Shown here: positions 1 through 64,000 of the stretch, piece by piece
Position numbering within the stretch: the stretch's first letter is position 1
Layout: every line of letters starts with the position of its first letter
Assembly (NCBI GenBank): GCA_048887225.1
Contig: JBHLJY010000011.1
Coordinates: 1-64,000, forward strand
Source: Candidatus Hodarchaeota archaeon
GTDB taxonomy: Archaea; Asgardarchaeota; Lokiarchaeia; Sigyniarchaeales; SOKP01
Direction: 5' to 3'
DNA: 64,000 nucleotides
The notes under the pieces: generated by a model
What the model saw: the letters and a program-made list of their open reading frames with translations, nothing else
Databases searched by the model: none
What the model was told of the DNA's origin: nothing
Translations under genes and position numbers: made by a program

Positions 1-395
<395 letters not shown>

Positions 396-623
396 AATAA
401 TTATTGTTTTAACTTGTCGCAGAAACTATACTAATGACTTATTTAGGAATTTTTTCTTTTTCTGGGATTCTTAATTAAACTTACTTCAGTTATAATTGAT
501 TAGATTATAACTACATTTTTTATATCGCATCAATGATAATACTCTTCATTTAACGGAATTTGCCGTAATCCGAGCTTACGCCGGAAAAGATGCGAATACC
601 GTATTATAATATGTTCTTTCTAC

Positions 624-638
624 ATTATAAATTTTTTT
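624..638 (-). promoter_or_regulatory. Putative BRE/TATA promoter of the 16S rRNA transcript
   Basis: Minus strand AAAAAAATTTATAAT about 230 nt upstream of the mature 16S 5' end; AT-rich background limits specificity. Confidence 0.45.
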
Positions 639-1193
639 GTTTTTTTCGAAGAATAAAGTTAAGCTATTAAAATTTAGGAGTTTAAAGAAATGTAGTTGAA
701 GAGTTTTAATAATTAATTATTTACTTTTTCATACATATTTTTAGATAATCTTCTTATGTAGCCTTCTAAATGAAATTGCTTTAACATATTTCTTGCTCTA
801 CGCACATCAGCCGCATCAATTTCTAAAGCACTCATTAATTGAAATATTGAAAATTGTTTTGGCAATTTATCTTTTATATTATTATAGAGCCCCAGATCTA
901 TCCACTCTAATCATTTTAAGTACTCGAATGTTATTTAAAAATGAAAATATGCTTTTATACATTATTAAAATATTAAAATATCAAACTAGAAAAGTAGGTT
1001 ATTCTAATCCTCAAAGTAACTATAAGTTTTCATCCCTACTTATTGTAGGTCATCCTTGTCCAGTTTTTCCCTTTCATCGGAGTTTTAGAAACCTTTCTAA
1101 CTGAAAGAAGTTATTCTTTTGTAAATATACATAATAAATAACTTTTAATCCTTTTTTAAGATATTTTCGAATATAGGCTTAGATTAAGAGATT

Positions 1194-2807
1194 TTAAGTG
1201 TTTTTAGATTTCATTATAAGGTTTAGTCCCTTCACTAAGGCTAAAACAGAGCTCATTACAATATCTTCGTGGGCAGCACTAGTCTTAACTATATAATTAC
1301 TTTCTATATCCATTAATTCTATTGTGACGTAACCTAAAGCTTCTGTTCCACCTGTAACAGCATCAATATTGTAATTCAAAAGCTTAATTTTACTCATTGG
1401 TTCAAAGCATTTAACAATTGCTTTAACTGATGCGTCTACTGGTCCTACTCCTATTGATGATGCTATTTTTTCGATAAAAGTTCCATCAGTGCGAATTTTT
1501 AAACGAACTGTTGATGTAGGCGTAATAGAACCTGTTAACACGCTTAATTCTTCAAGTTTAACATATTGCTCCTCCTTAGGGATCTCGCCCATAACATCCT
1601 TTACTATTGCTAAAAAATCTTCCTCTGTTACTTCATGACCTTTATCACCTAAATTTTTGACGTGTTTAATGATTTTTTCAAATTGTTCGTCTGTCGTTGA
1701 TATTCCCATATCTATTAATTTTGCTTTTAATGCATGTCCTCCTGTATGTTTCCCAAGTTTAATAGATTGCCGCAAAATATCTTCAACATTATCAGATCGT
1801 TTAATGCCTATTAATTCTGGAGTAATTGGTTCGTAAGCACGAGCATTTTTAATCATTGCATGCGCGTGAATACCCGATTCATGAGCAAAGGCGTTTTGCC
1901 CTATTAATGGTTGTAGCCGTCCAACCTTTATCTTACCGCCGCAATAACTTTCGACTAATTTAGCGGTTGGAAAAATTTTTCTTGTATTAATATTCATCGG
2001 GATTTGATATAATGCGTAAAGAGACATGGCAGTTTCTTCAAAAGAAGCGTTTCCAGCCCGCTCACCTAAACCAATTATAGTAGTTTGAGCTTCTGAGGCA
2101 CCATTTTCAAAACCAGCAATGGTATTTGCCACAGCTAAACCAAAATCATTATGGCAATGTACAGCAATACGCACATTATTAGGTAAAATATCAGAAATTT
2201 TTCGAATAACATAACCAAAAGCTTTTGGAGTAATAGTTCCAACAGTATCGGGGATATTTATTCGAGTAGCTCCGTTTTCAACTGCTGTTTGATTCGCTTT
2301 AATTAAAAAATTTAAATCAGACCGAGTAGCATCTTCGGCTGAAAATAAGATAGTAGAATAATGTTCTTTAGCATACGTAACCATCTTTGAGATTTGATCC
2401 AAAACTTCATCTCGAGTCATTTTAAGTTTTGTTTTCATGTGAAGATCTGACGTTGCGATAAATACATGTATACTATCCATATCAGCTTCAATTACTTTGT
2501 CTATATCTATTTCATTCATCCTAGCAAGGCCAATTACCTCCATATTTAAACCCAATTTGGCGATATCGCGGCAAGCTTCGAAATCTCCTTGAGACACAAC
2601 AGGAAAGCCTGCTTCAATAATATCAATACCTAGCTCATCTAAAGCCTGTGCGATAGATAGCTTTTCTTCATGGGTAAAACTAATACCTGGTGTTTGTTCT
2701 CCGTCACGCAGAGTTGTATCAAAAAAATACGCTTTTTTTGGTAATTTTATCGATCCTCGAATTTTATCCATCATCTCTGAAACATATATTTTATTTTTTT
2801 CAACCAT
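1194..2807 (-). CDS. leuA: 2-isopropylmalate synthase / citramalate synthase family (LeuA/CimA)
   Basis: DTTLRDGEQ, HCHNDFGLA, GLGERAGNA, AFAHESGIH motifs; C-terminal regulatory domain (GVGPVDA). Confidence 0.88.
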   Translation of the reverse strand: MVEKNKIYVSEMMDKIRGSIKLPKKAYFFDTTLRDGEQTPGISFTHEEKLSIAQALDELGIDIIEAGFPVVSQGDFEACRDIAKLGLNMEVIGLARMNEIDIDKVIEADMDSIHVFIATSDLHMKTKLKMTRDEVLDQISKMVTYAKEHYSTILFSAEDATRSDLNFLIKANQTAVENGATRINIPDTVGTITPKAFGYVIRKISDILPNNVRIAVHCHNDFGLAVANTIAGFENGASEAQTTIIGLGERAGNASFEETAMSLYALYQIPMNINTRKIFPTAKLVESYCGGKIKVGRLQPLIGQNAFAHESGIHAHAMIKNARAYEPITPELIGIKRSDNVEDILRQSIKLGKHTGGHALKAKLIDMGISTTDEQFEKIIKHVKNLGDKGHEVTEEDFLAIVKDVMGEIPKEEQYVKLEELSVLTGSITPTSTVRLKIRTDGTFIEKIASSIGVGPVDASVKAIVKCFEPMSKIKLLNYNIDAVTGGTEALGYVTIELMDIESNYIVKTSAAHEDIVMSSVLALVKGLNLIMKSKNT

Positions 2808-3138
2808 CCTTATTTGACCTATTTTATTTTATTAAGAAATTAACGCCTTCCTTGTTTATAAGAATCCAATGGTTTAGATCCTTATAGAATAGTAGAAGGC
2901 TTAATGTAACAATAAAAGAAGATCTAATAATCTATAGGGAGAATTTTGACTTATAAGGTTTTTAACTTTAAAATTGAAGTTTTTTTGAAACCTTTTCATT
3001 TGAAAAATTCCCTAAAGAATTATTAATTATAAAAAAAAATACATCCTAATATTAAAAATTTCTCATTTTCTTGTTAAATTTCAATTTACATTTTATTTTA
3101 CTTATTTAAATATAACTATGAAAAAAGAGTGGGACTTT

Positions 3139-3828
3139 CTATAGTTCAGGGAGTTCTTTTGAGACTTTTAAAAAATTATCTCCAACTGGAGCCTTTCCGT
3201 TTCCATATATTTGGTATAAACCTGTTCTTCTTGCGCATTCTGAAAAACTACGATATACATCTTTTCGTAAATCGTATAATGCACAAGTTTTATATATGAT
3301 TGGATTCCAAATATATAATTTATTATCAGGTTCGAGCCAAAGCTTTTCATCTTTTAAAATCTGTTTAAAATCTTCCTCCCCTATTACTTCTGTTAAATCT
3401 TGTTTATTTAACATAAGAACGAGGGGGATTTCTTTAATTAATTTATCTCCCGTTATACTTTTTAATTCTTTTAATGCTTCAATGTTATCTTCAAAAAAAT
3501 GAGTCTGTGAATCAACCACAAAAATAACACCATCTGTTCCCTTAAATATTTTTTTTCTTAAAGGTGAAAACCTACTTTGACCAGCAACAGTATATACGTG
3601 ATAAAAAACTTTTGGTTGTTTTGTAGATTGAAATATACCCCTATCAAAATATAAAGTTGAACCGCTAGCCATTGCTATTTTTGTTAAATTTCCTGTAGGT
3701 TCTATATCTTTTTCTTGCTCTTTTGATAGTCTATAAAGTGTATCTACTACTGTAGTTTTTCCAGAACCAGCCATCCCCCAATAGAGAATTTTTATATACA
3801 CTTTATGATCGGCTGTAAATCGAACCAT
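3139..3828 (-). CDS. MglA-like small GTPase
   Basis: G1 GMAGSGKTT, switch TLYFD, MglA-type G3 YTVAGQ, G4 NKQD. Confidence 0.85.
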   Translation of the reverse strand: MVRFTADHKVYIKILYWGMAGSGKTTVVDTLYRLSKEQEKDIEPTGNLTKIAMASGSTLYFDRGIFQSTKQPKVFYHVYTVAGQSRFSPLRKKIFKGTDGVIFVVDSQTHFFEDNIEALKELKSITGDKLIKEIPLVLMLNKQDLTEVIGEEDFKQILKDEKLWLEPDNKLYIWNPIIYKTCALYDLRKDVYRSFSECARRTGLYQIYGNGKAPVGDNFLKVSKELPEL

Positions 3829-4157
3829 TAAAAAATCTACCTTAGACTTTAATTTATTAGGGAAATACTTTTGTTTCTTTCAATTATATTCTTAAAAATT
3901 GTAGACTCTTTAGAAAAATCCTTTAATTTTATTTATATTATATTTTAATTAAGTATTTATATTATTCTTTTTTGATATTTTAACTTTTTGTTTAACTAAT
4001 AATTAGAAGATCTAATGAAATCTCATTTAAACTATAAAAAATTTCTCCGGTTATAATTTTATATTTGGTCTAAATTCTTATTAAAACTTAATAACGAATG
4101 TAAATAAATCCATAAGATTAAATTTATAGTTATTCAAAGATATTAAAATATATCAAA

Positions 4158-4262
4158 GCTTCTGTAGTGTAGTCCGGTCAATCTTTTCTTTGAGATAAGA
4201 AAAAGGATCATGCATGCGAGGCTCTCACCCTCGCGACCCGGGTTCAAATCCCGGCAGAAGCA
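4158..4262 (+). tRNA. tRNA-Glu(CTC) with 30-nt non-canonical intron (4182-4211) in the D arm
   Basis: Acceptor GCTTCTG/CAGAAGC, anticodon arm CGAGG-CTCTCAC-CCTCG, T arm CCGGG-TTCAAAT-CCCGG; intron removal gives a normal D arm. Confidence 0.93.
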
Positions 4263-4657
4263 TTATCATCTATTATTTTATTTAATAAATTGTAAGTTTT
4301 TGTTAAAATGTTCATGTATCGTTCAATCAAATCTATATGCGTCTCATCTTTTAATCTTTGAGAAATCCAATTAATCTTTTCTTCAAGGATCTCTTTTAAA
4401 GAATTAATTTTAAGAATAGATTTTTGATTATTTTTTATAAGCTCTTTATCTTCAACAGATCCATTTTTTATCATATTACTCTGAATTGTGTCATTTTTTT
4501 TAATTACAACTCTTTTATTACAAATAGGACAGAAGATTTCTTTATTTCTATTTCGGAAAAGAGGATTGTTACATACTGGACATGATAAATTTAACATTGT
4601 ATGACCAGATCTCAGAAGATCTGCCATTTTTTCAGCATCTTCTTTCATAATAATCAT
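4244..4657 (-). CDS. UPF0148 / Sjogren-scleroderma autoantigen 1 family zinc-ribbon protein
   Basis: MADLLRSGHTML..CPVCNNPLF...FCPIC pattern. Confidence 0.8.
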   Translation of the reverse strand: MIIMKEDAEKMADLLRSGHTMLNLSCPVCNNPLFRNRNKEIFCPICNKRVVIKKNDTIQSNMIKNGSVEDKELIKNNQKSILKINSLKEILEEKINWISQRLKDETHIDLIERYMNILTKTYNLLNKIIDDNASAGI

Positions 4658-4719
4658 TAAGTGCTATAATTAATTCCAAAAATATTTTTATAAAATTAAC
4701 AAAACTACTTTTTAGCTGG

Positions 4720-4914
4720 TCACTCTCTATTTCTTATTTTGAGCAAATTAACAATATATCCTGAAATTCTGTTTCTTAAATGCTTTGAATCGATTTCAAG
4801 ATATTTATCTAACAATTTCTTATTTTTTTCAAAATCTGTAGTAAATACATTTGGGTACTTAGTTATTAATTCTTTTGAGACATTTTTAATTAAGACAGTA
4901 CGTACTTTTCCCAT
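4720..4914 (-). CDS. rps17e: 30S ribosomal protein S17e
   Basis: MGKVRT..IK, FTTDFEKNK, SKHLRNRISGY. Confidence 0.96.
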   Translation of the reverse strand: MGKVRTVLIKNVSKELITKYPNVFTTDFEKNKKLLDKYLEIDSKHLRNRISGYIVNLLKIRNRE

Positions 4915-5075
4915 TTTTGTTTCTTAAATTCATATGTTTTATAATTAACTTGATTCTTTTTTTGAAATATAATAATCAATAAAATAAATTCTTTTGTAAA
5001 AGTTTGAGATTTTGACTGATTTATCCCTAAATTTTAATAGTTAAAAGAAGATAATTTTAAATGAATAGATAAAAA

Positions 5076-5516
5076 GTGAGTGTAATGCCGAATATTTTAG
5101 ATTATTCAATAATAGGACTACAAGATTTTAGTATTAGTTTCGAGAGTTATTGCCGTCCATGTGAGATGCAAAGACATTGTAAATATGGAAGAGATACCCC
5201 ATTTACAGTGATAATTAATTGTAATGATCTCAATCAAGCCAAGGAAAAAGTAAAATTTGAACAGCTTCAGAGGCTCCAAAAAACGGAGGATGTTTCTGTT
5301 TCTTATGAAGAGCTCTTAAAAAAAGTAAAAATAAACATACAAGGAATATTTTCTACAATATGGAAAGACAAAATAAAAGATCAGAAAGAAGAAATTAGAT
5401 GTTTAGATCCTCGAAAAGTTGATTCAATGTTGGTAGCACAACAGGGACAAGATTGGTGGAGTAATTTTAATTCCACGATGAAGGTTATTAATTCTGAATG
5501 TGAAAAAATTCTCTAA
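5076..5516 (+). CDS. Hypothetical protein with Cys cluster (CxxCx4C)
   Basis: 146-aa ORF filling the intergenic gap; no family recognised; start may be ATG at 5085. Confidence 0.7.
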   Translation: MSVMPNILDYSIIGLQDFSISFESYCRPCEMQRHCKYGRDTPFTVIINCNDLNQAKEKVKFEQLQRLQKTEDVSVSYEELLKKVKINIQGIFSTIWKDKIKDQKEEIRCLDPRKVDSMLVAQQGQDWWSNFNSTMKVINSECEKIL

Positions 5517-5588
5517 TTTATAGAAATAAAAATGTTAATTATTTGATAATATGACGTCGTAAATTCCCACAAAATTCCCTCAATTTAT

Positions 5589-5603
5589 CGAAACATTTAT
5601 ATA
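5589..5603 (+). promoter_or_regulatory. Putative BRE-TATA upstream of tfb
   Basis: CGAAACA-TTTATATA about 155 nt upstream of the tfb start. Confidence 0.45.
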
Positions 5604-5757
5604 TTTAAACTTTATATTATAATTTGCCAGTTTATGCTACGGTTTCAGTCACCCGATATTATTAATTTTTAATTCAGAGTTCGCTTGGGTTAAACTCAAT
5701 GGTATTGTCTTGATATAAGAATGAATTTTTATTTGAATATAAAAGAAGGTTAATATA

Positions 5758-6645
5758 ATGGAAACAAAATCAGAATTAAGTAGTTTATCAAATTTTTGTC
5801 CCGAATGTGAGGGTAAGATTATTTCACTTCAAGAGAGGGGGGAGATTGTTTGTGGTCAGTGTGGCTTAGTGATAAGTGAGAGAGGTTTAGATATTCATCA
5901 TAGTGGTAAAAGAGCATTCACTAAACAAGAAAAAGAAAAGAGAGAAAGGACAGGATCCCCAATTTCAATTTTATTACCAGACATGGGATTAAGTACAGTT
6001 ATAGATAAAAACAATATTAAAAATCCAGACTTAAAAAGAGCAGCTAAATGGAATTCTCGAATGACTTGGGAGAAAAGAAATATGTTAATCGCAACTACAG
6101 AATTAAAAAGAATTGGTAGTAATTTAAACTTACCAGATCATATAAAAAAGTCAGCAATACGCCTTTATAAAGGAGCTTTTAAGAAAAAATTGCTCAGGGG
6201 CAGATCAATTAATGGAATGGTGGCTGCGTGTTTATACTTTGCATGTAGAGAGAAAAAAATCCCTAGAACCCTTCAGGAAATCTTGGATGAAACTTCCGTA
6301 AATGCTAAGAATGTAAGAAGGTGTTATAGAACATTAATTCGAGAATTAAATTTGAAAGTACCTTCAACAGATCCAATTTCACTTATTCCACGATTTATTG
6401 CAGATTTAAATTTAGATGCTGATATTGAAAAGACAACAATCAATATTTTAAAAACATTTATAACAAGTTTTTCGACAAGTGGTAAGGATCCCAAGGGTTT
6501 ATGTGCTGGAGCCTTATATTTAGTTTGTAAACTCCGTAACAAGAGAGTTTCTCAAAAGGAAATTGCTAATTTATTGGGAGTTACTGAAGTTACTCTTCGC
6601 TCTAGATATAAAGAATTAATAATGAGATTAAATATTAGAATTTAG
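5758..6645 (+). CDS. tfb: Transcription initiation factor IIB (TFB)
   Basis: Zn ribbon CPEC..CGQCG, RERTGSP B-reader, two cyclin repeats (LLRGRS, GKDPKG, GVTEVTLRSRYKEL). Confidence 0.95.
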   Translation: METKSELSSLSNFCPECEGKIISLQERGEIVCGQCGLVISERGLDIHHSGKRAFTKQEKEKRERTGSPISILLPDMGLSTVIDKNNIKNPDLKRAAKWNSRMTWEKRNMLIATTELKRIGSNLNLPDHIKKSAIRLYKGAFKKKLLRGRSINGMVAACLYFACREKKIPRTLQEILDETSVNAKNVRRCYRTLIRELNLKVPSTDPISLIPRFIADLNLDADIEKTTINILKTFITSFSTSGKDPKGLCAGALYLVCKLRNKRVSQKEIANLLGVTEVTLRSRYKELIMRLNIRI

Positions 6646-7247
6646 GGAATATTTTCTCCTTTTCCTTCTTTTTCTTTTTTCAATAACATTTTTATAAAAT
6701 CTGGAAGAGTCAATAAATAACCTTGAGCATTTGGAAGCATTTTATTAATTCTAATAAATAATTGTGTATAATGATCAGCTCTTTCTTTTTGTTCTAAAAC
6801 ATCCTTCCGCGTTTGTTCTCTAATAGTTTCTACAGGAATACCTTTCATAACGGCTCGAGCAGGAATTATTAATCCTGGTGGTACTTGGCTTTTATTTAAT
6901 ATAACTGCTCCTTCTCCAATAGAGCATTCTTCAAAAATTATACTTCCTTCCATTATTTGAACGTAATCTTCTAAGAATCCTCCCATCAGAGTAACGCCCG
7001 TCTCTAAGATACAGTACCTCCCTATATGAATTGGGCTTTTTTGTGAGCGAGTAAATAAATTTACGCCATCAAAAATAGTTGTATACTCCCCAATATTAAT
7101 TTGAGCTTTTTCTGCTCGAATGATTGATCCAGGCCAAATGACTACATTGTTATTAATAGTGACATCTCCTATCAAGGTCGCCAATGGTGAAACATAAGCG
7201 TTTTCGTTTATGATCGGTTCTTTCCCATTATATTCTAATAGTACCAT
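6642..7247 (-). CDS. Gamma-carbonic anhydrase-like hexapeptide repeat protein
   Basis: AYVSPLATLIGDVTI..IWPGSIIRAE left-handed beta-helix repeats; Zn-ligand His residues not evident. Confidence 0.8.
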   Translation of the reverse strand: MVLLEYNGKEPIINENAYVSPLATLIGDVTINNNVVIWPGSIIRAEKAQINIGEYTTIFDGVNLFTRSQKSPIHIGRYCILETGVTLMGGFLEDYVQIMEGSIIFEECSIGEGAVILNKSQVPPGLIIPARAVMKGIPVETIREQTRKDVLEQKERADHYTQLFIRINKMLPNAQGYLLTLPDFIKMLLKKEKEGKGENIP

Positions 7248-7386
7248 AATTTAAACATCTCTTTTTATAATTTAAACTTTAAAAATTTAATAATTAGAGA
7301 TATAATAGAATAGTATAAAAAATTTTTAAAATTAATTAGAAATAAGGTTTGTTTAAATTTTCAAATTTTAAAGTGTTAAAGAAATA

Positions 7387-7800
7387 ATGAATTTAGAAGA
7401 TTGTATCTTTTGTAAAATTGTAAAGAAAGAGATTCCATCTAAAATAGTATTCGAAAATGAAAAAAATTTAGCATTCTTAGATATATTTCCAATAAATAAG
7501 GGTCATACTGTTGTTATTCCTAAAAATCATTATAAAAATATAGAAGATATTCCTGAAGATGAACTTACTGAACTCTTTAAGGTAATCAAAAATATAGCAA
7601 TTTTAATTCATAAACAATTAAAGATTGATGGATATAATATACTTCAAAATAATTTTGAAGCGGCAGGTCAAATAATAATGCATTTTCATGTTCATATTAT
7701 TCCAAGAAATAAAACTGATGAAAAATTTAAGCTTAAAATTCCGAGAAATCAAGCCTCTGAAGAAGACCTCGATAAAATATTAAGTATTTTAAAAGTTTAA
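7387..7800 (+). CDS. HIT family hydrolase
   Basis: CIFCKIV, AFLDIFP, GHTVVIPK, HFHVHIIPR. Confidence 0.95.
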   Translation: MNLEDCIFCKIVKKEIPSKIVFENEKNLAFLDIFPINKGHTVVIPKNHYKNIEDIPEDELTELFKVIKNIAILIHKQLKIDGYNILQNNFEAAGQIIMHFHVHIIPRNKTDEKFKLKIPRNQASEEDLDKILSILKV

Positions 7801-7813
7801 TTTTTCTTTCAAC

Positions 7814-8185
7814 TTATTTTTCTTTAACAATTTTATTGTCTATAAACATAAAATCGTGCTTTTCGCCCCATTCATTAAGATGTTCAACAACAAAATTAGG
7901 ATCCAATTTTAAGTGATTAACAAAAACATCAAAAGGAATATTATCTGCTCTTTTTAAATATTCTGTAATTTTTTCGTTAATTTCAGATGAATCTGGAGGT
8001 TTTATCTTTCTTTTCCTTGCTCTTAATTTTTCTAATAGTGCATCATTTTTACTTTCATTAAAAAAAAGTTGAACGATATTGCTAATTACTTGAGCTTTAG
8101 TTGCTCCAAATACATCAATTAATTCTTCTACTAATTCCATATAACTCTTTTCTAAAGTAACATGTGTTCTTGCTGTATCTGTCAT
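7814..8185 (-). CDS. Hypothetical protein, N-terminal ribbon-helix-helix-like region
   Basis: RTHVTLEKSYMELVEELIDVFGATKAQVISNIV resembles CopG/RHH. Confidence 0.6.
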   Translation of the reverse strand: MTDTARTHVTLEKSYMELVEELIDVFGATKAQVISNIVQLFFNESKNDALLEKLRARKRKIKPPDSSEINEKITEYLKRADNIPFDVFVNHLKLDPNFVVEHLNEWGEKHDFMFIDNKIVKEK

Positions 8186-8415
8186 TTTTCAGAGAAGAAT
8201 CAATATTTTTTTTTCGTTAGAATTTTAATGTAATTAATAATTTATAAATGTTTGTGCTTTATTGTGATAATAATGCATAAATAAGCACATTTAAATATAT
8301 TCTGCCTAATTATATCATAAGGACTTATCAATTAAGTTCACAGTTTATAATGTCGAAAAATTGTCGAACGAAAATTGATTAGAACTGTCATAAAATAAAA
8401 AATGGAGGAAAAAAA

Positions 8416-8670
8416 ATGAGTGATAATGTCTTGTTAATTGATAATTATCTAACATCAAAAGAATTTTTGTCCCCTATTCAGAATAATTTGATAAAAGTTT
8501 TACAAAGATTAGGGCCAATGACGAGAAGAGATTTAGTAAGTCAATTAAATACACCTAGAACTACAATCTACGATAATTTAATTAAACTACATAAGAGAAA
8601 AGTCGTTGAAAAATTTACTAGGAACAATGGAAAAAGAGGCAGGCCTTTAGTTTTATGGAAATTAAAATAA
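8416..8670 (+). CDS. Winged helix-turn-helix regulator (TrmB-like)
   Basis: GPMTRRDLVSQLNTPRTTIYDNLIKL...GRPLVLW. Confidence 0.8.
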   Translation: MSDNVLLIDNYLTSKEFLSPIQNNLIKVLQRLGPMTRRDLVSQLNTPRTTIYDNLIKLHKRKVVEKFTRNNGKRGRPLVLWKLK

Positions 8671-8997
8671 TGTCAATAATTATTAAATGGATTTTTTTAA
8701 TTTTCTTTAATCTTTTTTAATAATATTATTATATACTCCATAATTTCGAGTGCAAATTTTTTTATAAAATAATCTTTTAACAAAATATAATATATATTAT
8801 AAAATAAACCCCATTAACAAAAAATTCCGTTATATTTAAAGTAACTTATTAATTGATTATTTATTTTAATTTTCTAATTAATATCATTTATATTTTTTAA
8901 AAATAATTTTTGCAATGGAAATTGTGGAGTATAAAATCTAAATAATAAATAAAATATATAAAAATATTAATAAAAAAAAAGTAAAAAACTGATTAAA

Positions 8998-10014
8998 ATG
9001 GTATCCTATAAAGAATTGGGTTTAGTAAATACGCGGAAAATGTTTGAGATTGCATTAGAAAGAGAATTTGCGGTGCCTGGCTATAACATTAACAATTTAG
9101 AACAACTACAGGCTATAATTATTGGTTGTGGAGAAAGTGAATCTCCTGTCATTATTCAAATATCCCAAGGAGCTAGAGCTTATGCAAACCAAACTATGTT
9201 ACGCTACTTAGGACAAGGTGGAGTAGAAATGGCGAAAGAATTAGGATATGAAATACCTATTGCATTACATTTAGATCATGGAAATTCTTTCGATTTATGT
9301 AAAGACGTTATCGATAGCGGGTTTTCTAGCGTAATGTTTGATGGAAGTCATCTACCGTATGAAGAAAATATTAAAACAACGAAAAGAGTTGTTGAATATG
9401 CACGAGAGAGAGATGTTAGTGTAGAAGCAGAATTGGGTATCCTTGCTGGAATTGAAGAACATGTCAAATCAGAAGAACATCATTATACAAACCCGGAGCA
9501 AGTGGAAGATTTTGTTTCTAGGACGGGCTTAAGAGATCTCTGGACTTTAGGATCATCATGCGCTGGATCTTTAGCGATTGCAATTGGTACTTCACATGGA
9601 GCATATAAATTTAAGGTAGAATCAGAATCAGATATTCCTGAATTGAGATTCGATATCTTGCAAGAAATAAGAAAGCGACTCGGAAAGTTTCCTATAGTTT
9701 TACATGGTTCGTCCTCTGTATTAAAAAAATATGTTGATACTATAAATCAGCATGGTGGGGCCTTAAAAAAAGCTTTTGGAATTCCTGAAGATCAATTAAG
9801 AAAAGCAACTCAATACGGAGTAAGTAAAATCAATATTGATACTGACGGAAGATTAGTAGTTACAGCTATGGTAAGAAAATATCTAGCTGAACATCCAGAT
9901 CATTTTGATCCAAGGCAGTACTTAGGTCCTGCTCGCCAAGAATTAATTGAAATGATAAAGCGAAAAAATAAAGAAGTCTTAGGTTCAGCAGGTCAAGCAA
10001 AATATATTATATAA
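8998..10014 (+). CDS. fba: Class II fructose-1,6-bisphosphate aldolase (bacterial type)
   Basis: LHLDHG, SSVMFDGS, VEAELG, IGTSHGAYK, VLHGSS, KINIDTD. Confidence 0.93.
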   Translation: MVSYKELGLVNTRKMFEIALEREFAVPGYNINNLEQLQAIIIGCGESESPVIIQISQGARAYANQTMLRYLGQGGVEMAKELGYEIPIALHLDHGNSFDLCKDVIDSGFSSVMFDGSHLPYEENIKTTKRVVEYARERDVSVEAELGILAGIEEHVKSEEHHYTNPEQVEDFVSRTGLRDLWTLGSSCAGSLAIAIGTSHGAYKFKVESESDIPELRFDILQEIRKRLGKFPIVLHGSSSVLKKYVDTINQHGGALKKAFGIPEDQLRKATQYGVSKINIDTDGRLVVTAMVRKYLAEHPDHFDPRQYLGPARQELIEMIKRKNKEVLGSAGQAKYII

Positions 10015-10060
10015 TATTATGTTTAAATTACTCGTTAATTATTTCTTCTGATTTATATAA

Positions 10061-11881
10061 TCATTTAGGAATGTAATAATATTCATTAATTCTTTTTTGA
10101 TAGACATCTTTCTTACTTCCTAATTTATTTACACGAGGTCGATTTGTAACAGAATCTCTTCTAAATGTTATGCCCATTATTCTTAAAAACAAGTTAAACC
10201 CATCTCTTAAATTTTGAGGCGGTAAAGCTTTGCCTTCTAATCCAGGAATACCTTCAAATACTAAAATTGAATCTGCGATAAAATCTTGAGTAATTATGTC
10301 GTGTTCAACAACGAAAGCAGCTTTTTTTAATTCTTCAATCGATTTTCTTAGTAATTGAGCTACTTGTAGCCTCATTTCAACGTCTAAAAAAGCTGAAGGT
10401 TCGTCAAGTAAATATAAGTCTGCTTCAGTTGAGAGACAGTTCGCAATTGCTACTCTCTGCAGCTCACCTCCACTTAATTCTGAAATATATCTTTCTTGAA
10501 TATTTGCCAAATTTAAATTATTAATTAAGCGTTTCTTATAGGATTGGCTAAGATGAGACGCTAATTTTATCTTAGATTTTAATTCATTTACAAGTCTATC
10601 TTCTTTAAAATTGATATATTGAGGTTTAATTGAGACCTTTAATTCCATTTTTGTATCTTCTTCAGAATTTAAAGCACTTCTATTATCTGCTTCAATTTTA
10701 TTGGCGATCAAATTAATAAATGTTGATTTCCCTATTCCATTAGGACCTAAGATGCCTATAATTTCTCCAGCGTGGATTTCACTTCCAGAGACGGTTAAAT
10801 TAAAATTACCTAATGTTTTTTCTAGATCTTCATAGGAGTATATTACTTCACCAGTGTCAAATAAAGACTCTTGGGGAGGCCGTTCATGAAATTTAATTGG
10901 AACATCTCTAATACGTAAATTTTCGTCTTTAATATAACCATGGAGATATATATTAATGCCAACTCTCACTCCCTGAGGATGAGAGATTATTCCATAAACG
11001 CTAGGAGTTCCATAAAAAAGAGAAACATAATCACTTAGATAATCAAGTATGGCTAAATCATGCTCGACAACAACTACTGTCTTATTTTCCTCGGTAAGTG
11101 ATCGAATTAGTTTAGCCATATTTATCCTTTCACTAACATCTAAATACGAGCTAGGTTCGTCAATTAGATAAACATCACCATCTTTTAAATACGCAGCAGC
11201 TATAGCGACTCGTTGTAATTCACCCCCAGATAATACGGAAATTTTCCTATTCAGGATCTCTGTCAAATTTAATTTTTCTGATATATCATCTAATTTATCT
11301 GTGGTATCATTTTTTTTTAAGAGATCATAAACCTTACCGGATATAAAATCAGGAATTGCAGTAATATTTTGTGGTTTATGAATTATTTTCACTTTATTGT
11401 TTTTCATATCTAAGAAATATTGTTGAAGTTCTGAGCCTTTGAAGAAATTTATAATATCATTATCGTTTGGAGAATTATCATCAAATTGTCCGAGATTCAT
11501 TTTTAATTCTCCAGATAAAATGCGTAACATTGTGCTTTTTCCGATGCCATTTTGACCAATTAATCCGAGTACTTTTCCTTTCTTCGGAATTGCCATCCGG
11601 AATAATGAAAATTGATCTGGTCCGTATCTATATGTCATTTCATTTTTTAAGGGATCTGGAAGATTTACAATACTTATTGCGTTAAAAGGACATTTTTTTA
11701 TACAAATTCCGGTTCCGGAACATAAACTTTCAGTTATTTCGGCCTTATTTATCTTTTCATTCAAAATAATAGTTTTATCGCCAGTTCTGACTCTTGGACA
11801 GTATTTTATACAAGGCTTTTCACCGAAAGGACTACATTTGTCTGGCTTACATAAGTCTTTATTTAGAACAGCAATCCTCAT
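10061..11881 (-). CDS. abce1: ABCE1/RLI ribosome recycling ATPase
   Basis: N-terminal Fe-S domain, two ABC domains (GQNGIGKS and GPNGIGKS, LSGGELQR twice), TFRRD..RPRVNK. Confidence 0.95.
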   Translation of the reverse strand: MRIAVLNKDLCKPDKCSPFGEKPCIKYCPRVRTGDKTIILNEKINKAEITESLCSGTGICIKKCPFNAISIVNLPDPLKNEMTYRYGPDQFSLFRMAIPKKGKVLGLIGQNGIGKSTMLRILSGELKMNLGQFDDNSPNDNDIINFFKGSELQQYFLDMKNNKVKIIHKPQNITAIPDFISGKVYDLLKKNDTTDKLDDISEKLNLTEILNRKISVLSGGELQRVAIAAAYLKDGDVYLIDEPSSYLDVSERINMAKLIRSLTEENKTVVVVEHDLAILDYLSDYVSLFYGTPSVYGIISHPQGVRVGINIYLHGYIKDENLRIRDVPIKFHERPPQESLFDTGEVIYSYEDLEKTLGNFNLTVSGSEIHAGEIIGILGPNGIGKSTFINLIANKIEADNRSALNSEEDTKMELKVSIKPQYINFKEDRLVNELKSKIKLASHLSQSYKKRLINNLNLANIQERYISELSGGELQRVAIANCLSTEADLYLLDEPSAFLDVEMRLQVAQLLRKSIEELKKAAFVVEHDIITQDFIADSILVFEGIPGLEGKALPPQNLRDGFNLFLRIMGITFRRDSVTNRPRVNKLGSKKDVYQKRINEYYYIPK

Positions 11882-11968
11882 TATTTTTTCACTAATCTCT
11901 AAAATAATAAATGATAAATAAATGTATTCATTAATTTAATAAAGATTCTGCTATATAGTGAGAAAATT

Positions 11969-13666
11969 TTGAATGAAGAATCATCTGTTCATTGGTTAGA
12001 AAATATAGCTGAAGAAATATCAGAAAGAAAAGAATCATTAATAACATTAGCTACTGGAAAAACACCTTCTGGACATATTCACGTTGGAATATTAAGAGAA
12101 ATTATAATATGCGATGCATTAAGAAGAATTTTTGAAAAAAAAGGAGAAAATGTAAGATTTTTTTTATTTTTAGATAGCTTAGATGCCGCTAAAAGATTTC
12201 CTGAATATATTGATAAAAAATTTCAATTAAAACATAGAGGGAAGCCATTCTCTTTTATTCCATGCCCCTTTGATGAATGCGGCTGTAAAAGCTATGCTCA
12301 TCATTTTGGAAATGAATTAATTTCTACATTTAAAGATTTTGGGATAAAAACAGAAGTAATTTGGTCGCATGAACTATATCAAACAAAAGAAATGATAGAT
12401 AAGATTAAAATAGCACTCGAAAATTCGGATAAAATCAAAAAAATACTAAGGAAATATATTTTACCTACTTTAGACGAGGGTAAAAGAGCTAACTTCTTAA
12501 AAATGCAAGAAAAATGGATGCCAGTAATGGCAATATGCGAAGAGTGTGACAAAATTCAATCCATTGATAAGGATGGTTCGATTAAACCGAACAGAGTATT
12601 AAAATACATTAAAAGAGAACAAAAAGTTTCTTATATATGTTCTGCATGTGGATATGCAGGTGAATTGACAATCGATAGTGGCAGATTAAAATTAAACTGG
12701 CGAGTTGATTGGCCAGCTAAGTGGTCTATTTATAGAACGACTTGTGAGCCGGCAGGTAAAGATCACAGCGTGAAGGGAGGAGCCTACGATACTGGCTTAG
12801 AATTATGTCAAGAAATTTATGGATATGAAGGCCCTGTAAAAATACCTTATGAATGGTTGAGATTGGGAGATCGCGATATGAAAACTTCCAAAGGTATTGT
12901 TTTTACTCCTAAAACATACCTTGAGATCGCAAATCCCGAAGTTTTTAGAATGATTGTTTTAAGAACTAATCCGATGAAGCATATATCATTTAGAATCGAA
13001 GAACTTCCTCAATATTACGATTATTATGAAAGGATGGAAGAGATTTATTTTTCAAAAAATGAAGGAGATGATATGAAAAATTTACAATATATTTTTTCAC
13101 TATCACAAATAGGGAAGATTCCTGATAAAAAGGGTATAAAAATTCCATTAAAATTATTAATATTTCTATCTCAAATACAAAATATTTTAAGTTTGGAAAG
13201 AATGTATGAAAAAGCTAAAGAAGCTATAGATATAAAAAACTTTGAAGAATCGATAACGATTGAGGAATTTCAAAAATTGATTAATCAAACAAATAATTGG
13301 TTAAATGAAGTCAAAAAGGCTATTGAAGTAGAGAAAGATGCGAAAATAAAGAAAGAAATATTAAGTAAAATTAATATCTTCTCGATACCTCAAAGAATTG
13401 ACAACAAAATATTAGACAATTTAGACGAAAATCAAAGGAAAGGCCTTTCCAAGCTAAGAACTTATTTAGTTGATCATGAAAAAATAGAGGCTGACTCAAT
13501 ACAAAATAAGATATTTTCTATTGCTAAAGAAGATTTGAATATTCCTCCTAAAAAATTATTTGAGGCAATATATCAAATTATATTAGGAAGAAAAAATGGT
13601 CCTAAATTGGGACCTTTCTTAAAAATATTAGATAAAGAATGGCTATTAAATAGATTAAATATTTGA
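11969..13666 (+). CDS. lysS: Class I lysyl-tRNA synthetase
   Basis: TPSGHIHVG, KLNWRVDWPAKW, EPAGKDH, MKTSKG, GPKLGPF. Confidence 0.95.
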   Translation: MNEESSVHWLENIAEEISERKESLITLATGKTPSGHIHVGILREIIICDALRRIFEKKGENVRFFLFLDSLDAAKRFPEYIDKKFQLKHRGKPFSFIPCPFDECGCKSYAHHFGNELISTFKDFGIKTEVIWSHELYQTKEMIDKIKIALENSDKIKKILRKYILPTLDEGKRANFLKMQEKWMPVMAICEECDKIQSIDKDGSIKPNRVLKYIKREQKVSYICSACGYAGELTIDSGRLKLNWRVDWPAKWSIYRTTCEPAGKDHSVKGGAYDTGLELCQEIYGYEGPVKIPYEWLRLGDRDMKTSKGIVFTPKTYLEIANPEVFRMIVLRTNPMKHISFRIEELPQYYDYYERMEEIYFSKNEGDDMKNLQYIFSLSQIGKIPDKKGIKIPLKLLIFLSQIQNILSLERMYEKAKEAIDIKNFEESITIEEFQKLINQTNNWLNEVKKAIEVEKDAKIKKEILSKINIFSIPQRIDNKILDNLDENQRKGLSKLRTYLVDHEKIEADSIQNKIFSIAKEDLNIPPKKLFEAIYQIILGRKNGPKLGPFLKILDKEWLLNRLNI

Positions 13667-13675
13667 GTTTGAGTC

Positions 13676-13879
13676 TTAATCTTTATTGCTGTTCTTTTGT
13701 TTTTCAGATTCTTTTTTCCTCTTAAATCTTTTTTTCTTCTTTTTTTCTTGTATTATTTTATAACATTCAGGACAATAAGTTAAAGATTCTTCAATCATTT
13801 GCCCACATTTTTGGCAATGCTTATGCGGATATACATAATAAGAGTCTCCCTTTTTTTTATATCGTTCGAATTTACTCAA
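13676..13879 (-). CDS. DUF2116-like zinc-ribbon protein
   Basis: PHKHCQKCG...YCPEC followed by basic tail. Confidence 0.7.
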   Translation of the reverse strand: MSKFERYKKKGDSYYVYPHKHCQKCGQMIEESLTYCPECYKIIQEKKKKKRFKRKKESEKQKNSNKD

Positions 13880-13939
13880 TATTTAATCTCCGTTTTTTTA
13901 ATAAATATAAAAGTCTTTAATTGGTTATAACTTTTTTAA

Positions 13940-15214
13940 CTATTCAAGATTTTTAAGAGTAGAAACTCCACTATGATTTATTTTAATTCGAAAAAATTCA
14001 GCGTTTTTAAGTTGTTTTCTTATTTCTAAAGGATAAGATGGAAATTTGGAATTAAATAAACTATCGTTAATAATTATCTCATTCAAGTTTTTCTTCCAAT
14101 CTTGCAATACCTTGTTAATTTTTTCTGGATTTACTAAAGCAAAAACAGATCCTCCTCCTCCTGCACCGGTTAATTTCGCAGCATAAACATCGGGATGATC
14201 TTCTATTAATTTAATTAGAATATTATTTGCTAATCCTATTCCATACTCAAATCCGGCTTCACTCATAACTTGATTCATTATATTAGTGTTTTCTTTAAAC
14301 AATTTTCCTAAAAGTCTCCAATCTTGCTTCATTAAAGCAAATCGAGATTTCCACGCTATTTTCGCAAGTTTTCTGTAATGATCTAGAATTTTAGGGTCCT
14401 CTAGTAAATATTTTTTTCTTAACGTACTATGAACACCTCCACTTTCGTGAAAGAATCCAGAAAAACAAATGATTATTGGTAATTCAGATATATTATATGT
14501 GTTATCAATTCTATCGTAAACGGCCAATGGTTCCATGGAAATATCTTTATGAAATAATTTTCCATAGTAAGAACAAAAGCATAAGCCGCCCCTACTTATA
14601 ACATAACGGTCTGAATAACCAGCAGTGATCTTAAGATCTTCATCTTCAATTTTAGTTGCCATTTCTGCAATTATATCTTTATTAATTGGAAAATCTGCTT
14701 CTTTAACATAAGAAAGACTTTTATATAAATTGAAATAATTAGCAAATCCATAAAGGATAGATATTATTATTGCTGCACTACCACCTAGACCACTCTGTCG
14801 AGGAATGGTTGTGAGGAGTCCAATTTCAAAATTTTGCTCTAAAAATCTATCCCAAAAAATAGAATTTGTTTTGTGAAATCTATATATACAAGCATAAATT
14901 AATTTGAACTTTCCCGTAAATTTTTTTTTTATCTCTGTTAAATCCTTCTGTAATTCCTCTTCATATTCTATTTCAAAGTTATAATTTTCCCTACTTTTTT
15001 TTACTTTGTAAAATTTTATTCTATTTACACCAGTTACCTTTTTTATGTAGAAAAAAGCAGATAATGGATTCTCTCTACCATTAATAGCTACAGAAGGCAT
15101 CCAGAAATCACCCTCAACAGCATCTAAAGGATTTATCAAATTAATTCTTGATGGGGCTTGAACGATAATCTCTGGATTTAGACTATGTAAAAATTTTATA
15201 ATAGAATTTAACAA
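13940..15214 (-). CDS. GHMP-family sugar kinase (glucuronokinase/heptose kinase-like)
   Basis: APSRINL, IPRQSGLGGSAA, AKLTGAGGGG. Confidence 0.85.
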   Translation of the reverse strand: MLNSIIKFLHSLNPEIIVQAPSRINLINPLDAVEGDFWMPSVAINGRENPLSAFFYIKKVTGVNRIKFYKVKKSRENYNFEIEYEEELQKDLTEIKKKFTGKFKLIYACIYRFHKTNSIFWDRFLEQNFEIGLLTTIPRQSGLGGSAAIIISILYGFANYFNLYKSLSYVKEADFPINKDIIAEMATKIEDEDLKITAGYSDRYVISRGGLCFCSYYGKLFHKDISMEPLAVYDRIDNTYNISELPIIICFSGFFHESGGVHSTLRKKYLLEDPKILDHYRKLAKIAWKSRFALMKQDWRLLGKLFKENTNIMNQVMSEAGFEYGIGLANNILIKLIEDHPDVYAAKLTGAGGGGSVFALVNPEKINKVLQDWKKNLNEIIINDSLFNSKFPSYPLEIRKQLKNAEFFRIKINHSGVSTLKNLE

Positions 15215-15326
15215 AACTCTTACTTATAGCAACTTTTTTTAATTAAATAAAAATGCTAGGAATTTATAAGTTTTTTTCGAAATTATTAGCGTGTCAAGAA
15301 CAAAAACTCAAAAAACAATAGAGTTT

Positions 15327-15590
15327 TTAAAAAACACCCAGATCAATAGAGATGTCTTGAGCAGAGTTGTCTGGATGTAATTTAACGAATGCCTTTTTCT
15401 CTCCTGTAGCTGTGATTAATGTATTAATTTTTATAACTTTTACTTTATGGAGTTTTTCAATTGCGCGTTTTATTTGGCTTTTATTTGCTAGTCTGTCAAC
15501 AATAAACACTAATTTATTCTCATGTTCAATTAGATCAAATGTTTTTTCTGTAATTAATGGTCTTTTAATTATTTTGTAATATGACTCCAA
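15327..15590 (-). CDS. rpl23: 50S ribosomal protein L23
   Basis: [34 protein letters not shown]. Confidence 0.96.
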
Positions 15591-15591
15591 T

Positions 15592-16383
15592 TTAAATTAC
15601 CGCCTTGAATTTATTCTTTAACTCATTAATGGCTGATTGAGTCCAAATGATTAATCTTCCTGCAATCCCTCCTGGGGCTAATTTATCAATCGACAAATTG
15701 TCCACATTAATAACTTCAGTTCCAGGAATGTTTCTTGAAGATTTTACTATTCCATAATCGTCTTTTATGACAATTAGAATTCCTTTTTTTCGTTTATATT
15801 TGCGCCCTCTTCTCTTTCCTTTCCCAGCTCTAATTTTTTTACTTTCTTTCACTTTTATCAATTCCTCTTTAAATCCTAAAGCATTTAAAATTGAGTAAAT
15901 TTGTTCAGTTTTTTTAATTGTTTGAATTTTATCATCTACGACTAGAGGAATCTCAGTGATATGTTGAATTTTATGCCCTCTTTTATGAACCCATGAGGCG
16001 GTTCCAGAAGCAGATATAGCAGATATTATTGAAAGTTCACGAGTTTTTTTATTCATTTTTTTAGTTATATTTTTTTCGTTTTTTATAGGATGAGTTCTTC
16101 TACCTCCTTTAGCAAAAGGTACTCTACCGACATTTCTTGCTGTAGCATATCCTGAGCCTTTAAGTCTGGGTGCTCTTGACATTCCATGTCCAGTTCCCCA
16201 GCTCTCTGCAGTATTTCTTAAACCAGCTCTTTTGTCTCTCCCTTGAATTTGTTTCTTATTACTTTGAATGATTTCAATAGCTTTCTGAATAATATCTTTT
16301 CTCGGTTTGAAATTAAATATCTCGGGTTTTTCAATTAGACCTTTTTTCTTCCCATCCAAACCGTAAACATTTATTTTTTCCAT
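15592..16383 (-). CDS. rpl4: 50S ribosomal protein L4
   Basis: [39 protein letters not shown]. Confidence 0.96.
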
Positions 16384-16393
16384 AATATCAGAA

Positions 16394-17413
16394 TTATTTT
16401 CTCTGTTGGCTTTCTCTATTTATAAAAGTAATTTCTGGAGATTTAACTTCAAATGATTTTAATGGCCGAATGGTTTTTCTTAATCTGATTAATCTTTTTT
16501 TTGGTCCGGGCACAGATCCTAAAATTAAAAGATAATCTCCTTTAATTCTTCCATAATTGATTAATCCCCCCTTAGGATTAATTTCTTCCTCATTTTCACC
16601 AATTTGCATAATTCTTTTATGATATTCCGTTCTTTGATGAAATCCTAATTGCCCTGGGCGCGGTACAGTATAAAGGACTCTGGCAGGATGCCAAGGTCCT
16701 ATACACGCTACAGCTCGTTTAATTTTATTGTTTTTTCTGGTTAAAATCTTTATCCCAAATCTTTTAACAGGACCTTGAAATCCTTTCCCTTTCGTTACAG
16801 CAATTACATCAATTAAATCTCCTTCAGTTAAAACGTCTCGAGCTCTTATTTCTTTTCCTAGGTGTGCTAGAGCAAACTTGAATTCTTCGACTGAGTTTTT
16901 TATTAAATTTACTTTGATTTCAATTATATCTGGTTTTTTTCTAGGTAATGATGTTTTGTAGGGTTGAGTTTGAAAAATTCCTCTAATTTCTGTCGATTGA
17001 TTTATTTTATTCATTAAATCTTCCTTGATTTCGTTAAAATTATAACTTTCCAAATTTGGAATATTAATTTTACGAGGTAAATAATTACTAATTTCTTTTG
17101 TGAAAATTTCTCCTAAAACATATTTCCCATAATCATCTCTACTATATAGTCTCACACCAATTAAGAGGAGAGGAGGAACTTCAATTATAGAGACTGGTTT
17201 CATTAATTCTTTTCCATAATAAGGACTATTTTTTTGATCTTCAATATACATAATATGGGTCATACCGGCTTTAAAACCAGCAAATCCAAGAAAATTAATT
17301 TCATCCGAGGTATCACACCAATGTCTAATGCGTCCTTTAATTGATTTTGCTCTTTTTCTTGGAAGGAATGCTAATGATCCATGTCTCGGTGCATGTTTTT
17401 TCCGATGACCCAT
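16394..17413 (-). CDS. rpl3: 50S ribosomal protein L3
   Basis: PRHGSLAFLPRKRA, GFKAGMTH, TKGKGFQGPVKR, CIGPWHP. Confidence 0.97.
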   Translation of the reverse strand: MGHRKKHAPRHGSLAFLPRKRAKSIKGRIRHWCDTSDEINFLGFAGFKAGMTHIMYIEDQKNSPYYGKELMKPVSIIEVPPLLLIGVRLYSRDDYGKYVLGEIFTKEISNYLPRKINIPNLESYNFNEIKEDLMNKINQSTEIRGIFQTQPYKTSLPRKKPDIIEIKVNLIKNSVEEFKFALAHLGKEIRARDVLTEGDLIDVIAVTKGKGFQGPVKRFGIKILTRKNNKIKRAVACIGPWHPARVLYTVPRPGQLGFHQRTEYHKRIMQIGENEEEINPKGGLINYGRIKGDYLLILGSVPGPKKRLIRLRKTIRPLKSFEVKSPEITFINRESQQRK

Positions 17414-17585
17414 AACTAATCACTTAGACTTTAAAAATAAGAATTTTTCAAGATAATTAAATTTTTTGAAAATCTTAATGATAGATTGCTTAATCTGATT
17501 GAATCTTAGCAAGATTTCATTTTAAATGAATATGTGTGTTGGATGAAATCATCTTAGCTAGAAAAGATTAAATAATAAAAAATTA

Positions 17586-18086
17586 ATGATTATAATTATG
17601 AGAACCTTAAAATTAAAAGGTTTAAAATATAATAAGGGTAAGTTTGAATTATTTAATAATCGTTTTGTTTTCTTTCCCCCCCAATTAATTGATATTTTAT
17701 CATCAATTTACGGTGAAGGTGTAAAGTCATTATTGGTATGGTTAGGAAAAAAAGCAGGTTGGACCTTAATACAACAATGGGAAGAAAATCTAAAACCAAA
17801 AACTTTAGATGATTTAGTTAATCACTTTTGTAATATAATAAGTAATCAAGGGTGGGGTCGTTTTGTTCCCAAAAAAATATCAGAAGATTTAATAGCTATA
17901 GAACTTCATCATAATATTTCTTCTACGTTAGAAAATAAATCAAAATCTTTTTGTTATTTCATTAATGGTTTATTATCTGGTTTCGGGGAGTTTGCTTTGT
18001 ATAGAGTATCTGTGTTAGAACCATATTGTTGTCTTGAAAATTCTAACTTAAAAATTTGTGAATATCAAATCAAGAAAATAAGTTAA
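17586..18086 (+). CDS. V4R domain protein
   Basis: LGKKAG, QGWGRF, CYFINGLLSG, EPYCC..CEY pattern. Confidence 0.8.
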   Translation: MIIIMRTLKLKGLKYNKGKFELFNNRFVFFPPQLIDILSSIYGEGVKSLLVWLGKKAGWTLIQQWEENLKPKTLDDLVNHFCNIISNQGWGRFVPKKISEDLIAIELHHNISSTLENKSKSFCYFINGLLSGFGEFALYRVSVLEPYCCLENSNLKICEYQIKKIS

Positions 18087-18096
18087 ATGGTTCTAG

Positions 18097-18480
18097 TTAC
18101 CAAGGATCCCATTCTTCTGGATTTAATTCATCCTTCTCGTCTTCCTTAATTGAATCTTCTGACTTTATTTGATAATCCTCGTCTTCTCTTTCTGAGTATT
18201 CTTGAACTTCTTGCGAGTTATCTTCAATTATATTTAACTCACTTTCTAGTAATATAGACTCTTCTCCAATAACCACGTCTTTAAATGCAGATATTAGAGA
18301 AAGAAATTTGAGAAACTCTTCTTTCTTCATCTCAACTTTAACAGATTTATCATCATTAATTAGGCCAAGCTTAATTAATTTGACTTCACCACTAATTTCT
18401 ACGGAAGTTATTTCTATGGAGTCTTCTGTTTCTTTTAATTGAATTTTCCACGAAGTCTCTCTTTTTTTTTCAATCTCCAT
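18097..18480 (-). CDS. Hypothetical protein with acidic tail ending WDPW
   Basis: 127-aa ORF; no family recognised. Confidence 0.7.
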   Translation of the reverse strand: MEIEKKRETSWKIQLKETEDSIEITSVEISGEVKLIKLGLINDDKSVKVEMKKEEFLKFLSLISAFKDVVIGEESILLESELNIIEDNSQEVQEYSEREDEDYQIKSEDSIKEDEKDELNPEEWDPW

Positions 18481-18581
18481 TTTTTCACATTATAGAATTG
18501 TTAAAGTTCATTAATAAAATAAAAATTCTTAAATTTAAAATTTTACATGTTTGAGATTAAATTTTTAGTTTTTTTTTAAAT

Positions 18582-18875
18582 TTAATAATTATTTTCCCAG
18601 ATTTCTATGAATTTTTTTAAAATCTTTGCTTTAAGATTTTCTGTTTTATATCTATAAATTTTAATTCGTCCAAATTTCTTTTCTTGGATTAAATTGAATG
18701 ATTTTAAAAGATTTAAATGCTTATTGACATTAGAATGGTTTAATTTCGTTTTAGAAATAATTAACGATATATTCAATTCGTCATTTAATGCTAGAGTTTT
18801 TAGAATTTTAATTCTAGCTTTTGATCCTAATAAATCTTCGATGATATATTTTTTACTTTTTTCATTGATGATCAT
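18582..18875 (-). CDS. ArsR-like winged-helix regulator
   Basis: LGSKARIKILKTL, HSNVNKHLNLL, EKKFGRIKIY. Confidence 0.85.
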   Translation of the reverse strand: MIINEKSKKYIIEDLLGSKARIKILKTLALNDELNISLIISKTKLNHSNVNKHLNLLKSFNLIQEKKFGRIKIYRYKTENLKAKILKKFIEIWENNY

Positions 18876-19238
18876 ATCTTTATCCCTTTAGAATTAGAAA
18901 TACTTATGATTTTGTATAATTGTGAAACGGAACATTTTTAAGAAAATACGGAGTAATAATTTTTCATTACATTTTTTTTGTTTTTTCCCCCTTACTGTGA
19001 TAGATTAGGAAGAAATTTTTTTTATTTAAAAATGACTGTACCAAGTTTTTAAAACCGATAGAGTAGTTCATTAAAAGAAGATCCAAATGGCAAAAAGATT
19101 GAACTCTATTGGATCCTAATACCATATAGAAACCAAGACTCTCAATAAGATCACTGGACAGATTTCTGGATTGAAAATTATGATTAATTAATTGATTGTG
19201 GTGAAAATCTTGCTTTTTTATCGTAGAAATTAGGTTTT

Positions 19239-19315
19239 TGGTGCGGAGAGGGGGCTTCGAACCCCCGACCTCACGGTTATCAGCCGTGCGCTATACCAGG
19301 CTAAGCCACCTCCGC
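19239..19315 (-). tRNA. tRNA-Ile(GAT), CCA encoded
   Basis: GCGGAGG.../CTCCGC-ACCA, anticodon arm CACGG-CTGATAA-CCGTG, T loop TTCGAAG. Confidence 0.96.
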
Positions 19316-19516
19316 GTAACGTTGCCCCAAGATACATTAAAACATATCGTTTTAATTTAATTAAAATAAATATTAAATTAGGCTTAATGATCAATTCTAA
19401 TAATAAATGGTTAAAAAAATTTTTGACTATATTATAATTAAAAGGTTCTTTCGATAAATAAAACCATCCTTTAACCGTTATTTTTTTAATTAATTGGCTC
19501 TGTTAATTATTTATAA

Positions 19517-20110
19517 ATGAAAATAATTATCCTCTCGGGAACTCCTGGATGCGGCAAGACATCAGTTTCAAAAAAAATTTCTGAAAAGATTAAAGCAAAA
19601 ATTATATCATTAAACGAATTAGCAGTTTCAGAAAACTTAACACTTAAATATGATAAAAAGAGAGAAACTTATGTTGTTGATTTCAATAAATTAATCCCAT
19701 ATGTAGAAAATCTGATTGAATTACATAAAAAAGAAAACACAGAATTTCTTTTAATCGAAGGACATTTTTCCGATGCAATCCCCGATAAATATATTGACTA
19801 CGTCATTATTTTACGGTGTAATCCAGATGAGCTGTATAAAAGATTAGAAAAAAGAGGCTATAAGAAAGAGAAAATTAGAGAAAATGTACAAGCAGAGATT
19901 TTAGGTAATTGCACTAATTTTTTTATTCATAAACAAATAAAATCACCTATGTATGAGATTGATACTACAGATTTATCAGAGGATTCTATAGCAAAAATTA
20001 TAATAGATTTGATTATAAAAGAAGTTAAGGCAGAAAATTATATTCTTGGGAAAATAGATTGGCTTGAAATTTTAGCCCAAAATGACCGTATACATGAATT
20101 TTTTGACTAA
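19517..20110 (+). CDS. AK6/Fap7-type adenylate kinase
   Basis: GTPGCGKT, IEGH, LRCNP..L..RL..RGY..EKIRENVQAE. Confidence 0.9.
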   Translation: MKIIILSGTPGCGKTSVSKKISEKIKAKIISLNELAVSENLTLKYDKKRETYVVDFNKLIPYVENLIELHKKENTEFLLIEGHFSDAIPDKYIDYVIILRCNPDELYKRLEKRGYKKEKIRENVQAEILGNCTNFFIHKQIKSPMYEIDTTDLSEDSIAKIIIDLIIKEVKAENYILGKIDWLEILAQNDRIHEFFD

Positions 20111-20142
20111 AAAGTTTTTGCATAGCTTTAGTTATCATAAAA

Positions 20143-21798
20143 ATGAATTATGAAATAATAGATATAGATGCCCTTGGCAGAATTGGAAAAATTAAGATTG
20201 GAAATAAGCATATAATTACTCCTAACCTATTTCCCGTCGTCCATCCTTATAAAAATATATTGAAACCGCCAGAATTAAAAAGATTTGGTGCTCAAGGCAT
20301 ATTTACAAACGCTTATATCATTCATCAAAATGATCAATTAAAAGAAGGTGTCTTGAAAAAGGGATTACATCGATATTTAGATTTTGATGGGCTAATCGCA
20401 ACTGACTGTGGTGCATTTCAGCAATATATCTATAATACTGATATATTAGATATTGACCCAGAGACTATTGAAAAATTTCAGGAGATTATTGGATCAGATT
20501 TTCCGGTTATTTTAGATATACCTGTCCAACTAGACGATGATTATGAAACAGCTAAAACTAAAGTGCTCACAACATTAAATAGAGCAAAAGATAATATTAA
20601 AAGAAGGACTAATCAAAATTGTCATTGGATTGGACCAATACACGGAGCAAAATATTTTGATTTACTAGAATTAAGTACAAATGAAATGAGCAAACTTAAT
20701 TTTGGGATTTATGCAATTGGTGGACTTGTAAAAGCATTACTGGATTATCGGTTTGATTTAACTCTTAAAATTTTATTAACTGTGAAAAAAAATCTTGTTT
20801 CTGACAAACCATTACATATGTTTGGATTAGGATTACCTCAATTTTTTTCATTAGCCATCGCTTGCGGATGTGATTTAATGGATTCCGCAGCATATATCTT
20901 ATTCGCTAAAGAAAATCGATATTTTACATTATCAACAGGAACAAAAAAACTCGAGGAATTAGAAGAGTTTCCTTGCCATTGCCCTATTTGTTGCAGATAT
21001 AATCCTAAAGAATTGAAATCTTTCGATGAGAACTTAAGAACTGAACTGTTGGCAAAGCATAATTTATACCTCTCTTTTTCTGAGTTAAAAACGATAAGGC
21101 AAGCTATAAGAGATGGAAACTTATGGGAACTTGTAGAGCAGAGAATAAGAAATCATCCTGCTCTTAAAGAAGCTGCTAATATTATTAAAGAGTATAGCGA
21201 ATATTTTGAAATTCATGAGAAGATTTACAAGAACCATGGGAGATTATTTGCTTCCAGTGAAAGTATTAATAGACCTATATTTCATAGATACGAGAAAAAG
21301 CTTAAAATTCATTATCGAGTCCCTATTGAAGCAAAATATCTAGTTGTTTTGCCAGAATTGGACGTAAAGGGTGTAAACTCACCAACTATAAATAAGTGGT
21401 TGGATACTATAAACAATAATATCATAATTCCAAGAGAATTTTTACATATTGTTTTTATAACTGAATTTTTTGGAATGATTCCCCTTGAATTATCCGAAAC
21501 ATTTCCATTGGGACAATATGAATCAATTAGTAGTACTGGGAAAAATGATTTGATATACGAGAATTCATTAAAAAAGTCAGAAATCTTTTTCGACCTTTTT
21601 TCAAAATATTATGAAAAATGTGGTGTTTTAATCCCTGAAAAAATTTTTAATCAATTCGGAGATTATGTTGATTTTTCTATAAATAATCCAATTTTTGGAT
21701 TAATCCCCATAATAAAATCTAAATTTAATTCAAATTTTGAAGTTTTTAATAATCTGAAAGAATTATTATATTATTTCAAAGATGATAATATTAAATGA
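20143..21798 (+). CDS. tgtA: Archaeosine tRNA-guanine(15) transglycosylase
   Basis: TPNLFPVV, FTNAYI, TDCGAFQ, HMFGLG, DLMDSAAY, Zn site CHCPIC..HNL. Confidence 0.9.
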   Translation: MNYEIIDIDALGRIGKIKIGNKHIITPNLFPVVHPYKNILKPPELKRFGAQGIFTNAYIIHQNDQLKEGVLKKGLHRYLDFDGLIATDCGAFQQYIYNTDILDIDPETIEKFQEIIGSDFPVILDIPVQLDDDYETAKTKVLTTLNRAKDNIKRRTNQNCHWIGPIHGAKYFDLLELSTNEMSKLNFGIYAIGGLVKALLDYRFDLTLKILLTVKKNLVSDKPLHMFGLGLPQFFSLAIACGCDLMDSAAYILFAKENRYFTLSTGTKKLEELEEFPCHCPICCRYNPKELKSFDENLRTELLAKHNLYLSFSELKTIRQAIRDGNLWELVEQRIRNHPALKEAANIIKEYSEYFEIHEKIYKNHGRLFASSESINRPIFHRYEKKLKIHYRVPIEAKYLVVLPELDVKGVNSPTINKWLDTINNNIIIPREFLHIVFITEFFGMIPLELSETFPLGQYESISSTGKNDLIYENSLKKSEIFFDLFSKYYEKCGVLIPEKIFNQFGDYVDFSINNPIFGLIPIIKSKFNSNFEVFNNLKELLYYFKDDNIK

Positions 21799-22223
21799 CG
21801 ATACTGGAAAAAATTTTTGCTTATGGACACGAAAATATACTCTGCACTCATACTACTACTATTGAATTAACGAAAGAAAGCCATATTACAAATAGAGGCA
21901 ACTGTATTTTGGGGATTAATGCTTCAAAATCGTGTATAGATCTTAATCCTATTTTAAAAGAAAATATTAAAAATGAAAAAAAAATTCTGGTCTCTGTTAG
22001 AATTGAGAATCTAATTGATTCGTTTTATGGTTTTGGAAATAAATATTTAACTTTACTAGATAAACAAGATTTAGTTTTCCGAAAAAGCGATTATATCTGT
22101 GATAGAACTGTTTTAATTAATTGTACAAAATCATCAAGCGATATAAATCGTAACTTGATTAAAAGACTAAAAAACTCTAAAACTAAATTTTCTATAATAT
22201 TTGAAACAGACGATGACAACTAA
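21795..22223 (+). CDS. DUF371 family protein
   Basis: GHENILCTHTTTIELTKE..RGNCILG, FRKSDY..RT. Confidence 0.88.
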   Translation: MTILEKIFAYGHENILCTHTTTIELTKESHITNRGNCILGINASKSCIDLNPILKENIKNEKKILVSVRIENLIDSFYGFGNKYLTLLDKQDLVFRKSDYICDRTVLINCTKSSSDINRNLIKRLKNSKTKFSIIFETDDDN

Positions 22224-23358
22224 AACCAAAGACATTAATTATCTAAAAACAAAAAAGGAAAATGGGCAAGCTTTTATCAAGTTAATAAGTAGAAAGTTTA
22301 AAAACTACGAATTAATTGATGAAAAATACAAAATCTTAAGAGAAAACGATTATATTTTATTCCCTTTAATAGATAATAATTATTTAATAGATAAGTTGAC
22401 AGGATCCATTGGAAATACTTTTGGTTTTAAAATTATATCTAAAAAAGCTATACCAAATCCAAAATATATGTATAAATCTCTTGAAGAAGTTTTAAAAAAT
22501 AAAATTCCAGAGAAATATTTTAATCTAGTTCCAAAATCATATGATATACTAGGAAATATAGCTATAATCGAGTTTGATAAATTTAAATCTTATGATGAAA
22601 AAAAAATTAATTTATTTAAAAGAGAAATAGGCGAAGCGATTACAATTACAAATAAAAAAGTTAAAACAGTATATGAAAAAACTAGCAAAATCAAAGGAAA
22701 ATATAGATTAAGAGAATTAGGGCTCCTGTATGGTGAAAATAACTCTGAAACTATTTATAAAGAGAATAAGTGCCTTTTTAAACTAGATGTAAAATGCACT
22801 TTCTTTACACCAAGATTAATTTTTGAAAGGCGACGTATTGCTTCAAGTGATATTAAAAAGAATGAAATTATTGTTGATTTATTTGCTGGAATTGGACCTA
22901 CTTCCATTCAGATTGCTAAAAAACATAATGTCATTATACATGCTTTTGATATGAATCCAGATGCTTATAATTACCTTATGGAAAATATCAAATTGAATAA
23001 AATGAAAGGTAAGGTGATTCCCCATAAATTAAATATAAAACAACTCCTTGATCCTTCAAATCAATTAGGGCTGTCATTAAAAAGTAAAGTAGATAGAATA
23101 ATAATGAATTTACCCGAAAGATCTTTAGAATACATAGATATAGTATGCTTTTTAATGAAGAAATCTGGTGGAATTTTGCACAATTATCAGTTCTGTAAAA
23201 AACCTAATCAAATTAAAAAAGCAATAAGAGATCTAAATCTAAAACTAAATAAATTAAACTGGTTTGTTGAAAAAGAGCTCAATGCCAAAATTGTTAAGTC
23301 TTATTCACCAAAATCGGATTTAGTTGGAGTAGATTTATATATAAAATCAAAGGTTTAA
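22201..23358 (+). CDS. Trm5/Taw2-type tRNA methyltransferase (Met-10+ family)
   Basis: YDILGNIAI, ETIYKENKC.FKLDV, FFTPRL..ERRRI, VDLFAGIGP, IIMNLP. Confidence 0.88.
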   Translation: MKQTMTTKTKDINYLKTKKENGQAFIKLISRKFKNYELIDEKYKILRENDYILFPLIDNNYLIDKLTGSIGNTFGFKIISKKAIPNPKYMYKSLEEVLKNKIPEKYFNLVPKSYDILGNIAIIEFDKFKSYDEKKINLFKREIGEAITITNKKVKTVYEKTSKIKGKYRLRELGLLYGENNSETIYKENKCLFKLDVKCTFFTPRLIFERRRIASSDIKKNEIIVDLFAGIGPTSIQIAKKHNVIIHAFDMNPDAYNYLMENIKLNKMKGKVIPHKLNIKQLLDPSNQLGLSLKSKVDRIIMNLPERSLEYIDIVCFLMKKSGGILHNYQFCKKPNQIKKAIRDLNLKLNKLNWFVEKELNAKIVKSYSPKSDLVGVDLYIKSKV

Positions 23359-23418
23359 TAATAACTGTTAATCAAAATAATACCTAATCTTAAATAAAAA
23401 ATAATGAATTCCTAAAAA

Positions 23419-24429
23419 TTAAATCCTTGTACCTCTTATAAAAGGCTCCATTATCGATGGATTTAATATTTCGATTATCTCTAAGATTTCTGAATAGATG
23501 CTTATTACTTTTGCACCACTAAAAATTCCAATTAAGCATTTTGAAGAATCAATGTTTAATGCTATAATTTTCTTTTCAGAATAATCTGTGAATTTACAAT
23601 AATTTTTTAATTCACTAATAAGAATATTGGTAGCTGGATCGTTAATTTTTGCAGCTATATTTAATCTTACTTTATTTGGCATTTCTTTTATAATATCTAT
23701 TAATTCATATTTACTTAAATCTTGAATATCAGGTAAAACTAACCTTATATTACTTTTCGCTTGAGGCAAAATTTTTTTCAAAAGCTCGAATATATCTTCC
23801 ATATTCGATATTATCTTAGTGCTTCTTTCAGCAACTTTTTCGATTTCTTTTTTTTGTCCTTGATAAGATCTTTCCAATTCTTCTTCTAAATCCTTAATCT
23901 TCTCCTCAAATTCTCTTATTGTTTCTTTTTCTTGGACTTCCAGATTTTTGTCTTTTTTAACTAGCTTGTCAATTTGCATACTTTTACTAAGGAGCTCGGA
24001 ACTTGATTTTTTAAACTTTTCTCTCAAATCCTCAATGATTTGATTATTATGCTGTATTTGCAGTTCTTTTTCTTTTATCTGTCCTAGAATATCGTGCTTA
24101 CTTTCTAATATTACAGATTTTTCTTTAAGTAAATTCTCCTTATCTTGAAATAATTCATCAATTTTTTTCTCTTTTAATTCTAATTTGTCCTCAAAATTCT
24201 GCTTTTCATTTTCTAAGGAATCAATTCTTTCGTTTAAATTTTTTATCTCTGCTTCCAGAATTTTAATTTCAGATTGAAGTTTTTGAATTTCTCCAGAAAA
24301 TTCTGCTTCTTTATTCTTATACCTATTTAATTTTGCCGTTAACTCCGAGATTTTCTCCCTTGATTTGTTAAGTTCTGATATTAATTCTGGTTTTTTTCTC
24401 TTTTCATATGTCAAGTTTAATAAAAACAC
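23419..24429 (-). CDS. Coiled-coil protein with C-terminal globular domain
   Basis: About 200 aa of E/K-rich heptads followed by an alpha/beta domain (AKSNIRLVLP). Confidence 0.75.
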   Translation of the reverse strand: MFLLNLTYEKRKKPELISELNKSREKISELTAKLNRYKNKEAEFSGEIQKLQSEIKILEAEIKNLNERIDSLENEKQNFEDKLELKEKKIDELFQDKENLLKEKSVILESKHDILGQIKEKELQIQHNNQIIEDLREKFKKSSSELLSKSMQIDKLVKKDKNLEVQEKETIREFEEKIKDLEEELERSYQGQKKEIEKVAERSTKIISNMEDIFELLKKILPQAKSNIRLVLPDIQDLSKYELIDIIKEMPNKVRLNIAAKINDPATNILISELKNYCKFTDYSEKKIIALNIDSSKCLIGIFSGAKVISIYSEILEIIEILNPSIMEPFIRGTRI

Positions 24430-24666
24430 CTTAACTATTTAAAAACTCCTTCTAGCGATTAATATAAATTATTACTATTAAATAATTATTAGTCAATCCA
24501 AAATTATATTTTTACCTATTTTTCATAATTACTACACTTATTAATATAAATATATGAAATCTAAAATGCTTGATCAAAAATATTGTATTATAATTGAAGA
24601 TGTGTTTTAATACCAAAGAAAAAGAAATATTAACAATTGATTTATTAATTATTAAAAAAATTATAG

Positions 24667-24739
24667 CGACCCTGGCAGGATTCGAACCTGCGACCTTCGG
24701 ATTAGAAGTCCGATGCCCTATCCACTAGGCTACAGGGTC
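24667..24739 (-). tRNA. tRNA-Arg(TCT)
   Basis: GACCCTG/CAGGGTC acceptor, TCGGA-CTTCTAA-TCCGA anticodon arm, GCAGG-TTCGAAT-CCTGC. Confidence 0.96.
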
Positions 24740-24961
24740 TGATAAAAAATCTATACTAAAATCTTTATTGTATACTATATTTCCTTTGGATATTTCATTA
24801 TATCCAATGAAATCTAAAAATATTTGTATGTCTAAAAGACTCTTAAAATTATTAATAATAAGGTTTTTTGTAATTTTATATTTTTAGTTAAGTAATAAAT
24901 TATTAATATATCATTTTTATTACATTAAAAATCTTAGATTAGTTTAAGGTTTAAATGGATT

Positions 24962-25702
24962 ATGATTAATGATCTCGAATCAATGCTAAAGCATCGTGAT
25001 TTTTATCATCAAAGTATTAAATACAGTTTTAACTGGAATCTAAAAAATCATAAAGAAAAACTTAACCAATTGAGCTCTACTCAAGAAGAGATTAAAAAAC
25101 TTGGAAGCTATCTTAAAAAAGTTTATCAAGGTTCAATACCAAACATTCTATTTAATAGAAGAGATATTCCCAGAGTTTCTCAATTTAAGATAAGAGGGCT
25201 TAAGAATGTCTTCTTAAGAAGTATTAGTAAGAAATTAATTCGTACCGGGAAGATTATAAAGTTAGGCTCAAACACCAAATTGCCGAATTATACTCGAGAA
25301 GTGTACAAAACGTACCGCAAAAATCAATTTAATAAGACACCTGGCCATGTTCCTATTTTGAAAAACATCTTAATAAAGGATAAGGATTCTATAGCTATTG
25401 AGGTTCCAATTTGGATAACGAGTAATAATATAAACATTACGGGTCATATAGATTTGATTCAAATCCAAAATGATATCATTAAGGTAATTGATTATAAACC
25501 TGAAGGAAATTTTATGTTTTCGCTTCCACAAGTCGCCATTTATGGACTCTTGATTAAAAAAAATCTTAAAATTAATCGTTTAAAATGCATTTCATTTAAT
25601 AAATACGAAGGTTGGGAATACAAACCAGAAATTTTATTAACAGATGTTAGGGATTATTTAAAATCCCATAAAACACCAAGAAATTGGGAGAATCTTATAT
25701 AG
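24962..25702 (+). CDS. PD-(D/E)xK nuclease family protein
   Basis: IEVPI, GHIDLI, IDYK, QVAIY (RecB/Cas4-like motifs). Confidence 0.8.
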   Translation: MINDLESMLKHRDFYHQSIKYSFNWNLKNHKEKLNQLSSTQEEIKKLGSYLKKVYQGSIPNILFNRRDIPRVSQFKIRGLKNVFLRSISKKLIRTGKIIKLGSNTKLPNYTREVYKTYRKNQFNKTPGHVPILKNILIKDKDSIAIEVPIWITSNNINITGHIDLIQIQNDIIKVIDYKPEGNFMFSLPQVAIYGLLIKKNLKINRLKCISFNKYEGWEYKPEILLTDVRDYLKSHKTPRNWENLI

Positions 25703-25717
25703 ATTGAGTACAATTGT

Positions 25718-25978
25718 TTAACCTAACTTCTTTTTTGGCTCAGGTATTTTAATTTCCTCTGTTTTTAAATATCTTTTAAAGATAAAATAGCACAAAATTA
25801 ATGCTAGTAGTTCAACTAAAACACCAATACCAGATATAACAGTTCCATTATATCCAAAATGTCTTAATAATAAAGCACATCCTAAACCAGAGAACGCAAG
25901 TGAAAATAAAATGAATCCTTGAATAATCTGCCATAAAGAATCTATTAAATACTGGATTTGCTTTTTAATCCACGACAT
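25718..25978 (-). CDS. Small membrane protein (2 TM)
   Basis: Two hydrophobic segments and a basic tail. Confidence 0.7.
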   Translation of the reverse strand: MSWIKKQIQYLIDSLWQIIQGFILFSLAFSGLGCALLLRHFGYNGTVISGIGVLVELLALILCYFIFKRYLKTEEIKIPEPKKKLG

Positions 25979-26118
25979 CTAATATAGCTCGTTGAGTGAA
26001 AAATTGCTTTAATTTGTAAATAAATTAAGTTTGGATGATTTTAATATCTTTGTTATTTTTTTAATTTAAAATAAATTTTCCCTAAAAAGAAGGTGAGTTT
26101 TTAATAAATCTACACAAT

Positions 26119-28536
26119 CTATTTTCCCTTTCTTCTAAATTTGGAATATAAAGCTTTATCTAAGATCTTCCCTATTCTTTTCGCAATTTGCTTAGCGATC
26201 TCAAACCTTTCACCTTCAAGCATATTTTCTATTTCTCGAGAGGAGGGCGCACGACCTAATCTCTTCTCTAATGTTTTTTCTGTAATCTCAATAATTATAT
26301 TATATAATTTCTCCTGATTTGGTAATTTCATGTCTTTTGCATGTGATTTAATTTTTTCAATAGCAAAATGAAAATATTCAGTAAATAAATCAAGAACATT
26401 TCCTTTTAATTCGCTATGAAGTTTAATATTACCAATAGCCGTTTTTGTATCTTTTTCTTGCCAATATAATTGATTTGGATTAATCCCTGGACTAGTTATT
26501 CTCATAAGCGAAGAAGTAATTCTTCTTTCTATCCAATTCAGAGTACTAATTTCTTGATGTTTTCTAATTTCTTTCCTTTTCTCTTCTTTTTCTTTTTCTT
26601 TAGATTCTATGGTCTGTATAACTTTTAACTTACGTTTTTCTTCAAATTGTTCAAATTTTTTAATTAAATCATATGCTATACAGTAAGAAATCGGAGAGAT
26701 TCTTTCTGCTTTTAACATTAATGGCTTAATATTTTCATAAATTAGACTCGGTTTGTCTTTAAATTCACTTATCCCTTCATTTAAAGGAGTATTTGTTAAT
26801 CTAGCAAAAATAAATCCATTAACTAGAAATGGTTGATTTAAAGCATTAAAAATTACAACTAATTCTTTTTGCATTTTTATTATTCGATCTATAATAAGCT
26901 CTTCTAATTTTATCCAAATCCATTTTTCTGAATCTGTAGTTCCGTACATTTTTTTTAAAGCGAGAAGAAACAATGTTTTTTCGTTAGTAATTCTTAAATA
27001 TACTTCAATAATTCTGCTAATTTGTCTCACGATTTTTGAAAAGATATAAAAAAAAATTTGCTTTGCTATATTAATTATTATTTCTTCGAAATTCAAAAGT
27101 GTTAGAATCTGCGAATAGGAGCTTAATTTTAAATCTCGAATGAAAACTCTATCAATTATTTCTTTTTTTCGAACAAATTCGCGAAAATCATCAATAGAGT
27201 AGCCAATTTTTTCTTCTAAAATTTTCCATAATTCTTGAAGTTCTATATCATCTTTATATAACAATTCCAAAATACTGAATTCATTTAGATCTTCGAATCC
27301 TTTTATCATCTTGTTGAGAATTGGAACACCTAATTCACAAATAGTTTTTTTAGCCATAAAAATTAAATTTTTTTTTTCTTTGTTTAAGTTCATTATATCA
27401 AATTTGTCGATGTTATACCTAATCATATTTTGTTTTATTTTTTGTGCTAGATCATTATCTGTATTAATTAAATGTAAAAGATTATAGATTCCGTATTTAT
27501 TTAGCATATAAATTGTTTCTTGAAAACTATTTTCATTTAAATTTTGTAAAAAGTATATAAAATCATTCGGATTTGTTCTAAGTTGTTTGATTATTTCCGA
27601 CTTTAAAAACGATAATACAACTTCTTCAAATTGATCGTAATTAATTTTCTCTTTAAGGGCACTACTGATTTTTTCTATTAATTGCTTTTTTATATTATTT
27701 GCCCTTAAAAAGGTATTTAATCCAGGAATAGATATTGGAAAACGATTGAAGTTATAATCAATCACTTTACGTTTAATCATTCTGACAGACATAGCTAACA
27801 TTTGTAACTCTTTATAAGATTTAAACTCAAAATCATCCTGAACTTTATTAATAAGCCTATTCAGAGTAGATAATTCAATCACTTTATCTTCTTTCTCTTC
27901 CCGTTTCAATTTTTTTTCTATCTCAACAGATAAGTCTTTAAAAGCAGAACTTTCCTCTAATATCTCAAATTTGATCTTATTAGTAAGACCAACCAAATCA
28001 CCAATTAAATCGTAAAAATAAAATGGAGGGTATTTCAATACAATTTCAATTAAGTCTTGTTCAATATGATCTTCTATTTCTTCTATCAAACTTTTTTTCT
28101 GAAGTTCTTTTAGGTTTGATTTCCTTTCCTCAATTAAAAAAGAAATAATTTTATTCTCCAAATAAATTAATCTATAAAGCAGATCGATTTCTAAATTTAA
28201 GGAATCTTTTAGAATTAAAGCAATTTCGTCAAATAAAATCTTTTTTTCCAAAAGTTCTAAATTTTGGGTTGACTTAATAGTCATTTGGTCCATCTCTAAA
28301 CTATCTTCAACCCGAATCCCTAAATTATGGTATAGATGAATAGAAGCCGTAGCAATTAATAGATCATAAAGTGTGGGGTCTTTATTGATTGAATTCATTA
28401 ATTCAAATATTTTCTGTTTGTCAGCCTCTCTTTTATAATGATTAATTATCAAGTCTACAGTTTGAAAAAATCTAAAGGAACTTTCAATAGCTGAAGCTTT
28501 TCTTTTTATCCCACTAATCATATCTCTTTCACCCAT
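26119..28536 (-). CDS. Large alpha-helical hypothetical protein (likely start ATG at 28521)
   Basis: 805-aa uninterrupted ORF; ATGA overlap with the upstream gene's stop. Confidence 0.8.
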   Translation of the reverse strand: MGERDMISGIKRKASAIESSFRFFQTVDLIINHYKREADKQKIFELMNSINKDPTLYDLLIATASIHLYHNLGIRVEDSLEMDQMTIKSTQNLELLEKKILFDEIALILKDSLNLEIDLLYRLIYLENKIISFLIEERKSNLKELQKKSLIEEIEDHIEQDLIEIVLKYPPFYFYDLIGDLVGLTNKIKFEILEESSAFKDLSVEIEKKLKREEKEDKVIELSTLNRLINKVQDDFEFKSYKELQMLAMSVRMIKRKVIDYNFNRFPISIPGLNTFLRANNIKKQLIEKISSALKEKINYDQFEEVVLSFLKSEIIKQLRTNPNDFIYFLQNLNENSFQETIYMLNKYGIYNLLHLINTDNDLAQKIKQNMIRYNIDKFDIMNLNKEKKNLIFMAKKTICELGVPILNKMIKGFEDLNEFSILELLYKDDIELQELWKILEEKIGYSIDDFREFVRKKEIIDRVFIRDLKLSSYSQILTLLNFEEIIINIAKQIFFYIFSKIVRQISRIIEVYLRITNEKTLFLLALKKMYGTTDSEKWIWIKLEELIIDRIIKMQKELVVIFNALNQPFLVNGFIFARLTNTPLNEGISEFKDKPSLIYENIKPLMLKAERISPISYCIAYDLIKKFEQFEEKRKLKVIQTIESKEKEKEEKRKEIRKHQEISTLNWIERRITSSLMRITSPGINPNQLYWQEKDTKTAIGNIKLHSELKGNVLDLFTEYFHFAIEKIKSHAKDMKLPNQEKLYNIIIEITEKTLEKRLGRAPSSREIENMLEGERFEIAKQIAKRIGKILDKALYSKFRRKGK

Positions 28537-30827
28537 TCACGATAGACTTCTTTAAAATTATCAGCTAAATCTATTTTAATATTATTTTTACCCCAAAAAC
28601 GAAAATTAAAGACATGAAAGAAATCAGCATTAAACAATTCTATTTCTTCGTTAGTCAAATTATGTTTTAAAATTAAAGTTACTGGTTGAGGGATAAGTTT
28701 TGAAAAATATTTTAATTCCCTCTCCTTTAAATAGTTATAAAACGTATCGTTTTCATCAATACTAAAAAATTTATAAGGAATTAATAAATCTTCTTGTAAA
28801 TTTAATGAGTTTATCTTATTTTCTATTTTATTTTTTATATATTTAGGAAATTCTGATTTACTTTGAATGCAAAAATCGTATTGTTTTAAGAAATCTAATA
28901 AGTGCTTTTTTTCTATTTCATCTGATATTTTTACGATATACCCATCTAAAAACTCTAAAAACTTCTCTATTTTTTGTTCTTTTAATTTCCTCTCTTCTAA
29001 ATACTTAATAAAATCGTTGTAATTTTTTTTTAAGTTCCAATCTTTTTGTTCTTCCATTTTAAAAAATTTTTTTGAATAATCTATTATCCATTCAAGTATA
29101 AGAGTTTTCCAATCTAAATCGATTCCACCTATACGCTTTTCTAAAAAACGGTGAAATTTATTAGCAAAAGTTACAGGATCCGATATTTCCTCATCGGGTT
29201 CCTCTTTTAAATAGCGGTTAATCGTAGAGTACCTCAAGATATAACCTAAAAGAAAATCTAATTCGCCAGAATATTTCTTAAATTTGTCAATATGTTTTTT
29301 AATAATATTTGAGTCCTTCTCCATCAAAATTTCAGCAAACGAAACTAAATCGCTGATCTTTAAATCAATTGTATCAAAAAAAATTTGATAATTTTCTTTT
29401 ATTAAATTAATAACTTCTTTTATTAAATCTTCCTCATTAAATTTAAATCCTTTTAACGATATTAAGGGATTTATTTCAATTTGATTAAGAAGATATGTAT
29501 AAAATTTTTCTAAATATTTATGACCTAAGATTTTCACGGGTTTCTGTTCTTTATCAAACTCTTCCTTCATATCTTTTATAAAAACTATAATTGAAGTTTT
29601 TAACCTTCTCCGAGATAAATATTTTGGTAATGCTTGTTTAATTAATGATATACTATTTCTGAATAGTTCTGAAAAATAGTATGATACTGATTCTAATTCT
29701 ATTGCTCTTAAAGTCTCTATCTGAATAATTGATTGCTTTATAGATTTAATTGCTAAATTACAAATATCCTCAAAATTTTCATGTTCTAATTTTCCTTTTT
29801 CCATAATAAACTGCTTATATTTATCTAAGAGTTCAGTTAAAGTACCTATTTCTCCAGTATTGAGAAAATTTTTAGAATATTCGAAAAATTTATTAAAATA
29901 ACTCTCTAAATCACCTAAATGTTTTCCTATTTCTATAATAACTCTTTTAGTTGAACACTGTTCTTCAATATTTCTAATTTTTTCTTCAAGACAACTAATT
30001 AGATAAGAGATTATCTCGTCTTGGGATTCATCAATCGTACCTGTATTTGCCAAATCTATAAGATCTGTCCCAAGTTTAAGGGTGTTTTCGATAACAAAAT
30101 TAGCGCTCGGTTCTGAAATTGAAAATTTGAGATGATCGATTGCGGTTTGCCCTTTAAATGGTGTTTTTACTTTTTCAAATTGAGAACCTGAAGTTATCAT
30201 CTCATATGGTCGTTTATACAACAATATTTCTATTTTAGATTTTATTGAAGCAAATGTATTTAACATCTCTTTTTCTGTTGGAAGCCACGTGCTTAATCCT
30301 ACTAATTTCTTATTCCATTTATCTTCAATTAATTTCCCATAAAGTTTCATGCTAAAACGAGAGGCAAATAGGTCAATTACGTGTTTTCTTTCTTGGTATT
30401 CTAATTCAGGACGATCAGTAAACTCTTCAACTTCAAAAAATAAACGACTTATTTCAGTTAATTCTTTTCTTGATTTATGAGTATTTAAAACACCTGTTTC
30501 TGGTTTTAAAGCAAGCAATAAACTTTCACAATCTTTATATTTACTAGGAATAAAAATCATTGATTTAGGATATATTTTCATCTGAGAGCTCTTATCTAAG
30601 TTAAGAAGTGAAAATTCGATACTAAACACCTCAGATCCAGTATAATCTCTTAACATAGCGTTGTACATTCTTAAAAATTTCATGACTTCGACTGAAAGCT
30701 CGTTTACTTTCTCTCGCGCCAATTTACGTGGGCCGATGACATCTCCAACAATCAAATCTTCATTTGGAGAGGAATATCCAAATATTAGTGAAAATTGATA
30801 ATTAATAGATTCTCTTGTAGTAATCAT
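28518..30827 (-). CDS. Large mostly helical hypothetical protein
   Basis: 769-aa uninterrupted ORF; no family recognised. Confidence 0.8.
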   Translation of the reverse strand: MITTRESINYQFSLIFGYSSPNEDLIVGDVIGPRKLAREKVNELSVEVMKFLRMYNAMLRDYTGSEVFSIEFSLLNLDKSSQMKIYPKSMIFIPSKYKDCESLLLALKPETGVLNTHKSRKELTEISRLFFEVEEFTDRPELEYQERKHVIDLFASRFSMKLYGKLIEDKWNKKLVGLSTWLPTEKEMLNTFASIKSKIEILLYKRPYEMITSGSQFEKVKTPFKGQTAIDHLKFSISEPSANFVIENTLKLGTDLIDLANTGTIDESQDEIISYLISCLEEKIRNIEEQCSTKRVIIEIGKHLGDLESYFNKFFEYSKNFLNTGEIGTLTELLDKYKQFIMEKGKLEHENFEDICNLAIKSIKQSIIQIETLRAIELESVSYYFSELFRNSISLIKQALPKYLSRRRLKTSIIVFIKDMKEEFDKEQKPVKILGHKYLEKFYTYLLNQIEINPLISLKGFKFNEEDLIKEVINLIKENYQIFFDTIDLKISDLVSFAEILMEKDSNIIKKHIDKFKKYSGELDFLLGYILRYSTINRYLKEEPDEEISDPVTFANKFHRFLEKRIGGIDLDWKTLILEWIIDYSKKFFKMEEQKDWNLKKNYNDFIKYLEERKLKEQKIEKFLEFLDGYIVKISDEIEKKHLLDFLKQYDFCIQSKSEFPKYIKNKIENKINSLNLQEDLLIPYKFFSIDENDTFYNYLKERELKYFSKLIPQPVTLILKHNLTNEEIELFNADFFHVFNFRFWGKNNIKIDLADNFKEVYREWVKEI

Positions 30828-31179
30828 TATCTAATAAGTCATCTAATTTTAGTGTTTAATTTAATTATCCAACAATCAAAAAATCTAATCCACACTAATA
30901 CAACTTTTTAAAAGGTAGATTTTGAACCTTTTTTGAATCTAATATAATTTAAATTTATATAATTTTAATGTGTTTTTAGTTGTTTTAAATTTTTTTACAC
31001 TATTAGAATTAAAATTATTATAAAAATCAGTTAAAAAATTTATATATATTATTTATTTTAACTTAAATTCATTCAACTTATATATATAATATTTTTATTA
31101 GTAAAATTCATAATAATAATAACAATTTATAACTTAATTTTTCGTTAATAAAAAAAACTCGAGGAAATTAACCAATAAG

Positions 31180-31593
31180 GTGATTATGATACAATTTGGA
31201 ACCGATCTTGGAATTACCAACGACGACATAGAGAAGATAAGCCCTCAAATTACGTTTATTACCTCAAATGCAGATATAGAAGCTATTGCTCTTGTGTCTC
31301 AAGAGGGCTACCAAATTGCCTTTTCTGCTCTGCCACAATATCACGTTGATGGAGATCAATTTTGTGGTCTTGCCAGCGCTCTTTTGATGACAGGAAGATC
31401 AACGATTCAAACACTATTTCAAGAAGATTTAAGTGAAGTTATCGTAAGGGCTGAAGATGGATATATTGTTATAACAAATGCAGGGCGCTTAGTAATTGTC
31501 TGTGCTGGAACTGTCATCGACACTTTAATGAAAACTGTAAAAGTTACAAGAATTGCAGCTAAAAATCTTGCCAAAATCTTCGAAGGGAGATAA
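31180..31593 (+). CDS. Roadblock/LC7 (MglB-like) domain protein
   Basis: IEAIALVSQEGYQIA, LSEVIVRAEDGYIVITNAG. Confidence 0.88.
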   Translation: MIMIQFGTDLGITNDDIEKISPQITFITSNADIEAIALVSQEGYQIAFSALPQYHVDGDQFCGLASALLMTGRSTIQTLFQEDLSEVIVRAEDGYIVITNAGRLVIVCAGTVIDTLMKTVKVTRIAAKNLAKIFEGR

Positions 31594-31819
31594 ATCCATT
31601 AAATTGGATTAATTTTCTATTAATTTATAAACTAATTTGTTTAAAGCGATTTACTATTAACGCCTCTTTCATTGGATTAGATCATATCAAATCGATCTCA
31701 TTTCTAATACTTTTTTAATTTGTATAAACTATTAAATTCACATTACTATGTGTGTTAATAATTATTGATCCCCAATAATATAATAATACACATTTAAAAT
31801 GTGGAAATAAACAAAATAA

Positions 31820-33232
31820 ATGGTAATTACAATGGTGGATTATTTTAACTCTAGAATTTTATTGCAACCAAGCGAAGTACCTAAAGAATGGATTAATATA
31901 TTACCTGATTTGCCCTCCCCTATGACGCCTTTAGTCAATCCTATGGATGGAAGACCAGCACCACCAGAGATGGCTTTTGCAATCTTTCCTAAAGAATGTG
32001 TGCTCCAAGAAGTATCTCAAGAACCTGTCATTCCCATCCCAAATGAATTAAGGGAGATATTTGCAAAAACATATAGGCCTTCTCCACTCCATCGTGCTTT
32101 AGGCTTAGAAAAAGCATTAGGAATAGAAGGAGACGATATAAAAATTTTCTATAAAAATGAATCTTACTCACCTACAGGCTCACATAAGCCAAATACAGCT
32201 ATAGCACAAGCTTACTATGCTAAAAAAGATGGACTCAAAGAATTGGTAACAGAAACAGGCGCTGGACAATGGGGTTCTGGACTTTCTTACGGATGTAATT
32301 TATTTGGAATTAAATGTACTGTTTATATGGTTCGAGCAAGTTTTTTACAAAAACCAGGCAGGAAAATTTTAATGAGGTCTTATAATGCTGAAGTTCACGC
32401 GAGTCCTTCGAAATTTACTGAATCTGGAAGTGTTTTTCTAGAAAAAGACCCAGAACACCCTGGTAGTTTAGGAATCGCCATATCTGAAGCAGTAGAACAC
32501 AGTTTAAGAAGTGATACTATAAGATATTCTCTTGGAAGCGTTGTAAACTTTGTTTTATTGCACCAAACAATTGTAGGTCAAGAGGCAAAGATGCAACTTA
32601 ACAAAATTGGAGTGAAGCCTGATGTTGTAATTGGATGTATGGGAGGCGGTTCTAATTTCTCAGGTTTAATGATTCCTTTTGCCAGAGACAAATTATATGG
32701 AACACTCCCGGATGTAGAAATAATAGGTGTGGAACCACGGGCATGTCCAAGTGTTTGTAAAGGAGAATATAGATGGGATTTTGGAGATACTTCTATGAAA
32801 GGACCCATAGTAAAAATGCACACGTTGGGACATACATTTATTCCAAGTCCAATTCACGCAGGAGGATTAAGATATCATGGAATAGCCCCTATTGTTTCAA
32901 TTTTACATAACAATAAGGTGATTTCATCAACTATGCATCATCAAACTGAAGTAATAGAGGCAGGGCTTCAGTTTACAAGAACTGAAGGAATCCTTCCAGC
33001 ACCTGAAACAGCCCATGCTGTAAAAGAGGCAATTGATCAAGCATTAAAAGCTAAAGAAAACAACGAAAAAAAAGTTATATTATTTAACTTCAGCGGTCAT
33101 GGCTTTTTTGATTTATTGGCTTATAAGGAATATATGACTGGCGATTTGCGAGACTATGAATTGCCGACAATGGAAATTCAGAAAGCTTTAACATCTCCCG
33201 AAATGCCAAATATCGATGAATCTCAATTTTAA
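31820..33232 (+). CDS. trpB2: TrpB2-type tryptophan synthase beta chain
   Basis: SPTGSHKPNTA, TETGAGQWG, GGGSNF, IHAGGLRYHG, FNFSGHG. Confidence 0.95.
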   Translation: MVITMVDYFNSRILLQPSEVPKEWINILPDLPSPMTPLVNPMDGRPAPPEMAFAIFPKECVLQEVSQEPVIPIPNELREIFAKTYRPSPLHRALGLEKALGIEGDDIKIFYKNESYSPTGSHKPNTAIAQAYYAKKDGLKELVTETGAGQWGSGLSYGCNLFGIKCTVYMVRASFLQKPGRKILMRSYNAEVHASPSKFTESGSVFLEKDPEHPGSLGIAISEAVEHSLRSDTIRYSLGSVVNFVLLHQTIVGQEAKMQLNKIGVKPDVVIGCMGGGSNFSGLMIPFARDKLYGTLPDVEIIGVEPRACPSVCKGEYRWDFGDTSMKGPIVKMHTLGHTFIPSPIHAGGLRYHGIAPIVSILHNNKVISSTMHHQTEVIEAGLQFTRTEGILPAPETAHAVKEAIDQALKAKENNEKKVILFNFSGHGFFDLLAYKEYMTGDLRDYELPTMEIQKALTSPEMPNIDESQF

Positions 33233-33233
33233 A

Positions 33234-33244
33234 TTTTTTTTTTT
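33234..33244 (+). terminator. Oligo-T terminator after trpB2
   Basis: Run of 11 T immediately after the stop codon. Confidence 0.45.
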
Positions 33245-33339
33245 ATTTATTTTTATAAAATCTTTGTTTTTATTAAATCAAAATTTTAAAATTAGAGAGT
33301 AAATTTAATTTATTATTAATATTAAGAGTTTGGTAATTA

Positions 33340-34434
33340 TTGAACATATTCTCTTTTATTATTGTCTGCTTTTTATATTTTTACGCATCAATTATGCTAT
33401 ATATCACCTTTTTGGCTAAAAAAAAGGGTGAAAAAGAAGCTTTTATCGATGATTTGGCCAACTCTTTAGTTTTGATTAGCTCAATATCAATTAATTTATT
33501 AATAGTAAGCAATATAAGGCACCTTACGATTGATTTTATTGTTTTTCCCTTTGATATATTAATGTTAAGTTATATCATTATGTTTTTACCTATATTTTAT
33601 ATTTTAATCCTCCGTGAAAAGAGAAAAATTAAAAAAGGAAAAGAAATCTTTAAAAATTTTGAACAAGAGTCATCAAAAGAATTACCACTAAAATATGATA
33701 TTTATAGAAAATTAACACATCTAGTAGTATTAGCAATAATTTTGTTTTATTTTACGCTTGGTTTCATAGTACAAAATTTTTTTGTATACCTTTTAAATTT
33801 TGGACCAGAATTTATATCAGACATCTTTTTTTCAATATATAACATTGAAAAAGACAAAATGATCTTCACACAGTATCTGGTTGTGTTCCTTGTAGGAATT
33901 TCATTAATCGGATTACTAACAGCTGATTTTGTGAGAATTCTAAAACCAGAGCAATATCCTTTAAAACCCGTTAATCAGATATTAAAAGAAAAAGAGCGTT
34001 ATCATATGAGATTAGGTCCTCAAATATCTATGGCGGTCGGATGTTTTTCAATAATAATATTGTTTGGATTATTCCAACCAATTGGACCTTTGATAATATG
34101 TACTTCAATGACGATGGCTATTTTTGGGGATATTGCTTCTAATTTAATTGGAAGAACAATAGGAACTAAATATAAAAATATTCGGGACACAAATAAAACT
34201 TATATTGGATTATTTGCTGGGATTATCATATCTTATTTTTCAGGAATTCTCTTTCTTATCATACTAAGTGGATTTTTTATTTTAAGCCTTTTATTTTTTT
34301 TTTTAATACCCTTAATTGGAGCATTTACTATTGGCCTATTGGACTACTTAGATTTAGAAATAGATGATAATTTAAGTTTTAATTTTCTAGTCACTACTGT
34401 TTTATTTATTATAGCAATCCTTATTGGGGAGTAA
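33340..34434 (+). CDS. Dolichol/phytol kinase-like CTP-dependent polyprenol kinase
   Basis: Multi-TM; YRKLTHL, GDIASNLIG, KTYIG, DDNL. Confidence 0.8.
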   Translation: MNIFSFIIVCFLYFYASIMLYITFLAKKKGEKEAFIDDLANSLVLISSISINLLIVSNIRHLTIDFIVFPFDILMLSYIIMFLPIFYILILREKRKIKKGKEIFKNFEQESSKELPLKYDIYRKLTHLVVLAIILFYFTLGFIVQNFFVYLLNFGPEFISDIFFSIYNIEKDKMIFTQYLVVFLVGISLIGLLTADFVRILKPEQYPLKPVNQILKEKERYHMRLGPQISMAVGCFSIIILFGLFQPIGPLIICTSMTMAIFGDIASNLIGRTIGTKYKNIRDTNKTYIGLFAGIIISYFSGILFLIILSGFFILSLLFFFLIPLIGAFTIGLLDYLDLEIDDNLSFNFLVTTVLFIIAILIGE

Positions 34435-34474
34435 AATTTTTTTGAAATAAATACAATAATTTTTATGATTAGAA

Positions 34475-34981
34475 ATGTTTGAAGACAAATTAAAAATCGA
34501 AAAAATACGAAAGGGAACAGTTATTGACCATATTGACTCTGGATATGCTTTAACTATTTTAGATCTCACAGGATTAGCAGAATCACCAGACCTAATGACA
34601 ATAGGAATAAATGTTCCTTCGAAAAAGTTCCCTAAAAAGGATCTAATTAAAATTGAGAATATTTTTCTTAATGAAATTCAGATGCAACAAATTTCTATTC
34701 TATCACCAAACGCAACGATCTCTTTAATAGAAGATTATAAGGTCATTGAAAAGAAAAAAGTAAAAATTCCAGAAGTAATAAAAAAATTAATTGTCTGTCA
34801 AAATATAACCTGTATTACAAATTCACAAAAAGAACCTATCGATGCTGAATTCATCGTATTAGAAGAAAAACCCCTCAAAATTCAGTGTATCTATTGTGAT
34901 AGGATTTACAAATTAGATGAGATAATCTTTACCACACGAGAGAAAATAGAAAAAAGAGTAAGACAAAAAATACAATTATAG
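34475..34981 (+). CDS. pyrI: Aspartate carbamoyltransferase regulatory chain
   Basis: GTVIDHI, KKDLIKIE, SPNATI, CQNITCIT...CIYC. Confidence 0.95.
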   Translation: MFEDKLKIEKIRKGTVIDHIDSGYALTILDLTGLAESPDLMTIGINVPSKKFPKKDLIKIENIFLNEIQMQQISILSPNATISLIEDYKVIEKKKVKIPEVIKKLIVCQNITCITNSQKEPIDAEFIVLEEKPLKIQCIYCDRIYKLDEIIFTTREKIEKRVRQKIQL

Positions 34982-35148
34982 AAGCACGTTTTTAACATTG
35001 AGAAATATTAAAACCACAATCGAAAAATTTAACGACATCATTTCAAAATAATCATAAAGAGACTCTTTAAATTTATTCATTATTCTAAAATTGCGTTAAT
35101 AATATATAAATCAAGACTCCGTCAAGAAAAGTTGAATTATTCAGTATT

Positions 35149-35240
35149 GAACATTGGATATTAAAAAGAAATTTTATTAGATTATTTTCATTTCTAAAGA
35201 AAAAATTGAAAAAAAAGTAAAGCAAAGAATTCAATTATAA
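35149..35240 (+). pseudogene. Degraded duplicate of the pyrI 3' end
   Basis: 35181-35240 encodes IIFISKEKIEKKVKQRIQL* versus PyrI IIFTTREKIEKRVRQKIQL* (13/19 identical), preceded by in-frame TAG. Confidence 0.7.
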
Positions 35241-35246
35241 TATCAA

Positions 35247-35684
35247 TTATACTATTACTTGTAATGTATGAATCAGTATTGCAAATATCATAAACAAAAA
35301 GAAGTAAATCCCTATACCTGGCTTGATTATATTTTTCCAATCCCATTCCTCTTTATCATATTCATATCTTAAAATGAAAAAGCTCACCAAAAAAGGAAAA
35401 CCGAACCAAAAGCTTAACATCCAAATAAAAAGCCACCAACTTTTTAGACCTATTAATGTTCCTATTAATGCACTCAATGCACCTGTCGCTGCCCTGATCC
35501 AATACAATTTTGTCTCTTTTGCCAATCTAATCTCCAATTTTTCTTCTTTTTCTGTTTTAAATTTCTTTTTTATTTCCCTTTCTTCTCGCTCTACTTTTGG
35601 TTGCTTTTTTTCTCTCTCTTTTAATATCTTTGCTCGTTTTTTACGAACATCGAACTTTTTAGCGCGCTTTTTCTTGGACGCCAT
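35247..35684 (-). CDS. RAB5IF(OPTI)/EMC6-like three-TM protein
   Basis: Charged N-terminus, then LYWIR-TM-TM-EEWDWK..KPG.-TM-IHT pattern resembling the Rab5ip family. Confidence 0.65.
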   Translation of the reverse strand: MASKKKRAKKFDVRKKRAKILKEREKKQPKVEREEREIKKKFKTEKEEKLEIRLAKETKLYWIRAATGALSALIGTLIGLKSWWLFIWMLSFWFGFPFLVSFFILRYEYDKEEWDWKNIIKPGIGIYFFLFMIFAILIHTLQVIV

Positions 35685-35732
35685 GATGATTATTATTATA
35701 AATAATTATTATTATAAAAATCATTATACAAC

Positions 35733-37805
35733 TTGGAATTAAAAAAAAGACCGAAAATAATGAGATTATTTACAAATGTCGATGTATTCGCAATAACGAA
35801 AGAACTTGACCAAATGCTAAATAATTCCACAATTTCCAACGTGTATGAGATTGAAGATTTACTTATACTAAAACTAAATACATATGAAGGAAAAAAGAAT
35901 TTAATAATTAAAAGCGACGCTAGGATAAATTTAACGGAATATGATTACCCCATTCCTAAATATCCTTCCCAATATATAATATCTTTAAGGAAATTGTTAA
36001 AAAATAGACGAATTATAAAAATTTTTCAACATAATTTTGATAGAATTGTAATTTTTGAATTATATAATACTAATACGGAGCCTTGGAAACTCATAATAGA
36101 ACTATTTAATAAAGGAAATTTCATTCTTGTTGATGAAAAAAGCATAATAAAAGTAGCAAAAAAATATAAAAAATTTAAGGATAGAGATATCTTAGCTGGA
36201 AAGGTATATCTTTTTCCTAAGTCTAAAGGTAAAGATTTTTTGACATTAAATAAAAACGAGTTTAAAGAACTAATTAAAGGCACCGATGTTGAAGTTGTTA
36301 AAAATTTGGCAAGAAATATAAATATTGCAGGATTATACGGTGAAGAAATATGTTATAAAGCTGAAATTGATAAAAATTTAAATGGAAAAGATTTAAATGA
36401 TACAGACATTGATAAATTATTCAAATCATTTAAAGCTTTAAGAAATCAGTTACTTTTTGGTAATATTAAAGCCCATATCGTCATAGATGATGTTGGAAAA
36501 GAGCATTATGTTTTCCCTTTTGAATTAGAAATGTTTAATGAATTTAATAAGCGTGAATTTGATTCATTTAATAACGCTGTTGATAACTTCTATTCGAAAA
36601 TAGACTCTGAAATTATAAAGAAACCAAGCAACGAAAAAATTAAAGAAAAAATTAAAACACAGGAAAAAATTTTAAAAAATCAACTAGAATACTTGGAAGA
36701 ACTTAAACTAAAGAAGAAAAAATATTATGAACGTGGTGATTTTATTTATACCCATTTCAAACCTTTAGAAAAGCTAATAAATGTTATTAAAACTGCTAAG
36801 TCAAAGGGGTATAAATGGGAGGAAATTAATGATAAATTACAAAAAGCTAAGCTCGAAAAATTAGGTGGAACAGAATTTTTTAAAAAAATAATTCCATCTA
36901 CTAAGCTGGTTGTTATAAAAATTAACGATGATGAGATATATTTAGATTTAAACAGAAGCATTGGAGAAAATGCGAATGTAATTTATGAGAAAGGAAAAAA
37001 AGCAGAAAAAAAAATTAGGGGTACAGTTCCCGCAATTGAAAAAACAAAACTAAACATTGAGAAGTTAAAACTAGAAAAGGATTCAGTAGAAACTGAAATT
37101 GATTTTTTAATTAAGAAGCCAAAAAAAAAATGGTTTGAGAAATTCAGATGGTTTAAATCTTCAAACGAATTTCTAGTAATAGGGGGCAGAGATGCTAGCT
37201 CTAATGAACTTATATTTAAGAGATATTTGGATCAAAATGATTTAGTATTTCATACAGATTTCCCAGGTTCCCCTTTAATAGTTATAAAAAATCCTGAAAA
37301 TGAAACAATTCCAGAAGGTACCATTCTAGAAGCGGCAGATTTCGTAGCAAGTTTTTCTCGCGCGTGGAAAGAGAACTGGGGGGTGGTTGATGTATTTTAT
37401 GTTTTACCATCACAAATCTCTAGAAGTCCACCTTCTGGTGAGTATTTACCAAAGGGATCATTTATAATAACTGGCAAGAAAAAATTTATAAAAAACGCTA
37501 AAACTGAATTAGCAATAGGCTTAGAATTATTTGAGATGGAAATTAATTCAGACGATAGCATAAAAAAATATTATCCGAAAATATTATCTGGCCCAAAAAA
37601 TGCTATTATGGAGCAATCAGACAACATTATTATTATAAAACCATCAAAAACTGGATTGACAAAAGGTAAATTAGCTAAAGAAATTAGAACCTATTTTCTT
37701 AAAAACTCTGATAAGAGCATGAAAAAATGGATAAAATTATTATCTATTGATGAGATTATTCTGAGCCTTCCAACAGGCTCATCGATAATCGAATCAAAAG
37801 ATTAA
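35733..37805 (+). CDS. rqcH: Ribosome quality-control protein Rqc2/NEMF (RqcH)
   Basis: FDRIV, IELFNKGNFIL, WFEKFRWF, GGRDASSNE, SGEYLPKGSF. Confidence 0.93.
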   Translation: MELKKRPKIMRLFTNVDVFAITKELDQMLNNSTISNVYEIEDLLILKLNTYEGKKNLIIKSDARINLTEYDYPIPKYPSQYIISLRKLLKNRRIIKIFQHNFDRIVIFELYNTNTEPWKLIIELFNKGNFILVDEKSIIKVAKKYKKFKDRDILAGKVYLFPKSKGKDFLTLNKNEFKELIKGTDVEVVKNLARNINIAGLYGEEICYKAEIDKNLNGKDLNDTDIDKLFKSFKALRNQLLFGNIKAHIVIDDVGKEHYVFPFELEMFNEFNKREFDSFNNAVDNFYSKIDSEIIKKPSNEKIKEKIKTQEKILKNQLEYLEELKLKKKKYYERGDFIYTHFKPLEKLINVIKTAKSKGYKWEEINDKLQKAKLEKLGGTEFFKKIIPSTKLVVIKINDDEIYLDLNRSIGENANVIYEKGKKAEKKIRGTVPAIEKTKLNIEKLKLEKDSVETEIDFLIKKPKKKWFEKFRWFKSSNEFLVIGGRDASSNELIFKRYLDQNDLVFHTDFPGSPLIVIKNPENETIPEGTILEAADFVASFSRAWKENWGVVDVFYVLPSQISRSPPSGEYLPKGSFIITGKKKFIKNAKTELAIGLELFEMEINSDDSIKKYYPKILSGPKNAIMEQSDNIIIIKPSKTGLTKGKLAKEIRTYFLKNSDKSMKKWIKLLSIDEIILSLPTGSSIIESKD

Positions 37806-38542
37806 TATTCTTCCAACCATTGCTTAATTATAGGGATATTTTTATAATCATCGAAGAGAATTCCATTAATCCCCTGTTTTATTAAAGATTTAATCTTATC
37901 AACGGGTTTATCGTAGCGAAAGAAATCCCATGATAAAGATAAAATATTGTTTTTTTTACAGATTTCTATAAATTTATTAGATACCAAGGTTGATCTCAGA
38001 CCAATCATATCAATTTTAAAAGGGATTTTTTTTTGACCATATGTTATAAATTCTTGAATTGTTAAATCCTTTCCCTTGGTAATATTATAGCATATATTGC
38101 ATCTCGGAAATTTATTTTTAATTAATTTTAAATTTTTTAGATTTCTTCCGCTAATTACACAATCTTGTAATAAATCTCTTTCATTCACCGATTTAAGTAC
38201 TTGTTCGCATATATTATCCTCTTTTAAATCAATCATAAACTTAGTATTACCTTTAAATTTATCAAGAACTGCTATTAAAAGTGGAATCTGCTCTTTATTA
38301 GTTTTTGTCTTAAATTTCTTTATTTCATCGTAATAAAAATCCTTTATTAATCCTGAACCTGTTGTAGTTCTATTTAGAGAAGGATCGTGCATTATTATTA
38401 ATTTTTTATCTTTTGTTTCTCGTACATCAAATTCTATATAATCTGCTCCATTTTTTATAGCTTTATCGAAAGCTTGTAAAGTATTTTCGTCAAAATTAAT
38501 TCTCGTCCCACGGTGCCCAATGCAAATAAGATCCGTTTTCAT
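37802..38542 (-). CDS. Glycerophosphodiester phosphodiesterase
   Basis: GHRG, ENTLQAF, IEFDV, IMHD. Confidence 0.9.
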   Translation of the reverse strand: MKTDLICIGHRGTRINFDENTLQAFDKAIKNGADYIEFDVRETKDKKLIIMHDPSLNRTTTGSGLIKDFYYDEIKKFKTKTNKEQIPLLIAVLDKFKGNTKFMIDLKEDNICEQVLKSVNERDLLQDCVISGRNLKNLKLIKNKFPRCNICYNITKGKDLTIQEFITYGQKKIPFKIDMIGLRSTLVSNKFIEICKKNNILSLSWDFFRYDKPVDKIKSLIKQGINGILFDDYKNIPIIKQWLEEY

Positions 38543-38585
38543 GATTAAGGGATTTAAGAATTATTAAAAAATATTTTATTTGTCT

Positions 38586-39014
38586 TTAACTCTCTTGAAT
38601 TAAATATAAATAAAATAGAATCGCAAACACTCCAATTGAAGTAAGAATAAAAACAACAAGACTACGAATTGTTTGGATCAAGGATAGTCCTAATAAAAAT
38701 AAAATTTCTTTTAATTTAACTGGTTTTCCTGTTAGTTCTTTATAATTTCCTAGGCTAATCATCATAAAAAAGAATTCCAAAACAATTACGCTCGTTTTGA
38801 TTGAGTGGTCTAATATTTCCCAATATATCTCTTTTTTTACATATTTTATAATTATTCCTTCAAAAAACCACTCCGTTCCATTAAAGAACAGCGATAAGAC
38901 TAAAAAAACTCCCGCAAGAATAGCTGAGATTTTTACAGACTTTAATATTAATTTATCATCAGGTATCCTTTTTGATTTTGATTCTTTTTTTCGCTCTTTT
39001 TTAAATTTTGGCAT
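38586..39014 (-). CDS. Membrane protein
   Basis: 3-4 hydrophobic segments; 1 nt downstream of the 39016-39831 gene. Confidence 0.7.
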   Translation of the reverse strand: MPKFKKERKKESKSKRIPDDKLILKSVKISAILAGVFLVLSLFFNGTEWFFEGIIIKYVKKEIYWEILDHSIKTSVIVLEFFFMMISLGNYKELTGKPVKLKEILFLLGLSLIQTIRSLVVFILTSIGVFAILFYLYLIQES

Positions 39015-39015
39015 A

Positions 39016-39831
39016 TTATTCCGTTACCCTTCTAATTTTCTTCTTTATTACAATTATTTTATAGAGATACAAAGCAAAAAGCCCTCCAAGACCAATAAAA
39101 ATAATTATACATAGAATATTGTGCACTAAAATCCATGGATTTTCTTCACCTTTAGGGAGGTATTCTATATCAATCAAAACAATGTTACTTTTTTTAAAGC
39201 TAGTAGGATAATTAGGATTTTCACCATAAACGATTTTAAAAGCATAAGTTTCTCCAAAATCTAAAAATACATCATTAATGTCATCATCTGAATTATTAAC
39301 AGGTATTCTGAATTCATAGATGATTTCTTTTCCATCTAATTTGGCAGCAGCCTCCCCATTAGATTCTCTATCTTTGTAGAATATATTGTTTAAAATGTAA
39401 TAATCTAAGTATTCATCTTTTTCGTTTATCCCTCCTAAATCATTAAATTGAAGGATTTTTGCATCTACAAAAGATTCGTTACTTGTAGCCTCACTATCAG
39501 AAATTAAAATTCCTATAAATTCTTGAGATTCATGTTTTTCGAGCTCAAATTGAATAGAAATATAAAGATTTGATTTATTTTGCATTACCCATAACTTAAT
39601 TGGTATTCCCTTATCAGTAGGGGTTAAACTTGTTAGACTAATTTCTTCTTTCGTGGCATTAATCCATTCTTTCTTAGATCTATCAATATCACCGTCTATT
39701 TCTGGAGCGTATCCAAAATCAGGTTCAATATCTATAATAATGGCATAACTGTTATTTGTAAGAAAACATACAGTAAAAAACATGTGAATTATAAGCAAAC
39801 AAAAAAAGATTTTAGTTGTTGATTTTTTCAA
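39016..39831 (-). CDS. Secreted, C-terminally anchored protein (DOMON/CBM9-like)
   Basis: Signal peptide, PEIDGDI..EW, LYISIQF, YEFRIP, C-terminal TM and basic tail. Confidence 0.6.
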   Translation of the reverse strand: MKKSTTKIFFCLLIIHMFFTVCFLTNNSYAIIIDIEPDFGYAPEIDGDIDRSKKEWINATKEEISLTSLTPTDKGIPIKLWVMQNKSNLYISIQFELEKHESQEFIGILISDSEATSNESFVDAKILQFNDLGGINEKDEYLDYYILNNIFYKDRESNGEAAAKLDGKEIIYEFRIPVNNSDDDINDVFLDFGETYAFKIVYGENPNYPTSFKKSNIVLIDIEYLPKGEENPWILVHNILCIIIFIGLGGLFALYLYKIIVIKKKIRRVTE

Positions 39832-40026
39832 GATTAATAAATCACTTATTTTTAAATTGTTTAATTTTCCTTATATTTCACGTTAAAAGTGATAATTTAA
39901 TTTGAATATTAAATTTTTACAAATTTATACTCATGTATTTATTTAATTTAGGATAATTTGAACTAGTTATCATTAGCTTCGAAATTGGAGCTTTATTAAA
40001 TAAGTCTAGTATTCTTTAACACAAAT

Positions 40027-40488
40027 TTATCGTAGAAAATTAGGGAGTAAGATTAAACATTGAAATTTATTTAAATATGCAATAATATAGTTTATAAGTC
40101 GTTTTATCTCGCGTCTCGCATCGGAATTGTTCTGTTTATTGGTATATTCAGCATAGGGTTTTGGACCAATTGCTACTAATGAACCAGAGAGGTCTTTTTC
40201 CCTCTTTACAAATAGCCAAAAGGGCTTATTTTTTTCTGTATCTTTTACTATGAAAAGCATCCATGGGTTGAATGTCCAATCTTCGTCGTTTTCTGGTCCA
40301 ATAACCTTTTCAATCGCTCTACTTGTTGAATATTTTTTTGTTATCTTAATTATTTTAGCTAGCTCATTAAAATAACTTCTCTTTATTTTTAAATATCCTC
40401 CAAAATAAGATTTAGCATCGAATAATTCAAGCTCTTTCTTAAGATCTATGCCATTCGGAAATTTGAGGATAATTCTCCAAAGCTTCAT
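40027..40488 (-). CDS. Hypothetical protein
   Basis: 153-aa ORF in a run with the RNase P genes. Confidence 0.7.
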   Translation of the reverse strand: MKLWRIILKFPNGIDLKKELELFDAKSYFGGYLKIKRSYFNELAKIIKITKKYSTSRAIEKVIGPENDEDWTFNPWMLFIVKDTEKNKPFWLFVKREKDLSGSLVAIGPKPYAEYTNKQNNSDARREIKRLINYIIAYLNKFQCLILLPNFLR

Positions 40489-40507
40489 AGAAATATCTGT
40501 TATTTTT

Positions 40508-40939
40508 TTATTTTAAACAAATCTCTTTAATTGATATATCTCTAAATATATTTTTAATCTTATTTAAAGCGACTTTTAAAACTTCAGTTTTAACATCAGA
40601 TAAACTTAAATTAAGATAACATTCATAATGTAATTCATTTCCTTTTATTATTAAACCAGAGGTATGGATTATATCAAATTCTTGGAATATTTTGGATAAG
40701 CTTAAATATGAGGTAGTTTTATCTGACGTTTTTAAACCAAATAAACTTACTTTAATTAGATTTTTTACTTTAACGGGGTAAATTGCTAATCTTGCACGAT
40801 TTTCTTGATTCGTTTGGATAACTAATAAATATGGATTATCTTTTAAATATCTTTTATCCGATATTGATATATTTAAATTAATATTAGTAGGATCGTCAAT
40901 ACTCTGAATATATGCCCTTGTTAAGCTTATACCTTTCAT
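40508..40939 (-). CDS. Hypothetical protein
   Basis: 143-aa ORF directly downstream of rnp2. Confidence 0.65.
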   Translation of the reverse strand: MKGISLTRAYIQSIDDPTNINLNISISDKRYLKDNPYLLVIQTNQENRARLAIYPVKVKNLIKVSLFGLKTSDKTTSYLSLSKIFQEFDIIHTSGLIIKGNELHYECYLNLSLSDVKTEVLKVALNKIKNIFRDISIKEICLK

Positions 40940-40974
40940 TACTATTGAAAGTTTATTTTTTACAATTAATTTAT

Positions 40975-41298
40975 TTAATTTTTAATGTTTTTTAACCCTC
41001 TAATTGTTCCTGAAGTCTTTATTGGAGATAAAATTATTCTTTTTCCATTGATCTCTCTTATAAATGTCAATGCTGAAATCATTTCCTCTTTTGTTTCGTT
41101 TGAACACCTTATTATTCCGATTTCTCTCTTTAAATCTAGCTTATATAGCCATAACCCGGTTTTATTTGCCCCTTTTATACCAAAGTATCTCCATACAGAG
41201 CGCCAAATTAATCGAAGTATATCTTGTTTATCGAAAAATGTATCGGTTTCCTTTATTATTTTAAACAAAACATATCTCTGCTTTTCTATTTTGACCAA
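40975..41298 (-). CDS. rnp2: RNase P protein Pop5/Rpp14
   Basis: KQRYVLFKI, YFGIKG, GIIRC, KTSGTIR. Confidence 0.9.
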   Translation of the reverse strand: MVKIEKQRYVLFKIIKETDTFFDKQDILRLIWRSVWRYFGIKGANKTGLWLYKLDLKREIGIIRCSNETKEEMISALTFIREINGKRIILSPIKTSGTIRGLKNIKN

Positions 41299-41300
41299 TT

Positions 41301-42041
41301 CTATTCAACTCTCTTAATTAATCTTACTCCTTCTTCAATGAAACCTTTATCTCTTCTTTTTTGAACTCTTTGTAATAAAATAAGGGGATTTTCTTTAAAT
41401 CCTTTTTTTGCCTCGCTTAATGGAATTTCTAATAATGAATTACATATACTTATCAAAGCTCTTGGATGTCTAAAATCATATAAATCTTCAAAATTTCCAT
41501 TTATGATATAATTTGCTTTTAAATTTCTAATTAATCTTAAAAAACGATACAAGTTTCTGAAATTTTTTGATTGAATTGACTTATTTGTTAGCATGATTGG
41601 TGATAAAGAAAATTCTATAAACGTTTTATTTTGTTTTGCTAAAGAAATTACTCCTGGAGTTAATGTTTTTATTATCTTTTGATCTGAAAAAGAGATAAGA
41701 TCCACTCTAGAATCCCTTGCAGCATAAAGTTGAGTTTCTTTATCTGGTGTTTCAATAGAAAGAAGATCTGTAAAATTGTTATATTCCTTAATTATGTTCT
41801 TAAGTTCATTTAAACCTGAAGGTTTTAAAGTAATACGATAATATAAATTAATTTTCGTTAAATTCTCAATTTTCTTTTTTAAATCTAATGATATTCTTCT
41901 AATATCATTTTTTGGTTCTAAAATCAAATTTTTAACTCCTAATCTCTCATAAAAATCCAATTTTTTTTTAACTTCGTTGATATTGTCGAAATTTACTCTT
42001 AACCTAGATTCAAAATAAGACAAAAAATTGGAGACCTCCAA
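41301..42041 (-). CDS. rnp3: RNase P protein Rpp30
   Basis: AARDSRVDLIS, LAKQNKTFIEF, YDFRHPR; adjacent to rnp2. Confidence 0.85.
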   Translation of the reverse strand: MEVSNFLSYFESRLRVNFDNINEVKKKLDFYERLGVKNLILEPKNDIRRISLDLKKKIENLTKINLYYRITLKPSGLNELKNIIKEYNNFTDLLSIETPDKETQLYAARDSRVDLISFSDQKIIKTLTPGVISLAKQNKTFIEFSLSPIMLTNKSIQSKNFRNLYRFLRLIRNLKANYIINGNFEDLYDFRHPRALISICNSLLEIPLSEAKKGFKENPLILLQRVQKRRDKGFIEEGVRLIKRVE

Positions 42042-42150
42042 TAAAATGCATGTTCTTTAATCTAATTCTTTAAGATTTGTAAGTATAAATATTATAAAAA
42101 AATTTTAGTATAATTAAATATTTAGAATGATATTATTTTGTAAAAATTGA

Positions 42151-43449
42151 GTGTTTTTTGTGGCAAAGAAAAGAACATTATCAGAAATAAATGAAAAAAT
42201 TAAGAAAGGTACTGCGATTATATTAACTGTTCAAGACTTAATAGATCATATAAATGATGGTGAAAAAGTTCATTTTGATGATGTTGATGTTGTTACAACT
42301 GCTACTAAAGGACTTATGAGTGGAATTATGGGAATCTTCTCATTCCGACTATCGCCACCAAAAACATTAAGAAAATTCACTGAAGTAAGTATAAATGGAA
42401 TTCCGACATTTCCTGGACCGTGCCCAAATGAATATTTGGGCATAGTAGATTTAATAATCTATGGAACTGCGCAAAGTAAAACAAGAAAAAATTATTGTGG
42501 TGGTTCTCTTTTTAGAGATTTTGTAGAAGGAAAGCCTATAGAAATCTCTGCTGAAAGTAGTGAAGGCGAAAATATTATTAAAAACTTGACTTTAGACGAT
42601 ATGCAATTTGCTAAATTAATGGGAACAAGACAAGCTATTAAAAATTACAATGCAATGATTAATTGTGAATCTTATAAGGTCGATACTATCTTCTCTTGCC
42701 TCCCTTTTGAAGCAAATAAGACTGAAATCACCTTTTCGGGATGTGGTGCGTTGAACCCTTTCCAAAATGATCCAGAATTCTTAACTTATGGTGTTGGGTC
42801 CCCTATCTTAGTAAACGGAAGTATAGGATATTTAATTGGCCCTGGAACCCGTAATTACATAGTTAAACCCAATATGATGACGATTGCTCCGATGAGTGAA
42901 ATGAAACCAGAATATATGGGCGCTTTTAAGACATCTTACGGACTAGAACCGATTTGTAGTTTAGCAATCCCAATTCCAATTTTAAATGAAAATATCTTTG
43001 ATAATATAGTTAAATCAGATAAAGATGTGCCTTTAACTATTTTAAGTCTAGTAGGTCGCGAAAAAGTAGGGGAGGCCACTTATGCTGATGTTTGGGATAA
43101 AAATTTTTATATGCAGTTTAATCCTGAGGAATGTAAAAGTTGTATTAAGTGCGATATTATTGACATATGCCCAACAAACGCTTTCATAATAAAAGAGAAT
43201 TGGATAACAGCAATAGATCGCTCACGATGTTTTAATTGCGGGAATTGCACAAATTTATGTCCGAAAGCATTTAAACTTGATTTAAAGACCATTAATTTTG
43301 AAGGACATGAAATTCCTGTTGTATTACGACAGTCAGACAGATATGGAGCAATTAAATTGGCAGAAGAATTAAAATCTTTAATTGTAAAAGGAGTTTTTCC
43401 TTTAATTAAACCAACAGGCAAGTTAGATTTCGCACAAATAGTTAAATAA
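42151..43449 (+). CDS. DUF39 / methanogenesis marker 16-type metalloprotein with C-terminal ferredoxin
   Basis: VDVVTTAT, GPCPNE.LG, FSGCGALNP.QNDP, two CxxCxxC...CP motifs. Confidence 0.85.
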   Translation: MFFVAKKRTLSEINEKIKKGTAIILTVQDLIDHINDGEKVHFDDVDVVTTATKGLMSGIMGIFSFRLSPPKTLRKFTEVSINGIPTFPGPCPNEYLGIVDLIIYGTAQSKTRKNYCGGSLFRDFVEGKPIEISAESSEGENIIKNLTLDDMQFAKLMGTRQAIKNYNAMINCESYKVDTIFSCLPFEANKTEITFSGCGALNPFQNDPEFLTYGVGSPILVNGSIGYLIGPGTRNYIVKPNMMTIAPMSEMKPEYMGAFKTSYGLEPICSLAIPIPILNENIFDNIVKSDKDVPLTILSLVGREKVGEATYADVWDKNFYMQFNPEECKSCIKCDIIDICPTNAFIIKENWITAIDRSRCFNCGNCTNLCPKAFKLDLKTINFEGHEIPVVLRQSDRYGAIKLAEELKSLIVKGVFPLIKPTGKLDFAQIVK

Positions 43450-43467
43450 TAAACTCCCTGATTTACT

Positions 43468-43911
43468 ATGTCAGAAATAAAATTAGAAAAATTTGATCAG
43501 ATTGGCATCGTAGTGAGAGATATTGATAAATCAAAAAAAATGCTAGAGACTTTTTTAGATTTTAAAAAAAACTTAAATATAGTGGAACAAAGTTCGACAG
43601 TAATATACCACGATAAAGAAGTAACGTTTAAAATGAAGAAGATTATGCAAACTTTTGGAGGTAAACAATTTGAGATATGTCAGGTAATAGAATCCACAGG
43701 AGATCATCTATATTTAGAATTCCTTAAAGAAGGAAAAGAAGGATTGCATCACTTGGGGATTTATACGAAAGATGCAGATAAATTAATAGAACATTATAAA
43801 AAAGAATATTATATAGATGTAATACAAACCGGCACAGTTGGGAAGGTTAATTTTTATTATCTTGATACAAAAGATTCTCTAGGATTTTATATCGAATTAA
43901 TTGCTTTTTAA
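43468..43911 (+). CDS. VOC family (methylmalonyl-CoA epimerase-like) protein
   Basis: QIGIVVRDI, EGLHHLG, YLDT..LGFYIEL. Confidence 0.85.
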   Translation: MSEIKLEKFDQIGIVVRDIDKSKKMLETFLDFKKNLNIVEQSSTVIYHDKEVTFKMKKIMQTFGGKQFEICQVIESTGDHLYLEFLKEGKEGLHHLGIYTKDADKLIEHYKKEYYIDVIQTGTVGKVNFYYLDTKDSLGFYIELIAF

Positions 43912-43998
43912 TATGATACCAATTCATCTCATTGATTATTCTTGTTATTATTTCTCATAGTGAAAAAGTTTATTTTTAAATTTTTATAAATCTTTTAT

Positions 43999-45732
43999 AT
44001 GGCTGAAGAAACTTTAGATGGTGGAGATTTATTAGTTAAATGCCTTTTAAAAGAGGGCGTTAAAAAAATTTTCGGAATTGTTGGTGGCGAATTATTAAGA
44101 ATTTACGATGCTATAGAAAGATATGGTCGCAAAGAAGGGATCGATACCGTAATGGTGCGACATGAACAAGCAGCAGGTCACGCAGCTGATGCATGGGCTC
44201 GAGCAACTGGCGAAATTGGGGTCTGTATGGGAACAGCAGGTCCAGGAGTCACGCATTTAGTTCCGGCAATTGCTGCAGCTAACGCAGATTCCATTCCTAT
44301 GTTGGTTATAGGCGCACAAATAGCTAGAATGTTTGATGATACTGGTATACTTCAAGGAGGTTTAGATCAGCTAAAATTAATGGAACCTATAACGAAATTA
44401 CAAGTTTCTGTAGAAGATCCTTATGAGATTCCTCATGCTGTTCAGAGATCAATTAAAACTGCGATGTCTGGAAGACAAGGGCCTGTATTTCTTGAATTGA
44501 GGGAAACTGCTTTAGTAAGAAAAGCAAAAAATGAAGATATTAAAAAGATTTTAGAACCTGAAAAATACAGACCAGTTTATAGACCTATAGGTAATCCCAA
44601 TGTAATAAAAGCTGCTGTCGAGATTTTAAAAACTTCACTAAAACCTTTAATTGTTGCCGGTGGTGGCGTGAATGCATCAGGAGCTTTTGAAGAATTGAAA
44701 AGAATATCAGGAACTTATAATATTCCAGCTGGAACAACTTTTAACGGTATAGGAGGAATTACAACAAATAAAACTTTTGTAGGAGCAAAATTGACTGCTA
44801 ATGCTTACAGAAGGGCAGCAATTGAAGCAGACGTTGTCATATCAGTCGGTTGTAAATGGGATTATACAATACTTTATGGAGCATCTCCATTGTGGAATCA
44901 AGATCAAAAAATTATTCAAATTGATATTGATCCTAAAGAAATTGGTAAAAATAGACCTGTAGAGGTTGGAATTACTGGTGATGCAAAAGCGGTGATTAAT
45001 CAACTCTTAATTGAAATGGAGAAGAACCTTCCTAAAGAAAAAATAACTGAGTGGTCTGAATGGAACAATTATTTACAAGATATTAGAAAAAATGATAGAG
45101 ATTTTATAGATAAAGTATTAAAATATGACAAATTACCTATGAAACCTCATAGACTAGCATATGAAGTACTAGACTTTATACCTGATGATGCTCAATTAGT
45201 TCTTGATGGCGGGGATATATTTGTTTTTACAATGGACTTAGTTAGCCTTAAGCCTCGTGCACCAAGAAGTACTTTTTATCCGGTTTCAATGGGACATTTA
45301 GGAACCGGAATACCTCACGCAATTGGAGTCCAAATGGCAAAACCAGATAAAAAAGTTATTTGTATTACGGGGGATGGAAGTTTTATGTTTAATGTACAAG
45401 AATTAGAAACAGCCGTAAGGCTTAATCTACCTATTATTATCATAATTGGGAATAATTGCGCTTGGGGTATGATTAAAAGTAATCAAAAAAATAATTTTGA
45501 AAAAAGATATTGCGATGTTGATTTTCCTCCGATTAATTATGCTGAAATTGCAAAAGGTTTTGGATGTTTTGCAGAAAAAATTGAACGACCTGAAGATATT
45601 AAACCCGCTCTTAAACAAGCTTTTGGATCCGATAAACCAGCAGTCATTGATGTAGACATTGCATTTGAAACACCTCCAGCAATGAAGTTAATTGGTTTAT
45701 ATAAAAAAAGTAAAGGCCTTTTTGGAAAATAA
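43999..45732 (+). CDS. Thiamine-diphosphate enzyme (acetolactate synthase / hydroxyacyl-CoA lyase-like)
   Basis: RHEQAAGHAADAWAR, GPGVTH, GDGSF...NN. Confidence 0.9.
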   Translation: MAEETLDGGDLLVKCLLKEGVKKIFGIVGGELLRIYDAIERYGRKEGIDTVMVRHEQAAGHAADAWARATGEIGVCMGTAGPGVTHLVPAIAAANADSIPMLVIGAQIARMFDDTGILQGGLDQLKLMEPITKLQVSVEDPYEIPHAVQRSIKTAMSGRQGPVFLELRETALVRKAKNEDIKKILEPEKYRPVYRPIGNPNVIKAAVEILKTSLKPLIVAGGGVNASGAFEELKRISGTYNIPAGTTFNGIGGITTNKTFVGAKLTANAYRRAAIEADVVISVGCKWDYTILYGASPLWNQDQKIIQIDIDPKEIGKNRPVEVGITGDAKAVINQLLIEMEKNLPKEKITEWSEWNNYLQDIRKNDRDFIDKVLKYDKLPMKPHRLAYEVLDFIPDDAQLVLDGGDIFVFTMDLVSLKPRAPRSTFYPVSMGHLGTGIPHAIGVQMAKPDKKVICITGDGSFMFNVQELETAVRLNLPIIIIIGNNCAWGMIKSNQKNNFEKRYCDVDFPPINYAEIAKGFGCFAEKIERPEDIKPALKQAFGSDKPAVIDVDIAFETPPAMKLIGLYKKSKGLFGK

Positions 45733-45785
45733 ATAATAAAAAATTAATTTAATTTTTTAACTTAAATTTTGTTAATAGGATAAAT

Positions 45786-46589
45786 ATGATAGATAACAAA
45801 TTTTTAGAAGGAAAAGTAGCTTTAATTACTGGAGCTGGAAGTGGTTTCGGACGAGAAATGGCAAAAACATTCGCTAAAAGAGGTGCAAATTTGGTAATAA
45901 ATGATATTAATATTGATGGTTTAGAACAAACCCGTGATATTATTCTGAAAGATCATAAAATTGAAATTCTTTTAGCTAAAGCAGATATTTCTAATTCAAA
46001 TGAAGTAAATAACATGGCTAAAAAAGTTTCTGATAAATTTGATAATATATTTTTATTAGTAAATAATGCGGGAATAGATGGAGGATTATATGCCTCTTTG
46101 AAAGCTAAGGAACAAATATATGATAAAGTTATGGCAGTAAATGTAAAAGGCGCGTGGAATGTCACAAAAGCATTTTTCAGACAGATGAAAAGACAAAGGC
46201 AATTCGAACCAATCAGAGGAAAGATTATAAATATAGCATCATGTGCAGGAACGAATAACGGTATTAATCCTTATATTGGTGTTTATAGTGCAAGCAAGGC
46301 CGCTCTCATTGCTTTCACAAAATTATGGGCCCTAGAGCTAGGACCAAGCAATATTACAGTGAATGCTATATCTCCAGGTGTATTTTTGACTCCAATATAT
46401 AAAAATGATCGAAAACTTATTAGACAATTTTTAGATACAAGAGGTGTTAAACTTCCTATAAACAAGATAGGGGAAGCAAAATGGGTTGCTGATTTAGCAT
46501 TATTCCTTGCTTCACCTGCTGCAAATTACATTACTGGTCAAAATTTGATTTTGGACGGAGGTATGACAATTTCTATAAATAAACTCTAA
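45786..46589 (+). CDS. SDR oxidoreductase
   Basis: TGAGSGFG, VNNAG, YSASK, NAISPG. Confidence 0.92.
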   Translation: MIDNKFLEGKVALITGAGSGFGREMAKTFAKRGANLVINDINIDGLEQTRDIILKDHKIEILLAKADISNSNEVNNMAKKVSDKFDNIFLLVNNAGIDGGLYASLKAKEQIYDKVMAVNVKGAWNVTKAFFRQMKRQRQFEPIRGKIINIASCAGTNNGINPYIGVYSASKAALIAFTKLWALELGPSNITVNAISPGVFLTPIYKNDRKLIRQFLDTRGVKLPINKIGEAKWVADLALFLASPAANYITGQNLILDGGMTISINKL

Positions 46590-46641
46590 AAAAATTTTTT
46601 TTAATATATTAAATACTTCTTTTAAAACTCAACTTTAAAAT

Positions 46642-48090
46642 CTATTCCTTGTTCACATTATTTAATGAGGCTTTCAGCACGCTTTCGAATTTATCACAGA
46701 TATAATCTGCATCTTCCTCTGTTATATTAAGTGGAGGTTTTATTTTGATTAAATTTCGCATTAATAATTTTCCAGTTCCGCTTAAATATGGCATACTAGG
46801 TCCAAAAAATATGTTTTGTTTAACGCCTTCCAAGAGCATATCTTCCATCAGTTCAGTAAAGGGCTCTCTTGATTTTTGATCTTTTACCAACTCAATTCCA
46901 ATAAACAATCCTGGACCCCGTATATCACCCATAACTTCGTATTTTTCTTGAAGCTCTAGTAGTCTATTTGTTATTTGTTTGCCCTTGATTTCGCATTTTT
47001 CTCCTATTTTTGCCCTTTCGATAACTTTAAAAGTAGCAAGTCCAGCTGTACAACCTATTGGCGTGCTAGAGAATGTTGTGTGATCCTCTGCTGGAGTAAA
47101 TCTTTTTTTGATTTTTGTAGTAGCAACCATTGCCCCTAACGGGAAGCCTCCTCCAACGGCTTTCGTGAAACACATCATATCAGGAGATACATCTATTCCC
47201 AATTCTTTCTCATATTTTTCTGTAAGAGTGAAATACTTTCCAGTTCTCCACACCGCTGTTTGAGATTCGTCATATATAACGAAAATTTTTTCTTGCTCGC
47301 AGATCTCTCTTAATTTTATAAGGAACTTGGGTGGAAAAGGAATATGCCCCCCCGCAGCCTGCCAAGGTTCTAAAATCACTCCAGCAAGTTGTCTCGAGGT
47401 TAAACCCATTAAATATTTCTCAACTAAATCGAAACACTCCAAATTACATTGAGGATCCTTTTTACCATATAAACCATTTTTATACTTCCATAAGCATCGA
47501 TAACAATAAGGTTGTGGGACCCTTGTAAAAAAATCAATCCCAAATGTTCTAAACCTCGTTATACTATGAATAGGGTGACTAGCGGATAAGGTTGATAATG
47601 TGTTTCCATGGTATCCTCCCCTAAATACTAAAAAATGATCCCCGCCTTTCGATGCAATCATTGCAAGCTTTATAGCAGCTTCAATTGCCAAACTGCCGCC
47701 TTCATTATTAATATGAACTCTCCCTCCTTTCAATCTACCGGGGGATAATTCAGCTATTTTATTAACAAATTTAGCGCGAGCAGGAGATATAACACTGGAT
47801 TTTGTGTGAGTCAGTCTTTTCATTTGTTCAGCAACAGCATAGTTTACATCAGAATTGGCAAAACCTAGGGCTAAAGTCCAATTCTGTGAGGTGCAATCTA
47901 AAATTTCGGTTTTTTCTCCAGTTTTAAAATCTTTTGCAATAACCCATGCAGATCCCGGTTCTTTAGCTTCAATTAAAACCTTGGGTTCATAATAGACATT
48001 TAAACAATGATTCTCAAACAATAACAGTTCTTCTGAATTTATATCTGCTGAAATTCTGCTCAATTCATCTTTTAACTCAAAATCAGCCAT
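46642..48090 (-). CDS. Class III PLP aminotransferase
   Basis: GGYHGNT, EPWQAAGG, DESQT, PDMMCFTKAVGGGFPLG, RGPGL. Confidence 0.92.
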   Translation of the reverse strand: MADFELKDELSRISADINSEELLLFENHCLNVYYEPKVLIEAKEPGSAWVIAKDFKTGEKTEILDCTSQNWTLALGFANSDVNYAVAEQMKRLTHTKSSVISPARAKFVNKIAELSPGRLKGGRVHINNEGGSLAIEAAIKLAMIASKGGDHFLVFRGGYHGNTLSTLSASHPIHSITRFRTFGIDFFTRVPQPYCYRCLWKYKNGLYGKKDPQCNLECFDLVEKYLMGLTSRQLAGVILEPWQAAGGHIPFPPKFLIKLREICEQEKIFVIYDESQTAVWRTGKYFTLTEKYEKELGIDVSPDMMCFTKAVGGGFPLGAMVATTKIKKRFTPAEDHTTFSSTPIGCTAGLATFKVIERAKIGEKCEIKGKQITNRLLELQEKYEVMGDIRGPGLFIGIELVKDQKSREPFTELMEDMLLEGVKQNIFFGPSMPYLSGTGKLLMRNLIKIKPPLNITEEDADYICDKFESVLKASLNNVNKE

Positions 48091-48175
48091 TTTAATTTCC
48101 CATATAAAATTTTTACATTAACTTAATATTAGATAGATTTTATTCTTTGATATTTATTTAAACCATTTATTTTAA

Positions 48176-48682
48176 CTAGAATTCCATTAAATTACTGTAA
48201 TATCTTTCATTTTCATGACTAACCTCCTTTAATGTAATGAAACCATTAGCAATCCAGAAGTAATGTGCCGTTAAATTTTTAATTAGTGAATTTGCCATGA
48301 TGGAAGAATGCGTTCCTTGTTCTTTGCAGAAACCTATTATAAAATCTAACAGACTTTTACCATGCCCAAGACGTCTAAATTTAGATTTGATATAAAATTC
48401 TGCAATGCTATAATATTTTTCCCTTGCTCTCAGTAAACAAAATCCAATCAACTCATTGTTAATATATGCTACAAAAGGAAACCTATCTGATTCAGTCCAA
48501 TAATGATCAAAGTATTTATCTGATGTTATTTCTCCCGTTTGATTTTCTTGAAATTGCTCAAGTTCTTTAGAATATATTAATAATGCTTTATAAATTTCAT
48601 TTTTGTCTTCGATCGAAGCCGAAAGAATTTTCAGAGACATTTTATATTCAAGATTTATGCCCTTTTTTAATTCTAATAACAT
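48176..48682 (-). CDS. GNAT acetyltransferase
   Basis: IAEFYI..FRRLGHG, N..A..FW. Confidence 0.85.
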   Translation of the reverse strand: MLLELKKGINLEYKMSLKILSASIEDKNEIYKALLIYSKELEQFQENQTGEITSDKYFDHYWTESDRFPFVAYINNELIGFCLLRAREKYYSIAEFYIKSKFRRLGHGKSLLDFIIGFCKEQGTHSSIMANSLIKNLTAHYFWIANGFITLKEVSHENERYYSNLMEF

Positions 48683-48822
48683 TTAAACTGTTTATATTAA
48701 ATAAATATTTGATAAATTTTATTCTCTAATATTTATTAGAAATACTCTAAATTATAATAACCATGAATGAAAAATTTAGCATTAATACCAAGCTATTTAG
48801 GGAAATAATGTAAAAATTAGAT

Positions 48823-49407
48823 TTATTTTCTATGACTTTTTTTTGCGCGAATGCTGGGGCGTGTTTTTTCAGAACCCCATCCTTTCTTTCTTAAACCCCT
48901 TGCTCTCTTTCCCGCAGATGTTAAGCCTCTAGTTACTCTCTTTTTATGAGCAGATTCACAAATCCAATTTATTTTAGGATCTGATTTAATTACAGGGTGG
49001 CTTGGATCAACTAAAATTACCTCATAATACCAATTTTTTCCGTCTGAATATATTTTATAGGAATTTAATACTTGCATATTTGGATATTTTCTCTGGACTC
49101 GCTCTTCTGCAACCCATTGCAAGTTTTTACCTGTAGTATATTTTGAAACTCCCATTGCTCGTGGTTTTCTCCCACGTTTTGGTCTTGTTTTATGCATTCC
49201 ACCTTTTCTAATCCTTGCTCTTACAATAACATATCCTTGTTTTGCTTTATATCCCAATGAACGTGCTCGATGAATTTTTGTTGGCTTATCAATTCTTTGA
49301 ATAGATTTACCTCTTCGATATTCAATTCCTCGATACCAATGGGGTGTCTGAAAGCCTTTCTCATGTTTTTCAAATGTTTCTTTTACATGATTATATCCAG
49401 ACTTCAA
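48823..49407 (-). CDS. rpl15e: 50S ribosomal protein L15e
   Basis: [32 protein letters not shown]. Confidence 0.97.
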
Positions 49408-49484
49408 TTTATATTAGCACACTCGTGAATTTATATTAATTAAAAATAAGCATATATTATTATTTTTATTATTATTGAGACAGA

Positions 49485-50408
49485 TTATAACTCCTTAAAA
49501 TAATTAATAATTTTATATGAGATCATTACACTCGCTAGCAATTGAGTCTCCTCAGTTTGACTTCCAATATGGGGAGTAAGTATTAAATTTTCTTTACACT
49601 TCCATAATTTCTCGTCCCTTAATGGCTCCTCTCTGTAAACATCGAGGGCCGCGCCACCAATATCTTTATTCTTTAGTGCCCTAATTAAGGCTTCTTCATC
49701 AATTAGATTTCCTCTAGCAGTATTTATTATTAATGTGTTTTTATTCATCAATTTTAACCTTCTCTCATCAATAGTATTTTCTGTTTCTACTGTCGCAGGG
49801 ATATGCAATGAGACGATTTGGGCATTTTGTATTAATTCGTCTACAGAATGATACACTACGTATCCTAAGTCTTGAGCTTTTTTCTTAGCATTCTGATCGA
49901 CATCATAGATCCCAATTTCCATTTCAAATCCAGAACATCTTTTAGCAACCGCTTGGCCAATATTGCCGAATCCTATTAATCCTATTTTTTTTCCTTTTAA
50001 TATATTACCCATATAACTACTTTTTAACCATTCGCCACGATGCATACTTTCGTCCGCTTTTGAAATGTATCTAATTAGATTTAATAATAGTCCTATTGTA
50101 AGTTCCGCTACAGAAATAGAAGGAGCTTCTGGTGTATTTAATATTTTAATGTTTAATTCTTTTGCTTTTTTTAGGTTAATATTGTCAAGACCAACACCAG
50201 CTCTTCCAATTACTTTTAAATTTTTTGCGTTTTCTAAAACATCCGCCGTTAATTTTGTTCTTGAACGTATAACTATGGCATCATAGTTCTCAATTTCTTT
50301 TATCAAATCTTCGTGACTAATAGAAAAATTCTTTACAACTTCAAACCCGCTATCTTGAAATATTTTAATCCCTTCCTCGTGAAGCCGATCTGAAATTAAT
50401 ACCTTCAT
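49485..50408 (-). CDS. D-2-hydroxyacid dehydrogenase (short SerA-like)
   Basis: RAGVGLDNI, GFGNIG, INTARG, ALDVY..EP, TPHIG. Confidence 0.9.
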   Translation of the reverse strand: MKVLISDRLHEEGIKIFQDSGFEVVKNFSISHEDLIKEIENYDAIVIRSRTKLTADVLENAKNLKVIGRAGVGLDNINLKKAKELNIKILNTPEAPSISVAELTIGLLLNLIRYISKADESMHRGEWLKSSYMGNILKGKKIGLIGFGNIGQAVAKRCSGFEMEIGIYDVDQNAKKKAQDLGYVVYHSVDELIQNAQIVSLHIPATVETENTIDERRLKLMNKNTLIINTARGNLIDEEALIRALKNKDIGGAALDVYREEPLRDEKLWKCKENLILTPHIGSQTEETQLLASVMISYKIINYFKEL

Positions 50409-50501
50409 TTAATCCAATAAGAAATAATTTTATAATTGTAATTAAATTATTTAAATCTGTAAATTAATTTAAAGATTTATTTGCTATTTGATGTTTAATT
50501 A

Positions 50502-50960
50502 TTGATGAAAAATAATAAAAAGGATAAAATTCCTTCCGGAAAAGATGAAATTGAAGACAAAGAAGGATTAAATGTCTGTTACGATAAAAAAGAACTTAAT
50601 GAATTTTTACCTCATTTAATGACAGAAATCTCTAACAAAAAGCAATCAATGAAAATTAATTCAATTAGTAATGATAATGAGGAAAAAATCCAAAATCAAT
50701 ATGAGTGTCTTCCAAATGAGTTAATTAATCCTGGAGCAATTGATTTTATTAGAAGATGTACTAAGAATGAAGAGGCTTTCGAAATATTAGATTATTTATT
50801 GGAAAGAAATGAGTTAACTCGTGAAGAGTATAATTTATATAAAAAACAAATTATGAAGAAGGGGGGTTTAAAAACCCTTATTAAAGAGAGTGGTGGTCTA
50901 AAGCGTCCGGGATATTATTTAAATAAATATTATAAAAAAGATAGTAAAAATCAAAATTAA
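50502..50960 (+). CDS. DUF2095 family protein
   Basis: LPHLMTEI, NPGAIDFIRRC..EEA.EILDYL, KRPGYY. Confidence 0.75.
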   Translation: MMKNNKKDKIPSGKDEIEDKEGLNVCYDKKELNEFLPHLMTEISNKKQSMKINSISNDNEEKIQNQYECLPNELINPGAIDFIRRCTKNEEAFEILDYLLERNELTREEYNLYKKQIMKKGGLKTLIKESGGLKRPGYYLNKYYKKDSKNQN

Positions 50961-50987
50961 AAAGCAACAAATACTAATTTAAATTAG

Positions 50988-51071
50988 ATTTATATTGATG
51001 ATGAACTCTATGACAAATAGAGCTGCTCGCTCGGCAGCGAGGAACCTGTCGCCCCAATCTGAAATATAAAT
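50988..51071 (+). ncRNA. Box C/D methylation guide RNA, predicted target LSU rRNA G2251 (E. coli numbering)
   Basis: Box C ATGATGA (50998-51004), box D CTGA (51059-51062), 9-bp terminal stem ATTTATATT/AATATAAAT, guide TGTCGCCCCA complementary to P-loop UGGGGCGGCA. Confidence 0.85.
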
Positions 51072-51088
51072 TTCTTTCTAATTAACAG

Positions 51089-51358
51089 TCACGTTTTATT
51101 TTCTATTTCTTTTTTAAAATTTAATCCTCTTTCTGTTAGAAAATATTCGTTATTATTTTTATAAATTAAATTTAAATCAAGTAATACAGGGATCCTTCCT
51201 TTAATACACGATAACGAACACCCTGTAAATAGTTTTATAATTTTAAAATTCTTTGCACCTCGATCAATTGCCAGCAGAATCTCAATTCCCATATCTCCTA
51301 ATAAATATTTCAAATCGTCTACAGATTCATTCTCAAAAAATTTATCGTCTTTAGGCAT
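51089..51358 (-). CDS. Small winged-helix protein
   Basis: IEILLAI..IKLFTG..L.DLNLI..YFLTERG. Confidence 0.65.
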   Translation of the reverse strand: MPKDDKFFENESVDDLKYLLGDMGIEILLAIDRGAKNFKIIKLFTGCSLSCIKGRIPVLLDLNLIYKNNNEYFLTERGLNFKKEIENKT

Positions 51359-51399
51359 TGCAAATCAAAAATTTAAAATCAGTTATCATTTTTTTTCAG

Positions 51400-52659
51400 T
51401 TATTTTTTTGAAGAATCTTTTTTTTCTCCCGAAGATGATAATTCTTCCAGGAACCTATTTATTTTTGCAATTCGTGTTTTTTGTGGTTCTCTATCTTTAA
51501 CATCTCTAAAGATTTCAGCCAGCCTTGGACTATATTTATTTGCAATAACTGGTTCGACCTCTTTAGGCAATAACTTTCGTAAATATTCCGGAAAAGAGGT
51601 GGTTATCTGTATATTTGTCTTTAAAACAATATATCTCTCATCCTCGAATTTCAATTCTTCAATAATATCAACCTCCTCTAAATAATCAATTATTTCAATT
51701 AAAGAATCGAGAGTTTTTTTTGAAACTATTTTTGATAACTGATCTCTACGGATCAAGCCATCTCTTAATTCTGAAAGAATATTGTATTTTTTACTATCTG
51801 AAATTATTTGAAAGAGAGTAAAAGCGTCTTCTTTAAGCTCCGCTCTGCTTTTATTTTCAAAACTACTAAAAAAATCTTGAACTTTTGGAAGTAATAAATC
51901 AATTAGTTCAGGGGTTTCATCGATGTATTCAATTACACTATCAGGAGGTATTCTCTCAGCATTTACCTCTTTTAATAAAAGCACGTACTTTTCTACTAAA
52001 CCGATTTGATTTATAAATATAAATTGTTTTTCAATTAAAGTGTCGACCATCTCATTAAAATCTATTTCTGGATAATTTTCAATAAACCATTCTTCTAAAT
52101 CTTCTAAAGTGATTGGTCCTTTTGATAATTTTTCTAGCGTCAAAAATATATGTTTTTTATTTAATAAATACGCAATTTTCTCTTCCTCCGTCCTCTCGCG
52201 AGTTTCTTCCACTGTTGCCCAATATAATTCTTTAACCAATAGCTTTATTAAAGAATCATTCTTGATAATGCTCCCTCTATCAGTTTCATCAAAATTGTTT
52301 AGGTCGTTTATATAAAAAGCCGTAAAAATTTCATCGTTTGCTTGTAATCTTTTGGAAAAATCCTTAGATAACGTTGATACAATTTGTTCCATCTCGGGGG
52401 AGCTTTGTTGATCAAATATTATCGAGATCATTAGCATTTCTTTATTACCGCGAGCCCAATCTGAGTGTATTTCGAAATAATAATTCATACTATTTAAATT
52501 TTCAAAAGAATGAGTAAAAAAACCTTCATTAAATGTCTGGTCCATTATATTTGCTATTCGAACGCTTAATTCTTCATCTAATACTCCTTCAGGATACGAA
52601 TAGAACACGAGAGGTCCTATTTTACGATGAAAATAGCTTAAAGAAACAATAGTAGTCAA
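51400..52659 (-). CDS. uDENN/longin (NPRL2-like) domain protein with probable C-terminal winged helices
   Basis: N-terminal SYFHRKIGPLVFYSYP matches the FxxxxGPxxxxxxP uDENN/longin start. Confidence 0.65.
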   Translation of the reverse strand: MTTIVSLSYFHRKIGPLVFYSYPEGVLDEELSVRIANIMDQTFNEGFFTHSFENLNSMNYYFEIHSDWARGNKEMLMISIIFDQQSSPEMEQIVSTLSKDFSKRLQANDEIFTAFYINDLNNFDETDRGSIIKNDSLIKLLVKELYWATVEETRERTEEEKIAYLLNKKHIFLTLEKLSKGPITLEDLEEWFIENYPEIDFNEMVDTLIEKQFIFINQIGLVEKYVLLLKEVNAERIPPDSVIEYIDETPELIDLLLPKVQDFFSSFENKSRAELKEDAFTLFQIISDSKKYNILSELRDGLIRRDQLSKIVSKKTLDSLIEIIDYLEEVDIIEELKFEDERYIVLKTNIQITTSFPEYLRKLLPKEVEPVIANKYSPRLAEIFRDVKDREPQKTRIAKINRFLEELSSSGEKKDSSKK

Positions 52660-52864
52660 TTAATGATTCTCCTTAAATTTTTACTTATAACTGATTAAAA
52701 TCTTTTTAAGATGTATATGGTTATTCTAAATTAATATTGAAGATTATATGTTTTTACAAATAAATAAATTTATCTTATCAAAATGTCTATTAACGTTTGT
52801 AATTATACCAATCAAATTGCATTATTTATTTAATTTCTTTTTAAAAACCAATTTTCTTATAAAA

Positions 52865-53635
52865 ATGAGCCATAAAATAAAACTAGTAGGATTTGATTTG
52901 GATGACTGTCTTTTTGATTCTACTGGCTTATCTGAAAGAGCTAGAATTAAAGGTATAGAGTCTATGATTAAATTAGGATTGAAGATTGACCAAGGAAAAG
53001 CAATAAAAATTATTCAAGAAATTGTGAAGGAATACGGTTCAAATAGCTCAAAACATTATAATTATTTCATTCGAAGATATAATCGACTTGAAGATGTAGG
53101 AGAACCAATCTCATACTCTAATCAATTTAAATTTATATCTGCTGCGGTAATGGCTTATCACGCTGAAAAAATTAATTCTATTAAATTGTATGATGATGTA
53201 GAACCATGTTTAAAAAAGCTACGAGATCTATCTATTAAAACAGCAATTATAACTGATGGTCGGCCACTTAAACAATATGAAAAAATTTTAAGATTGGGAA
53301 TAGATAATTTAATAGATCTAACCGTAATTTCGGATGAGATTGGAATAAGAAAGCCTAATCCCAAACTTTTTGATCATTGTTTAAAAAAATTTGGAGTAAA
53401 AGGACCAGAATGTATCTATGTTGGCGATCGAATTGATAAGGATATTATTCCTGCGTTATTAAACAATATTCATAGTGTGTATATTCATCGAGGAGGAAAG
53501 TACGACTCATATAAAACTGGTGTTAAAATTCCTCAAGAAACTAAACCCGATTATGAAATTTCAAATTTAGATGAACTTTTTGTTATAATAGATGAAATCA
53601 ATAAAAAATTACTCCTTAATGACAAATTAGAATGA
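52865..53635 (+). CDS. HAD-superfamily hydrolase
   Basis: FDLDDCL, ITDG, KPNP, VGDRIDKDI; start placed at MSHKIK (ORF track begins 52748). Confidence 0.9.
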   Translation: MSHKIKLVGFDLDDCLFDSTGLSERARIKGIESMIKLGLKIDQGKAIKIIQEIVKEYGSNSSKHYNYFIRRYNRLEDVGEPISYSNQFKFISAAVMAYHAEKINSIKLYDDVEPCLKKLRDLSIKTAIITDGRPLKQYEKILRLGIDNLIDLTVISDEIGIRKPNPKLFDHCLKKFGVKGPECIYVGDRIDKDIIPALLNNIHSVYIHRGGKYDSYKTGVKIPQETKPDYEISNLDELFVIIDEINKKLLLNDKLE

Positions 53636-54450
53636 AAATTGCTTGTATCCAACCAAAAATCCATCAAAATATAAATAATTGCTATTCTGAGATAGAAAAT
53701 TTATTAAAGAGATTAATAGATATAGTCTCCAAAATTGATATTATATGTTTACCAGAAAGATGGATTCCTCTTTTAAATGATGTTTCTCAAAATATTCAAA
53801 AAGAAAGAGGTGAAAGTTATGAATTTGTTAAAAATTTAGCAGGTGAGTATCAAACAAATATTATTTCAGGAGGTATTTGGGAGAAAAGAAAAAATTCAAG
53901 AAAACCATATATTAGTTCTTATTTCTTTAACGAAGATGGTGAAGAGATTGGTCGACAAGATAAAATTCATCTCTATAGCTACGAGAAAGAACAATTCGAA
54001 CCGGGAAATGAACTCAATTTATTTGTTTTAAATGACTTTTTTTTTGCAATATTAATTTGTTTTGATATGGCTTTTTTTGAAACTCCTCGACTTGCTGTCG
54101 AGCATGGCGCTGATGTTTTATTTTCACCTACTCAAATAAGGGAAGAAGGAATGTATAACTGGAATGTATATTTACAGGCCCGTGCCCTCGAAAATAGGAT
54201 TCCTGTTGTAGCTTGTAATTCTGTTGGAAATTTATTTAAAAGAAAATTTCTTGGAAATAGTAAAATTATTTCATTTGTTAAAGATTTCATCTCTCCATCA
54301 AAATTAAAAGTAGTGGAAGGCCCAAAGGATAGTGGTTTTGTTTTTGACGATATAGATTTAATCTATCCAAGAAAACTAAGAAAAATCCGCTTAAATGAAA
54401 GAATAGAAAAAAATAAAATTAATGTTAAAGTACATAATAAAAAAAATTAG
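53632..54450 (+). CDS. Carbon-nitrogen hydrolase (nitrilase family)
   Basis: CLPE, KIHL, LICFD catalytic triad, ARALEN. Confidence 0.9.
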   Translation: MKIACIQPKIHQNINNCYSEIENLLKRLIDIVSKIDIICLPERWIPLLNDVSQNIQKERGESYEFVKNLAGEYQTNIISGGIWEKRKNSRKPYISSYFFNEDGEEIGRQDKIHLYSYEKEQFEPGNELNLFVLNDFFFAILICFDMAFFETPRLAVEHGADVLFSPTQIREEGMYNWNVYLQARALENRIPVVACNSVGNLFKRKFLGNSKIISFVKDFISPSKLKVVEGPKDSGFVFDDIDLIYPRKLRKIRLNERIEKNKINVKVHNKKN

Positions 54451-54643
54451 AAATAGAAGCAGAACAGTTATTTTTGCAGATTTTATTTTTGAGAAAACAC
54501 AATTCCATTTTAATTTTTTTTTATAATTAGGTTAAAAATCGCTTAATTCGAAGGATTTGAAAAAATATTTTAAGTGTAAAATTACTCTTTATTTTTGATA
54601 ACATACTAAATATATAATTAAGTTTCAGAGAAAAAGAAATTTT

Positions 54644-57004
54644 TTAACTTAAAGGTTGGAATACCTTTTTCTTAACTAGTTTAAGGATTATTTCTGCTTT
54701 TTTAGCATTAAATTCCCTTTCAGGCATTAAAGATGCGACGTAGAAATGATTAGTATTCTTTTGTTTCATAATATCTAATACTTCTTTTACAAGGATTCTT
54801 TCTTGAATATCAAGTTTAATATCTTCCGACCTAACTGCTTTTAAAGGGTAGACTAAAGATGTGTTTAAATGATCTTCGATTAAATCCCTTATACCTTCAA
54901 ATTGAGTTATTTCACCGTCAAAATCTCCAAGCGATTTACCGTAATATCTATCAATATCATAAGATAATGGGTTAAGTGCATTATAAAAGTCGCTTGATGG
55001 ATTTTCTTTCATAATATTAATTATCCTGAAATTTTTAAATTCTGACATTAAAATCTTCATATTCTGATATTCTAATTTTATCGTTTGAGAATATTCATCG
55101 GAGCCTGAAAGCTCTAATCCAAAGTTGCGAATTGCTTCTAAAAATCCTGAGACTAATGTCACCTCAACTTTTTTGCCTGCTAGAACTTGTTCATATACAT
55201 TTATTCCAGATTTTTTTTCAGCAATAATAATATAATCAAGATTTAAAACATCATTATATTTGTTAAAAATTCTCTGTCTATATTCCGCTTTACTCCTCTT
55301 AATCTTCCTAACCACTTGATAGGAAGTTAGACCAGCAATTGAACTTAGTATTATAATAAGAACTATTACAAATATTAATTGTGGATCAATACCAGTAACA
55401 ACAGTATCACTATCATCATTATCATTATCTGAAGATTTAATAATTATAATCTCTTGAGTTTGAATTCCAGTGTCAGTTTCATTATTCCAGCAAACATAGG
55501 CAATCCATGTACCTGTATGCGGATTTGATGAAATCATATACGAGAAAATATTTTGATATGGAGGTGTTTCTGCTGTATCATTATATTCTTCATAACCTAA
55601 TGCATCGATTAAGACGTATGTAAGATTGCCGGTCAAACCAGGAGTGTTAACAGTAAATATTAAATTTTGGTTTGCTTCAAAGGTAGTCTTAGGAACTTCT
55701 AAAGTAAAACCTACATTTGGAGAATTAGCAGTAATTTTCCATATAGAATTTAGTGAAATACAATTGTTAAGTATATATAATGTATTTCCAATATCCTTGA
55801 TATCAGGATCTGATGTAATATTTACATTATCTCTCCATACTGTCAGATTATACCAACTTTTTGGATATCCAAATTTAACAGAATTATTAATAAAATGTGC
55901 TTTAATGTCAGGAGTTAGAGTCCATGAATTATTTAAGTTTTCTTTAATTAAGACAAATCCATCCGAAGACATGAAATTTCTCAAGTAAATATGATAGCTT
56001 AGGTTTACTAATAATTCGATGGATTGGTTGTGTTTTATTGGTATATGCAAAATTTCATTATTTGGAGAAAAATCAAGATCTTGTATGCTCACATTTCCTG
56101 TGTAAGGCTTTAATCCATTGCTAACTGTATAATTGTTACTGTCAATTTCCACAGCCATATTTATCTCTACTGGATTATAGGACTTATTTACTCTTTGAAC
56201 TAATTTATATAGATGAGTTTTTTCAATCCCCTCGTCAGACCATGATGAGCCATCATGTTGTGCTATACGTAAATTTGGATTTAACCATCCATGAGCACTC
56301 TTTTCATTGTTCCACCAATAATAAACTGTATTATCAAATTCAGTTAAAGCTGATCCATTAATTACTAATGAATAATATCCTTTTGAAAGATTTACTGGAT
56401 TCGAAAATGTTTGAAGATGCCACATTTCAGTTGTATTCATATTTATTATTTCAGATGCATACACAGTTTCATTTGGAATATTGTCAGGAATTTCATCATA
56501 ACCTCTTAATTGGAATAGAACTTTATTGGTTGGATCATTTTCTCTATTGCCATAAATATACGCCCCAAAAATAGTTATTGGTTCTGTAATATTAACTTGT
56601 ACGCTTAGAGCTTTTTGCTCGTCCCAGCCTACTAATTTTCTACGGTCCGGGTAATCTTCAATTGTTATTATTTGCCGACCTAATTTCACACTAGTAAAAT
56701 TCAACTCTATATCTGTAATATTCCAAGTAGATGATGGTAGATTTATGTTAAACGAACCAACATTCTTTTGAATGCCAATATCATCTGAAGATTCTAACAT
56801 TTGAAAGCTTGATGATATATTTAAAGATTCATCAATATATTGAGGAGCAGAAAGCTTAAGTGCTTGGTCTTTAAAACGAGATTGAGAAGGAGAATTAATT
56901 GTATTTTGAGATTGAATTGGGGAAAAAATAAATGAATTTAATAACACCAAAAGGAAACTTGATAAAATTAATATACATGTTATATAAATTCCTTTTTTTC
57001 TCAC
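54644..57004 (-). CDS. Single-pass membrane protein: large extracellular beta-rich region, TM, cytoplasmic longin-like domain
   Basis: Signal sequence, many NxS/T sites, TM LIFVIVLIIILSSIAGL, then IIIAEKKSGINVY...LVSGFLEAIRNFG. Confidence 0.75.
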   Translation of the reverse strand: MRKKGIYITCILILSSFLLVLLNSFIFSPIQSQNTINSPSQSRFKDQALKLSAPQYIDESLNISSSFQMLESSDDIGIQKNVGSFNINLPSSTWNITDIELNFTSVKLGRQIITIEDYPDRRKLVGWDEQKALSVQVNITEPITIFGAYIYGNRENDPTNKVLFQLRGYDEIPDNIPNETVYASEIINMNTTEMWHLQTFSNPVNLSKGYYSLVINGSALTEFDNTVYYWWNNEKSAHGWLNPNLRIAQHDGSSWSDEGIEKTHLYKLVQRVNKSYNPVEINMAVEIDSNNYTVSNGLKPYTGNVSIQDLDFSPNNEILHIPIKHNQSIELLVNLSYHIYLRNFMSSDGFVLIKENLNNSWTLTPDIKAHFINNSVKFGYPKSWYNLTVWRDNVNITSDPDIKDIGNTLYILNNCISLNSIWKITANSPNVGFTLEVPKTTFEANQNLIFTVNTPGLTGNLTYVLIDALGYEEYNDTAETPPYQNIFSYMISSNPHTGTWIAYVCWNNETDTGIQTQEIIIIKSSDNDNDDSDTVVTGIDPQLIFVIVLIIILSSIAGLTSYQVVRKIKRSKAEYRQRIFNKYNDVLNLDYIIIAEKKSGINVYEQVLAGKKVEVTLVSGFLEAIRNFGLELSGSDEYSQTIKLEYQNMKILMSEFKNFRIINIMKENPSSDFYNALNPLSYDIDRYYGKSLGDFDGEITQFEGIRDLIEDHLNTSLVYPLKAVRSEDIKLDIQERILVKEVLDIMKQKNTNHFYVASLMPEREFNAKKAEIILKLVKKKVFQPLS

Positions 57005-57342
57005 TTTTTACCTCAAATCCCCTTACGTATTTATTTATATATTTAATAATATATTATCTACAAAATAGTAATTTTAATTCGGGTTTTTAAAATTTTAGCC
57101 TTCTTTATATTCAATAATTTTATAAAAAATGGTGTCTTATAAGTCTATAACAAATAATAATTGAAAGCTTATACACATTAAATTAATTAATTGCTCTGAA
57201 TTATTATATTTATTATTCGGTTAAAATTATTAAAAAATAGCTTAAAAACTCGATTTTCAAATAAAAAATATTTGAAAAAATAATGAATACATGTTAGATT
57301 TTTATTTTTGATAATGAATATAGTGGATAGGGAGAATTAAAT

Positions 57343-60300
57343 TTGACTTATATTAAAAAAATTAGCATGTCAGGTTTCAAATCCTTTGGAGATCGAACGG
57401 TAACAGTTAAGCTTTCAAGCGGCTTTACTTGTATTGTTGGGCCTAATGGTGCTGGAAAGTCTAATATCATTGATGCGTTATGCTTTGCATTAGGAAGATT
57501 AAGCAAGAAGACAATGAGAGCAAAATCCCTAGAAGATCTTATTTTTGCGGGTTCAAAAGGTAAAAATCCTGCTAATAGGGCTATGGTTACTTTGCACTTT
57601 GATAACTCTGAAAGCGTATTTCCGGGTGGCGCAAACGGAGATTTTACTATTAGTCGAACTATAAAGAGAGGCGGGGGGGGTGGTTATAAAATGAATGGTA
57701 AAAAAGCCACTCGACAACAAATTCTTAATGCCCTAGCTACAGCTAATATAGATCCTGATGGAACTAACCAATTTGTCCTTCAAGGTAAGATAGTCGAATT
57801 AACTCATATGAACTCTGAGGATCGCAGAAGATTTATTGAAGAACTTATTGGGCTTCAAAAATACGATGAAATGAAAGATGCAACACTAAAGGAACTTGAA
57901 AAAGCAGAGCGAGATCTTGGCCAATTTGAGGCAATCTTCAATGAAGTATCTGCTCAATTAAGAAAAGTTGAAAAGGAAAAAAATGACGCGCTTGCATGGC
58001 GTGAACTAGATGATCAAATAAGTCATTATAACGCTCAATTAATCTCTTTGAAAATTTCAAAATTACAAAAAGAAGAAGAAGAATTAGATAAAAAAATCGA
58101 AGAATCTGGTAAAGTCATTGAAGAATTACAAGAAAAAATAGTTAGACAAGAGGATATTCTGAAACAAGAAACCCTCGTTATGGAAAATATCCAAAAAACT
58201 ATAACTGAAAAAGAAAAAGAAAGAGAAGAAATAAACGAAGGTATTACGCAATTAAAGACGCAGTTATCTTCTAATCAAACTACTTTAGATTTAGCTGAAA
58301 AATCAATTGAAAAATTAAGACTAGAAAAGGAAAATTTAGAAAACTTACTAATGACTCTTGAAGAGGGTCAGAATTTTGATTCTCAAATTAAAATTGTAAC
58401 TATAGAAATCTCTGAAAAAGAAGCACAAATAGAAAATGCAAAACAAGATATTGAAAAAAGGCAGCAAAACCAAGCTGAACTAGATATTAAAATTAATAAT
58501 AGTGAAGATGAAAAATCTAATTTTAAATTAGAAATTTCGAAAGTTAAACAACAAATCTCATCAAACAAGGCACAAATTAAACTTCTTCGAGAAAATATAA
58601 AAAAAAATAAAGATAAGAAAAAGAATTTAGAGGCAGAATTAAATAGATTAAAGGGAGAGGCTGAGAGTGTAGAAGATGCTGTTGAAGCGACAAGAAAAAT
58701 TGAAAGCGAGATTAGAAAAAGAATTGAAGACTTAAAAAATAAAATTTCTGAAGAAAATAAGAGACAAATGAATTTAGAAAACTCAGTTAGTTCTACACTA
58801 AAAGTGAAAAGTGATTTAAATTCAAAATTATCTGGTTTACAAGCAACATTATCGTCTCTTAATACAGAAATTAAAATGAAAAAAGAGACTATTGCGGAGT
58901 TGAATACGAAAAAAGCAGACATTGGAAAAAAAATTAAAGAATTAAGTAAAGGTAAAGAAACGGAAGAAATTATAAAAGAACTCATAAAAGAAAAAGAAAA
59001 TAATATTAAAAAAATTACTAACTTAAAGGCTAAATCCAAAAACGAGGATTCAATTTATCGCGAGAACGAACAAAATTTTGAATTATTAAAATTGAAACAA
59101 AACTCTATTGAAACTGAAATTATTGATAATAAAGGAAAAATTTCAAACATCAATACCGAACTAAAAATATTTAAAAAAGAATTAATGAACTTAGAGCGTG
59201 AAAAACGAAATTTAGACTTAATTATTAATGATTTGAACGCTAATATCTCAAAAACAGGAAAAGAAATAAAAAACTTCAATATAAAAAAAGAAAATATCCA
59301 AAGACGGCTAAATGAACTCTCTAAAGAGAAGGAAACTTTATTGAACAGGATTGAAAATACAGAAGAAGAATATGAGAAAAATAAAGAGGATATCACAGGA
59401 ATTCTACAAATCCTAAATATGCTTACTCAAAATATCGATGTGTCTGTAGAATCTATTAAGGGCTCTATACAACAATCAAATACCGAAGCGATTAATACAT
59501 CTGCGGAAGATTTTAGAAAATTCGTATTAGACATTGTTGATATAATGAAAACTCTAGAGAGCGTAGGTGGTGACGCAGATGAAATATCTGAAATGACAGA
59601 TATGCTTAATTCTATAGTTCAAACATTAGGGATTTTTACTGAAAATGCTGATGCTACAATTGAACAACTTATTAATAAAGTAAAGGACTCAGCTGATATT
59701 GCAGTACAAAGTTCTACATCAGATTTTGATAGTTTTGTTCAAGACTTAACATATATCCTTGAAAATGTACATTTGTCTTTAAGAAAATTAACTTTATCTA
59801 AAAGTCAAGAGCTTTATAAACAGTTAGAAGAAATTTCAAATAATATCAAATCTCAAGATGATGACTTAAATGATATTGAGAGAAAACTAACAATAGTGAG
59901 TAGTCAAAATAAACATGATTCAGAAAAACTCTCAGCATCAAAACGAAGGCTTGAGGAAGTTCACAAAAGAATGAAAGATTTAAACTTAAAAGAAGAAAAA
60001 TATAAGAAAGAAATAGAGGAAAGGAATAAGAAAATAAAAGAAAGACAAAGTAATTATGATGATTTAAATAATGAAATAAATAAATTAAAGGAAATAAAAG
60101 ATAGATACTGGGATAATATTTCTGAAATTCAAAATGAGAGTGATAGAATCCAAATTGAATTAAACAATAATCAAGAAAAACTTCAAGAACTAGAAGGAAT
60201 TCAAACTTTATTTGAAAATATAGCAGATATTGACAATATAATGCTTGAATTGAATAATACTATAGAAGAAAAGAAAAAACTAATAATCGATACTGGAACG

Positions 60301-61800
60301 AAAATTAATAAGGTACAACAAGAAGCAGAATCTTTACAGAAAAAGATAGAAACTTTAACCAGCGACAAAGAGAAATTTTGGGAAACAACTGAGGATATAC
60401 AGATCAAAATAGATGAAGAAAATAAAAAATTAGAAGAAACAATAGATGTTCTAAGAGGTCTCGATAATATAATGAGAATTATCCATTCAATTGAAGAATT
60501 AAAAAAAGAAAACGTAGAAGCAAATAAAAACATTGAACTAAGCAAAAAAAAGATGGATAACTATAATTCTGAAGTTGATAAAATCCAAAAAAATGTTGAA
60601 GATAAACAAAGAGTAATAGATACATTAAGAGATGAAAAGGCTGCAGAATTAGAAGAGCAAAAGAAAGCTCAAAATAAATTAAATAAGTTAAATAAAAATT
60701 TACAGAAAACTCAAGCTAAATTAAATGAATTATATAAAAATAAAGAAAGAGAACAACAAATAATCAAAATTGGAGAGAATATCAAAGAGACAGAAAAACA
60801 AACAGAAGTTTTAGTAAAAAAAATTGGAAAACTTGATGAAAATTTAGAAAACGAAATCAAGAAAAAAGATGCAAAACAGGCGGAAATAGATGAATTTATT
60901 AAAGAAAAAGATGAATCTTGGAAAAAGCAAAAACAATATCAAAATATAATTACTGATCTTAAGTCAGATCTTTCAATGGAGAATTCTAAAATAAACAATT
61001 TTGAATCTAAAAAATTTATTTGTATTGATCAGATTGAAACTTTATATGAGAGATCAAAAGATTATGGTACTCTACCTCCAGTAACTGATGAGATCACGGA
61101 AGAGGGCCTACAATCGGATATTGAAATTGCTACAAAAAAGAAAAAAGCACTTGAGCCCGTCAATTTAAAAGCTATTGAACAATACGATGTTGTTAAAGAA
61201 AGATTTGATGAAATAGATATGCGAAGACAAACAATTCAAAGAGAAAGAAAGGCAATTCTTGACTCAATTGATAAAATTGAATTAGAAAAAACACGTACCT
61301 TTATGAAAGCTTATCACGAAATTAATCGTGAGTTTTCACGGATTTTCCAGAAACTTTCTCCTGGTGGTTCAGCAAAAATGATTCTGGATAGACCTGATAA
61401 ACCCTTTGAAGGCGGAATTAGCATTGAGGCAAGACCAAGGGGTAAAAAGATTAGTTCCCTAGAAATTTTAAGTGGAGGTGAAAAAACATTAGTAGCATTA
61501 TCATTTATTTTTGCTGTTCAAGAATTTTATCCTGCTCCGTTTTACATTTTAGATGAGATTGATGCCGCATTAGACGGTCCAAATGTTCATCGCGTTAGTA
61601 TGGTGCTCAAAGAATTCTCAAGCCAAGCTCAATTTTTAGTGATTAGCCATCGAGAAGAAAATATTGTTAATGCAGATAGAATTTATGGAGTTTCGATGCC
61701 GCAAAGCGGAATCACTGATATATTTAGTGTCGATTTAGAAGAAGAAGCAAAAAGACTTCTTGAACTTGAAGATGTCGTGCCTGAAGTTGGAGAGGGCTAA
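57343..61800 (+). CDS. smc: Chromosome partition ATPase Smc with extended arms and non-canonical helical apex
   Basis: GFKSF, Walker A GPNGAGKSN, Q-loop VLQG, PVNLKAIEQY, LSGGEK, ILDEIDAALD, ISH; followed by scpA and scpB. Confidence 0.93.
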   Translation: MTYIKKISMSGFKSFGDRTVTVKLSSGFTCIVGPNGAGKSNIIDALCFALGRLSKKTMRAKSLEDLIFAGSKGKNPANRAMVTLHFDNSESVFPGGANGDFTISRTIKRGGGGGYKMNGKKATRQQILNALATANIDPDGTNQFVLQGKIVELTHMNSEDRRRFIEELIGLQKYDEMKDATLKELEKAERDLGQFEAIFNEVSAQLRKVEKEKNDALAWRELDDQISHYNAQLISLKISKLQKEEEELDKKIEESGKVIEELQEKIVRQEDILKQETLVMENIQKTITEKEKEREEINEGITQLKTQLSSNQTTLDLAEKSIEKLRLEKENLENLLMTLEEGQNFDSQIKIVTIEISEKEAQIENAKQDIEKRQQNQAELDIKINNSEDEKSNFKLEISKVKQQISSNKAQIKLLRENIKKNKDKKKNLEAELNRLKGEAESVEDAVEATRKIESEIRKRIEDLKNKISEENKRQMNLENSVSSTLKVKSDLNSKLSGLQATLSSLNTEIKMKKETIAELNTKKADIGKKIKELSKGKETEEIIKELIKEKENNIKKITNLKAKSKNEDSIYRENEQNFELLKLKQNSIETEIIDNKGKISNINTELKIFKKELMNLEREKRNLDLIINDLNANISKTGKEIKNFNIKKENIQRRLNELSKEKETLLNRIENTEEEYEKNKEDITGILQILNMLTQNIDVSVESIKGSIQQSNTEAINTSAEDFRKFVLDIVDIMKTLESVGGDADEISEMTDMLNSIVQTLGIFTENADATIEQLINKVKDSADIAVQSSTSDFDSFVQDLTYILENVHLSLRKLTLSKSQELYKQLEEISNNIKSQDDDLNDIERKLTIVSSQNKHDSEKLSASKRRLEEVHKRMKDLNLKEEKYKKEIEERNKKIKERQSNYDDLNNEINKLKEIKDRYWDNISEIQNESDRIQIELNNNQEKLQELEGIQTLFENIADIDNIMLELNNTIEEKKKLIIDTGTKINKVQQEAESLQKKIETLTSDKEKFWETTEDIQIKIDEENKKLEETIDVLRGLDNIMRIIHSIEELKKENVEANKNIELSKKKMDNYNSEVDKIQKNVEDKQRVIDTLRDEKAAELEEQKKAQNKLNKLNKNLQKTQAKLNELYKNKEREQQIIKIGENIKETEKQTEVLVKKIGKLDENLENEIKKKDAKQAEIDEFIKEKDESWKKQKQYQNIITDLKSDLSMENSKINNFESKKFICIDQIETLYERSKDYGTLPPVTDEITEEGLQSDIEIATKKKKALEPVNLKAIEQYDVVKERFDEIDMRRQTIQRERKAILDSIDKIELEKTRTFMKAYHEINREFSRIFQKLSPGGSAKMILDRPDKPFEGGISIEARPRGKKISSLEILSGGEKTLVALSFIFAVQEFYPAPFYILDEIDAALDGPNVHRVSMVLKEFSSQAQFLVISHREENIVNADRIYGVSMPQSGITDIFSVDLEEEAKRLLELEDVVPEVGEG
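59392..59769 (+). repeat. Two gapless 55-aa protein-level repeats flanking the Smc midpoint
   Basis: aa 684-738 versus 755-809 share 16/55 identities with no gaps. Confidence 0.8.
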
Positions 61801-61818
61801 TATTAAATCTTCAAAGAG

Positions 61819-62823
61819 GTGTTAATAATTTCAGATGAGAAAAGTTCTATGAAAGATATCGATTTTTACAAATGGACAGTAAAGGAATTAAAAGAATTTT
61901 GTAGTAAGAATAATATAAAAATACCCGCAAAGTCTAGAAAAAAAGATATCGTAGAACTTATTCAAAATATAGTATCACATCCTGATTTTATTGATAGATC
62001 ACAAGAAGAAATGTTAGAAGAAGAAATAGTTGCGGAATTTGTTGATGAAGATCTTGCGTTATTAAGAAAAGAGAAAATGGATTTAAAATTTTGGCAAAAA
62101 CCTCCCTATTCTTCATTATTGGATCTTGAATTAGCTAAAGATTCTGAACTAGTATTTTATGATTTAGCTAACTTGATTGAAAAATTCTTTTCTAAAATGC
62201 TTCAAGAAGATTTAATTAATTATAAAATTTCAGGAATTGCACTAAAATCAGCAGCATCTTTACATCATTATAAAATTTCTAGCATAATAAAAGAAGAAGA
62301 ACAGATTCAAAAAATGGAGGAACTAGAAAAATTAAGGGCTAGACATTCAAGAACGATTCCTAAATCATTACCGCAACCTACAAAACCTAAAATGCAATTA
62401 GCCACAAAAGAAGAATTATTTGATGCAATGAGAGCTGCAATCATTGAAACTATGCAAAACAAAGAAAAATTGAAACGTCGACGGTTGCACAGAGAAGAAG
62501 AAAAACAGAAAAGATTACAAATGAAGTCAAAAGCAAAATTACCTAAAGAACTCTTAAAACACATTAGCGGAAAAGAACAATCTATAGAAGAATTACATGA
62601 AAGCTGGTTTAATAGAATAAAAGGAACAATTAATCTTAACAATGTGGATACGAGTTTTTTTGATCTTCTCAAGATAATAAAAAGCGACGAAAAAAGTCGC
62701 ATTGGCAGGAAGTTTGCTCTTGTAAGATTGTTCTTAGCCCTAATGTTCTTGAGTACTAATAATAAAATTGAGTTATTTCAAGATGATGAATTTAAAGATG
62801 TTTCAATTAGTCTTAAAAAATAA
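61819..62823 (+). CDS. scpA: ScpA-type kleisin with extra N-terminal HeH/SAP-like domain
   Basis: DLANLIEKFFSKM..NYKISGIALKSAASL..K (kleisin N domain), LFLALMFL..KIELFQDDEFKDV (C winged helix); lies between smc and scpB. Confidence 0.85.
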   Translation: MLIISDEKSSMKDIDFYKWTVKELKEFCSKNNIKIPAKSRKKDIVELIQNIVSHPDFIDRSQEEMLEEEIVAEFVDEDLALLRKEKMDLKFWQKPPYSSLLDLELAKDSELVFYDLANLIEKFFSKMLQEDLINYKISGIALKSAASLHHYKISSIIKEEEQIQKMEELEKLRARHSRTIPKSLPQPTKPKMQLATKEELFDAMRAAIIETMQNKEKLKRRRLHREEEKQKRLQMKSKAKLPKELLKHISGKEQSIEELHESWFNRIKGTINLNNVDTSFFDLLKIIKSDEKSRIGRKFALVRLFLALMFLSTNNKIELFQDDEFKDVSISLKK

Positions 62824-62856
62824 AAAATTTCAACTTAAAAATCTTGGAGATGTAAT

Positions 62857-63732
62857 TTGAATAATTTTAATGAAGATTTAGATGAGAATTCTAAAGAAGA
62901 TAATGAAGATCATTTAGATCAGGAGTCAAAAGAAGAATCAAATGATCTTTCAAATGAAGAAATTGATGAAATTCCCAAGATTCAATCTCAAGGAAGCGCT
63001 ACTAAAGGTACTAGTGAAGAAATTATTGACGATATAATTTCAAAAAGCGAGATCGATGCTCAAATAGGATTTTCTTCGAAGTCTGATCTTTCTGAAGAAG
63101 ATATGTTAGTAAGACAATTAAGGGATTTTCATCGAAATCAAATTGAAGCTTCTCTTTATGTAGCAGGCAGACCATTGAGTATTGAAGAATTATCAACTAA
63201 ACTCGAAATTAAAAAAAAAGAAGTTGAAGAATTAATCAATGAAATTGCTTTCGATTATTTAGATCGTTCAACTGCCCTGGTAATTGCTCAAATAGGAGAT
63301 AGCTACCAAATGCAAATTAAACCTGAATATGCAGAAAAAGTCTCAAAATTAGCTAAAGGTGGTGCTATAGCAGAGAGGTACTTAAGAACATTAACTATTA
63401 TCGCTTTGAAACAACCTATTTTGAAATCTTTAGTTGTGAAAATAAGAGGAAGCGGAGCTTATGAGCATATCAAATATCTTCAGGATAACGGTCTAATCGC
63501 TGCGGTGAAAAAAGGAAGAACACACGAGTTAACTACAACGGATAAATATTCTGAAATGTTTGGATTACCAAAAGATATAGAAGAACTGAAAAGAGTAATG
63601 ATCTCGCAATTAGGTCTTGATGAAGTAGAATCTGGAGATGAAATTTCTTATGAAATTGAAGTACCTGCCGAAGATAATGTATTTTCTGAAGATGAAGAAT
63701 CATCTGAAAATGAAGAAAATACTCAAGAATAA
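62857..63732 (+). CDS. scpB: ScpB (kite) with acidic terminal extensions
   Basis: IEASLYVAGRPLS, LRTLTIIALKQPI, IRG..YEHIK.L, GRT..TTDKYSEMFGL. Confidence 0.92.
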   Translation: MNNFNEDLDENSKEDNEDHLDQESKEESNDLSNEEIDEIPKIQSQGSATKGTSEEIIDDIISKSEIDAQIGFSSKSDLSEEDMLVRQLRDFHRNQIEASLYVAGRPLSIEELSTKLEIKKKEVEELINEIAFDYLDRSTALVIAQIGDSYQMQIKPEYAEKVSKLAKGGAIAERYLRTLTIIALKQPILKSLVVKIRGSGAYEHIKYLQDNGLIAAVKKGRTHELTTTDKYSEMFGLPKDIEELKRVMISQLGLDEVESGDEISYEIEVPAEDNVFSEDEESSENEENTQE

Positions 63733-63739
63733 TTTGGTC

Positions 63740-63964
63740 TTAATTAGGTGAGAAATAAAAAGTTATACCTAATCCTTCTATACGGTCTTTTGATTCTGGT
63801 TTTTCTTTAATTTTATCCTCTTGAGCTTTTTCAAGTATTTCCAAGCTTTTTATTCGAATTGTGTTTTGTATGTCTTTTTCCAAGGCTTTAAGAATCTTTT
63901 GTATGTTGTTCTCTGAGATTATAACGACTCTTGAAACTTCTTGATTTAAAGGAATTTGAAGCAT
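63740..63964 (-). CDS. Hypothetical protein, probably truncated at window end
   Basis: ORF convergent on scpB; may extend beyond the window. Confidence 0.5.
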   Translation of the reverse strand: MLQIPLNQEVSRVVIISENNIQKILKALEKDIQNTIRIKSLEILEKAQEDKIKEKPESKDRIEGLGITFYFSPN

Positions 63965-64000
63965 TGATTTATGATTCCTAAGAGCTTTAATTAATTCAAT

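Follow-up and report, generated by a model that had tools for sequence, protein, structure and literature searches.

Positions 50988-51071 on the forward strand of the window, by which the whole stretch of 64,000 nucleotides analysed here is meant, almost certainly encode a genuine box C/D sRNA of 84 bases. At a probability of about 0.7 it is a dual-guide archaeal box C/D sRNA, the D arm of which is predicted to direct 2'-O-methylation of G2251 in the P-loop of 23S rRNA (E. coli numbering; Gm2251), while the D' arm is predicted to address helix 89 of the same rRNA. As a kind of RNA it is ordinary: guides for G2251 have already been predicted in archaea, and what the family adds is a modest architectural variation.

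Locus and anatomy of the RNA

The RNA sits in a spacer of 128 nucleotides with convergent open reading frames on either side, at 50502-50960 (+) and 51089-51358 (-), and its G+C content is much above that of the surrounding DNA. It begins with AUUUAUAUU (50988-50996), which is a perfect nine-base-pair complement of AAUAUAAAU at the other end (51063-51071), and the terminal stem that the two strands form can be extended outwards to 50986 and 51073 to give 11 pairs, one of them a G-U. The C box AUGAUGA (50998-51004), whose columns are invariant in 14 homologues, overlaps a three-nucleotide bulge (G50997-A50998-U50999) that is followed by the sheared-pair positions G51000-A51001, and the D box CUGA (51059-51062) is likewise invariant in the alignment of 14. 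The initial annotation had described C and D boxes, a GAT bulge and a 9-bp terminal stem in kink-turn geometry, all of which are indeed present, the sequence having the stem, the GAU bulge and the GA/GA pairs of such a motif. Inside these boxes, and also on the forward strand, lie a D' guide arm of 13 nucleotides (51005-51017, with the core UGACAA at 51011-51016 and position +5 at A51013); the D' box UAGA (51018-51021), which aligns with UUGA, GUGA, CUGA and AAGA of the homologues and shares their invariant final A; a linker stem-loop between D' and C' (51022-51038) composed of GCUGC (51022-51026), the loop UCGCUCG and GCAGC (51034-51038); the degenerate C' box AGGAACC (51040-51046), with a bulge at 51039-51041 and a sheared pair G51042-A51043; and the D guide UGUCGCCCCAAU (51047-51058), in which positions +3 to +11 correspond to 51048-51056 and position +5 to C51054.

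A strict genome-wide scan for a C box, a D box and a flanking stem of at least 5 bp (3.27 Mb) returned seven matches of which this locus is the only convincing one, and a relaxed scan of the genome for sibling C/D sRNAs produced 16 candidates that are mostly AT-rich and none of which is persuasive. No Rfam family reaches its gathering threshold with the RNA. The scores below threshold are 15-17 bits (best 16.7 versus 45, with thresholds of 40-45) and all belong to unrelated snoRNA families.

The upstream reading frame (50502-50960, +) is a DUF2095 gene (Pfam DUF2095, E 8e-11), and the sRNA starts 28 nucleotides past its stop codon in the same orientation, so that co-transcription is possible and the sRNA, the expression of which we infer, may be cut from the DUF2095 transcript. 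In relatives the DUF2095 gene is almost always directly upstream as well, its conserved end preceding the sRNA. A promoter of its own at a fixed distance from the sRNA was considered and rejected, as the upstream region holds no conserved element and the block that is conserved there is the end of the DUF2095 gene. On the opposite side of the locus, the frame at 51089-51358 (-) encodes an 89-aa winged-helix protein and adjoins the gene of a 419-aa protein (51400-52659, -) which has no clear Pfam family and which, across Promethearchaeota, is a conserved and syntenic neighbour of the sRNA. All relatives of this 419-aa gene derive from MAGs that carry the name Promethearchaeota, Promethearchaeia or another Asgard label, and the earlier assignment of the DNA to an Asgard archaeon therefore holds.

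Conservation and covariation

BLAST detected homologues in 14 relatives, and these were used to build a covariance model. The covariance search of Asgard genomes, which the initial annotation had proposed, bore out a conserved family: the sRNA is present as one copy per genome in 22 of the 25 genomes of the window's family and in both genomes of the sister family (2/2), with no match outside the two families in a 151-genome sample of the phylum Promethearchaeota. Forty-seven syntenic copies lie beside relatives of the 419-aa gene, all of them on the opposite strand and a few hundred bases downstream. A strict pattern matches 58 of 68 genomes of the window's family and five of seven of the sister family, against 0-1 for the reversed control. 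In G032, a sister-family genome of about 4.4 Mb in a single contig, the copy lies at C1:622073-622125.

Both stems of the RNA are supported by compensatory changes among 43 distinct sequences. In the terminal stem nine of nine pairs show double compensatory changes, and in the internal stem GCUGC/GCAGC five of five pairs show compensatory changes with 97% of cells paired. The covariation score of the two stems was reached by none of 500 shuffles, and when the partner strand was slid by 1-3 columns the pairing dropped from 88-91% to 29-53%. The sister family has an equal plan with the linker stem shortened to 3 bp. It could be proposed that there is no RNA gene here at all and that the locus is a hairpin terminator or a chance motif, a reading which fits an intergenic position between convergent frames, one terminator-like match on the minus strand (51038-51022) and a fold z-score of -1.9, but which does not account for boxes and a guide that are invariant, stems that covary, a single copy per genome and synteny in two families. 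Its probability is negligible and it is effectively refuted by the comparative data; the locus is not a product of chance, because it is the only convincing match of the scan, lies between convergent genes and is conserved and covarying in dozens of genomes.

The linker stem is flanked on its 5' side by NNGA (UAGA, 51018-51021) and on its 3' side by three bases followed by GA, which is the exact geometry of a kink-turn with the linker helix as its canonical stem. The register of the C' box is fixed by the invariant columns A-x-G-A and gives AGGAACC at 51040-51046 in the window, whereas the initial annotation had suggested CTGC and GCGAGGA as degenerate D' and C' boxes; both were misplaced, since the homologues assign UAGA and AGGAACC instead. 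In most relatives the C' box reads AUGAUGU, GAUGAUU, GAUGA or similar, and in the window's RNA the D' and C' boxes both keep GA. The spacer from C to D' is 13 nucleotides here and 12 in most relatives, and that from C' to D is 12 nucleotides. As read from the aligned sequences, the layout of the family is the canonical archaeal one of C, 12-13 nucleotides, D', C', 12 nucleotides and D, to which are added a terminal stem of unusual length and a helix by which the usual C'/D' K-loop is predicted to become a true kink-turn. A reading of UGACAA as a second C'-like box or as part of a nested kink-turn was also tried and is ruled out by its non-complementary flanks.

The D guide and the P-loop

Positions +3 to +11 of the D guide (A CCCC G C U G) hardly differ among 48 sequences; +1 and the positions from +13 onward are variable. 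The substitutions within this segment are nearly all C-to-U, three at +6 and four at +9, and as these positions are opposite G the pairing is kept as G-U. The target of the guide was read from relatives, namely from the 23S genes of G003 and G006, which belong to the same genus; other 23S genes used were those of G016 and G174 (another genus of the window's family) and of G028 and G032 (sister family). In the same-genus 23S, +3 to +11 complements the P-loop UGGGGCGGC over 9 bp including one G-U, and C51054 at position +5 faces the second G of the loop. Column 2520 of the Dennis et al. 2015 alignment equals E. coli G2251 and is the second G of GGGG (PMC4644070), which agrees with the initial placement of C51054 opposite G2251. 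The pairing itself had been proposed against the archaeal P-loop consensus with one G-U, and although this complementarity stands in the same-genus 23S, the duplex comprises 9 bp (+3 to +11) and not 10, because the P-loop of this genus is UGGGGCGGCU, with U and not A as the next base.

Within the same-genus 23S and 16S the P-loop is the only run of at least 9 bp for the D guide, and it forms the best duplex in two lineages. A 9-bp match alone is not significant, as 18-26% of shuffled guides also find one in the combined 16S and 23S. The true target could in principle lie elsewhere, the candidates being GGGGCGAC about 490 nucleotides upstream in 23S, the SSU sequence GGGG(C/A)GACAG, or a tRNA. 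The duplex energies of such sites come near to that of the P-loop (-19.1 versus -19.4 kcal/mol for GGGGCGAC in the 23S of G006), the best D-guide duplex of the sister family is an SSU site, the guide variant of G006 has two other 9-bp sites, and chance matches of this length are common. The tRNA-Arg(GCG) gene offers a match of 7 nt, and among 18 intron-less tRNAs predicted by aragorn the D guide finds matches of only 7 nt and the D' guide none. Yet the alternative sites pair only from +4 and differ between genera, G016 having GGGGGGACGAC and the SSU of G006 a mismatch, whereas the guide is invariant and only the P-loop is constant.

A change in the guide that follows a change in the rRNA also argues for the P-loop. 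Helix 80 of the sister family has its closing pair inverted, C2248 becoming G and G2256 becoming C (GGCUGGGGCGGC to CGGUGGGGCGCC; L031, L032), and the guides of that family carry C in place of A at position +2, so that pairing is regained opposite the new G2248. That the guide tracks the helix-80 flip speaks against the other sites, and a different target for the D arm is very unlikely. The comparison of guide and rRNA sequences makes G2251 in the P-loop the probable target of the D arm, a prediction that can be made with good confidence.

The D' guide and helix 89

The core UGACAA of the D' arm is invariant in alignment A1 and in 46 of 47 true model matches and occupies positions +2 to +7 from the D' box. 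Only one complement of it is conserved throughout the six 23S genes examined, UUGUC(A/G)C in helix 89, and this site, GAGUUGUC(A/G)C, lies 207-211 nucleotides downstream of the P-loop. UUGUCAC corresponds to E. coli 2457-2463 on the 5' strand of the helix, which puts position +5 of the D' guide on U2460; the numbering was taken from the E. coli row of the Dennis alignment with A2451, Psi2457 and A2503 as anchors, together with our own counting. Among the duplexes available to the D' arm, that with helix 89 ranks first in G016 (-14.1 versus -10.6 kcal/mol), second in G006 and fifth in G028. It consists of 8-12 bp in other genera and of 6 bp, a 2x1 internal loop and 4 bp in the window. In most homologues position +8 forms an A-C mismatch, and pairing resumes beyond it in the 5' part of the arm: the window's family pairs ACUU or ACUC with GAGU, the sister family CCU with AGG. 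A single compensatory change is seen at +10, where U faces A in the window's family and C faces G in the sister family.

In three clades the D' core is separated from the D' box by 4-6 additional bases, which breaks the +5 register in them, and by chance a 6-mer finds a complement in a 3.5-kb rRNA about half the time. Taking these points together, helix 89 can be put forward as the predicted target of the D' arm at slightly better than even odds. In the window's own clade the guide activity of this arm may be reduced, owing to a one-base insertion and to self-folding.

The helix-89 sequence of the sister family is UUGUCGCAGGC (L031, L032). In L037, from G030 of genus g17 in the same family, helix 89 is GAGUCGUCUUGGG and lacks UUGUC, and the sRNA pattern has no match in either of the two g17 genomes searched, too few genomes for a conclusion.

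The D' and D arms can also pair with one another: UGACA (51011-51015) is complementary to UGUCG (51047-51051) in 14 of 14 sequences, and RNAalifold predicts this pairing. As both segments are invariant, covariation is uninformative on this pairing. UUGUCGC, which makes up the 5' half of the D guide, is also the sequence of the helix-89 target in G016. The mutual complementarity of the arms would suit an RNP of the C/D type that mainly chaperones rRNA folding by holding strands of helix 80 and helix 89 during assembly and in which methylation plays a secondary part or none; the arms pair with sites 210 nucleotides apart in the peptidyl-transferase centre, and the D' core is kept even where the spacing of the D' box is off by 4-6 nt. 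Such a role is highly improbable given the exact 12-nt spacing of the D arm and its register, which places position +5 on a nucleotide methylated in Bacteria and Eukarya.

Alternative folds and the single-guide reading

The initial annotation had interpreted the RNA as a single-guide, snoRNA-like molecule in which the usual second guide region folds into the hairpins CTCTAT/ATAGAG and CTCGCT/AGCGAG. Both hairpins exist in the window. The first, CUCUAU/AUAGAG, has a folding energy of -5.9 kcal/mol and a z-score of about -4.8 in the window's clade and is stable in a few other clades, and its overlap with the D' box would put it in competition with the C'/D' kink-turn in the window's clade. Nothing stable forms at this site in 28 of 57 distinct homologues, the sister family included, and the hairpin is for this reason ruled out as a feature of the family. 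The second hairpin, CUCGCU/AGCGAG (51026-51041), overlaps the linker stem and the C' bulge. A double change to CUUGCU/AGCAAG in G005 and G006 keeps its pairing, and it may represent a clade-specific alternative fold; the internal helix that is conserved and covaries is GCUGC/GCAGC instead.

At the level of the family the single-guide architecture fails, as it does not accommodate the C'/D' kink-turn, the covarying linker stem and the invariant D' core. A narrower form of it, confined to the window's clade, would have the D' arm locked in the CUCUAU/AUAGAG hairpin and the C' box decayed, with Gm2251 as the only product. The stability of the hairpin in this clade and its position over the D' box are in keeping with this, as are a C' box that reads AGGAACC, a D' spacer of 13 nucleotides, an interrupted duplex with helix 89 and the pairing of CUCGCU/AGCGAG that the double change in G005 and G006 preserves. 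Against it, the window's clade shares the invariance of UGACAA seen in every other clade and retains the covarying linker stem as well as the G-A and A-G positions of the C'/D' kink-turn, and the hairpin is absent from about half of the family. Loss of the second guide in the window's clade is on this evidence unlikely, and a dual-guide sRNA is the preferred reading for the window as it is for the family.

Predicted assembly of the RNP and the enzymes of the host

The assembly of L7Ae, Nop5 and fibrillarin and the N+5 rule of methylation constitute the established working of C/D RNPs. Applied to this RNA, L7Ae would bind the terminal C/D kink-turn, which is closed by the 9-bp stem, and also the internal C'/D' kink-turn closed by the 5-bp helix GCUGC/GCAGC, after which Nop5 and fibrillarin would assemble on the RNA. 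Fibrillarin would then methylate the 2'-OH of the rRNA base paired with the fifth guide base upstream of D or D'. On the D arm, paired with the P-loop of 23S helix 80, the predicted product is Gm2251; the D' arm would form a weaker duplex with the 5' strand of helix 89, which lies about 210 nucleotides downstream, and could give rise to Um at the equivalent of U2460.

The genome contains genes for fibrillarin, Nop5 and two proteins of the L7Ae family, and those of Nop5 and fibrillarin lie side by side on one strand (G000:C13:3794-5258, contig 13). An RlmB equivalog was not found in the genome, the best match reaching 47 bits against a cut-off of 160. This weak match to the RlmB model is made by the gene of a SPOUT-type methyltransferase at G000:C9:53754-54290.

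With regard to the RNA genes of the host, no 23S gene occurs in the assembly (49 contigs, 98% complete), and rRNA is also missing from the 'chromosome' record of a relative. A 16S rRNA gene at positions 1-393 (-) of the window is cut at the contig edge, its 5' 320 positions running off the contig start. The same-genus 23S genes (L033, L034) measure about 3.5 kb compared with the 2987 positions of the model, which suggests large expansion segments. Without intron settings aragorn predicts 18 tRNAs in the genome, and a further tRNA match in the window at 4158-4262 (+), with 105 nucleotides against a model of 71 positions, is probably intron-containing.

Relation to known guide RNAs and enzymes

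C/D sRNAs have been predicted to act at G2520 of the 23S P-loop, the equivalent of E. coli G2251, in three thermophilic archaea, examples being Pca sR36 and Mka sR45 (PMC4644070). The initial annotation, which attributed Gm2251 to RlmB in bacteria and to a C/D snoRNA in eukaryotes, had left out this archaeal RNA-guided route. The sRNAs of Dennis et al. 2015 and the window's RNA have the RNP class, the target nucleotide and the N+5 rule in common. The guide core of Pca sR36 is nearly identical, with GCCGUCCCAGU before CUGA where the window's RNA has GUCGCCCCAAU, and in these sRNAs the second arm is likewise aimed at 23S. They are, in contrast, about 50-65 nt long and GC-rich, have a terminal stem that is small or missing and join D' to C' by a short, unstructured linker that forms a K-loop, whereas members of the window's family have 75-90 nt, are AT-rich and possess a terminal stem of 5-11 bp and a covarying helix of 3-5 bp between D' and C'. 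Homology between the two groups is limited to the guide.

In eukaryotes the G2251-equivalent site is guided by snR67 in yeast (Gm2619) and by SNORD31/U31 in human (Gm4196), and snoRNAs commonly have internal stems between D' and C' as well as longer terminal stems. In Arabidopsis a C/D snoRNP guides Gm2620, which is again the P-loop site (PMC11542601). These snoRNAs resemble the window's RNA in being guides for fibrillarin methylation at the equivalent of G2251 in the P-loop, but homology is undetectable, the best Rfam scores being 15-17 bits against thresholds of 40-45, and unlike them the window's RNA has retained two guide arms and the 12-nt spacers of archaea. In bacteria and mitochondria Gm2251 is made by stand-alone SPOUT methyltransferases, RlmB and Pet56/MRM1 respectively, which modify the same nucleotide but are protein-only enzymes. 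Gm2251 is among the very few rRNA modifications common to Bacteria, where it is made by a protein, to mitochondria and to Eukarya, where it is guided by a snoRNA. The P-loop of H. marismortui we take to be G2284/G2285 by its own numbering. A review equates Gm1950 of this organism with Gm2251 (PMC11542601), and that equation is not relied on here.

A mesophilic, AT-rich Asgard archaeon with almost no other recognisable C/D sRNAs appears to have kept one guide, predicted to be aimed at G2251 and helix 89, and the conservation of this guide supports the view that the RNA-guided route to Gm2251 is older than eukaryotes. One could go further and regard the Loki-type family as an intermediate between compact archaeal sRNAs and eukaryotic snoRNAs, with the guided Gm2251 of eukaryotes (snR67/SNORD31) descending from Asgard guides. 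The features that would recommend this are the long terminal stem, the helix-closed C'/D' kink-turn and a D' arm that in some clades folds on itself or pairs with the D arm; such a descent is nevertheless doubtful and quite unlikely to be correct. The helix-closed C'/D' module is a small structural variation that may be of interest for studies of kink-turns and of C/D RNP assembly. In other Asgard families compact C/D-like candidates occur on a different scaffold (L144 and L145, from G291 and G309, and G091:C8:49574-49632), and the candidates of G291, G309 and G091 carry the identical P-loop guide (...CCGCCCCAGU CUGA).

What the first reader, a model, noticed from the sequence alone, without database searches (positions are those of the whole stretch)
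57343..63732. Candidate new SMC complex type: hinge-less long-armed Smc with HeH-kleisin and ScpB
Seen: an intact smc-scpA-scpB operon with all ATPase motifs. The Smc is 1485 aa (typical prokaryotic Smc is about 1150-1200 aa) and shows neither the alpha/beta hinge with GX6GX3GG nor a Rad50 CxxC hook. All three subunits deviate: helical apex and modular arms, a kleisin with an added DNA-binding-type domain, and a kite with long acidic tails. Inference: a condensin-like complex that closes its ring and handles DNA differently from canonical Smc-ScpAB. I cannot confirm from the sequence alone that it is undescribed.
Basis: partly seen in the sequence, partly recalled or inferred. Interest (0 to 1): 0.9.

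Follow-up and report, generated by a model that had tools for sequence, protein, structure and literature searches.

The report
Hinge-less long-armed Smc complex of Lokiarchaea
Lokiarchaeal (Asgard) archaea carry a conserved chromosome-folding SMC complex whose normal "hinge" joint is replaced by a plain helical hairpin on arms about half again as long, which matters because the hinge is thought to be a universal working part of these DNA motors.

Summary
Window 57343-63732 (+) encodes a tight smc-kleisin-scpB operon:
- **Smc:** 1485 aa with intact ATPase motifs.
- **Kleisin:** 334 aa with an N-terminal SAP/HeH-like module.
- **ScpB:** 291 aa with acidic tails.

The Smc has no hinge by Pfam (E<=1), by profile-profile comparison or by AlphaFold2. 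Residues 561-959 fold as one helical hairpin that turns at G742-G743, flanked by a conserved duplicated 55-aa unit. There is no CxxC hook.

It is not an assembly artefact. More than 120 protein clusters share the 1473-1487 aa length. The apex occurs in 129 of 151 sampled genomes of the window's order, but only 35 cluster representatives among 1.84 billion proteins carry it.

The heads are canonical archaeal Smc type and form one clade (100/100). That clade is separate from the ordinary hinge-bearing Smc (1193 aa, contig 15) and from a divergent third SMC.

Closed genomes of the sister family hold all three. In the window's family either of the other two can be missing, while the hinge-less one was found in 37 of 40 sampled genomes.

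The best reading is a lineage-specific hinge-less variant of Smc-ScpAB, probably the main condensin. Ring closure through the apex is inferred, not shown. I found no paper noting the hinge loss. Earlier notes from this scan all concern this same stretch.

The parts
57343..61800 (+). smc paralog, 1485 aa, TTG start; hinge-less long-armed Smc
   Evidence: SMC_N E 2.5e-45; TIGR02168 584 bits (above cut-off); Pyrococcus Smc head 5xei 401 bits; no PF06470 hit
57343..57852 (+). N-terminal half of the ATPase head (aa 1-170): Walker A GPNGAGKS at 33, Q-loop at 146
57853..59391 (+). N-terminal arm helix (aa ~171-683), with ~97/195-aa periodicity
   Evidence: lag 195 z 7.2; seen in distant family members, absent in the canonical paralog
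59392..59556 (+). apex repeat 1 (aa 684-738), the most conserved part of the middle region
   Evidence: AF2 helix
59566..59586 (+). turn of the hairpin (aa 742-748, GGDADEI), variable and acidic in relatives
   Evidence: loop 743-748, pLDDT <50
59605..59769 (+). apex repeat 2 (aa 755-809), paralogous to repeat 1
59770..61212 (+). C-terminal arm helix (aa ~810-1290), including about four tandem 90-aa modules (aa ~870-1230)
   Evidence: lag 90 z 9.5; 20-33% identity between successive modules
61213..61800 (+). C-terminal half of the ATPase head: signature LSGGE 1376, Walker B 1400, D-loop 1407, H-loop 1434
61819..62823 (+). kleisin (ScpA-like), 334 aa
61867..61968 (+). SAP/HeH/LEM-like helix-extension-helix module at the kleisin N-terminus (aa 17-50)
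   Evidence: Ish1 E 7e-5 here; 14/17 relatives hit Ish1, 10 Rho_N, 9 HeH; AF2 helices 21-30 and 41-52
62536..62820 (+). kleisin C-terminal winged-helix domain (aa ~240-334)
   Evidence: Foldseek top hits are ScpA-C/Scc1-C bound to SMC heads (TM 0.77-0.82)
62857..63732 (+). kite ScpB, 291 aa, with an acidic N tail (~90 aa) and an acidic C tail (~45 aa)
63139..63594 (+). ScpB tandem winged-helix core (aa 95-246)
   Evidence: PF04079 E 3e-36

Best explanation
This is a lineage-specific, hinge-less variant of the prokaryotic condensin Smc-ScpAB, carried by one order of Lokiarchaeia (Asgard archaea).

Shown:
- An SMC ATPase with canonical archaeal-Smc heads is encoded with its own kleisin and its own ScpB kite.
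- The alpha/beta hinge is replaced by the tip of a continuous antiparallel helical hairpin. That tip carries a conserved, internally duplicated 55-aa unit on each strand.
- Each arm strand is about 500-570 aa, against about 330 in the genome's ordinary Smc, and contains tandem ~90-97-aa modules.
- The kleisin has gained a SAP/HeH-type module, and the kite has gained acidic tails.

Inferred:
- Two Smc chains pair along their arms and at the conserved apex, probably as a four-helix bundle of two hairpin tips.
- The kleisin bridges the neck of one head and the cap of the other through its N-domain and C-terminal winged helix, and two ScpB bind the kleisin.
- The complex uses ATP-driven head engagement to entrap and extrude chromosomal DNA, as Smc-ScpAB does.
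- The SAP/HeH module, replaced by a Lys-rich tail in a distant relative, supplies a DNA contact. This may substitute for DNA binding by the hinge.

The gene is kept in nearly all genomes of the order, while either of the two other SMC paralogs can be missing. Its heads also evolve more slowly than those of the canonical paralog. It is therefore probably the principal chromosome organiser there.
For: Identity:
- Heads match Pyrococcus Smc at 401 bits (5xei), against about 30-40 bits for Smc5/6 and Rad50.
- TIGR02168 scores 584 bits, above its cut-off.
- All ATPase motifs are intact.
- ScpB scores E 3e-36, and the kleisin C-terminal winged helix matches ScpA-C by fold.

No hinge.

Real and conserved:
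- More than 120 clusters of 1473-1487 aa at 65-94% identity.
- The apex is found in 43 of 201 genomes of the phylum sample: 37/40 in the window's family and 3/3 in the sister family.
- It is found in 129 of 151 genomes of the order sample, including 14/14 of the sister family.
- Only 35 of 1.84e9 cluster representatives carry the apex.

Gene linkage: smc-kleisin-scpB appears in a closed Lokiarchaeal chromosome (L067). In a distant relative the kleisin and scpB sit next to smc but are transcribed divergently (L068).

Phylogeny (397 head columns, careful tree):
- Hinge-less clade 100/100.
- Same-order canonical clade 100/100.
- Divergent SMC clade 100/99 as outgroup.
- Path length G000 to G138 is 0.045 for the hinge-less heads, against 0.24 for the canonical heads.

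Paralog pattern:
- Three closed sister-family genomes hold all three SMCs: 1492-1509 aa, 1200-1207 aa and 1187-1188 aa.
- In the window's family, only 7 sampled genomes (G000 among them) show a canonical-type hinge at E~1e-32 to 1e-35. The others show only the weak-hinge SMC of ~1150-1175 aa.
- G000 lacks that divergent SMC.

Arm modules are family-wide and absent from the canonical paralog.

Precedent: B. subtilis Smc stays functional when its hinge is swapped for the Rad50 zinc hook, and only certain arm lengths work (PMC5344682). Arm-arm contacts also contribute to dimerisation of hinge-less Smc (PMC5526789).
Against: - Nothing here shows that the apex dimerises. The AF2 model is a monomer, apex pLDDT is only 50-75, and the alignment is shallow (25 rows at >=54% identity).
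- The apex is acidic (K+R 5%), so it is unlikely to bind DNA itself.
- The score against the archaeal equivalog TIGR02169 (614 bits) is below its cut-off (729).
- The kleisin N-terminal domain has no detectable sequence match to ScpA-N, and its Pfam ScpA hit is below the gathering score.
- I obtained no expression or functional data.
- The position of the hinge-less clade relative to the other Asgard canonical Smc clades is unresolved (support 44/65 and below). No non-Asgard or eukaryotic sequences were in the tree.
Confidence: 0.62

Rival explanations
1. This reading keeps the same complex but has the apex not close the ring by homodimerising. The two chains would be held together only by head engagement, the kleisin and arm zippering (a rod or an open V). 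Alternatively, the conserved apex is a docking site for another factor.
For: - The dimer prediction gave no support either way, so apex pairing remains open.
- The apex is the most conserved part of the middle region, which also fits a partner-binding surface.
- Sister-family genomes encode head-less coiled-coil proteins of 925-1118 aa with two tandem apex-like domains and a histone-H1-like Lys-rich tail. This shows that the apex unit is a portable module that could pair with other proteins.
- Arm contacts alone contribute to dimerisation of hinge-less B. subtilis Smc (PMC5526789).
Against: - G000 and its family have only one apex-bearing gene, so no such partner is encoded there.
- Every characterised SMC-kleisin complex has a dedicated dimerisation element at the arm tip.
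- The closest fold matches, chemoreceptor hairpins (2ch7), are themselves homodimeric four-helix bundles, although this match is generic.
Confidence: 0.22
2. The complex is an accessory SMC system with a specialised role such as DNA repair, defence against foreign DNA, or handling of particular loci. The housekeeping condensin would be the hinge-bearing Smc or the divergent SMC.
For: - It is one of up to three SMC paralogs per genome.
- Its phylogenetic range is narrow.
- Its accessory subunits are remodelled.
Against: - It is the paralog most consistently present in the order, while each of the others is missing from many near-complete genomes.
- Its heads evolve more slowly than the canonical paralog's.
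- No nuclease or defence-type gene adjoins it: the neighbours are a carbon-nitrogen hydrolase and a 786-aa unknown ORF here, and a class-I aminoacyl-tRNA synthetase gene (Pfam hits include Val_tRNA-synt_C, weak) in L067.
- No MukF/MukE or Wadjet-type families were hit.
Confidence: 0.12
3. The long hinge-less ORF is an artefact: a chimeric assembly, a fusion of fragments, or a decaying pseudogene.
For: None found.
Against: - The same architecture and length appear in more than 120 independent clusters from NCBI, JGI, ENA and Logan assemblies, including contigs of 1.3 and 2.3 Mb and single-contig genomes.
- There are no internal stops, and the ATPase motifs are intact.
- The apex is under strong conservation.
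Confidence: 0.01

Closest known systems
Prokaryotic condensin Smc-ScpAB (e.g. Pyrococcus, Bacillus subtilis)
   Same: - Canonical Smc ATPase heads: 401 bits to the P. yayanosii Smc head.
- Antiparallel coiled-coil arms.
- A kleisin with a C-terminal winged helix of ScpA type, and a ScpB kite.
- An operon in the order smc-scpA-scpB.
   Different: - No alpha/beta hinge; a helical hairpin tip with a duplicated 55-aa unit takes its place.
- Arm strands of about 500-570 aa rather than about 330-345.
- Tandem 90-97-aa arm modules.
- A SAP/HeH-like module on the kleisin.
- Long acidic tails on ScpB.
- It coexists with an ordinary hinge-bearing Smc in the same genome.
Rad50/SbcC
   Same: An ABC-type head on a long antiparallel coiled coil that ends in a simple hairpin tip rather than a globular hinge. 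The Rad50 coiled coil is among the generic fold matches (7zr1).
   Different: - No CxxC zinc hook (no Cys between 48 and 1226).
- Heads are far closer to Smc than to Rad50 (401 against about 30 bits).
- The partners are a kleisin and a kite, not the Mre11/SbcD nuclease.
Engineered B. subtilis Smc(Zh), with the hinge replaced by the Rad50 zinc hook (Burmann et al. 2017, PMC5344682)
   Same: Smc heads and arms combined with an unrelated tip dimerisation element. That work shows the hinge fold is not needed for growth on rich medium, and that arm length must fall within discrete windows.
   Different: The present case is natural, with a metal-free helical tip and much longer arms. Whether a ~500-aa arm falls on the next allowed length window is my extrapolation, not tested.
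'Hinge-less' SMC cluster of marine Actinobacteria (Sussfeld et al. 2025, PMC12153180)
   Same: A natural SMC homologue lacking the hinge and lacking a CxxC hook.
   Different: It is bacterial and known from ocean gene-catalogue sequences. As far as I read that paper, it reports no kleisin/kite operon and no co-resident canonical Smc. I did not compare the sequences.
Asgard/TACK SMC paralogs (canonical aSMC and SMC5/6-related aSMC; Yoshinaga & Inagaki 2021, PMC8665677; van Hooff et al. bioRxiv 10.1101/2024.01.07.573240)
   Same: Multiple complete SMC-kleisin-kite operons per archaeal genome. These papers report two, and in some Asgard three, complexes.
   Different: The hinge-less protein groups with the canonical (condensin/cohesin-related) heads, not with the divergent weak-hinge SMC. 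I found no mention of hinge loss or arm extension in the main texts or the held supplements.
Archaeal hinge-poor SMC-like proteins (ASRP, coalescin ClsN, arcadin-4)
   Same: Archaeal SMC-superfamily ATPases with non-canonical middles.
   Different: NCBIfam scores are far below the cut-offs (ASRP 150 against 300; arcadin-4 47 against 860). To my knowledge those proteins are shorter and are not encoded with ScpA/ScpB.

Membership tests
Smc-ScpAB (prokaryotic condensin) | SMC-type ABC ATPase head with Walker A, Q-loop, signature, Walker B/D-loop and H-loop | tested here: met
   SMC_N E 2.5e-45; 401 bits to the Pyrococcus Smc head; all motifs present
Smc-ScpAB (prokaryotic condensin) | Central SMC hinge domain (PF06470) that dimerises two chains | tested here: not met
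   No hit at E<=1; hhalign probability 0.5% against the hinge of the co-resident Smc; AF2 predicts an all-helical hairpin
Smc-ScpAB (prokaryotic condensin) | Long antiparallel intramolecular coiled coil between head and tip | tested here: met
   AF2 of aa 560-960: helices 561-742 and 749-959, pLDDT above 90 along the arms. Only the distal 400 aa were modelled.
Smc-ScpAB (prokaryotic condensin) | Curated equivalog scores (TIGR02169 archaeal type, TIGR02168 bacterial type) | tested here: inconclusive
   TIGR02169 614 bits, below 729; TIGR02168 584 bits, above 567; matched in 4-5 separate stretches
Smc-ScpAB (prokaryotic condensin) | Kleisin ScpA: N-terminal helical domain for the Smc neck and C-terminal winged helix for the cap | tested here: inconclusive
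   C-terminal winged helix supported by fold (4i99_C, 5xg3_C, TM 0.77-0.82, E 3e-3). Pfam ScpA 20.6 bits, below 24.6; 8/17 relatives hit ScpA. The N-domain is conserved but unmatched.
Smc-ScpAB (prokaryotic condensin) | Kite ScpB with tandem winged helices | tested here: met
   PF04079 124.8 bits; TIGR00281 99.7 bits, above 89.2
Smc-ScpAB (prokaryotic condensin) | Physical assembly of Smc2-ScpA-ScpB2 and DNA entrapment or loop extrusion | not testable with these tools
   Only gene linkage is shown
Rad50/SbcC | CxxC zinc hook at the coiled-coil tip and an Mre11/SbcD partner | tested here: not met
   No CxxC anywhere; Rad50 models 72-89 bits against cut-offs of 700-1087; no nuclease gene in the operon
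SMC5/6-related archaeal SMC | Head groups with the divergent (GxNxSGKT, weak-hinge) archaeal clade | tested here: not met
   The head tree places the hinge-less clade within the canonical group, separated from the divergent clade by a 100/99 branch
ASRP / arcadin-4 (archaeal SMC-related proteins) | NCBIfam equivalog score above cut-off | tested here: not met
   ASRP 149.9 against 300; Rkd4 47.3 against 860
SAP/HeH/LEM-like helix-extension-helix domains | A ~35-aa two-helix motif matching the Ish1/HeH/SAP/Rho_N profiles | tested here: inconclusive
   In P0002 all hits are below the gathering scores (Ish1 23.5 against 26.6). Across 17 relatives, 14 hit Ish1 (best 2.8e-7), 10 Rho_N and 9 HeH. AF2 helices at 21-30 and 41-52, pLDDT ~80. 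DNA binding was not tested.

The most novel reading that the evidence does not exclude
A third, previously undescribed architecture of SMC-kleisin-kite complex exists in the archaeal order that appears to include the cultured Lokiarchaea. It closes its ring through a metal-free helical-hairpin apex instead of a hinge, has arms of roughly 70 nm or more built from tandem modules, and is the one SMC complex these organisms do not lose. If so, the hinge is dispensable in nature for a principal chromosome-organising SMC motor in close relatives of eukaryotes.
Probability: 0.4. Interest if true: 0.78.

Novelty: new variant of a known kind. Interest (0 to 1): 0.66.

Why it matters
The hinge is treated as a defining and mechanistically important part of SMC-kleisin motors: a dimerisation point, a DNA-binding site, and a proposed DNA gate. 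A naturally hinge-less Smc that keeps canonical heads, a kleisin and a kite is therefore informative. It is conserved across an Asgard order and retained more faithfully than the ordinary Smc beside it.

It offers a natural experiment on three questions:
- What the hinge is really needed for.
- How arm length is tuned.
- How extra DNA contacts, such as a SAP/HeH module on the kleisin, might compensate for the missing hinge.

Three closed genomes of the sister family carry all three SMC paralogs. Two of them have the sizes I recall for the cultured Prometheoarchaeum syntrophicum and Lokiarchaeum ossiferum; that identification is an inference from genome size only. If it is correct, the question is open to experiment. 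The finding also bears on what SMC repertoire the archaeal ancestor of eukaryotes had.

Tried and rejected
- **Apex homodimer prediction** (aa 649-869, two copies, own alignment). The first call failed. The second returned 'no answer', score 0.01 against a mark of 0.42, with no controls run. This is neither support nor evidence against.
- **Foldseek of the apex model against the PDB**. Only generic helical hairpins came back (chemoreceptor 2ch7, Rad50 coiled coil, dynein stalk, MukB elbow), which is not informative about homology.
- **The search for related loci with the divergent apex alignment** failed for lack of conserved stretches. With the single protein it returned 9 MAG loci and none from a named cultured organism.
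- **The listing of cluster members** for distant relatives gave no organism names beyond 'Promethearchaeota archaeon'.
- **The sigma-70 promoter and terminator scan** is at chance level and is not designed for archaea.
- **A search for a second kleisin in the genome** found none besides P0002 (Pfam ScpA; own kleisin profile on all ORFs >=80 aa and tblastn).
- **Rejected readings:**
  - Rad50-like: no hook, and the heads are too distant.
  - SMC5/6-related paralog: excluded by the head tree.
  - ASRP or arcadin-4: scores far below the cut-offs.
  - Misassembly: the architecture is too widely replicated.
- **The single apex hit outside the order** (G193, on an 8.6-kb contig) has heads nearly identical to a sister-family sequence. 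I read it as a mis-binned contig or a recent transfer, not as wider distribution.
Full report
**What is there**

The window is contig 11 of a 3.27-Mb, 98%-complete genome of about 28% G+C. Database names of close homologues place it in Lokiarchaeia/Promethearchaeota, the Asgard archaea.

Three co-directional ORFs sit at 57343-61800, 61819-62823 and 62857-63732, separated by 18 and 33 nt.

- **Smc (1485 aa).** It has SMC_N heads (E 2.5e-45) and scores 584 bits on TIGR02168, above that model's cut-off. It scores 614 bits on TIGR02169, below that model's 729.
  - Against solved structures its heads match the Pyrococcus Smc head at 401 bits, cohesin and condensin SMCs at 120-190 bits, and Smc5/6 and Rad50 only at about 30-40 bits.
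  - All ATPase motifs are intact.
- **Kleisin (334 aa).** The Pfam ScpA hit is sub-threshold and covers only the C-terminal part.
  - An AF2 model (pLDDT 70.6) has a C-terminal winged helix. Its best PDB matches are ScpA-C and Scc1-C bound to SMC heads (TM 0.77-0.82).
- **ScpB (291 aa).** It scores PF04079 E 3e-36 and TIGR00281 above cut-off.

**The hinge is absent**

- PF06470 gives no hit at E<=1. The same search finds a strong hinge (E 3e-33) in the genome's other Smc.
- A profile of 25 family members over aa 560-960 shows no similarity to that hinge region (hhalign probability 0.5%).
- AF2 with the same alignment predicts helix 561-742, a loop at 743-748 and helix 749-959. Mean pLDDT is 84, above 90 along the arms and 50-75 at the tip.
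- There is no CxxC, no GX6GX3GG, no Cys between 48 and 1226 and no Pro between 200 and 1244.
- The tip is the best-conserved part of the middle region. It consists of two paralogous ~55-aa units (684-738 and 755-809) around a variable acidic turn. It is poor in basic residues (K+R 5%).

**It is a real, conserved family with a narrow range**

- More than 120 clusters at 65-94% identity have lengths of 1473-1487 aa. They come from independent NCBI, JGI, ENA and Logan assemblies, some on Mb-scale contigs.
- In an exhaustive search of 1.84 billion cluster representatives, the apex (aa 670-850) finds only 35 proteins. The full-length ones are 1464-1497 aa with the apex at the same position.
- In a 201-genome sample of the phylum the apex occurs in 43 genomes. 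That is 37/40 of the window's family, 3/3 of the sister family, one weak chance-level hit, and one hit on an 8.6-kb contig of another family. The heads on that contig are almost identical to a sister-family sequence, so it is probably mis-binned.
- In a 151-genome sample of the order it occurs in 129 genomes, including 35 of 39 high-quality ones and 14/14 of the sister family.

**The three genes belong together**

The order smc-kleisin-scpB recurs on a 2.27-Mb chromosome (L067). In a distant relative, whose apex is 21% identical, the kleisin and scpB lie next to smc but are transcribed divergently (L068).

The deviations of the partners are family traits:
- 14 of 17 kleisins hit Ish1, 10 hit Rho_N and 9 hit HeH.
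- Some kleisins carry two such modules (400-410 aa).
- The distant L068 kleisin has a Lys-rich tail instead of the module.
- The long acidic N tail of ScpB is present in L067 and L068. It is absent from the 188-aa ScpB that follows the canonical Smc.

**Relation to the other SMCs**

G000 has a second, ordinary Smc (1193 aa, TIGR02169 792 bits, hinge present), directly followed by a short ScpB. Its heads are about as close to Pyrococcus Smc (381 bits) as those of the hinge-less protein.

Many relatives have a third, much more divergent SMC of ~1150-1190 aa. It has a GPNWSGKT Walker A, a weak hinge hit and only ~63 bits to solved Smc heads. It probably corresponds to the 'SMC5/6-related' archaeal SMC of the literature, but I did not test that.

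A maximum-likelihood tree of 397 head columns from 46 sequences (IQ-TREE, LG+C20 PMSF) gives three groups:
- the hinge-less proteins as one clade (100/100);
- the same-order canonical Smc as another clade (100/100);
- the divergent SMCs as a third group (100/99), used as outgroup.

The hinge-less clade lies within the canonical Asgard group, but its exact sister is unresolved (support <=50). Its stem is long (0.69) and its crown branches are short. Between G000 and its congener, the hinge-less heads differ by 0.045 substitutions per site and the canonical heads by 0.24.

**Pattern of retention**

- Three single-contig genomes of the sister family (4.4, 6.0 and 4.3 Mb) each hold all three SMCs.
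- In the window's family, a canonical-type hinge (E about 1e-32 to 1e-35, ~1196-1203 aa) was found in 7 sampled genomes of three genera, including G000. Most others show only the weak-hinge SMC.
- G000 in turn lacks the divergent SMC.

So each of the two hinge-bearing paralogs is missing somewhere, while the hinge-less one is present almost everywhere. Absence from draft genomes is 'not found', not proven loss.

**Arms**

From the head to the tip each strand has about 570 (N) and 540 (C) residues, or about 510 and 480 if the conserved apex is excluded. The co-resident Smc has about 330.

- Similarity autocorrelation shows a 90-aa period in the C arm (z 9.5, with a 180 harmonic) and a ~97/195-aa period in the N arm (z 7.2), beyond the heptad multiples.
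- Successive 90-aa modules are 20-33% identical.
- The same periods appear in distant family members and not in the canonical paralog.

This supports arm extension by tandem module duplication. Published work shows that only discrete arm lengths are functional in B. subtilis Smc (253-267, 330-373 and 407-435 aa; PMC5344682). Whether ~500 aa is the next allowed window is my extrapolation.

**Mechanism**

Shown:
- the composition of the complex;
- intact ATPase motifs;
- the hairpin tip;
- conservation and gene linkage.

Inferred from established knowledge of Smc-ScpAB:
- a homodimer with arms zipped into a rod;
- the kleisin bridging neck and cap, with two ScpB on the kleisin;
- ATP-driven DNA entrapment and loop extrusion.

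Tip-to-tip pairing as a four-helix bundle is a hypothesis. Three things make it plausible:
- the strong conservation of the apex;
- the viability of B. subtilis Smc carrying a foreign tip dimeriser (PMC5344682);
- the contribution of arm contacts to dimerisation of hinge-less Smc (PMC5526789).

The SAP/HeH module, or its Lys-rich replacement, would add a DNA contact on the kleisin. That this compensates for the lost hinge is speculation.

**Prior knowledge**

- Two papers report two, and in some Asgard three, SMC complexes per genome and list an smc-kleisin-kite region in P. syntrophicum (PMC8665677; bioRxiv 10.1101/2024.01.07.573240). Neither the main texts nor the held supplements mention a missing hinge.
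- 'Hinge-less SMC' has been reported for a marine actinobacterial cluster (PMC12153180).
- Searches for hinge-less or hinge-lacking SMC in Asgard archaea found nothing further.
- The library does not cover most subscription journals, so prior description cannot be excluded.

**Verdict**

This is a new variant of a known kind, of real interest to the SMC field and testable if, as genome sizes suggest, the cultured Lokiarchaea carry it.

The earlier notes of this scan that I retrieved all concern this same stretch or other parts of the same window. None is on other DNA.

Noticed in passing
L035:678-3755 (-), from G089; also G205, G208, G209, G211, G212, G213, G215, G216: Sister-family genomes encode head-less coiled-coil proteins of 925-1118 aa. 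They carry one or two tandem copies of the Smc-apex-like unit and, in L035, a histone-H1-like Lys-rich C-terminal tail (PF07382 E 1e-4), with no Walker A. They might pair with the Smc apex. None was found in G000.
   Followed up: partly
L014:5990-10124 (G000 contig 15); L039-L043: In this order the ordinary hinge-bearing Smc is always directly followed by a short (~190-aa) ScpB, with no kleisin gene between or beside them. No second kleisin was detectable anywhere in G000. Either the SAP/HeH kleisin is shared by both Smc proteins, or a very divergent kleisin exists.
   Followed up: partly
L046:362-5437 (G008) and equivalents L044-L048: A third, divergent SMC of ~1160 aa (Walker A GPNWSGKT, weak hinge) is flanked by 216-aa and 308-aa ORFs without Pfam hits. 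These are probably its kite and kleisin. This paralog is missing from G000.
   Followed up: partly
window 59950-61032 (+), aa ~870-1230 of the Smc: About four tandem 90-aa modules in the C-terminal arm share a recurring pattern (I..L...K....W......Q). The N arm has a ~97/195-aa period. Both are conserved family-wide and absent from the canonical Smc.
   Followed up: yes
L068:987-2024 (-): In the most distant family member examined, the kleisin N-terminus has a Lys/Thr/Ala-rich basic tail where the SAP/HeH module sits in the others. Other relatives (P0142, P0165, P0197, P0199; 400-410 aa) carry two SAP/HeH-type modules.
   Followed up: partly
window 54644-57004 (-): A 786-aa ORF lies directly upstream of the operon and is divergently oriented. 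It has no Pfam family at E<=0.001.
   Followed up: no
G193:C70 (L036): The only apex-bearing Smc outside the order lies on an 8.6-kb contig. Its heads are nearly identical to those of a sister-family genome (G162), which suggests a mis-binned contig or a recent transfer.
   Followed up: partly

Follow-up and report, generated by a model that had tools for sequence, protein, structure and literature searches.

The hinge is regarded as a defining part of SMC-kleisin complexes. It connects the two arms and binds DNA, and a function as a DNA gate is under discussion. In Smc-ScpAB, kleisin bridging can by itself keep a pair of SMC heads together. Every SMC-family protein characterised so far has its arms joined apically, by a hinge, by a zinc hook or through a helical interface (PMC4255302, PMC6856136). 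For RecN, PMC6856136, citing the D. radiodurans structure, describes two monomers joined via hydrophobic contacts between helical coiled-coil domains. A 'hinge-less' SMC cluster from marine Actinobacteria, with SMC-type heads and coiled coil and neither hinge nor zinc hook, has emerged from metagenomics (Sussfeld et al. 2025, PMC12153180). By its description this cluster is bacterial, comes from ocean gene catalogues only and is reported not to co-occur with regular SMC; neither a conserved apex module nor operon partners are described for it.

Two studies of SMC paralogues in Asgard and TACK archaea (Yoshinaga & Inagaki 2021, PMC8665677; van Hooff et al. 2025, bioRxiv 10.1101/2024.01.07.573240) report multiple SMC-kleisin-kite operons in Asgard genomes and tabulate Promethearchaeum with several SMC-complex genes. 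They divide the paralogues into a canonical or condensin/cohesin-related class and an SMC5/6-related class. The accessible portions of the text and supplements of these two studies do not mention a hinge-less form, and a search of the literature outside subscription-only papers for a hingeless Asgard or Loki SMC, including locus tags and accessions, found nothing. Here we describe a hingeless SMC encoded in a 64,000-nt stretch of an Asgard archaeal contig (hereafter the window).

A long-armed SMC is encoded with a kleisin and ScpB

The open reading frame at 57343..61800, on the forward strand like every feature described below, encodes an SMC of 1485 aa in which the ATPase motifs are intact. 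It begins with TTG, and its homologues share an MTYIKK beginning at the same position. Pfam SMC_N spans residues 3-1458, and the protein scores 584 bits against TIGR02168 (cut-off 567) and 614 bits against the archaeal-type model TIGR02169, which is below that model's cut-off of 729. The ABC-type head is split over the N- and C-termini, with all motifs present (PF02463, E 2.5e-45). Its N-terminal half (aa 1-170, 57343..57852; family conservation 0.83-0.98) carries Walker A GPNGAGKS at 33-40 and the Q-loop region VLQGK at 145-149, and its C-terminal half (61183..61800; conservation 0.89-0.97) carries the signature LSGGEK at 1376-1381, Walker B ILDEIDAALD at 1402-1411 and the H-loop VISHRE at 1433-1438. 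The ascending coiled-coil arm (aa 171-675, 57853..59367) has a heptad periodicity of ~3.5 and 30% hydrophobic residues, is modelled by AF2 with pLDDT ~95 at 610-670, and measures ~505 aa compared with ~330 in the canonical hinge-bearing paralogue. The descending arm (aa 841-1280, 59863..61182) was delimited by conservation and periodicity profiles. Independent contigs, closed genomes among them, carry more than 100 full-length homologues (1474-1505 aa).

The SMC gene is the first of an SMC-kleisin-ScpB operon, an arrangement conserved in seven genomes. The second gene (61819..62823) encodes a ScpA-like kleisin of 334 aa, assigned from synteny and a sub-threshold PF02616 match in its C-terminal part (E 5.5e-4, 20.4 bits, below the cut-off of 24.6); residues 17-49 give Ish1/SAP/HeH hints of an N-terminal HeH/SAP-like segment. 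Syntenic kleisin orthologues lie 3′ of the hingeless SMC gene in six other genomes. The third gene (62857..63732) encodes a 291-aa ScpB kite subunit, recognised by PF04079 (E 3e-36 at aa 95-246) and synteny, with an N-terminal extension of ~94 aa. Together with the grouping of the head described below, the conserved operon counts for the hingeless SMC belonging to a real SMC-kleisin-kite complex.

The overall plan is that of canonical Smc-ScpAB from B. subtilis and Pyrococcus, to which the locus is similar in head sequence and with which it has ATPase motifs, an extended antiparallel coiled coil and the kleisin-ScpB operon in common. It departs from that plan in having a duplicated helical module at the tip in place of PF06470, in the N-terminal extensions of both kleisin and ScpB, and in its arms, which comprise ~570 residues per strand (~85 nm at 0.15 nm per residue) against ~330 (~50 nm) in the canonical protein.

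The head groups with canonical archaeal SMC

In a PDB search the head matched prokaryotic Smc at E 1e-118 to 1e-119 (top match 5xei from Pyrococcus yayanosii, 401 bits), SMC1-4 at E 1e-34 to 1e-54, and SMC5/6 only at E 3e-10 to 4e-7. A head tree without eukaryotic sequences placed the hingeless SMC inside the canonical archaeal SMC radiation and a distant clade, type B, on a branch of 3.08 substitutions per site. An SMC5/6-like identity was rejected because the head is nearest to prokaryotic Smc and the type-B clade stands far apart in the tree. Judged by head sequence, the hingeless SMC is of canonical type, and type B, a third and very distant system, is the SMC5/6-like candidate. The free tree did not join the hingeless clade to the hinge-bearing Loki clade, and an AU test did not reject their sisterhood (p 0.265), which would mean an order-specific duplication.

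The hingeless family is confined to the window's Asgard order, including Ca. L. ossiferum and P. syntrophicum, and the apex module occurs in 133 of 400 genomes of the phylum, nearly all from this one order. The window's own genome also encodes a 1193-aa hinge-bearing SMC. Among genomes of the order with a completeness of 90% or more, most have no hinge matches other than the weak ones of type B, so the hingeless SMC is the sole canonical-type SMC there. A housekeeping role is likely from this distribution.

A helical hairpin occupies the place of the hinge

PF06470 (SMC_hinge) gave no match at E ≤1 with either the full-length protein or its segment aa 560-940, and none with any of seven distant family members; the distant relatives P0128, P0138, P0141 and P0148 likewise lacked it. 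In the hinge-bearing SMC of the genome the same search did detect the domain, at E 2e-34 to 3e-33. The AF2 model consists of two continuous helices, 601-741 and 747-899, connected by a 5-residue loop (mean pLDDT 83.9; 71-77 in the apex, below the ~95 of the arms). The initial annotation had proposed that a helical hairpin replaces the hinge and that a beta-sheet hinge fold would speak against this; the model contains no beta structure. These results support the absence of a globular hinge and, as modelled, an all-helical antiparallel hairpin in its place.

Foldseek and VIA-align returned only generic hairpins for the apex model, the best matches being antiparallel coiled-coil hairpins from SMC arm fragments and chemoreceptors, in keeping with the annotated fold. 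The best non-SMC matches were chemoreceptor cytoplasmic hairpins (2ch7, 3g67 and 1qu7; Foldseek E 8e-5; VIA Z 12.3-12.7, a range common for long helices). Methyl-accepting chemoreceptor hairpins are long and antiparallel, have a conserved tip and pair side by side into four-helix bundles. The likeness is one of shape only (TM ~0.39, 7-14% identity, no Pfam MCPsignal match).

The module was not assigned to a known family: Pfam gave scattered sub-threshold matches only (WXG100, DUF948, DUF6507 and apolipoprotein), and an ESM-Atlas feature search gave no named cluster above 0.89. A WXG100/EsxAB-like hairpin was rejected, since the best of 15 module sequences reached 25.2 bits against PF06013 (cut-off 27.3) and the rest at most 16, at inconsistent positions.

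The two apex helices are homologous

Residues 684-809, corresponding exactly to nt 59392-59769, had been annotated as two 55-aa repeats around a central Gly-Gly turn. The duplication is real. The 55-mers at 684-738 and 755-809 align without gaps at 16/55 identities (BLOSUM62 score 87), a score reached by none of 20,000 shuffles and by none of 20,100 other 55-mer pairs in the same coiled coil (maximum 74); the next-best partner anywhere in the protein scores 31. BLASTP gives E 2e-8, and hhalign of one half against the other of a 15-sequence family alignment gives a probability of 98.4% and E 4e-15. The comparisons of sequence thus show the apex helices to be a homologous pair from an ancient internal duplication, a property of the family.

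The annotated repeat length did not hold. A unit HMM finds exactly two units in the protein, at 676-740 and 749-810, and the unit is therefore ~62-65 aa rather than 55. Unit 1 forms the ascending tip helix (59368..59562; iE 1.8e-25; periodicity 3.67) and unit 2 the descending one (59587..59772; iE 2.3e-22; periodicity 3.63). Because the homologous helices are antiparallel, an approximate two-fold axis runs across the hairpin. Between the units lies an acidic tip loop, VGGDADEI (aa 741-748, 59563..59586), in which AF2 places the turn at 742-746 with pLDDT ~58. G742-G743 is indeed the midpoint of the 1485-aa chain. Gly occupies the first position in 47 of 110 homologues and the second in 13, and none of the columns of 739-754 is conserved, so the Gly-Gly turn is dropped as a feature and the loop is described as variable. 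Unit 2 is followed by a conserved post-apex segment, LSLRKLTLSKSQELYKQLEEI... (aa 811-840, 59773..59862; conservation 0.83), which belongs to the module and contains a motif common to the head-less proteins discussed below.

The apex is hydrophobic, poor in basic residues and conserved in pattern

The apex is more hydrophobic than the arms (42-44% versus 30%) and poor in basic residues (K+R 4.8% versus 19.8%), in line with the initial annotation. It had also been called more acidic, which holds only as net charge (-16 over 126 aa) because its D+E content is slightly lower than that of the arms. Conserved hydrophobic positions make up 40% of the apex and 17-19% of the arms. Hydrophobic occupancy of the core face is 0.87-0.88 in the apex, and that of the flanks of this face is 0.40-0.53 compared with ~0.25 in the arms. 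The periodicity of 3.63-3.67 (~3.65, hendecad-like) differs from the ~3.5 of the heptads in the arms. The widened hydrophobic face and the 3.65 periodicity fit a bundle of more than two helices; the wide face might equally serve another partner or a fold-back contact.

Across 15 sequences the module retains 4-8% K+R, 15-24% D+E and 41-47% hydrophobic residues at an inter-lineage identity of only 15-35%. Net acidity and Lys/Arg depletion recur in all lineages of the family. Within the window's family the module forms a conservation island (0.90 at 691-720 and 0.83-0.85 at 781-840, versus 0.6-0.75 in the arms), with invariant residues that include I688, L692, L695, I699, V703, I706 and I710. Between families, apex and arms diverge equally fast: the identity of the hingeless SMC (P0001) with its distant relative P0138 is 34% for the units versus 26-35% for the arms, and that with P0148 is 16-25% versus 24-30%. 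Deep conservation at the apex covers only pattern and composition, not residues.

Proposed association of the SMC tips

Nucleotides 59392-59769 encode the tip of a long-armed, hinge-less SMC that has a kleisin and ScpB of its own, and we consider it moderately probable that two such tips join as a four-helix bundle replacing the hinge. The coiled-coil strands run uninterrupted into a ~65-residue helix on either side of the short variable loop. One face of each apex helix would pack against its hairpin partner, and the extra conserved hydrophobic surface against a second hairpin, bringing two SMC tips into a four-helix bundle that would assume the arm-joining role of the hinge. A tip devoid of basic residues would probably lack hinge-like DNA binding, and DNA contacts would then fall to the heads, the kleisin and ScpB. 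A homodimer prediction for aa 630-870 with the family alignment scored 0.00 without controls and counts neither way.

The initial annotation had likened the bundle to the RecN apex. The comparison survives as an analogy only: RecN is hinge-less too, but it is a bacterial protein of ~550 aa that has no kleisin and whose arms fall short of one third of SMC length, and its dimer is a rigid end-to-end rod. RecN identity is excluded for this archaeal 1485-aa protein, which scores 28 bits against TIGR00634, far below the cut-off of 408. A RecN-style end-to-end dimer (PMC6856136) would separate the heads here by ~170 nm, a poor fit to a single bridging kleisin. Side-by-side association of the tips is at least as likely as the end-to-end form; it is the probable arrangement of the bundle, in which a single kleisin could still bridge both heads. 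Rad50/SbcC resembles the protein as an SMC-superfamily ATPase in which a small non-hinge dimerisation element sits atop a helical hairpin. The hingeless SMC differs in its kleisin and kite partners and in lacking a CxxC zinc hook, and no Mre11-like gene was seen adjacent.

An unlikely reading, though one with concrete candidates, is that the apex serves to dock another protein and not to homodimerise, arm closure being heterotypic or absent. The partner could be one of a set of 920-1180-aa proteins that carry the apex module twice in tandem at the N-terminus, have no ATPase heads and end in Lys-rich tails. They are found beside the hingeless SMC in Promethearchaeum, Lokiarchaeum and Harpocratesius. 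The unusual N-terminal extensions on both kleisin and ScpB offer further candidates. Against docking, the window's genome and essentially all of its family, f1 (113 of the 134 genomes with an SMC module) have a single module match and no head-less protein, yet apex conservation is highest in f1. Module 1 of the head-less proteins is also equidistant from every SMC apex lineage (19-28% identity), and the identity comparison gave no sign of same-genome co-evolution with the SMC apex. The tandem modules of the Harpocratesius protein were modelled as four ~125-aa helices with 3-5-residue loops (mean pLDDT 86.9), for which Foldseek was uninformative (TM ≤0.27, rmsd 28-95 Å).

It is quite unlikely that the apex merely caps a single hairpin without joining arms, the SMCs being paired at their heads by ATP and kleisin, or the tip folding back onto arm or head as a regulatory contact. 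The AF2 monomer is self-consistent as a plain hairpin, apex residue identity is not kept across families, and kleisin bridging alone can hold two heads together, all of which would suit a cap. For a two-helix cap, however, a single hydrophobic seam would do, whereas the apex face is widened and conserved hydrophobic positions are about twice as frequent there as in the arms. The strong depletion of Lys and Arg would be unusual for a solvent-exposed coiled coil, and a cap would be at odds with the apical joining found in every characterised SMC-family protein.

A speculative extension, to which we give little credence, treats the duplicated hairpin as a portable, self-recognising module. Since the apex helices are homologous and antiparallel, they would present a near-identical surface in either orientation and could pair both ways: side by side, closing the SMC dimer, and head to head, linking dimers or recruiting module proteins. 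In Promethearchaeaceae, head-less two-module proteins with histone-H1-like Lys-rich tails (e.g. DSAG12_01461) would then plug into the SMC tip and provide a DNA anchor, which the acidic apex itself lacks.

It is scarcely credible that the protein is a Rad50/RecN-type repair or defence SMC (Wadjet JetC, Lamassu LmuB) or an assembly or pseudogene artefact: the hinge is missing as in Rad50 and RecN, and PADLOC gives generic matches to mad3, LmuB and JetC over head and coiled coil, but Rad50 NCBIfam models score at most 89 bits against cut-offs of 700-1087, aa 640-860 contain no Cys and hence no CxxC hook, SMC_prok models reach 584-614 bits, the neighbouring kleisin and ScpB have no PADLOC matches and the partner genes of JetABCD and LmuABC are missing, and the full-length homologues on independent contigs and closed genomes exclude an artefact.

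Implications

The locus encodes a natural Smc-ScpAB-type complex in which the hinge is swapped for a simple acidic helical module and the arms are ~60-70% longer, order-wide in Asgard archaea. It adds detail to what is known of SMC paralogy among the archaea related to eukaryotes, where a hingeless canonical-type, a hinge-bearing canonical-type and a distant type-B SMC occur in varying combinations. Were the portable-module reading true, an SMC motor would be coupled to chromatin in a previously unknown way in the cultured organisms nearest to eukaryotes. Loss of the hinge, with a conserved helical tip instead, makes this family a natural test of the purpose of the SMC hinge, and raises the question of which hinge functions chromosome organisation can do without. 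This question is experimentally accessible, because cultured strains carry the protein (P. syntrophicum DSAG12_00820 and L. ossiferum UYP46603) and the module is small.

A hingeless SMC is encoded with a kleisin and ScpB

The ORF at 57343-61800 (+) starts with TTG and encodes the 1485-aa protein P0001; its homologues begin with MTYIKK at the matching position. Pfam SMC_N covers residues 3-1458, the 584-bit match to NCBIfam SMC_prok_B exceeds the model's cut-off, and the ATPase motifs are all intact. Neither the full-length protein nor aa 560-940 alone matched Pfam SMC_hinge at E up to 1. No cysteine occurs in aa 640-860, and thus the protein has no zinc hook. Directly downstream lie a kleisin, which weakly matches the C-terminal part of ScpA, and then a clear ScpB (PF04079, E 3e-36), an order kept in all six other genomes inspected. 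PADLOC defence models returned only generic head and coiled-coil matches for the hingeless SMC and none for its neighbours. The kleisin N-terminus (61819-61980) contains a HeH/SAP/Ish1-like segment with sub-threshold Pfam matches at aa 17-49, and ScpB (62857-63140) carries an N-terminal extension of ~94 aa before the PF04079 domain; textbook ScpA and ScpB lack such N-terminal extras.

The apex is a duplicated helical hairpin

The apex (residues 684-809) maps exactly to nt 59392-59769 (+). The initial annotation described it as a duplicated 55-aa helix around a central Gly-Gly turn. The observation is real, as both alignment statistics and composition hold. The two 55-mers form a gapless alignment with 16/55 identities and a BLOSUM62 score of 87. 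Neither 20,000 shuffles nor 20,100 further 55-mer pairs drawn from this coiled coil attained that score, the latter peaking at 74; the second-best partner in the whole protein scores 31, and BLASTP gives E 2e-8. The unit is longer than proposed, ~62-65 aa, since a unit HMM finds exactly two copies, at 676-740 and 749-810. G742-G743 do mark the midpoint of the 1485-aa chain, but the turn is not conserved: among 110 homologues, Gly is found at 742 in 47 and at 743 in 13, and no column of the loop 739-754 is conserved. The apex is also, as annotated, more hydrophobic than the arms (42-44% vs 30%) and acidic, with a net charge of -16 over 126 residues and Lys+Arg of 4.8% vs ~20% in the arms.

AlphaFold2, given aa 600-900 and a family alignment of 37 sequences, predicted two unbroken helices, 601-741 and 747-899, connected by a five-residue loop (mean pLDDT 83.9; arm ~95, apex 71-77, loop 58). 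The best Foldseek and VIA-align matches to this model were SMC arm fragments (5xg2, 5nnv) and chemoreceptor cytoplasmic hairpins (2ch7, 3g67, 1qu7), all of them generic antiparallel hairpins. The model and these matches bear out the earlier proposal that a plain helical hairpin replaces the hinge. Because the two homologous helices lie antiparallel, this topology would place an approximate dyad across the hairpin at the SMC tip.

Among the 110 full-length homologues, the apex stands out from the arms as an island of conservation, scoring 0.90 at 691-720 and 0.83-0.85 at 781-840, compared with 0.6-0.75 in the arms and 0.9-0.98 in the heads. In each apex helix, 40% of positions are conserved and hydrophobic vs 17-19% in the arms; the helices also have a fuller, broader hydrophobic face, with a core occupancy of 0.87-0.88 and flanks of 0.40-0.53 vs ~0.25 in the arms, and its best-fit periodicity is 3.63-3.67 vs ~3.5. 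Composition is constant in 15/15 divergent module sequences (K+R 4-8%, D+E 15-24%, hydrophobic 41-47%). Between families, apex residue identity is no higher than arm identity; deep conservation in the apex is of pattern, not sequence. Two further islands are present in the descending arm, at 60403-60492 (aa 1021-1050; 0.78) and 60673-60762 (aa 1111-1140; 0.82), where neighbouring segments score ~0.6; these may represent an elbow, an arm-arm contact or a partner site.

The apex module recurs in head-less proteins

Two tandem copies of the apex module also sit at the N-terminus of 920-1180-aa proteins without an ATPase head, which share the motifs DFxxFVxD, S(S/T)xEFDxFIxDI and LxKLxLxNSxxKYLxLEEI with the SMC apex. 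After the two modules (four repeat units) come ~300 beta-rich aa, a short stretch of coiled coil and an H1/HC2-like tail rich in Lys and Thr. DSAG12_01461 of P. syntrophicum and MCF2141576 of Harpocratesius are of this kind, and L. ossiferum has one as well; the family takes in P0142, P0143, P0145, P0151, P0152 and P0159, with loci at L036:2997-6122 (-), L040:2688-6044 (+) and L044:3981-6746 (-). They occur in family f3, are absent from the window's genome and its family, and belong to no Pfam or PADLOC family. AlphaFold2 predicted four ~125-residue helices with 3-5-residue connections for two tandem modules (pLDDT 86.9). As these proteins show, the module evolves as an autonomous unit; their existence also suggests that modules associate with one another. 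The metagenomic protein P0124 (1094 aa) begins within an apex module (47% identity) and its end does not resemble an SMC head; either a further module-bearing architecture or a chimeric contig may lie behind this.

Possible roles of the apex

On balance, we favor, with some reserve, the reading that the apex joins the arms in place of the hinge through a helical bundle formed between two tips. Conservation, the wide hydrophobic face, periodicity and composition are as would be expected if each helix buried at least two seams, as happens when two hairpins form a four-helix bundle, and apex dimerization is plausible. That apex identity between families does not exceed arm identity counts against this reading. 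A side-by-side arrangement of the tips would be preferred over end-to-end pairing because one kleisin could then reach both heads; in an end-to-end rod like that of RecN (PMC6856136), the two heads would not both lie within a single kleisin's reach. DNA binding by the apex seems unlikely, as it is acidic and lysine-poor. Docking of another partner at the apex is an appreciably weaker candidate; the head-less proteins, being absent from some genomes, cannot explain apex conservation there. Somewhat less probable still is a non-joining cap or fold-back contact, and it is scarcely credible that P0001 is a non-SMC protein or an artefact.

Three SMC systems in the order

Genomes of the window's order encode three SMC systems: the hingeless form, type A (~1200 aa, strong hinge match) and type B (~1150-1190 aa, weak hinge match), of which type B stands far apart from the others. 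The window's genome combines the hingeless SMC with type A and lacks B. Its second SMC (contig C15, L014:6543-10124 (-), 1193 aa) has a normal hinge (PF06470, E 3e-33) and is directly followed by a short ScpB-like kite of 188 aa (L014:5990-6556 (-)), with no kleisin next to it. In the entire genome, PF02616 (ScpA) matches only the kleisin of the hingeless operon; the two SMCs might share this kleisin, or the type-A kleisin might be too divergent for detection.

Type B resides in its own four-gene operon (L034:2558-8950 (+); also L038, L042, L045 and L049), which encodes an unknown protein of 420-475 aa, the SMC, a 215-268-aa protein and a ~171-187-aa protein, weakly ScpB-like in the one operon scanned. 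It is found almost throughout the order, though not in the 98%-complete genome of the window, and is the candidate for the SMC5/6-related complex of the literature. Among genomes ≥90% complete, type A is confined to some genera (g1 in part, g2, g7, g10 and g18-20 of f3), and the large genera g11, g12 and g13 have only type-B hinge matches, leaving the hingeless protein as their only canonical-type SMC.

The solved structure closest to the hingeless and type-A heads is Pyrococcus Smc (401 and 381 bits), followed by eukaryotic SMC1-4, with SMC5/6 far behind. In a head-domain tree (40 rows, LG+C20, type B as the outgroup), the hingeless and type-A clades each receive full support, and both fall within the canonical archaeal SMCs (Thor, Frey, Thermococcus and others); resolution is lost at deeper nodes, and monophyly of the two, as expected from an order-specific duplication, is not rejected (AU p 0.265). 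By the tree and the structure matches, P0001 is a canonical-type SMC that has lost its hinge.

Distribution of the hingeless family

The apex region alone recovered at least 168 proteins, nearly all of 1474-1487 aa, labeled Loki-, Prometh-, Thor-, Hod- or Hermodarchaeota. Exhaustive HMMER searches added the distant full-length members P0128, P0130, P0138, P0141 and P0148, with 20-35% apex identity; the four scanned with Pfam (P0128, P0138, P0141 and P0148) have no hinge match. Of 400 genomes from the phylum, 133 carry the module, and almost all of these belong to the window's order: 113/134 in the window's family (f1), 1/1 in f2, 14/14 in f3 and 2/4 in f4, against 2/247 elsewhere. The latter two, G039 (contigs C234, C256 and C278) and G063 (C70:3544-4182), match at E ~1e-70, and one of them is a 72%-complete bin with the module on short contigs; mis-binning or lateral transfer could account for them. 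In the single-contig genome G188, the hingeless SMC (L046:4393-8844 (+)) is split into open frames of 878 and 529 aa, ~225 nt apart with total length preserved, which could reflect a frameshift or sequencing error, a pseudogene or something else.

Several SMC-kleisin-kite operons are known in Asgard and TACK archaea (PMC8665677; bioRxiv 10.1101/2024.01.07.573240), and the searched portions of the text and supplements of these two sources do not mention a hinge-less form. The sole 'hinge-less SMC' in the literature that we found is from a bacterial marine cluster (PMC12153180); queries of the openly accessible literature by organism, locus tag and accession yielded no other. Exact-sequence look-up identified the annotated 'Smc' of Ca. 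Lokiarchaeum ossiferum (UYP46603.1), Promethearchaeum syntrophicum MK-D1 (DSAG12_00820) and Ca. Harpocratesius repetitus as members of the hingeless family. Being widespread, present in cultured Asgard archaea and directly testable, the hingeless SMC is of high specialist interest.
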